A stretch of DNA of 63,072 nt, filler included, from Octopus bimaculoides (taxonomy: Eukaryota): assembly GCF_001194135.2 (NCBI RefSeq). It is 5 parts of 5 records of this genome, joined end to end, with 100 filler letters (N's around TTAATTAATTAA, not from the genome) between each part and the next. Parts side by side here need not be neighbours in the genome. Positions count along the whole stretch, not along the records: positions 10,126 to 22,069 come from NC_068999.1; 4 more parts are not named here. One strand, written 5' to 3'. This document shows positions 1-63,072 of the stretch, one piece after another. The notes under the pieces were generated by a model. It saw only the letters and a list, made by a program, of their open reading frames with translations, ran no database searches and was not told where the DNA came from. The translations under genes and the position numbers were made by a program. Each line of letters begins with the position of its first letter. Position 1 is the first letter of the stretch.

Positions 1-12558: not shown

Positions 12559-13921
12559 ATTCACAGAAAACAGTCCAGACAAAAAGCAGCTGGATCAGTT
12601 ATCTGGTAAGCTGAATAGAGAATTATCACTGGATCATTTAGCAAATCAATTAAGCGAGAATATTGAACCTCTGTCAAATCGTTTAATTGGAAAGCGTTTT
12701 CTGGATCCACTGGCCAGTGGTCTTATTGGTAAAAGATATCTTGATCCATTAGCCAGTGGACTACTTGGAAAAAGAAATTCAGACGTTAACACTAGTAAAA
12801 ATCATGCAGGAAAGAGTCAAAAAGATGGAATCTTGAGTCAAACAGGGAAACAACATTTTGACCTGTTAGATAGAGAACTTATTGGTAAACGCTATCTTGA
12901 CCCATTAGCTAGTGGTCTTATTGGCAAACGCTATCTAGACCCTTTGGCTAGTGGTCTCATTGGTAAAAGATATCTTGATCCATTGGCTAGTGGACTTCTT
13001 GGTAAAAGAGATACACACCTTGATTCGAAAAGCGATGACTATCAAGGGACGGATGACAACACATCTAATGATCTTGCTATTAATGATGCTGGAAAACGTT
13101 ATCTTGATCCATTGGCTAGCAGTATCATAGGTAAACGACATCTTGATCCATTGGCCAGTGGACTAATTGGTAAACGATATCTTGATCCTTTGGCTAGTGG
13201 TCTCATCGGTAAACGATATCTTGATCCATTGGCTAGTGGTCTCATTAGTAAACGATATCTTGATCCATTAGCTAGTGGTCTTATTGGTAAACGATATCTT
13301 GATCCATTGGCTAGTGGTCTTATTGGTAAACGATATCTTGATCCATTGGCTAGTGGTCTCATNNNNNNNNNNNNNNNNNNNNNNNNNNNNNNNNNNNNNN
13401 NNNNCGGTAAACGATATCTTGATCCATTGGCTAGTGGTCTCATTAGTAAACGATATCTTGATCCATTAGCTAGTGGTCTTATTGGTAAACGATATCTTGA
13501 TCCATTGGCGAGTGGTCTCATCGGTAAACGATATCTTGATCCATTGGCTAGTGGTCTTATTGGTAAACGATATCTTGATCCATTGGCAAGTGGTCTTATT
13601 GGTAAACGATATCTTGATCCATTGGCAAGTGGTCTTATTGGTAAACGATACCTAGATCCATTGGCCAGTGGACTAATTGGGAAACGATATCTTGACCCGT
13701 TGGCTAGTGATCTTATTGGAAAACGGTATCTTGATCCATTAGCCAGTGATCTTATTGGCAAAAGAGATGTGAACCCCAACTCTAGTAAAGAGAATTCTGA
13801 AAATAGCCGAAGTAATGTGATCTTGGATCCAACGACCAATGGCTCCGCTATGAATAAACGGTATCTTGATCCACTGGCAAGTGGAATCATTGGAAAAAGA
13901 CAAAATGAAAAGTTGGAATAA
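12559..13921 (+). CDS. Last coding exon of a multi-copy neuropeptide precursor, LASGLV/LASGLI-amide family (YLDPLASGLIamide and variants); 5' exon(s) with signal peptide not identified
   Basis: Open frame with 22 visible 39-nt units encoding (Y/F/H)LDPLAS(G/D/S)(L/I)(I/L)-G/S-KR: dibasic convertase sites and amide-donor Gly, separated by acidic/polar spacers. Synonymous third-position variation among units supports coding selection. Preceded by a TTTTATTTTTCAG acceptor; ends at TAA 13919-13921. A 42-N gap lies at 13363-13404. Confidence 0.95.
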
Positions 13922-14110
13922 TCTGATGAAAACATTTATCTACTTAATGGTCTTGAGGATATTCGTGAAATGAGAAGTGTATATGCTTAAAAATGGATCG
14001 ATTGATTTGACAGTGATGTTTGATAATATTTGTTTTCTCTCTATTTCAAATGGGACAATTTTCATTGACATCAAAAAACTAAAAGTATAGATAAAAGCAA
14101 AACAAAAACG

Positions 14111-14116
14111 AATAAA
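14111..14116 (+). terminator. Candidate polyadenylation signal of the neuropeptide gene
   Basis: AATAAA about 190 nt after the stop codon. The region is AT-rich and has other AATAAA hexamers, so this is not unique. Confidence 0.35.
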
Positions 14117-15017
14117 ACAATCTACAAAACTTTATAAAACAGTAAAGATAAAAGTATCATCTCCGAAACAAATATATCCAACATTAATAGGGAATGGTGT
14201 TTGAAAAAGAAAAGCTGGAAATCGGTTATTTTCTTTAATGGTTCTTTGTGAAGTAGCAACTGTGATTTTATCGTTCTCTTTTACACAAAACAGGCTACCT
14301 AAAACATACTGTAAACAATTATTTGTGAATAAAACCTTTTCTTTTCTCCTCTTCTCCCATGACTTTCTTCTGTTATTCCATTTTAGCATATTGAACAGTG
14401 GTGTCACATTAAGTCGCAACCTTTGTTTAACGCTCTTTCTTTATATATAGTTATTTTATGTCCATGAGTGCATATGTCTATGTACATATGTGTGTGTATA
14501 TAGATGTATATATATATTCATGTAGAAATTTATGTGTATGTGTATGTGCTTGTGTTTGTGAATGTAAGTTCAAATACACTTAAACTAATGCAATACAAAC
14601 TTATTTCATCAAAGCGAAATAATTTAATCCTTGGGAGTGAACAATGGCTAAACATATAATTGGTGCTTTGACTTTGTTTAATTTATTAAACAAACCAGAA
14701 GAATGGAACTTAAAAACATAAAGTATGGAATATTTGTCATAAATTACCTTATAAGTTCACTGTTGAACTAAAGAAGCTACTATTGTTTGGCCACTTAATA
14801 TGTAGGCATTGTTACATCGAAAGTGATTAGAATAGATGTCTAGGAAAAATCAATGGAACGAAGTGGTAACTTCATATGTCACCGAAATATTATAGAAATT
14901 GATCTAGCGGAGAAAACAAGTTAGGAAGCAACTTAAATACATTACAAGAGCTACATAATAGACAGGCACATATGAATTACAGTACAATTTTAATTCCTCA
15001 AATTCATTTAAATGATA

Positions 15018-16170
15018 CAGTAGTGGCCAAAATTTTTAGAATTCACATCAGTATATTAATTACATTCCTTTATTTTTAATGACTTCAGCACATCTCCGTC
15101 TACAGGATTTGACTATTGTTCTGACGTAATTTTATTCCATCTTTCCTGAAGTTTTCCTCCACAAAATCGTAACATCCGTAGGTCAGTGATCTTTGATCTT
15201 ATCACCAAGTATCTTCCATAAGTTTTCAATGGGATTAAGGTCATGGCTCCAAGCTGGCCAACGCATCACAGCAAGATTTTCAGCTTCAAACACCTTCTTA
15301 ATTATTTTGGCACTGTGACATGGCGCATTATCCGGCATAATGATAGGCTGGCGAGTTGGAGATGACGTCATTGCTGGCACAACATGCTGCAGAACGATGT
15401 TTTTGTATATGGTTGCATTCACATTACCATAAATCTGGATCAAAGGCCCAACACCTGCTGCAGAAATCATTCCCCACACCATCTAGCCCCTACATCCAAA
15501 CTTCACTGATTTTTTCACGCATTTAGCGAGCAATCTTTCACTTTTACGATGTCTCAAGTATTTTCTACCATCAGAGCCAACCAAATTGAACTTGCTTTCG
15601 TAACTGAGGAACATATGTGACCAGTTGTCGTACATCCAACGTACGTACTCGTTGGCAAAGCCTAACCTCGCTATTTGTCTCTTCATACTGATGTGAGGTT
15701 TAGTGGCGGGGAAATGGGCATGAAGTCCGACTTCCTTCAAATGACGAGCCACAGTCTTTCGAGACACATTCATTCCGTAATCACGATTTACTTGGCGAGA
15801 ATCGAAGCGATCTCTTAACGTCAGCCTCTGAATCACACAGTTTTGCCAAACACTTGTTTTCTGTGGTCTTTCTCGTTTTTCTAATGATACAAACGAATTT
15901 GTTTCTTCACAAAGCTTGAGTATTCTTGAAACAACATTCTTTGATCTGTTATTTTCTCTGGTGATAGCAGAAATTGCCATTCCTTCTTTTTTTCAATGTG
16001 ACCACTCGCTTTCTGAGGTGTTCAACTTTACATCAGCTTCCCTGATTGTTAATTCACTATTGTTCAATATAAATCTTTGCTCTGTTAGGTCAACTTAGTT
16101 TACATTGGTCGGAGTGTACGTTTACTTTTTGAATTTTACACCATACGTTCTCTAATTCTGGCTACTACTG
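15018..16170 (-). mobile_element. Degenerate Tc1-family DNA transposon (DD34E) with both TIRs
   Basis: Minus-strand transposase pieces 15483-15980 and 15183-15482 (SYESKFN, VWGMISAAGVG, DNAPCH, DLNPIENLW). Imperfect TIRs CAGTAGTGGCCAAAATT / CAGTAGTAGCCAGAATT flanked by TA (15016-17, 16171-72). In-frame stops; the first catalytic Asp is replaced by Tyr. Confidence 0.9.
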
Positions 16171-16289
16171 TATATTTGAACTTGTCCAGTGACGCATGCG
16201 TAAACGGAAAGAATGACTTTCAAATGTCGGCATCAAGTAAACATACAAACACACACACACATGCACACGCACACACACACACACTCATG

Positions 16290-16340
<51 letters not shown>

Positions 16341-16342
16341 TT

Positions 16343-16611
16343 GCAGCGCGGAAGATGTTTGTAAGCCATTCAAGAACACACAAAAACCGTTAGTTTCACT
16401 TCAACATTTGATTTTCATTTGTGTCAAAATATTTTCATTGCTTTGAAACCGCGACCTGTTCACTGACAAAACTTGGTGCTAGTTTTGTTAGCGAACAGGT
16501 CGCTGTTTCAAAGCGACGAAAGTATTTTGACACAAATGAAAATCAAATGTTGAAGTGAAACTAACGGTTTTTGTGTGTTCTTGAATGGTTTGCAAATGTC
16601 TTCCACGCAGC
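16343..16611. repeat. About 270-bp foldback (MITE-like) hairpin
   Basis: Arms 16343-16471 and 16479-16611 are reverse complements with roughly 90% identity around a loop of about 7 nt. Confidence 0.85.
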
Positions 16612-17110
16612 AATTATTTTTGTTTCAGCACACGATCTCAGTTCAAGTCACTTGCTATGCAAGTACATCTCCGTAATCTTCTTATGTAAAATAGACCTGT
16701 GTATGTGTGTATTCGCTTTTCACGCGGAAACGACTGCGTGAATTGGTTCCATACTTGGGATGCTCATGTTAATTTAACCTCGGATACTTAATAGGGTCTT
16801 CAGTTTATTTTTTATTAAAAATAAATACTATTGCTTTATATATATGATTCACTTTATGAAAGTTTCTCAATGTCAGCTTCCGGTATTGACGTAGCAATGG
16901 TGACATTTTCCGTTTTCATTTGCAAAATTTCTCACTCTCTATTTTGATGTTTTCATTTCAATTTTTAATGCCCTGTTTGCAAACAACTACGACAAATTAC
17001 TGAAAGAAATATTTACTAATTTCACAAATTTAAATATTCGGTACAAGAGCAGTTATTTATACTATTTTTTCCTTTTATGTTTATTTCATTCATTGTTTGC
17101 AATGTTCTCT

Positions 17111-17182
<72 letters not shown>

Positions 17183-17245
17183 ACGTGTATTTTTGTTCGT
17201 TCGTTTGTATACATTTATGTATGTGTGTGTGTGTGCTTGCAAGAC

Positions 17246-17277
<32 letters not shown>

Positions 17278-17579
17278 TGAGTCAGTCAGTCAAAAGGTGT
17301 GTTGTCATGTATACGTACAGACATAAATACATATGCATACATGTTTTTGTATGTATGTGTGCGTGTGTGTGCGATAGAGAGACAGAGAGAGAGAATATGA
17401 TGTCTAAGTGATATTCACTCTCTCTATATCTCTCTCTCTCCCTCACACACACATACATACATACATACATACATACAAAAAAAGACATATGCATATGTAT
17501 TTATGTATGTACGTATACATGACTACACCCCTTCTCTCTCTCACACACAAACACGCCCATTTCATCTGATGTTTGATAC

Positions 17580-17647
<68 letters not shown>

Positions 17648-18011
17648 TGGTTCTGGGTTCAGTCCCACTGCGTGGAACCTTGGGCAAGTGTCTTCTACTA
17701 TAGCCTCGGGCCGACCAAAGCCTTGTGAGTGGATTTGGTAGACGGAAACTGAAAGAAGCCCGTCGTATATATGTATATATATATATATATATATGTATGT
17801 GTTTTTGTGTCTGTGTTTGTCCCTCCAGCATCGCTTGACAACCGATGCTGGTGTGTTTACGTCCCCGTAACTTAGCGGTTCGGCAAAAAAGATCGATAGA
17901 ATAAGTACTAGGCTTCCAAAGAATAAGTCCTGGGGTCGATTTGCTCGACTAAAGGCGGTGCTCCAGCATGGCCGCAGTCAAATGACTGAAATAAGTAAAA
18001 GAGTAAAAGAG
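17648..18011 (+). mobile_element. SINE family A, 5'-clipped
   Basis: Starts at GGTTCTGGGTTCAGTCCC; colinear with 5950-6362 to the GTAAAAGA tail. Confidence 0.9.
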
Positions 18012-18029
18012 TATGTGTCAACTTGGCAG

Positions 18030-18166
18030 TCTCCTACAGTTTTGGATGAAACATCATGAGGACATAGCTGAGGACTTAAAGTATGAGGTTCAACAGGCAA
18101 ACTCAGAAACAATTTTTAAGGATTTGAGGATCACGTTTTAACCATGGGAGGCAAAAATTTGCAAGA
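18030..18166 (+). mobile_element. Possible Helitron Rep/Hel remnant
   Basis: Frameshifted FWMKHHEDIAEDL ... VLTMGGKNL resembles the LW...ED...GKSL segment between the Rep and helicase domains; short. Confidence 0.3.
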
Positions 18167-18291
18167 GTGAGCTTATATCTGGAGACAACCTAAAGAAGCC
18201 TTCATAACAGAGCTACCTCCATGCTTCACAGTAGAAGGCCAAACGGTTAAAGTTGAAGGCTTCTTTAGGTTGTCTCCAGATATAAGCTCAC
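18167..18291. repeat. Perfect 38-bp inverted repeat with 49-nt spacer
   Basis: GTGAGCTTATATCTGGAGACAACCTAAAGAAGCCTTCA at 18167-18204 and its exact reverse complement at 18254-18291. Confidence 0.92.
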
Positions 18292-18429
18292 CCTGAAGTG
18301 GCAGAAAGGGTGAATGATTATTCATGGGAGATTACAATGTTCCATTGAGTCACTAACCACTTCTGATAGTCTAGATACTATTTTCACGGTTATAAATATT
18401 GAAGAGACAGGATAAGTTTAGCAATTGCA

Positions 18430-18745
18430 GCCCTCTCGTTATATCTAGTTTTATGGAGCTCAGGGTAAACGGTTTTGGTTGGCAAATTGATAGTTTAGCT
18501 CTGCTGTCACTTTTGTTTTCGATTGGTTTTTGACACAACTCGTTTCATTATTCTGCAGACCCTCTATATGCCTTCCGTCCAGAATTATATTTGCCGGAGC
18601 TGGTTTTATCTTGGTTTTTAAATGCCAACATAATTTCTCCAAACATTAAACAATTCAATAGTTTTATTAACTGAAGTTCTAGCCGTCCGCGCTTCAACAA
18701 TTGGTCCACTTTGGAAATCAGAGAGATCACGTATTTTAACTTATC
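18430..18745 (-). mobile_element. Tc1-like transposase N-terminal remnant
   Basis: Frameshifted minus-strand peptides DLSDFQSGPIVEAR..SVNKT, KTSSGKYNSGRK and KTKVTAELN resemble Tc1 paired-HTH regions. Confidence 0.55.
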
Positions 18746-18926
18746 AGTAACAATATCTGCCAGAAGAAAGGGGGAAACAGGCTGCTATGTCATTAAGAAC
18801 AAGGTATACATAATGAATATGAACACACTAAAGCAGCATTGAATTTGTCATATTGCCAATAGAAAATATAGTTAAATAAAAGTTGTTTCAATTATTTTGT
18901 ACATCTGTATACGCACGTACGCGAGC

Positions 18927-19005
<79 letters not shown>

Positions 19006-19489
19006 CACACACACACATACACACGCACGCGCACGCACACACACACACACACACACACACAAACAAACACACACACACAAAGGAATATGAATGGACAGCT
19101 CAAATTATGCTGCGTATGCTTCCATGACTATTTCTTTAATGATACATAATATGCATTTCATTTGGTGATATTGAACATTTTAGCACTAAAAGCATTCTGC
19201 GAAAAAATATGCTAACAAAAATATATATATTGTGTTCAGTGGGGTGGTTTAGAAAAGGAAGTTAATACAAGGATCCCAAGTGAGTGAGGAGATATTTTGT
19301 ATTGCAGCCAATCAATCAGAGTAGTAGTAGTAGAGTTCAGAAACTGCCAAGGGAGTGGCTAATTCTGTCTTTCCTCTCATATGATAGATTTATTTACCGG
19401 ACAATAATTTATCAGTAATTTGTGCAATAAATTATCCAACTATCAATGCAGCAGAGCCTAAGGGTAAATTTAGATAACTACACAATATA

Positions 19490-19665
19490 ATATTGGTTTC
19501 AAATCTTGGCACACTGCCAGCAATTTAGGAAGAGATGGGTAAGTCGATTACATCGACACAAGTATTTAACTAGTGTTCGTTTTATCTACCCCAAACGGAT
19601 GAAAGGCAAAGTCGACCTCGGTGGAATTTGAACTTAGAACGTAAGGACAGACGAAATGCCGCATT
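19490..19665 (-). mobile_element. SINE family B
   Basis: GATGAAAGGCAAAGTCGACCTCGGTGGAATTTGAACT, reverse complement of the family B core. Confidence 0.8.
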
Positions 19666-19854
19666 ACACAACACAATATGATGTTGTCACCGCTACTTAG
19701 ACGGCAATTTTAATGATAATAGAAATAAGGTAATGAAAACGGTCCTAGGATACACAAAACGTACATACATACTTACATCCATATAGACACATACATACAC
19801 GCACATATATATGTGTATATACAATGTACACACACACACACACACTCACACACC

Positions 19855-19897
<43 letters not shown>

Positions 19898-19904
19898 GTT
19901 ATTC

Positions 19905-20116
19905 TTTTATTCTTTTATTTGTTTCAGTCATTTGACTGCGGCCATGCTGGATCACCGCCTTTAGTCGAACAAATCGACCCCAAGACTTATTCTTTGTAAG
20001 CCTAGTACTCATTCTATCGGTGTCTTTTTGCCGAACCGTTAAGTTACGGCGACATAAACATACCGACATCGGTCGTCAAGCGACGGTGGGGGTCAGACAC
20101 TGACAAACAAACATAG

Positions 20117-20151
<35 letters not shown>

Positions 20152-20286
20152 GGTTTCTTTCAGTTTCCGTCTACCAAATCCACTCACAAACCTTTGGTCG
20201 GCCCGAGGCTATAGTAAAAGACACTTGTCCAAGGTGCCACTCAGTGAGACTGAACCCGGAACCATGTGGTTGGTAAGCAAGCTATT
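19905..20286 (-). mobile_element. SINE family A, 5'-clipped, abutting the LINE tail
   Basis: Reverse complement of family A; the head starts at GCTTGCTTACCAACC, lacking the A-box. Confidence 0.88.
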
Positions 20287-20289
20287 TTA

Positions 20290-22069
20290 TTTCATAAAAA
20301 TTCGCCATTGGAGGCGTTACAGAGAGGGGACAAACAAGGAATGATAAACATAAGGGGGAAATAGCTTAAACGTTTTTTTTTTAATTTTACAATTAAAAAT
20401 ATGATTAAAAATTAATTTTAAAATTAATTTAAAAATTATACACAAGAAATCATTGCGTTTCGCAATGAGGCAGCTAGAAGGAAGGCACCCGACCATCTTG
20501 GTAGAACTTTTGCTTCCCAAATTAACCTCACTTGGTGCGAATCGCACTCAGCTTGCGCTCAACAGACTTCCATCTTTTCGAAAACATATCCGTGACAGGC
20601 ACTTCCTCTCCAGCCTGATCTTACTACTGAGGTGGTAACTAAAAAAAGTTAAACAACCCTTTGCCGGAGACAAAGGTACCTGTCACTATACCTTTCACAC
20701 ACGTCTTCCATACTGTTTCTTTCAGTATGGCTACTACGCAGAAAAAACAGGCCTTCCTTTCCCTGTTAAAGAAAGGAGATGGTACAGTCTCGATGATAGA
20801 CTCAGCTGATAGCTGTATTCTTCCTATCACTGACAACAGTTGTTCTGCAAAAGCTATCAGTCCCGACAACTCCGAACACTCCACGAATGTGTGCATTTCC
20901 CTATCTTGCCCACATCTCGGGCATGTCGGAGAGACGGCACTTCCGTGCCTTGACAGCTTGTCGCGAACAGGTAATGCCGCTCGGAAACATTGCCAAGCCA
21001 GGAATTTCTTGTAATTATCCAGATACTCCGGCCCGAACAGGCTGACCAACTGACTTTCATCATAGCCCAGGGTCTTCCCCAAGGCGTCTTCTGACATAGA
21101 TTCCACTAACCCGCTATAGAAATCCGCGATGGAACTCCTGCTGCCGGCATTGCCCGCCCGAGAGAGTAGCTGGAGCGCCTGATGGCACTCCAAATGCCAG
21201 TCTCCCAGCTTAGGTTTCTGCTTGATCCATGTATCAATGTCCGTTAAGGACACTAACTGGTGAAGGTAGAACCGAACGTGCAGTGATCACACCTGTTCTC
21301 CATCCAGGTAAAGCCAGAGGTGCCTCAATCTTAACGCGAATTTTCGCATCCTCAGCCAAGGCATCCCTAGCCCACCCTTTAGCGGTTTCTGGCAGCAGAC
21401 AGAGCGCTTTACAAGTGGTTTTCCTCCTTTCCACAAAAAGCGGAAAAGGATTCTCTCCAACTTGTTCAGCCACAAATCGAGGCAAGGCACCACGGTCAGG
21501 CGGTAGGTAATTACTGATGCTATAAACATCTGCACCACCTCCGCCCTTCCTAGCAAGGATAACGCACGCCCAGACCACGTCTGGATTAGAGCAGTCACTT
21601 TGCTGGCTACCTTGCTCCAGTTTTTCTCTATCTGGATGTTTGGACCTATCCAGACTCCGAGCAACTTATCAGGACCTTGCGTCCAACACCCCACGACGTT
21701 ATTGGACGCCATCTGCTTGCCCCTCAAAGTGCCGAGTTGCAAACCGACCGACTTGTCCTTGCTAACCTTTGCTCCTGCCACCGCCTCGTAACTTTTGATG
21801 GCCTTTTCCACCACTGGAATCTGGCCCTCATCCGCCACGATGATGGAGATGTCATCTGCGTACGCTGTAGCTCTCCTTCCACACCATAGATCATGCGGAG
21901 CGCCCCCTAGCGCCTCCAACTTCCACAGCAATGGCTCCAGAGCCAACACATACAGAAGCGGGGATAGGGGACACCCCTGACGAATTGAACGCTCGATCCT
22001 GAACGGTTTCGAAAAGAACCCGTTCACCTTGACGACAGACTTGATGTCGCTGTACAAAGCAGAAATCCA
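20290..22069 (-). mobile_element. L1/Tx1-clade LINE, 3' portion (RT domain to 3' tail), cut by an assembly gap
   Basis: RQGCPLSPLLYVLALEP, AYADD and KLLGVWIG RT motifs, then CPRC...H...C zinc knuckle. One frame runs 22069-20639 with a single TGA at 21287; a likely frameshift in the A7 run near 20641. GC-rich relative to flanks. Confidence 0.92.
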
Positions 22070-22169
22070 NNNNNNNNNNNNNNNNNNNNNNNNNNNNNNN
22101 NNNNNNNNNNNNNTTAATTAATTAANNNNNNNNNNNNNNNNNNNNNNNNNNNNNNNNNNNNNNNNNNNN

Positions 22170-22206
<37 letters not shown>

Positions 22207-23024
22207 GTATGTATGTGTTTGGGTGTATGTGTGAATTGTAAACCGCGTGGTTAGACGAGTTATTTCTCCTTCTGAAATGTGAAAGCACCCAATACGTACT
22301 CGCAAAACTGTTACGGAGCCGACAAATATTCAGCGTCTTTAGTTACTTTCGGGTCATAGTTTCAGTCTTGTTCTGAGAACTTTCGTCGAAGCTGTTATAT
22401 AAACAGATTATAAGGCGCTGTGTCTCGTGAAGTTTTGTGTGACCGCTGCTTTGTTTTTCCATGAATAGGGGTAGCAAATATATCATACTGTGTCCTGTAG
22501 TGGAGATTATATCTGTGTTTTTTTCTTTAATTTATTATAGGTTTGGAGGTTGTAGCTTTATATTACAGTTAAACAGAAAAATGGAATTCTAAGACATTAC
22601 TTTCTCTTCTCAAAGCGACTCTCCTTTTTTTACGTGACATGTCACCATCTTTGTGTTTTGTGCCAGCAACTAAGTTGAAAGATCATCAAAGTTCTCGAGT
22701 AAAGAATCAGTGTTCCTAGATACTCGCATAAAACATTGTCACAGAAATAACTACCGACTCTCTCTTTCCCCCTCCTTTATATATATATATATATATATTA
22801 TTTAATGTACACGGTATTTAAATAAGAGCTATTATAGTTTCATGCTATGGAGACAGGATAATTCGGCAGGTTCTTTTTATAACATACCTTGTGTCTGTCT
22901 CCAAGCAAACTTTCAGCTTCAGTGCACATGGTTAATCCTATTTGAAAACGAGGACGCTGGTCCGTGAGAAAACACAAGAAAAAACGAGAAGATTGATGCA
23001 AAAAGAGAACGATTAAACAAAAGA

Positions 23025-23113
<89 letters not shown>

Positions 23114-25394
23114 TATATATAAGCATGTAAACTTGTTATTCCGGCATTTTTCCTTCTCACCGTGAACTGGGATTGAGGTTTCACCTTAACTCTCGAAAGA
23201 AAGCAAAAGATAGTTCCATTTTTCAACAATCTGCTTTTCGTAGAAGCACAACTGGTCCTACACAAGCGTTAGTTATAAGCAAAGCCGTTCTCTCCCTATC
23301 CTGAAGTGACCACATATGATCTTTTTATTATAAAATTTTCAAAATTTTAGTTAGATTTAGAAATATATAAAAGTAGCAATCTGTATATCGTACTTAAAGC
23401 AGATGTATCGTTGGAAGCCTGCTAAAAGCATCTCTTATAGATGTGTAGTGTTAGAAAGCATGTCTTATATATGTGTAGCATTTAAAAGCAAAAAATATAT
23501 TAGTAACAAATATCTTCAACAACGGTTTTTAATTTATCTAATGTATTATTCCAATTTTTAAAATTGGTAGAGTATTACTTTATGGATATTTAGTTGTTAT
23601 TTCTAACAAGTGACGCGAGTTGTGGATCCTATTTCCGTCGTTGACATGGAAAGTTCCAACTTTTGGCTATTGTGTGTTTCATTGGTTTGTAATGATGACC
23701 TCAAATTATTTCGTCCATGTTATGTACACCAGCGGACAGCAAGCTTGATAAACTTTAAATCATCACCGTAATCACGACTATCCACCACCACCACCACCAC
23801 CACCACGAAATGCTACTGTCAGATTTTTTTCGTAATTTTGCTATAATTAGGAGAATAGTTATGGCTAAAATTATTGAAAAAAAATAAACCGGTAAAAAAA
23901 TTAATATATAAAATGGTTATTAAAAATTGAAAACTAAATAAAACAGATACAAACTATAAAATAAGAAAAAAAACCACCCATTGGTCTGTAGGCTCCGCAC
24001 AAGACAAACATCTTGACCGTATGCTTCTAGTTTATCTAGGCTTGTTCATGTCTAAACCCGGTACAGCATTGATCGTGAAGACCTATATTCAAAGTCCTTC
24101 TTGTCGTGACTACCCTGTCTTTCTTCCATATAAAATATAAACCAAGACTACGTTATCCAGTTATTTCCATTTGTTTTTAGGTAGTAGGCTGTGGTTTGAG
24201 GGAAACTTCGATACAATTTCCACAAGACGAGTGACCAGGTAGAGGTTTTTGATGATAATTTAGTTTGGAAGTTAAAGAAACACTCGTGAGCTTTAAAGTA
24301 CTACCACTACTTGCAGTATTGAGCTGTTCCTAACAGTTCAGTGGATTGGAATTTTGATAGCTGCATAGACCACGAATACAATACGGTGCTGGCAAAGAGA
24401 TAACAATCTGCAATCCCTCAGCGATTTATGTACTAAAAATGTAGAACTCGTCAAGTGGTTGTCTGTTATGGTACCATTCAATAACCGCTCTTTTAGTTGT
24501 CAGCTATACTACATTACAGTCACTCGTCCACCCCAAACTAAGATTATCTAAATACAAAGAAAATACACCGTGGATGAGAAAAACTAAACGAAAGAAAACC
24601 AAGCATTTTGCCTTATCAACTGAGTTCATACATAGCTAAATAAGAATACATAAATATTTCGTCACAAATATCTTTATCACACCACAGTAAAAAGAAAATT
24701 AAGCGAACATCTTTCATTTAAAAGTCTTATCATATAAGGTGCAGCTGTGTCGGGAAGACATTACTGATTCAAGCGAAACAGCAGCCCCTAAACTATTTTA
24801 GCTATGGTTATTAGCGACAGATGTAAATACTGGCGAGATTAAGGAAGTAAAATCCCTCGGTACTTTACGTGGAAAGTTCTTTACGTTGTTTGTTCTGGAC
24901 TGGATTGCAGGTATTTGCTTTTTAACTCTTGTCAGAAGTGCATTGAATCAGCAACCAACAACGCTATAGTTCACCGACTGGCAATGTCAACAGAGCGTCG
25001 GATAAACTACCTTACAGTATACATTCCGAAACTTGATCTTTTAGTTCAAATACCGCTGAGGTTAATTTTGTCTTTTCTCTTTCTCAATTAAGAATGGAGA
25101 CTCGCGAAATCGATGGTTCGTCGTGCAGGATGCCTTGCTATATTTATTCCGACTTTTTGCGTTCTGAGTTGAAATTCCGCCGTAGCCTGCTTGAGCGACA
25201 GATTTAATCCGTCACACAGTTTAACACTACCACCTGACCCTTTTGCGAAATTTACTGTTTCGTTAGCATTCAGGTTAGGTCCCCTCTGCCGTCCACTTGT
25301 CTCGGAGGCTCTGTAAAGAGTTATAAACACTGCCCTTCCCTCCTGACTAAAAGATAAAATAGATTTAAATATTTAAAATTCTTTCATTTCAATT

Positions 25395-25540
25395 TTAATA
25401 CAAGGCCAGCAACTATGAGGAGAGTGGGGCAAGTCGATTACATCAACCCCAATACTCTGCTGGTACTTACTTACCGACCCCACAAGGAAAAAGGTATAAT
25501 CGATCTCAGTAGCATTTGAACTCAGAATCGGAAGAAATAA
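25395..25540 (-). mobile_element. Diverged SINE B (further diverged copies near 25100-25215 +, 27178-27290 -, 46050-46175 +, 55345-55450 -, 7950-8040 +)
   Basis: AAGTCGATTACATC..CCCC...CTGGTACTTA..GACC...GCATTTGAACTCAGAA homology. Confidence 0.65.
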
Positions 25541-27496
25541 CATTGAGCAATTAGTCTGGATGGGGGTGGGGTGGGGGGTTGTAACGATTCTACCAACTCG
25601 CAGACTCGGGTGAAATTTAAAAAATTAAAACAAATTTGTACTAGATTTCATAATAGAACAAATACACTAGTCAAAAAACAAAAACAGCGTTTGCATTTTT
25701 ATCAAACTCTTTATAGTTTCATAAGGCAAAGAAAATGTGAGAAATTACTTCGGGCGTTGTCTGATCGATCAATGATTTCGATTTCTTTCTTTACAGCTTC
25801 TGTTTTATTGCTTTATTATGGGAAAAATTTCTAATCAGCATATTTTGTATATTGGTTTCCTTTTAGGAGGCAAAAGATATGTTCGGCTTTAGAGGATAAT
25901 TAAGTAGCAATGTGTTTATTCAGAGCAATAATTTTATTTCCAAACATTAAATTTGAGAAAAATAATATTGTAAATAACTAAGGTTTACAAAAAAAAATTA
26001 TGCAAATCGTTTTGTCCATTAATGCTGGATTATAAAATTAACAATTACAAATATATTACCACATATAATTTCAAACACTTTTAATAAAGTGAAAAGTTTC
26101 ATTGAGTAAATTCTTTATTATTATCGAAACAACAAATTTAGATTTAAAACTCCGCAGTCAAGATTTAATATTTAGGATCAAGTATATCTCCTTGCTCTTC
26201 AGTCAGTTAACATCCGCCACTCAACATCCGCTGTACAATACCTTAACCGGAAATGTTTTTGAATATGACTCAATTACCACGGACATTTACACATTTTAAA
26301 ATTAATTCAAGATTGATTTTCCGTCATCGGCAAGAAAATGATGAATGCTAAAATTGAAATAAGAAAAGAAGGAAACCTGAGTGATTCACGAGATTAGTTT
26401 CAAATTTGAAATTAATCCGAAAACATAACTTCGTTTTACTCAAACGAACTTATCCTTCAAAACCAATGGACACATAGTGAAAGCTGGCCGTTCACTCATT
26501 GACATTTCAAATATAAAGTCTTTGTCCACCGTGTAAAAGAAATACCGTTAATATCGACTACTGAAGTGAAATAATATCGAAGTTAATTCCCATACATCTC
26601 CATGTCCATACCCGTTCTTTTCTTGTCTTCATTATTAATGACTTCCTGCTATTTACTAACAAGCCTATCAACTTGTCTACGAACAATTCGTCTCTGAAAC
26701 ACCAATCAATTATAAAAGCCGTCATTTGGTGGTGATTCAGTCATTTTATTCAGATAGCATTTTACCTCGACGTTTTAAACGCTAATCAACTAAAGTGACT
26801 TTTATTTCATTTTCACAATGGGAACATTTCTACTAATATTTTAAGGAGTGGAAGTTGGTAAATGCAGAAGGTATTTTTAGAAAAATGGGTATTAACAACG
26901 TGATCCGAGCAATAAAATCAAGTACTCGAAAACAAAGTGTTTTCGTTCAGTCTAACAGCTTCATTATTTTCACGTCTATCGTTTTAGTCCATTCTCCATA
27001 TCTCAGTTGGAGCTGGTGAAATGCCATAAAATGTCATAGTGATTCTAAATTCATTCCTTAATATGTTTATATGATATGATATCCACGATCAGAAATGTGC
27101 GTGTAATAGTTAAACCTGCTGTTTCTAATTTTAAAATAACAGCAGAAAAACAAAAGAAATCATCCCATGTACTATAGGCTTCAAATACTGGCACAAGGCC
27201 TGCAGTTTCGGGTGGGGGTGTAAGTCGATTACATCGACCTCAATGCTCAACTGGTACTTATTTTATCTACCTCGTAAGGATAAAAATCAATCTAGGTGCA
27301 ATCCCATGGTCATTCATGACCAAAGGGGTTCTTTACCCTTACCCTTCAGCAATAGTTTGAACTACTAAAGCCGTGACACTTGTGGTTACGATCCAGTTCC
27401 TTATTTTACATACTTGCGCATACACACAGACGCATGCTCAGACATACGCACGCATGCACATACGCATACATGCACATACATGCATACATACAAATA

Positions 27497-28185
27497 TGCA
27501 TAAACACCGACGAGACGACGTTGTAGCTAGGACACTCTATAATGAAATCCGTCGGAAGGATAATCCCGAGGACAAAGAAATAAAAAAAACTCACAATATG
27601 GTAGAAGCCATAGCCACTCATAATGAAATGGAGTACATGTGGAATGTACCAGTGAAGACCCCAATAAAATGTAAGCACAACAAACCTAATATAATGATTT
27701 GGGATAGAGAAGAAAAACTGTTCAGAGTTGTGGAAATTAGCTGTCCAGCGAATGTTAACATAAGTGAAAAAGATAACACCTACGCTGAATTATTGAGAAA
27801 TGTACAGTTACTCTATTCAGATTACAAGTTCAGGTTTATATCTGTAATTATTGGGGCATGGGATATGTAATACACTGCCTAAAAACCAATATTGAGAAAT
27901 TAGGCTTCTCAAAACCAGAAAGGAGAAAGCTAATTCGAAGACTACAGATCCAATCCATCACTGGAACTGTAAAAATCTGTAGAACTTTCCAGAAATTTAT
28001 CATTTAAATATATTTGAGCATGTCTAGGTATGCAACTATATGCATGAGGGTATATACATAAAACATACAAATCTGAAAATACATACATACAAACAAAAAT
28101 ACCCTGTTGTTGATGTAGATGAAACCTTGGATCTAGGGTAGAAACCGGTTCTTCTCTATTGGCAAGAAATCTTGAAATAAACTGA
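27497..28185 (+). mobile_element. 3' fragment of an RLE-type non-LTR retrotransposon (R4/Dong-like)
   Basis: HRRDDVVARTLY...WNVPVKT..KHNKPNIMIWDREEK..VVEISCP...Y matches the RHD / PD..ExSxP restriction-like endonuclease region. Continues frameshifted to TAA near 28006. Confidence 0.75.
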
Positions 28186-28217
28186 CACATACACGTACGT
28201 ATATATANNNNNNNNNN

Positions 28218-28795
28218 GATTGAGTCGATTACATCGACCCCAGTGTGTAACTGGTACTTATTTAATCAACCTTGAAAGGATGAAAGGCACAGTCGACCTC
28301 GGCGGAATTCGAACTCGGAACGTAACGGCAGACGAAACACCGCTAGCCATTTCGCCCGGCAGCGAACTTGCAGAATCGTTACCGCGACGAGAAAATTGAT
28401 TACCGGCATTTTTTCCGATTTTATGTTCTGAGTTCAAATGCTGCCGTGGTCGACTTTGCTTTTAATTCTCCGGGGTCGATAAAATAAGTACAAGTTGAGC
28501 ACTGGAATTAATGTAATTGACTTACCCCTTTCCCGAAATTGCTGGCTTTGTGCAAAAATTTGAAGCCGACAATCATAATAGCGGTTAAACTGGCAGATTC
28601 GTTACCGCGCCAGACATATTGCGTAGCAGTATTTCTTCTAATTCTTTAAGTTCTGAGTTTAAATTCCGCCGAAGTCGACTTTACCTTTCATCCTTACGGG
28701 ATCAATAAAATAAATACCAGTTTAACATTGAGGTCGATGTAATGGACATTCCTCTTCCCTAAAATTGCTGACCCTCTGCCAAAATTTGACACCAT
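28218..28795. mobile_element. Cluster of three SINE B copies (-, +, +)
   Basis: Approx. 28218-28362 minus, 28363-28570 plus, 28580-28795 plus, each with the GAGTTCAAAT/GGTCGACTTT core. Confidence 0.85.
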
Positions 28796-29386
28796 TATAT
28801 CTATAATTTTAATAAAACACTTGAGTTGCATTTAGTCCCACTCCAGCGGATGTTTACCAATTGACAATAAAGATGAAACCAACCAAAAAGCCTGTAACAA
28901 GTCGTGTCATTTCTTTGCTATCATCTGGAAGTCTAACGTAAATATAAGACTGAAAATATATGGGCGGAAGAGGAAACGTAATATCGAACAAAGTGATTTG
29001 CTTAAAACTAGTAGAGAATCTATTTCTGCATCACTGTAAAATATCATATATTCTGCGGTTAAATAGGTCAAGAGCGAAAACAAACAAACAAAATGCATAA
29101 AAGTAGAGAAAAAATTCTACTTTTAAATTATGTGTGAAAATGATATGAGACACCAAAATCTGCTTCTGTGTTTGTTGGTTTAATAACATTCTGGCTATAT
29201 AATTTTAATAATTAATGAAGACAGACTTTTGATTAAAATTATGAACCAAAATTGCTAGCTCTGTCTCCAGCACAATTCTGAATTTCTGTCATCTTAAAAT
29301 CTAAAATCCGAATTAAAATTTTACACAGACTTATTCTACCATGCGCATATTTGTGCTAGACAGGTTTTTGCATCTGATAATTTTTC

Positions 29387-29448
<62 letters not shown>

Positions 29449-29622
29449 NNNNNNNNNNNNNNNNNNNNNNNNNNNNNNNNNNNNNNNNNNNNNNNNNNNN
29501 NNNNNNNNNNNNNNNNNNNNNNNNNNNNNNNNNNNNNNNNNNNNNNNNNNNNNNNNNNNNNNNNNNNNNNNNNNNNNNNNNNNNNNNNNNNNNNNNNNNN
29601 NNNNNNNNNNNNNNNNNNNNNN

Positions 29623-29689
<67 letters not shown>

Positions 29690-29832
29690 CATGAAAAATG
29701 TTTTAAATGATAATATATATGACTCTCAAAATGTCTTGAGTGCTTCCTTTCATTTTTCCACTCACTAGTCTATATATATATAATACACACATATATATGT
29801 AAGCACATGTGTATATATGTATATATATAATA

Positions 29833-31147
29833 TTTGGTCGTCAAGTATAAAATTTGTAGTAAGGTATATGGTAAACTTTGAAAGCTGCTCATTTTGCACC
29901 ATTATTATATTTTGACAACCATTATTTTTTTGTTAGAAAGTTGACATATCTATTTCTTTATCCTAACTCATTTTGCACTTTATAAAGTATTTATAAATCT
30001 TTTTTTGCTATTTATGCTTAGAGATGGATATGTTGGAAATTCGTACAGTTTTGGAATATGAGTTCTTTCTTGGAAATACAGCATCACAGACAGCTCGGAA
30101 TATTAATTGAGTATTTCATTCTAATGTTATTACACAGCAGACAGTCTGAAATTGGTTTGCAAAATTTCGTTCTGGTAACTTTGACCTCACAAATGAGCAA
30201 CGCGGTCGACCAGAAACAAAGGTGGATAATGACGAACTGAAAGCCACCGTCGAGTGAGATCCACCTCAAAGTGCTCGTGAATTATTGTTGTTGCTTGGTA
30301 TTAGCAAGCAAATAATATCTACTCACCTAGTTCAAATCGGTAAAGTGAAAAAGTTGGATAAGTGGGTTCCACTTGAACTCAATGAAAATCAGAAACAGCA
30401 ACGTTTGGAAGCCTGCATTATGCTACTTTCTCGTCACAAAAATGAATCATTTTTGAATCGAATCGTAACATGTGATGAGAAATGGATCCAATACAACAAC
30501 CGTAAACGTTCAGTACAATGGTTGGACAAAGACGAGCCATTAAAACAGTCCAAAAAGCAAAATTCATCAAAAGAAGCTGATGGTATGTGTTTGGCGGTAT
30601 GGCGCAGGTGTGATCCATTATGATTTCATTAAACCTGGCTCATCAATCCCGACCGAAGTATACTGGAGCCATCTGGACCAAATGATGCAGAAACTTACAA
30701 AAAAACCCCCCAAAAACAAAAACAAAAAAAAAACAGCCTACATTAGTCAACAGATCCACTCCTATTTTATTGCAAGACAACGCCAGACCACATACATCGC
30801 AAAAATGATATTGGCGAAACTACAGGAGTTGGAGTTAAAAGATCTCCATCATCCACCGTACTCACCTGATCTTGCCCCCACTGACTACCACTTCTTCCAG
30901 AATTTGGATAACATTTTGATAGGAAAAAATTCTATTCCGATGATGCTGTAAAACAGACCTTCCAAAATTTTATTGATTCTAGATTGCCAGGCTTTTACAG
31001 ATCTGGGCTGGACAAGCTACCGTTGAAATGGCAAAAGTGTATTGGTAATATGGGTGCATAATTTGATAAATATAACTATTCCTTGTATTTATAAAACATT
31101 AGCAAACTTCTTTTTCTTTTCTATAAATTTCATACTTGACGACTTAA
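29833..31147 (+). mobile_element. Full-length degenerate mariner (DD34D) transposon
   Basis: Motifs KWVP, VTCDEKW, QDNARPH, HPPYSPDLAPTDYHFF across frameshifted ORFs. TIRs match at 22/25 nt including the TA (TATTTGGTCGTCAAGTATAAAATTT vs TATTAAGTCGTCAAGTATGAAATTT). Length about 1.3 kb. Confidence 0.92.
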
Positions 31148-31165
31148 TATATGCATACATATATA

Positions 31166-31211
<46 letters not shown>

Positions 31212-31442
31212 CGTTCGTGCGTGCGTTTATGTGTATGCGTGCGTTTATGTGTATGCGTGAGACAGAGAGACACATACACCAAAGAGCGAAACTCAGAGCA
31301 GCTGGAGTCTTACTCGACCCAAGCAAAAATATATTATCTTTATTATAAATAGAGAGTACTCTTTCTTCCTGCAGTCAAAGTAAACACTAACGGACACATA
31401 CATACATACATACGTACATACATACATACATAACATACATAG

Positions 31443-31537
<95 letters not shown>

Positions 31538-32102
31538 CATATATATATATATATATATATATAAGTACACACACACATACAGATACACGCACATACCTCA
31601 TACTTATATACATACATATCTCTACATATACACATGCACATGTATTTATGTATGTATGTATGCTTTCATTTTAAGAGCGTTTTAATTCTATCTATCGAAG
31701 TTAGAAAACATTTAACACACTGTAGAACAAAGAAACCTAGCGGATTTATCCAAACACTTTCATTCGGGCCAGTGGTTTTAAAATTAGAATTACCCATGCA
31801 AATTTCACTTGCTTAGTGAACCGATTTGTCTGCGAAGTTATTTGCGGTAACTCCTGAGTTTAGACAGAAAATATTCTTGGTTTTAAATCTGGTTCGGACG
31901 AATATTTTCAGCGGTACACTATCATATCATAACTATATGCATACAAATCCCAGTCCTTGCGCACACATACACATACACACACATGTACACATTTGAGCAA
32001 ACACACATACACACAGAGAGTTACATACATGCATGCATACATACATAGACATATACAGACATTTATACTTGCGTGTGTGTGACCTTTTGAGAGTATATAT
32101 AC

Positions 32103-32226
<124 letters not shown>

Positions 32227-32728
32227 ATTTCTCTATACATACATGTATTTATATATGTATATGATTATACGTTTAAGCGTATATGTTTGTATGCGTGTGT
32301 ATGTTCGTGTATGGATGAGCAGATGTGCACTGATAGAAATCTCTGGGATTGGAGTGAGTAAAAAATGCGAGGCGCATACTTCATTCTAAACGCACATGAG
32401 GTGTGTTTACTGGACGAAAAACATATAAGCATATGCATATATACAAACATTATATACATATATATTACATACTTATATACGTACATACACACATATATAT
32501 ACACAGTGCGCAAATACATACATGCGTACATACATTTCATTACGTATATATATTGTTTAAGCCGTGTTCTTAAATTTAAAGAAAGTATTAATCAGATCAA
32601 ATTGAACTGTGGAACTTTCTATTTCCTATATTTATCATCTCAATGGAAGCTTCCGGAATATATTTAAAACCTACCCTTATTTTGTTTAAATATAAACCTT
32701 TAGGGCGCAGGGAAGACAAAGCGCGCAC

Positions 32729-32765
<37 letters not shown>

Positions 32766-33049
32766 NNNNNNNNNNNNNNNNNNNNNNNNNNNNNNNNNNN
32801 NNNNNNNNNNNNNNNNNNNNNNNNNNNNNNNNNNNNNNNNNNNNNNNNNNNNNNNNNNNNNNNNNNNNNNNNNNNNNNNNNNNNNNNNNNNNNNNNNNNN
32901 NNNNNNNNNNNNNNNNNNNNNNNNNNNNNNNNNNNNNNNNNNNNNNNNNNNNNNNNNNNNNNNNNNNNNNNNNNNNNNNNNNNNNNNNNNNNNNNNNNNN
33001 NNNNNNNNNNNNNNNNNNNNNNNNNNNNNNNNNNNNNNNNNNNNNNNNN

Positions 33050-33145
<96 letters not shown>

Positions 33146-34894
33146 CATGAATGTTTATGTGATATGTTTCTTTGCAAGTATGTATCCATTTATTTATGTA
33201 TATAAGTATATATAAATGTATATTTGTGTGTGCATATATGTATATATATGCACGTACAAAAATAAATATACATATGTATATATATTAAGATATAGAGTTT
33301 GAAAGCATGTTACGAACGCAAATATTTTAGATGTATGCGGTACTTTTTTTTTCCCCTATCTAATTTCCTCCTTTTGAATAATTTATTTAAATTCTAGAAA
33401 ATTCTTAACGAATTTCTTCCTTTTCTTGCCCTCTGCCATCTTAACAACACGCTTCTTCTCCCCCACCCCCTGACTCTTCTGAAATCCTCGCTCAGAAGTT
33501 GAAACAATAAAATTAACAAATTAATAAAAAAAGAGAAAGGAAGGAAAATATTCATATATCCTTTCCCCTTACAGAAACAAAAAGTAAAAGACAGTCGAAC
33601 CTCAATCCCTTGCTCTGCCGAAAATCCGATAATCACGCACATACATACATACATACATACATACATACATACATACACACATATATACATATGTATATGA
33701 AGCAATGTATATCTGTACGTATATGTACATGTATACACACACACATATTTTTATAAACATATATATATGTGTATATATGTATGTATATGTGTGTTTGTGT
33801 ATGTATATGTGTGTTTGTGTATGTGTGCATATATGTGTGTACATTTATATGTATATGTATACACATTAAAATCCTTTCCGTTACTTTCCTCATATGTACA
33901 CTGCATGCAACCACCCGGGCTGGTGTCAAGAGGATTCAAATAAAAGATTTAAAAAATACCATACATAGATACATATATACACGTACATACATACATACAT
34001 ACATATGTAGATAGATACATATACATACATACATACATTCATTCATACATACATACATAAATACATACACACATACACACACACACACATACACACATAT
34101 ATATATATATATACACACATTTATATATGTACACAACACGTTGTATATATGTGTGCGCGCGTGTAGAGGCAAACGTGTGAGCGTATATCAATGTGTACGA
34201 TGCTTCTTGCTTTGTTTGTGCCGTTCCGTGAAGGTCATGTGACGAGAAAATATCACCCATGGCAAGAAGACGAAAAATAAAAGAGAAACTTAAATAAAAA
34301 AAATATATATATATGAAAAAAATTGACAACTTATTACCAAGTAAATATAAAAAGAAAAGATTTGAAAATTAAAACAACAACAATAAGAAAAAGATAAAAC
34401 CAGAACAAACAAATACAACAGCAACAAAAATAATTCACAACTACGTAACTAAACAGGAAATAAACAAATATATAAAATTGATAGAGTTTTTTTTTAGGTA
34501 AGCATTTATCATTAGAATTAAGTCCCTGACAGAAATGTCAAGAACCGTCTGAAGCATTTGCAGACATCCTTACGTACTCATACACACAGAAAGAGAAGAG
34601 ACAAGAATGCACATACAAAGACATACATACATACATACATACACACACACATACATACATACATACATACATACGTACATACACACATACATAAAAAACA
34701 TACACGTTTACATACATATATTCATACTTACATGCATATACACACACATAAACACATATATACATACTTACATAGATACACACTAATGCTTACGTACACA
34801 CATGATCCCACACACACACACATATTTACATAAATACATATATCTATGCACTACATGCTTACATGCACACATAATCACACCCACCCATATAATC

Positions 34895-34930
<36 letters not shown>

Positions 34931-35160
34931 TATATATTATACCTGTATATATATATATGCATATATATTATACCTATGTGTGTGCGTGTGTGTGTGTGTG
35001 TGTACGGTGNNNNNNNNNNNNNNNNNNNNNNNNNNNNNNNNNNNNNNNNNNNNNNNNNNNNATATATATTATACCTGTATATATATATGCAAATATATGC
35101 ATATATATTATACCTATGTGTGTGCGTGTGTGTGTGTGTGTGTACGGTGCGTATATGTAT

Positions 35161-35213
<53 letters not shown>

Positions 35214-36129
35214 CATGTATGTAAATTTGTACATGAATATATATAGTACATGCGCGAACATATGACTGTATATGTGAATATATGTGTGCATAAATAAAAC
35301 ACATCTAAACATATTTACGTATGTGTGTATTTACTGAGCTGTGGCTGAAGGTGCGGTGGAGTTGGGAATTCATCGACTCCACACATGCCTTACTAAAGAT
35401 TTAGTCTTGCTTTAAATTGAAGCGACATTATGATCAAAATTAGTGAGGAAGAAAGAAAGAAACTGTTTTATTACATTATTTTAACGTTTCTTATGTATTT
35501 TGCTTTAAGAAAAAGACAAAAAAACTACAAACAGGGTCAAATTGAATGCATAATGTGAAAAAGAAGCACACATATTCGCACGCATACGTGCAAAAAAATA
35601 TAAACGGTAAAGCTCTATACAGACGTTTGAGCTAAACAAATAACAGTCAAATCTCCTGCATATCACACGCTACCATTTAAAAAAGAACGCTAAATTGGAC
35701 AGTGTAGATCGATATACAATTTGCCTCAAAATAATAACTAGGACGAGATGGTCATGGTCGGTATAAGTTTGATTATAGGCGTTCTCATTGAAGGTTAGCA
35801 TTCAGCTAAGTGATAGCGCGCAAAGATACATGCAGGAGAGCCTTTACACGATCGTGCGACCAAAATAGATATAGTAGATAAATCTACCTGAAAATATGCT
35901 CGAGCGGCTTATAAAATGACGCGTTAGGTTATATGGTTGCGGGTCCACTGTACATAGGGAAAAGATGGGGTGGTCTCTGCACAATCACAGCTAACTTGGA
36001 GCTCAATAACACGATCGACAGCAACAGCATCTTCAACGCTTTGATAATAGATTCAACATGATACAAAATATTACGGTGAGCACCCGTTCTGCGTTTGTAT
36101 ATACATTAGAAATGTCATACACATCGTAA

Positions 36130-36270
36130 TAGGTGTGGCTGTGTGGTAAGAAGTTTGCTTCTCAACCACATGTTTCCGGGTTCAGTCCCACTGCATGGCA
36201 CTCTGGGAAAGTGTCTTCTACCTTATCTTCGGGCCGACCAAAGCCTTGTGCGTGGATTTTATAGACAGAA
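36130..36270 (+). mobile_element. SINE family A, 5' part
   Basis: GTGGCTGTGTGGTAAG...GGTTCAGTCCCACTGC...GGGCCGACCAAAGCC. Confidence 0.85.
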
Positions 36271-36807
36271 AATGTACCTCGTCGTTGCCCGGGTGTTATG
36301 ACCTACAGCTACATCGAATCATTTGTTCCTTTCTTATGGGCAGAATCGGCACACGAAGAGTATAAAGCAAACGACTCTTCTTTATATACATGTTTTTTGG
36401 TCATTTTCTGATGAACAAAGCTGAAATTTTTGACACCAGATACACGCACAGTGATAGCTCATAATTGTCCGACACAGCCTCGTTTTGGTGTTCATTTTTG
36501 TAGTAAAATAGTGCACTGTGCAAAAAATTCCTTTACGCTGGTAGCCGAAAGATTGCTCAACCTTTTGAAATCTCATATAGCAATATTGGCAACTCAGTTT
36601 CATGGCTACAAATTGGGTAATGTAGAAGCTGAAGTATTACTTATTCGTCCCATAATATTTGTTGATAACTGTGAAAAACACGCATATACAGTAGCTTCTC
36701 CAATGAAAAGGCCATGTTGATAAGTATTATGGTTTTCTGAAAGCATATTTGGTATCAGTTTATATCAATTTTGAGGCCAACAGAATAAAAAAAAGGACTT
36801 TTTGGGC

Positions 36808-36858
<51 letters not shown>

Positions 36859-37537
36859 NNNNNNNNNNNNNNNNNNNNNNNNNNNNNNNNNNNNNNNNNN
36901 NNNNNNNNNNNNNNNNNNNNNNNNNNNNNNNNNNNNNNNNNNNNNNNNNNNNNNNNNNNNNNNNNNNNNNNNNNNNNNNNNNNNNNNNNNNNNNNNNNNN
37001 NNNNNNNNNNNNNNNNNNNNNNNNNNNNNNNNNNNNNNNNNNNNNNNNNNNNNNNNNNNNNNNNNNNNNNNNNNNNNNNNNNNNNNNNNNNNNNNNNNNN
37101 NNNNNNNNNNNNNNNNNNNNNNNNNNNNNNNNNNNNNNNNNNNNNNNNNNNNNNNNNNNNNNNNNNNNNNNNNNNNNNNNNNNNNNNNNNNNNNNNNNNN
37201 NNNNNNNNNNNNNNNNNNNNNNNNNNNNNNNNNNNNNNNNNNNNNNNNNNNNNNNNNNNNNNNNNNNNNNNNNNNNNNNNNNNNNNNNNNNNNNNNNNNN
37301 NNNNNNNNNNNNNNNNNNNNNNNNNNNNNNNNNNNNNNNNNNNNNNNNNNNNNNNNNNNNNNNNNNNNNNNNNNNNNNNNNNNNNNNNNNNNNNNNNNNN
37401 NNNNNNNNNNNNNNNNNNNNNNNNNNNNNNNNNNNNNNNNNNNNNNNNNNNNNNNNNNNNNNNNNNNNCCCACATTGGTTCTGCAGGAATATAAATAAAA
37501 CATAAAAAACAGACAGTGTTGGAACTCTTTTAAACTA

Positions 37538-37585
<48 letters not shown>

Positions 37586-52051: not shown

Positions 52052-52429
52052 AGGCGGCGAGCTGGCAGAAACGTTAACACGCCGGGCGAGATGCTCAGCG
52101 GTATTTCGTCTGTCTTTACGTGCTGAGTTCAAATTCCGCCGATGTCGACTTTGCCTTTCATCCTTTCGGGTTCGATAAATTAAGTACCATTTACGCACTG
52201 AGGTCAATGTAATCGACTTAATCCCTTTGTTTGTCCCCTCTATGTTTAGCCCCTTGTGGGCAATAAAGAAATAAGAAACGTTAGGACGCAGGGCGAAATG
52301 CTTAGCTGTATTTTGTCTGTTTTTACGTTCTGAGTTCAAATTCTGCCGATGTCGACTTTGCCTTTCATCCATTCGGGATCGATAAATTAAGTAGTAGTTA
52401 CGCACTGGGGTCGCTGTAATCGACTTAAT
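52052..52429 (+). mobile_element. Head-to-tail SINE B dimer (second copy runs into a gap)
   Basis: Same AAAGAAATA|AGAAACGTTAG junction as the 45545 dimer. Confidence 0.88.
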
Positions 52430-53678
52430 NNNNNNNNNNNNNNNNNNNNNNNNNNNNNNNNNNNNNNNNNNNNNNNNNNNNNNNNNNNNNNNNNNNNNNN
52501 NNNNNNNNNNNNNNNNNNNNNNNNNNNNNNNNNNNNNNNNNNNNNNNNNNNNNNNNNNNNNNNNNNNNNNNNNNNNNNNNNNNNNNNNNNNNNNNNNNNN
52601 NNNNNNNNNNNNNNNNNNNNNNNNNNNNNNNNNNNNNNNNNNNNNNNNNNNNNNNNNNNNNNNNNNNNNNNNNNNNNNNNNNNNNNNNNNNNNNNNNNNN
52701 NNNNNNNNNNNNNNNNNNNNNNNNNNNNNNNNNNNNNNNNNNNNNNNNNNNNNNNNNNNNNNNNNNNNNNNNNNNNNNNNNNNNNNNNNNNNNNNNNNNN
52801 NNNNNNNNNNNNNNNNNNNNNNNNNNNNNNNNNNNNNNNNNNNNNNNNNNNNNNNNNNNNNNNNNNNNNNNNNNNNNNNNNNNNNNNNNNNNNNNNNNNN
52901 NNNNNNNNNNNNNNNNNNNNNNNNNNNNNNNNNNNNNNNNNNNNNNNNNNNNNNNNNNNNNNNNNNNNNNNNNNNNNNNNNNNNNNNNNNNNNNNNNNNN
53001 NNNNNNNNNNNNNNNNNNNNNNNNNNNNNNNNNNNNNNNNNNNNNNNNNNNNNNNNNNNNNNNNNNNNNNNNNNNNNNNNNNNNNNNNNNNNNNNNNNNN
53101 NNNNNNNNNNNAGACACACTAACATACATATCTATCTATCTATCTATATCTATATATATATATGTATGTATGTATGTGCGTGTGTGTGTGTGTGTGTGTA
53201 AAAGGTTGAAGAGGAACACACGAGTAGATATATATGGAAAAAATACAAAGTAGAAAATGCTAAAATACTTTTATAAAGAACATTACAGAACCGGTTTCGA
53301 TCCTTGAGATCTTTTCAGCAGTAAATATGAATAATAGATTTTTGAAAAATTATTGAAAAATTAAATTTTGGTAAATTTAAAAGAAAAGTCTTTTTAAAGA
53401 CATATTTGTATAGTATTCAAGTAACAACGATATTTTTCTTGTTTCTGCCTGTCTCTGTTTCACTTGTTAACTCTTGCGGGTTCGAAGAAAGAGTGTATAT
53501 ATATATATATACATACAAATATATATGTATATACATGATATATATGCATATATATATTTATATAAGGGCATATATAAATAACTATATTTATAGGGAATAA
53601 ATGATGGATTTTTCCCTTATGAGGTTTTTTCACGCTAACTACCTGATAAATTCTTACAAAGATTTTATCCTATTATTG

Positions 53679-53718
<40 letters not shown>

Positions 53719-54924
53719 NNNNNNNNNNNNNNNNNNNNNNNNNNNNNNNNNNNNNNNNNNNNNNNNNNNNNNNNNNNNNNNNNNNNNNNNNNNNNNNNNN
53801 NNNNNNNNNNNNNNNNNNNNNNNNNNNNNNNNNNNNNNNNNNNNNNNNNNNNNNNNNNNNNNNNNNNNNNNNNNNNNNNNNNNNNNNNNNNNNNNNNNNN
53901 NNNNNNNNNNNNNNNNNNNNNNNNNNNNNNNNNNNNNNNNNNNNNNNNNNNNNNNNNNNNNNNNNNNNNNNNNNNNNNNNNNNNNNNNNNNNNNNNNNNN
54001 NNNNNNNNNNNNNNNNNNNNNNNNNNNNNNNNNNNNNNNNNNNNNNNNNNNNNNNNNNNNNNNNNNNNNNNNNNNNNNNNNNNNNNNNNNNNNNNNNNNN
54101 NNNNNNNNNNNNNNNNNNNNNNNNNNNNNNNNNNNNNNNNNNNNNNNNNNNNNNNNNNNNNNNNNNNNNNNNNNNNNNNNNNNNNNNNNNNNNNNNNNNN
54201 NNNNNNNNNNNNNNNNNNNNNNNNNNNNNNNNNNNNNNNNNNNNNNNNNNNNNNNNNNNNNNNNNNNGGATGACCATTAGGTGGACATCCAATATGCTAG
54301 AAAGAGGTCATCAACGACCCAACCACAAAGAAAAATAATGTTCTCTAGAAAAATTTCGCAAAACACCAGAACAGCACAAAATGACAAATATACAGAATAA
54401 AGAATTAGTTACGTACTGCAGTTTCGAACATGAACGTTTTACTTACGTAACAACACCCGTGTTCTCGTCAGCAAAATCGTTCTAGAATCAATATAATTTG
54501 CAGAACTATACACGAATTGTTTTCATGAAATAAGACTTGCATACAGTTCTACCGATTACATTCGAGTAAATTTTGAAAATGCTTCAGCTTTGGCGCGCCA
54601 AATTCCGAAACAATTCTGCAGAGAATAATTCATTACAGTATATGTTGCCGGCTGAAGAACATAACTATTTAAATTATTATTTGGTCATCTTTTATACACG
54701 TGTAATACAATTTTTTCTGAATTTTCAGATTTGTTTATATGCTAGGCCACCTGGTTTTAAATTGAATTAATATTCAATTTATCACCCTATCTATATAAGT
54801 AATAATTCTGTCTATCCGGCGTGCGTCTGCACAATTTTTCGTTGCCCTAATTTAATTCTTATGGATTAGATCAATGAGTTTTGAACTCATTGGACAAGGG
54901 CGTTTGGAGCTTCGCACATCCATG

Positions 54925-55250
54925 CAGAAGGACAAGGTGTCATTTGCTCTCTGGTTCTCCGTTCTGATCTATCACTGTAAAATATGGGCACTGTCTGGGG
55001 CACTTAGGAGCCGCTTGAACTTCTTTAGTGCCGGGACGCTTCGCAGGATTAAAGGTTACCTTTGGTCAGATTTCATATCCAACAAACGACTCTACTCAGA
55101 AACTGGGATACGTCTAGTTACACAAATAATTCGGGGGCACCAGCTCATACTGTTAGGTCATATTATTCGATTTTTCGAGCTAAACCCTGCATACCGTGTT
55201 CTCCTCAGTGAGGACCCGGCTGGGTTGACGGCTCACGTTGGTCACCACAT
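54925..55250 (+). mobile_element. RTE-clade LINE C-terminal remnant
   Basis: SVLIYHCKIW..RLNFF..TLRRIKGYLWSDFISN..IRGHQLILLGHIIR matches the LLYGxETW..LRRI..W.D..N..GH..R pattern. Confidence 0.7.
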
Positions 55251-56284
55251 ACCACATGTTCACTGCATGTAAAGGACAAACAGCACCGAAATTATCAATT
55301 CCTTGCATGATACAAGGCCTAATATCTAAGAGAAGAATATAATTGATTATAACGATTATAAAAAGTGATTGGTACTCATTTTGTCAACCCTGAAAAGACG
55401 AAAAATAAATTCAACTGAGGTGAAATTTGAACCCATAATGTAAAGGATCGTAACTAAATACCTCACCGTATGCATTCTGGCAATGTACAGTCTCTGCTCC
55501 CATTTGCCACAGGCCTCTACCTTCATGCTATTGAATAAGCTTTCTTTGAGTTTTAGAAGATTAGGCTTTCGTGCGGTATAAATCTTCACTTATTTAAAGA
55601 CAGACTTATTTTTGCTGTGATGCTATAAGTTAATACAAGCTGGAGTCAAAATTCTCATGCTTCCATTCAAATAATATTATTTGACTCCAGAATGATTTGA
55701 TTTAGATGTAACCCGATGCTTAACAGACTGTTGCTGTTCGACTCATCTCACGTGATATAATCCAAAGCCCCCATATTTTGTTTGAATATACTTTATAAAT
55801 CATCTCATATTTATCCCTGCTCCCTTTGAGTGAATTCGATCTTTGCAATATTAATTCGTTCAGTTTGCAGTCAGTTAGTCGCTTTACAACCGATTTACTG
55901 CTTCCATCTCTAAATGTAATGTGGCCAGACTGATGGTTAGGCGAAAAGATTTCAGCTTCTCTCACAACCAGCCATATAGATGGTAGACTAAATGGCAGAC
56001 AAGATAAAAATATTCGAATGGAGGATCAGGGATTGTAACTTCATTATAGTTGCTCTTGCTCTTTAAGCTCTGGTCAAAGCTGACCGAGGAGTCCCATAAT
56101 CAAAAGCTTTCAGACTGTGACGATCCCGCCTTTTATGTTCCACTCTTACCATATGCTATTGAACACTTTACTATAAATTGTGAGATTTTTAAAACGCGGG
56201 CGTCTACTGGATTTATCAACACACTCACACATACACAGATGTTTGTGACTGTGTACCTATATGTATATATGTGTGTGTATTTGT

Positions 56285-56335
<51 letters not shown>

Positions 56336-56996
56336 TATATATGTGTGTGTGAATATATATGTATACGTGAATACATATGTACACGGAAGTTTCTCATGAA
56401 CATCACTATTTTAAAGAATCTATTACATTTCTCACGGAGATCAGATACAACCCAGGATTAACCATGATGACAAATATCTCAAGTCCTAGATTTATTTATT
56501 TATATATTTTTGTTAGAAAGCATGCCGTCTGTATTCTTTTAAATTCAAAATATCTTTACTGCCTAATAACTTTACTTACAAATTTCTTTATACTTTCTGG
56601 CGTACAGGCGGTGTCGCTGATCTTACTTTGCTATCGTTATGGTTTCTATCATCTCAAAAATGAGCAAAACAATTTACTATTTATCCTCCACAGTCTGTTT
56701 CCCCTCTCTGTAAAAACCACTACGGCTTCTATAGAATCAGATCCACCTGAGACTTGAACAGATATGTTACATATCTGTGGCCACCTCTTTTATGCTGAAG
56801 CCTATCCTGAACACTATTAAGACGGATATTGATTTTTTATAATTACTGGTGCCTTATTAGTGGTTTTTGTTTTTTTTTGGCGCTATTATTTACTACACAA
56901 TGACTCTATACATTTAAGCCAATAATGTGAGTGCATATAATCCCTTATAGACGTGCTGTGTAAAACAAAAATTATATGGGGCAAGAACAATTACAT

Positions 56997-57226
56997 CTTT
57001 TACTCTTTTACTCTTTTACTTGTTTCAGTCATTTGACTGCGTCCATGCTGGAGCACCGCCTTTAGTCGAGCAAATTGACGCCGGGACTTATTCTTTGTAA
57101 GCCTAGTACTTATTCTATCGGTCTCTTTTCCCGAACCGCTAAGTGACGGGGACATAAACACACCAGCATCGGTTGTCAAGCAATGCTAGCGGGACAAACA
57201 CAGACACACAAACACANNNNNNNNNN

Positions 57227-57282
<56 letters not shown>

Positions 57283-57440
57283 GCATATATACGACGGGCT
57301 TCTTTCAGTTTCCGTCTCACAAGGCTTTGGTCGGCCCGAGACTATAGTAGAAGACACTTGCCCAAGATGCTACGCAGTGGGACTGAACCCGGAACCATGT
57401 AGTTGGTAAGCAAGCTACTTACCACACAGCCACTCCTGCT
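56997..57440 (-). mobile_element. SINE family A, full length
   Basis: Complete reverse-complement copy from the CTTTTACT tail to the CCACACAGCCACTCCTG head. Confidence 0.9.
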
Positions 57441-58092
57441 CCTATAAATATTTTAACCACAAGAAACTTGTTACCTTAACAAACAGAGATTCAGCAATAA
57501 CAAAAGCTAACAAATGTTTTACTTACATTTAATTCACGCATAAAAATAGTTGTTTCATAATATTACTGATATTAATTGGAATCACCATCAAGTCAAAAAT
57601 GTAGAAGCATAAAGCTTATACCTTGCAAAATACCGTGAAGTCAACGAATGAACTGATGCTCCAGAAGTACACTCAGCCGTTACACCTCTCTGGTTTTAGA
57701 ATTTGAATTAATATCTGAATGGCTGAATAATTTAAACAATATAATAAAACCTCAAGTGTCGAATTTCCTAATCAAAAGGGAACGTTTAATCGCCGAATGA
57801 GTTGCGAGGTGATATATGCCAATCGACAATGTCATAATGTCGAGAATTCATGTGACGGATGACCCATCTTGAACGAATATTCCGATTGAAGGAACATCAG
57901 AACAAAACTAACGAGACTTTTAAACGCAAGCGTAGATATCACACATAGCATAAGATGATAGAGATATCTGAATTTTCCCAATATGATTCTTATTAGCCTT
58001 CTTTAAACGTCAAATATAATTATACATACATATGTACATATATATGTATATGTATATATATGTGTATATACATATGTATATGTATATATGTG

Positions 58093-58142
<50 letters not shown>

Positions 58143-58164
58143 CATATGTATATATATGTAATTC

Positions 58165-58310
58165 TTTATTGCCTACAAGGGGTTAAACATAGAGGGGACA
58201 AACAAGGATAGACAAAGGGACTAAGTCGATTATATCGACTCCAGTGCATAACTGGTACTTATTTAATCGACCTCGAAAGGATGAAAGGCAAAGTTAAACT
58301 CGGCGGAAAC
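58165..58310 (-). mobile_element. SINE family B
   Basis: ACATAGAGGGGACAAACAAGGA tail and AAGGATGAAAGGCAAAG core in reverse orientation. Confidence 0.82.
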
Positions 58311-58609
58311 GCGCGTAGTCTATATACTAGCACTAACTTTTTACATCTATACTTCTATACTGTATATTATCATCACTCTTGGGTACACTTCTACTGACAC
58401 TTTCGAGTCGGATACTTTGACACAAGGTAGACTTAGACTATTTAAACCGTATGGAGATTTGATCTAGCTGAAACTCCTCTCTGTTGCCTCTACTTTCAAA
58501 TTTATATATAAACGAGGTATAACGTTGGTGATCATGGCAGTGGTGAAATATCAACAGTTTCAACGTTACCCCTATGACTTGCTCAACAAACTTATAGCCC
58601 TCAAAATTT

Positions 58610-59200
58610 GTAGGGATCGTTTTTGTTCTCCTGGAACCCCTCTCCGCAATCTCTGACATTGCCTTTAGGATTTTGGTCCTGTTCTTTCTAGAAATTAAGT
58701 GTTGTTTCATGAGATCATTAGCAAACTTAACCACGAAGTCTCTGGCTCCAACTTGAGGGAACCTTGATCCGGAAGTTCGTTTGCCTCAGGCTTTCGACCA
58801 AACTGGTGTATTTTTTGGTATTGAACAAGTGTACTTCTTTTCTGATTTCAAATAGTACGATTAGTTCAAGCAAAAGTCCTTGATTTCATAAACTAGCATA
58901 GTGTACGATATCCGGCCTCAAGACACTCTTACTGATGATTTCTGGTTGTTTTGTCGATTCTGGGAGGTCTGCTGAACACTCCTAGCCAACGGCATCACAC
59001 AGAAGATGCCACAGCTTTGCTTCAAGTAGCATAGCAGTTTCTGGCCATGATTTGTTGCCTCCTGCCCATGTAGACTATTGTTGGAGATTCTGGTAACATG
59101 GATTTTGCTTTTGCCATACTTATCACGTGTACGATCTTCGTAATGACTTAATTTAGTCTCCACATTCACCCACATTCACCCACACAACAGTCGCTGCAAC
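58610..59200 (-). mobile_element. Degenerate RLE-type non-LTR retrotransposon fragment (HERO-like)
   Basis: Manual minus-strand translation gives ADLP...PEIISKSVLRPDIV...LELIVLFE...KKYT and KAMSEIAERGS, matching the RPDIV/ELTVPxE RLE pattern, with stops and frameshifts. Confidence 0.6.
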
Positions 59201-59348
59201 ACAGAGGCTCCTGTTTATGAGGCAGAAGTCACGTAGAGAGGTGGGAGTAGTGCATATGGTCTAAAATCACTATATTGAAAAGAAGGCCGTAACCTTCATT
59301 AAGAAAGAAATGCAAGCCATAGTCTAGCATGAGTATTGAAATATATAA

Positions 59349-59398
<50 letters not shown>

Positions 59399-59786
59399 AT
59401 GCGCGTGTGAATATAAGGGGTTATCATCCAAGTCGTGTCTTCAAAAAGCACATCTGCATATTCGCATTAGATTAATGTATGTATATAGGTTTTTCATTTT
59501 AAATGTAATATAAATAGCAATTGAAGTTTTTGATGAATTCCCTTTGCAAGTTAGTTACACATCGAATCAAAAAACTGGTGAAATTCGGCATAGTCTTAAT
59601 TCTATGTTACACGTGTTTTATCACCCACATATATATGAAGAAAATAAACATGTATACAATCTGCTATCCTTAATTCTTCAGACAGAAGGTTCAAAACTGA
59701 TAAAAATCTGCATTTGAATACTGTTGTTATTGTAAAGCATTTTCTAGATTTTATATAAATGTGTATACTACATTATGTGGAGACAC

Positions 59787-60060
59787 AATGGTTAAGATCG
59801 CGGTTTCGATTCCCAGGCCAGGCGTTGTCTGTGTTTATTGAGTAAAAACACCTAAAGCTCCACGAGGCTCCGGCAGGGGGTGGTGGCGACCTCTGTTGTA
59901 CTCTTTCGCCCCAACTTTCTCTCACTCTTTATTCCTGTTTCTTGAGTAAAGCTGCGATAGACTGGCGTCCCGTCCAGCTGGGGGGAGGGACACACACACA
60001 TACGCCATAGAAACCGAGAAACCGGGCCCATGAGCCTGGCTAGGTTTTAAAAGGACGCAT
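59787..60060 (+). mobile_element. SINE family C-related copy
   Basis: GGTTTCGATTCCC B-box, TTGAGTAAAAACAC and CTGGCGTCCCGTCCAGCTGG shared with 5240-5505. Confidence 0.7.
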
Positions 60061-60389
60061 AAATAAATAAAAATACTACATTATACATAAATATATGCAG
60101 TTGACACCAGAAGGATTTAGATATATCGAAACAACGTGTAATAATAACCGTTTAGAACAGTGAAACTTGAATCACATAAATAGATCGTAAATATTGGGTA
60201 TGTGTTTTTCTATGTAAAGTGTTATTCAGTCCAATATTTATACACTAGTATTTATAGCTTTATCTGCTTCGAGTTTCAGCGTCCCCAAAAATTTTTATTT
60301 CAGGTTGTCTCAAACTATCTAAATTCTTCTGACCTCATCTATATATATGCGTATGTGTGTTTACATATGTATGTATATATGTATATATA

Positions 60390-60446
<57 letters not shown>

Positions 60447-60615
60447 NNNNNNNNNNNNNNNNNNNNNNNNNNNNNNNNNNNNNNNNNNNNTTAATTAATT
60501 AANNNNNNNNNNNNNNNNNNNNNNNNNNNNNNNNNNNNNNNNNNNNGAAAAGAAAAACTCTACATTTGTATTTTGTCCCCTCTATGTTGAGCCCTGTGTG
60601 GCTAATAAAGAAACA

Positions 60616-60678
<63 letters not shown>

Positions 60679-60706
60679 ATGTTTATCTGTCTGTCTGTCT
60701 GTTTAT

Positions 60707-60740
<34 letters not shown>

Positions 60741-60965
60741 GTCTGTCTGTTTATCTATCTATCGATCTATCTATTTATCTGTTTATCTCTCTCTCTCTCT
60801 CTCATCTCCCTTTAGTCTATCTATTAATCTCTATTACCAAATGCGTATATAAATATGAACATACATATCTGCATAAATTTATTCGCGGTGTACATAGTAT
60901 TTTATACATACTTACCTATATATATATTTATTTATTTATAGATACATAACCTCATGTACACATAG

Positions 60966-61014
<49 letters not shown>

Positions 61015-61018
61015 CACT

Positions 61019-61050
<32 letters not shown>

Positions 61051-61264
61051 TATGTATTTACATACATAAACATATATATACAAATATATGAAACATCCTG
61101 GTTGACATCCTGATAAAAAGCTGCTCAAATTAGCATTATGCAGCCGCAAAATGTACGCATCTTACTTATTTATATAACATACACACATACATATTCATTT
61201 CACAAATACGTAAGTGCAAAAACACGCCTATACGCAGGGATGCAAATACATGCACACACACATT

Positions 61265-61295
<31 letters not shown>

Positions 61296-61759
61296 GTACT
61301 TTTAGTTTCACGTATAAAAGACAAGCAAGGATATATTTATAACATCATTCAGTTGTTTACTTACTTCGCTTTTTTTTTTGTCGCCTTACGCATGCAAATA
61401 AGTGAATATGAATGTTAAAAGCAAACAGCTTATTGAGTCTCCATTTGTGGTTAGCAAATCCGCGGGGAAAAGCTCTAACAGGAAACTAGGACGTGCAGAG
61501 TTTCACAAAGTTCCGAAGAATTTCTTAAGGGATTAGAAAGAATTTTGCGCTAGTTGAATCAAATATTATAATATTGTAATGACAGTGAAATATTCGTTCA
61601 GTAGATAAGTGGGTTCAAATAAGTCTTAGAGACTTGGAATACCAGTAGAGAATACCATAACTTGGTGCCGGTATTTCTTTTAATATTGGGCTAATATTGT
61701 GATATTTAGGTAACGTGTCTCTATACAGATGCGCGCCAACACCCATACACGTGTACACT

Positions 61760-62312
61760 GATCATCATCATCGTCATCATCGGTCATCATCGTCATTGTC
61801 ATCGTCATCAACTTCATCATCATCATCATCATCATCGTCGTCGTCGTCGTCGTCGTCGTCATCATCATCATCACTATCTAATGTCCGTTTCACACGCTTG
61901 CATAGTTTGCGCAGTTCACTTTGCCGTTAATGAATTCCAGCAATACCTGGGAAATTAATTCTACGACGCCGCAGCAGCGTCTCATTCGCAGCTGTGCTTG
62001 TAATCTCAGTCTGTTATACGCAATGGAAACCGTGAAAAGTTTCAGCTTTATGANNNNNNNNNNNNNNNNNNNNNNNNNNNNNNNNNNNNNNNNNNNNNNN
62101 NNNNNNNNNNNNNNNNNNNNNNNNNNNNNNNNNNNNNNNNNNNNNNNNNNNNNNNNNNNNNNNNNNNNNNNNGTCATCAGTCATCATCATCATCGTCATC
62201 GTCGTCGTCGTCGTCATCAGTCATCATCATTATCGTCATCGTCGTCGTCGTCATCAGTCATCATCATCATCATCGTCATCGTCGTCGTCATCGTCATCAG
62301 TCATCATCATCA

Positions 62313-62344
<32 letters not shown>

Positions 62345-62356
62345 ATCATCATCATC
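61760..62356. repeat. (CAT)n/(CGT)n trinucleotide arrays either side of a gap
   Basis: Directly visible; the flanking unique sequence is duplicated across the gap. Confidence 0.9.
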
Positions 62357-62574
62357 ACTATCTAATGTCCGTTTCACACGCTTGCATAGTTTGCGCAGTT
62401 CACTTTGCCGTTAATGAATTCCAGCAATACCTGGGAAATTAATTCTACGACGCCGCAGCAGCGTCTCATTCGCAGCTGTGCTTGTAATCTCAGTCTGTTA
62501 TACGCAATGGAAACCGTGAAAAGTTTCAGCTTTATGAGTCCCGTGGCTGAACCCAAACCTAAATCTGCGCCTAG

Positions 62575-62690
62575 ACTGGAGCAACGTAAAATGAAACACT
62601 CAACTCAAGGACACAATGCGTAACCTAGGCTGGAGATTGAACACATGACTTTATAATCATGGGCCTACAACCTGAACTACTAAGCCAAGT
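62575..62690 (-). mobile_element. Diverged SINE C 5' part
   Basis: GACTGGAGCAACGTAAAATG..ACTCAAGGACACAA matches 5385-5430. Confidence 0.6.
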
Positions 62691-62895
62691 GACTAAACTT
62701 GCTTTGTGGTAAGTTGATGCGGAGGAGAAAGGGACAATTCGCTGCTGTTGAAGCAAATATATGGGCATCCCTGGCAAAAATAATTTGGGGGTTGTGGTGG
62801 TGATTATGGGTGGGGTGGAGATATTTCGAGGTGCTATTTGCCTAAGAGAACGAATAACATGAAAGGAGATTAAACAACAATACCAGGAGCAAAGA

Positions 62896-62896
<1 letters not shown>

Positions 62897-62988
<92 letters not shown>

Positions 62989-63010
62989 GAAGAAGAAGAA
63001 GAAGAAGAAG
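62897..63010. repeat. (AAT)n followed by (AAG)n microsatellite
   Basis: Directly visible. Confidence 0.95.
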
Positions 63011-63072
63011 AGCAACAGGGGCTAGAAGATTGAAGGAGAGAAGGTGATGGGAGGGATGAAAACGAATATAAA

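What the first reader, a model, noticed from the sequence alone, without database searches (positions are those of the whole stretch)
12559..13921. Highly amplified LASGLI-amide neuropeptide precursor: 22 visible peptide units
Seen: 11 complete YLDPLASGLI-GKR units plus one cut by the gap, and the variants FLDPLASGLI, HLDPLASGLI, YLDPLASGLL x2, YLDPLASSII, YLDPLASGII, YLDPLASDLI x2 and YLDPLASGLIS x2. Established: KR is a prohormone-convertase site and a C-terminal Gly is converted to an amide by PAM; LASGLV/LASGLx-amide precursors are described in gastropods, bivalves and cuttlefish. To my knowledge the family's receptor and function are poorly characterised. Inference: a high-stoichiometry signalling system with a dominant decapeptide amide and minor tuned variants.
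Basis: partly seen in the sequence, partly recalled or inferred. Interest (0 to 1): 0.8.

Follow-up and report, generated by a model that had tools for sequence, protein, structure and literature searches.

The report
Octopus LASGLI-amide neuropeptide precursor exon
This is the main coding exon of an octopus gene whose protein is cut into about 22 copies of one small signalling peptide (YLDPLASGLI-amide); the gene and its peptide family are already published, but what the peptide does and which receptor it acts on are still unknown.

Summary
Window 12559-13921 (+) is one open exon, from an AG splice acceptor to a stop codon. The gap (13363-13404) sits in register. There are 29 unit bases before it and 10 after, so abutting the flanks gives a perfect in-frame unit. 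True copy number is 21, 22 or 23+, and every option stays in frame.

The precursor is not new. With the gap closed, the translation matches Octopus bimaculoides XP_014768501.1 at 436 of 439 residues. That protein is printed in Supplementary Figure 2 of PMC8514136 (2021) as a member of the mollusc LASGLI/V-amide family, formerly called "buccalin-like". Twenty-two copies is within the family's range (Aplysia 26).

The signal-peptide exon lies outside the piece. Differences between units fall mainly at third codon positions, and most leave the amino acid unchanged, so the peptide is under selection. Processing at KR sites, Gly-to-amide conversion and action on a receptor are inferred. A 2025 paper states that the family's function is unknown.

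Verdict: a real, correctly read, already known gene of low novelty.

The parts
12540..12558 (+). Pyrimidine-rich tract and AG splice acceptor (AG at 12557-12558) of the intron before the peptide exon
   Evidence: Sequence read directly: aatatgttttatttttcAG|A. The published protein continues upstream with MKMWKITNISLVTLTLLHT-V, which is not encoded anywhere in the piece.
12559..13921 (+). Last coding exon of the LASGLI-amide precursor gene. 12559 is the third base of a split Val codon (GT|A). The frame runs 12560-13918 and the stop TAA is at 13919-13921.
   Evidence: Open frame. With the gap closed, 436 of 439 residues are identical to the printed XP_014768501.1.
12560..12697 (+). N-terminal propeptide spacer (FTENSPDKKQ...), ending in a degenerate unit NIEPLSNRLIG-KR (12659-12697)
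   Evidence: Translation. The unit keeps E-P-L-S-x-x-L-I-G-K-R.
12698..12775 (+). Unit block 1: FLDPLASGLI-GKR and YLDPLASGLL-GKR
12776..12892 (+). Spacer NSDVNTSKNHAGKSQKDGILSQTGKQ followed by the degenerate unit HFDLLDRELIG-KR (12854-12892)
12893..13009 (+). Unit block 2: 2 x YLDPLASGLI-GKR and 1 x YLDPLASGLL-GKR
13010..13099 (+). Acidic spacer DTHLDSKSDDYQGTDDNTSNDLAINDAG-KR. It also ends in Gly-Lys-Arg.
13100..13765 (+). Main array of 16 visible units: SII, H-variant, G, S(no Gly), G, G, G(cut by gap), S(no Gly), 6 x G, 2 x DLI. It contains a 4-unit (156-nt) higher-order repeat. Positions 13207-13311 are identical to 13405-13509.
13363..13404 (.). Assembly gap of 42 N inside a unit. The flanks are in register (29 + 10 = 39 nt).
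   Evidence: The published protein reads exactly one unit across it.
13766..13861 (+). Spacer DVNPNSSKENSENSRSNVILDPTTNGSAMN-KR
13862..13900 (+). Last unit, YLDPLASGII-GKR
13901..13921 (+). C-terminal tail QNEKLE and stop codon
14111..14116 (+). First AATAAA downstream of the stop, a candidate polyadenylation signal. A second lies at 14328-14333. This is inference only.
   Evidence: Such hexamers are common in this AT-rich sequence (29 found, about 20 expected by chance).

Best explanation
Window 12559-13921 (+) is the peptide-bearing terminal exon of the Octopus bimaculoides gene for the LASGLI/V-amide neuropeptide precursor (RefSeq protein XP_014768501.1). The first exon lies outside the piece and supplies a 20-residue signal peptide that sends the roughly 459-residue preproprotein into the secretory pathway.

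In dense-core vesicles, prohormone convertases would cut after each Lys-Arg. Carboxypeptidase E would remove the basic residues. Peptidylglycine alpha-amidating monooxygenase would convert the exposed C-terminal Gly to an amide. The products would be about 14 copies of YLDPLASGLI-NH2 ([M+H]+ 1060.60), six amidated variants, and two non-amidated YLDPLASGLIS.

The released decapeptides most likely act as neuromodulators or hormones on a peptide receptor that has not been identified, most probably a G-protein-coupled receptor.

Shown here: the exon, the units, their selection pattern, the identity with the published protein, and family membership by sequence. Inferred: processing, amidation, secretion, and receptor action.
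For: - Exon anatomy and unit count.
- Selection pattern: 824 third-position pairwise differences against 58 second-position ones. There are 889 differences in synonymous codon pairs against 275 in non-synonymous ones. LDPLAS, K and R are invariant.
- Identity: with the gap closed, 436 of 439 residues match the printed O. bimaculoides XP_014768501.1, with the same number and order of units.
- Classification: PMC8514136 places that protein in the LASGLI/V-amide family.
- Independent homologues with signal peptides and xFDSLASGL[IV]-GKR units: Dreissena polymorpha E=1.8e-20, Lymnaea stagnalis 2.7e-21, a Logan contig 3.4e-24. The representative library gave 98 relatives.
- Peptides from the scallop family member were reported in a combined transcriptome and proteome study (PMC5996578). 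[quoted passage not shown]
Against: - No expression or peptide evidence for the octopus gene could be examined here.
- Exon 1, with the signal peptide, is not in the piece.
- The gap leaves copy number uncertain by one or more units.
- In oyster, LASGLVamide peptides were 'virtually not detected' by LC-MS/MS of adult nervous tissue (PMC4200219). High copy number therefore does not guarantee abundant peptide in adult CNS.
- Two units lack the amidation Gly.
- The exact protein was not found in the protein collection by exact look-up, so the identity rests on the machine-read text of a supplement. That text differs from the window at 5 positions.
Confidence: 0.93

Rival explanations
1. It is the octopus buccalin / allatostatin-A-type precursor. 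That was the older label ('buccalin-like'). On this view its peptides act on the AST-A/buccalin-type receptor.
For: - The family was first described as buccalin-like, with the same precursor layout (PMC8514136).
- That paper found no buccalin precursor in O. bimaculoides, Sepia pharaonis or Architeuthis dux, yet found a buccalin-type receptor in each (Obi XP_014776263.1).
Against: - Buccalins end in F-x-G-G-[LI]-amide. Nautilus has GVDSSFFSGGL-GKR. The octopus units end in A-S-G-L-I-amide with no aromatic residue.
- Bivalves and gastropods have both families side by side, so they are paralogous or unrelated, not the same gene.
- The authors excluded the family from buccalins.
Confidence: 0.06
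2. It is best seen as an amidated offshoot of the wider pedal-peptide / orcokinin / FCAP-like 'xLDx[LI]GSxL' peptide group, not as an isolated mollusc-only family. It would then share that group's type of receptor.
For: - An exhaustive HMMER search grades from LASGL[IV]-GKR precursors into non-amidated ones with units YLDGIGSSLL-HKR, MLDPIGSSLL-KKR and PFDPLGSGFI-SKR.
- The Lymnaea homologue has YLDPLASSLI-EKR, which is 9 of 10 identical and has no Gly.
- Scallop FCAP2 peptides such as MLDRLGSGLI are 7 of 10 identical to the octopus peptide.
- Echinoderm PP/OK peptides are defined by an N-terminal aromatic residue and an Asp-(Pro/Thr)-Leu core (PMC9793003). YLDPL has both.
Against: - E-values between repeat proteins are inflated by the repeats and by the shared KR sites.
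- PP/OK peptides have an aromatic residue near the C-terminus and are not amidated. The octopus peptide ends in Leu-Ile-amide.
- Short peptides converge easily.
- The cluster analysis in PMC6425005 lists LASGLIamide as a mollusc-restricted family.
Confidence: 0.25
3. It is a non-coding 39-nt minisatellite, or the true product is the antisense ORF 13099-13935 (-) with its (PLANGSRYRLPIR)n repeat.
For: An antisense ORF of 278 aa stays open through the array. It shares its third codon positions with the + frame, so the third-position excess alone does not choose between the two strands.
Against: - The + frame is open for all 454 codons, including the four non-repeat spacers. The antisense frame closes once it leaves the main array.
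- All homologues and the published protein match the + frame.
- Gly-Lys-Arg processing sites, the AG acceptor and the stop fit only the + reading.
Confidence: 0.01

Closest known systems
Octopus bimaculoides XP_014768501.1 (LASGLI/V-amide precursor printed in Suppl. Fig. 2 of PMC8514136)
   Same: 436 of 439 aligned residues are identical. The 22 units, their order and the spacers are the same, and one unit spans the gap.
   Different: Five one-residue differences: two I/L and three single-residue indels. They are probably errors in the machine reading of the PDF, because neighbouring sequences in that file show similar glitches. They could instead be allelic. The published protein also has the signal peptide MKMWKITNISLVTLTLLHTV, which the window lacks.
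LASGLI/V-amide (LASGLVamide) precursors of bivalves and gastropods (Crassostrea MMDSLASGLV-amide, Mytilus PFDRLASGLV-amide, Mizuhopecten, Aplysia PFDELGSGFI-amide, Biomphalaria PFDEIGSGLI-amide, Dreissena)
   Same: They share a multi-copy precursor of roughly 10-residue units with the core D-x-[LI]-[AG]-S-G-[LF]-[IV]. Each unit is followed by Gly-Lys-Arg, and acidic spacers separate the blocks. Copy numbers are 9-26.
   Different: The octopus unit begins Tyr-Leu-Asp-Pro and ends Ile-amide, not Val-amide. Its units are more uniform (14 of 22 identical) than in scallop or oyster. Two units have Ser in place of the amidation Gly.
Lymnaea stagnalis unnamed protein (P0002) and related gastropod precursors (P0008)
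   Same: YLDPLASSLI is 9 of 10 identical to the octopus peptide. They have repeated units flanked by basic pairs.
   Different: There is no Gly before the basic site (…LI-EKR, …LI-KKDDGEKR), so the products would be free acids.
Buccalin / allatostatin-A type precursors
   Same: The precursor architecture is the same: many short amidated peptides with x-[LM]-D near the N-terminus and GKR sites. The family was historically labelled 'buccalin-like'.
   Different: The C-terminal signature F-x-G-G-[LI]-amide is absent. The two families coexist in other molluscs.
FCAP2-type and pedal peptide/orcokinin-type peptides
   Same: They share the x-L-D-x-L-G/A-S-G-L-I core. Scallop MLDRLGSGLI is 7 of 10 identical. 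They also share an aromatic or hydrophobic N-terminus and the Asp-Pro-Leu motif.
   Different: Those peptides are not amidated. PP/OK peptides carry an aromatic residue near the C-terminus.

Membership tests
LASGLI/V-amide neuropeptide precursor family (Mollusca) | Many tandem copies of a roughly 10-residue peptide with the core [LI]-[AG]-S-G-[LF]-[IV] | tested here: met
   There are 22 units. Of these, 18 have L-A-S-G-[LI]-[IL], 1 is cut by the gap after L-A-S-G-L, and 3 are S-I-I or D-L-I variants.
LASGLI/V-amide neuropeptide precursor family (Mollusca) | Each peptide is followed by Gly (the amide donor) and a dibasic Lys-Arg cleavage site | tested here: met
   19 of 21 complete units have GKR. 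The post-gap flank also supplies G-K-R to the cut unit. Two units have SKR.
LASGLI/V-amide neuropeptide precursor family (Mollusca) | N-terminal signal peptide | tested here: inconclusive
   It is not encoded in the piece. The printed XP_014768501.1 starts MKMWKITNISLVTLTLLHTV, which is hydrophobic and joins exactly at the exon boundary. No signal-peptide predictor was available.
LASGLI/V-amide neuropeptide precursor family (Mollusca) | Significant sequence similarity to accepted members | tested here: met
   Dreissena 1.8e-20, Lymnaea 2.7e-21, Logan contig 3.4e-24. 28 representatives have E<=1e-10. The protein is listed as a family member in PMC8514136.
LASGLI/V-amide neuropeptide precursor family (Mollusca) | Mature amidated peptides present in tissue | not testable with these tools
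   This needs LC-MS/MS. The expected [M+H]+ is 1060.6037 for YLDPLASGLI-NH2.
Buccalin / allatostatin-A | C-terminal F/Y-x-G-G-[LI]-amide (molluscs) or Y/F-x-F-G-L-amide (arthropods) | tested here: not met
   The units end in A-S-G-L-I-Gly and no aromatic residue lies in the C-terminal half. Compare Nautilus GVDSSFFSGGL-GKR.
Pedal peptide / orcokinin type | Aromatic residue near the N-terminus and an Asp-(Pro/Thr)-Leu core | tested here: met
   Y-L-D-P-L is present in 20 of 22 units. The criterion comes from PMC9793003.
Pedal peptide / orcokinin type | Aromatic residue near the C-terminus and a non-amidated C-terminus | tested here: not met
   The C-terminus is Leu-Ile-Gly-Lys-Arg, which is aliphatic and amidatable.

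The most novel reading that the evidence does not exclude
Coleoid cephalopods (octopus, cuttlefish, giant squid) may have lost the true buccalin gene while keeping a buccalin/allatostatin-A-type receptor. PMC8514136 reports this pattern: the precursor was 'not identified' and the receptor is present. In that case the 22-copy LASGLI-amide precursor could have taken over as that receptor's ligand. A family that is an orphan elsewhere would then have a receptor in cephalopods.
Probability: 0.08. Interest if true: 0.55.

Novelty: already known. Interest (0 to 1): 0.15.

Why it matters
The gene itself is already in RefSeq and in a 2021 paper, so the window adds nothing new about its existence.

The open question is the family. 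LASGLI/V-amides are one of the few widespread, high-copy mollusc neuropeptide families with no receptor and no known function. The published hints are high expression in oyster pediveliger larvae and up-regulation in pre-spawn oyster ovary.

Octopus would be a good species for deorphanising it. Its precursor yields essentially one dominant peptide, YLDPLASGLI-NH2. Coleoids also appear to lack the related buccalin gene while keeping its receptor.

A practical point for annotation is that the assembly gap lies inside a 156-nt higher-order repeat. The copy number in this assembly should therefore be treated as 22 +/- 1 or more.

Tried and rejected
- I searched all six frames of the piece for the signal-peptide exon (MKMWKITNISLVTLTLLHT). 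It is absent, so exon 1 lies more than 2.4 kb upstream, outside the piece.
- Exact look-up of the reconstructed full precursor in the 15-billion-protein collection, in two variants, found nothing. Identity with the RefSeq protein therefore rests on the supplement text.
- A Pfam scan of the precursor matched no family, as expected for short-repeat neuropeptide precursors.
- I tried the third-position excess as a strand test and rejected it as a discriminator. The antisense ORF 13099-13935 shares its third codon positions with the + frame. The strand was decided by the open spacers, the homologues and the processing sites.
- I considered a contig overlap at the gap. A 156-nt overlap has 4 mismatches. 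A 38-nt overlap is exact but is expected anyway between any two near-identical units. The question cannot be resolved from the window.
- I checked papers on the Aplysia buccalin receptor (PMC12509031), Biomphalaria GPCRs (PMC9114394) and Aplysia single-cell mass spectrometry (PMC9396074) for tests of LASGLx peptides and found none.
- A literal search for YLDPLASGLI in paper main texts found nothing. It appears only in the supplement.
- The bacterial promoter/terminator scan downstream of the stop was uninformative for a eukaryotic gene.
- Small ORFs at 14132-14419, 18173-18730 and 20317-20547 have no Pfam match.

Full report
**1. What is in the sequence**

Positions 12540-12558 are a pyrimidine-rich tract ending in AG. 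From 12560 a single frame runs open for 453 codons to TAA at 13919-13921. Base 12559 is the last base of a split codon.

A pattern count finds 22 units of the form xLDPLASxxx:
- 11 complete YLDPLASGLIG and one YLDPLASGL cut by the gap
- one each of FLDPLASGLIG, HLDPLASGLIG, YLDPLASSIIG and YLDPLASGIIG
- two each of YLDPLASGLLG, YLDPLASDLIG and YLDPLASGLIS

Every complete unit is followed by Lys-Arg. Tandem Repeats Finder sees a 39-nt period with 22.3 copies.

The units fall in four blocks (2, 3, 16 and 1). Polar or acidic spacers separate the blocks.

**2. More than chance, and coding**

Among the 21 complete units, pairwise nucleotide differences number 824 at third codon positions, 282 at first positions and 58 at second positions. 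Differences in codon pairs that keep the amino acid number 889, against 275 in pairs that change it. L, D, P, L, A, S, K and R are invariant although their codons vary; Ala, for example, uses GCT, GCC, GCA and GCG. The peptide sequence is therefore under purifying selection, not just the DNA repeat.

An antisense ORF (13099-13935, 278 aa) also stays open through the array. It shares its wobble positions with the + frame, so the position bias alone does not pick the strand. Four other observations pick the + strand:
- The + frame stays open through all the non-repeat spacers.
- It starts at an AG acceptor.
- It carries the Gly-Lys-Arg processing sites.
- It is the frame matched by every homologue.

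**3. The assembly gap**

The gap is 42 N at 13363-13404. The unit that begins at 13334 has 29 bases before the gap. Ten bases follow the gap before the next unit starts at 13415, and 29+10 = 39. Abutting the flanks gives GGTCTCAT|CGGTAAACGA, a perfect YLDPLASGLI-GKR unit in frame. Because 42 is a multiple of 3, the frame also holds as written.

The first 105 bases after the gap (13405-13509) are identical to 13207-13311. With the gap removed, the offset between them is 156 nt, which is four units. The gap therefore lies inside a recent higher-order duplication, the kind of place where a short-read assembler breaks.

Three options remain open:
- Abutment gives 22 units.
- A 38-nt overlap of the two contig ends is an exact match but is expected between any two near-identical units. 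It gives 21 units.
- Missing multiples of 39 nt give 23 or more units. The scaffolder's estimate of 42 is close to one extra unit.

All three keep the frame. The published protein reads exactly one unit across the gap. I could not check whether transcript data support that.

**4. Identity**

A full-text search led to Li et al. 2021 (PMC8514136). [quoted passage not shown]

Aligned with the window translation (gap closed), 436 of 439 residues are identical. The differences are two I/L and three single-residue indels. The number and order of units and all the spacers are the same. The differences are probably errors in the machine reading of the PDF, because neighbouring sequences in that file show similar glitches. 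Allelic variation cannot be excluded.

The printed protein begins MKMWKITNISLVTLTLLHTV and then continues FTENSPDKK..., which is exactly where the window's exon begins. The Val fits the split codon GT|A. That first exon is not present anywhere in the piece. The window is therefore from O. bimaculoides or a very close relative.

An exact-sequence look-up of the reconstructed protein in the large protein collection found nothing.

**5. Family and relatives**

The word-indexed protein search returned three relatives:
- a Dreissena polymorpha protein (E = 1.8e-20; SFDTLASGLI-GKR units; named 'LWamide neuropeptides-like' by NCBI)
- a partial Lymnaea stagnalis protein (2.7e-21; YLDPLASSLI-EKR and YLDGIASSLI-KK units without Gly)
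- a Logan-assembly protein (3.4e-24; HFDSLASGL[IV]-GKR units)

Counting units in the printed family members gives Aplysia 26, octopus 22, Biomphalaria 14, scallop 13, oyster 12 and mussel 10. The octopus copy number is high but within the family's range.

The exhaustive representative search gave 98 hits, 28 of them at E<=1e-10. The best ones grade from LASGL[IV]-GKR precursors into non-amidated ones with YLDGIGSSLL-HKR, MLDPIGSSLL-KKR and PFDPLGSGFI-SKR units. Scallop 'FCAP2' peptides confirmed by mass spectrometry, such as MLDRLGSGLI, are 7 of 10 identical to the octopus peptide. Echinoderm pedal-peptide/orcokinin peptides are defined by an N-terminal aromatic residue and an Asp-Pro/Thr-Leu core (PMC9793003), and YLDPL has both.

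This suggests that the family is an amidated branch of a wider xLDx[LI]GSxL group. However, E-values between repeat proteins are inflated, and the C-terminal features of PP/OK peptides (an aromatic residue, a free acid) are not met. I rate this at about 0.25.

The older 'buccalin-like' label fails on the defining F-x-G-G-[LI]-amide end.

Pfam has no model for the precursor.

**6. How it most likely works**

The mechanism follows established prohormone processing:
1. The signal peptide directs secretory entry.
2. Prohormone convertases cut after Lys-Arg.
3. Carboxypeptidase E trims the basic residues.
4. PAM converts the C-terminal Gly to an amide.

One precursor would give about 14 YLDPLASGLI-NH2 (counting the gap unit), 2 GLL, 1 GII, 1 SII, 2 DLI, 1 F-variant and 1 H-variant amides. 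It would also give 2 free-acid YLDPLASGLIS, several spacer peptides, and possibly amidated degenerate units. The GLI, GLL and GII forms are isobaric at [M+H]+ 1060.6037.

All of this is inferred. Only the sites are shown.

The target receptor is unknown. [quoted passage not shown] Stewart et al. 2014 did not detect the peptides in adult oyster nervous tissue and noted high expression in pediveliger larvae (PMC4200219).

**7. Novelty**

The gene, its protein and its family assignment are published. What remains open is the function and receptor of the family, and the window does not bear on that.

One lead is worth recording. PMC8514136 found no buccalin precursor in O. bimaculoides, Sepia pharaonis or Architeuthis dux, but found a buccalin-type receptor in each. 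LASGLI-amide could have become that receptor's ligand in coleoids. This is testable but unlikely (about 0.08). Other molluscs keep both peptide families, the C-termini differ, and the missing gene may simply have been overlooked.

**8. Surroundings**

The rest of the piece holds no other host gene that I could recognise. It contains:
- a frame-broken Tc1/mariner transposase remnant (15183-15980, minus strand; DDE_3 and HTH_Tnp_Tc3_2)
- a reverse-transcriptase fragment with a zf-RVT domain (20639-22057, minus strand, cut by the piece's edge)
- long CA/GA/TA microsatellites between about 16200 and 19900
- a perfect palindrome with 70-nt arms at the very left edge (10126-10267)

**Verdict**

The finding is already known, so interest is low.

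Noticed in passing
window 10126-10267: A perfect inverted repeat with 70-nt arms, 100% complementary and 2 nt apart, starts exactly at the left edge of the piece. It could be a foldback artefact at a contig or scaffold end, or part of a larger palindromic element that is cut by the edge.
   Followed up: partly
window 15183-15980 (-): A Tc1/mariner-type transposase remnant is split over two frames. ORF 15483-15980 matches HTH_Tnp_Tc3_2 (2.9e-11) and ORF 15183-15482 matches DDE_3 (1.8e-14). It is a degenerate transposon copy about 1.3 kb downstream of the neuropeptide gene.
   Followed up: partly
window 20639-22057 (-): A retroelement fragment. ORF 21287-22057 matches RVT_1 (2.8e-9) and ORF 20639-21253 matches zf-RVT (5.5e-7). 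It runs off the right edge of the piece. It is probably a LINE-type element with a frame break between the two ORFs.
   Followed up: partly
window 16200-16360, 17090-17830, 18880-19130, 19690-19900, 10690-10730: Long CA/TG, GA/TC and TA microsatellite tracts produce many spurious 'HTHTHT' and 'CVCVCV' ORFs in the mechanical ORF list.
   Followed up: no
window 13217-13255 and 13415-13453: Two identical units encode YLDPLASGLIS-KR, with AGT in place of GGT. They lack the amidation Gly. They sit at the same position in two copies of the 156-nt higher-order repeat, so a single G-to-A change was probably copied by the duplication.
   Followed up: yes
P0002 (Lymnaea stagnalis), P0008, P0005: Gastropod relatives carry nearly the same peptide (YLDPLASSLI, YLDGIASSLI), but it is followed by EKR or KKDDGEKR with no Gly. 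Amidation therefore seems to have been lost or gained within this peptide group. This bears on whether the amide is needed for activity.
   Followed up: partly
PMC8514136 Supplementary Table 1: O. bimaculoides, Sepia pharaonis and Architeuthis dux are each listed with a buccalin-type receptor but 'ni' (not identified) for the buccalin precursor. This is a receptor without a known ligand in coleoids.
   Followed up: no
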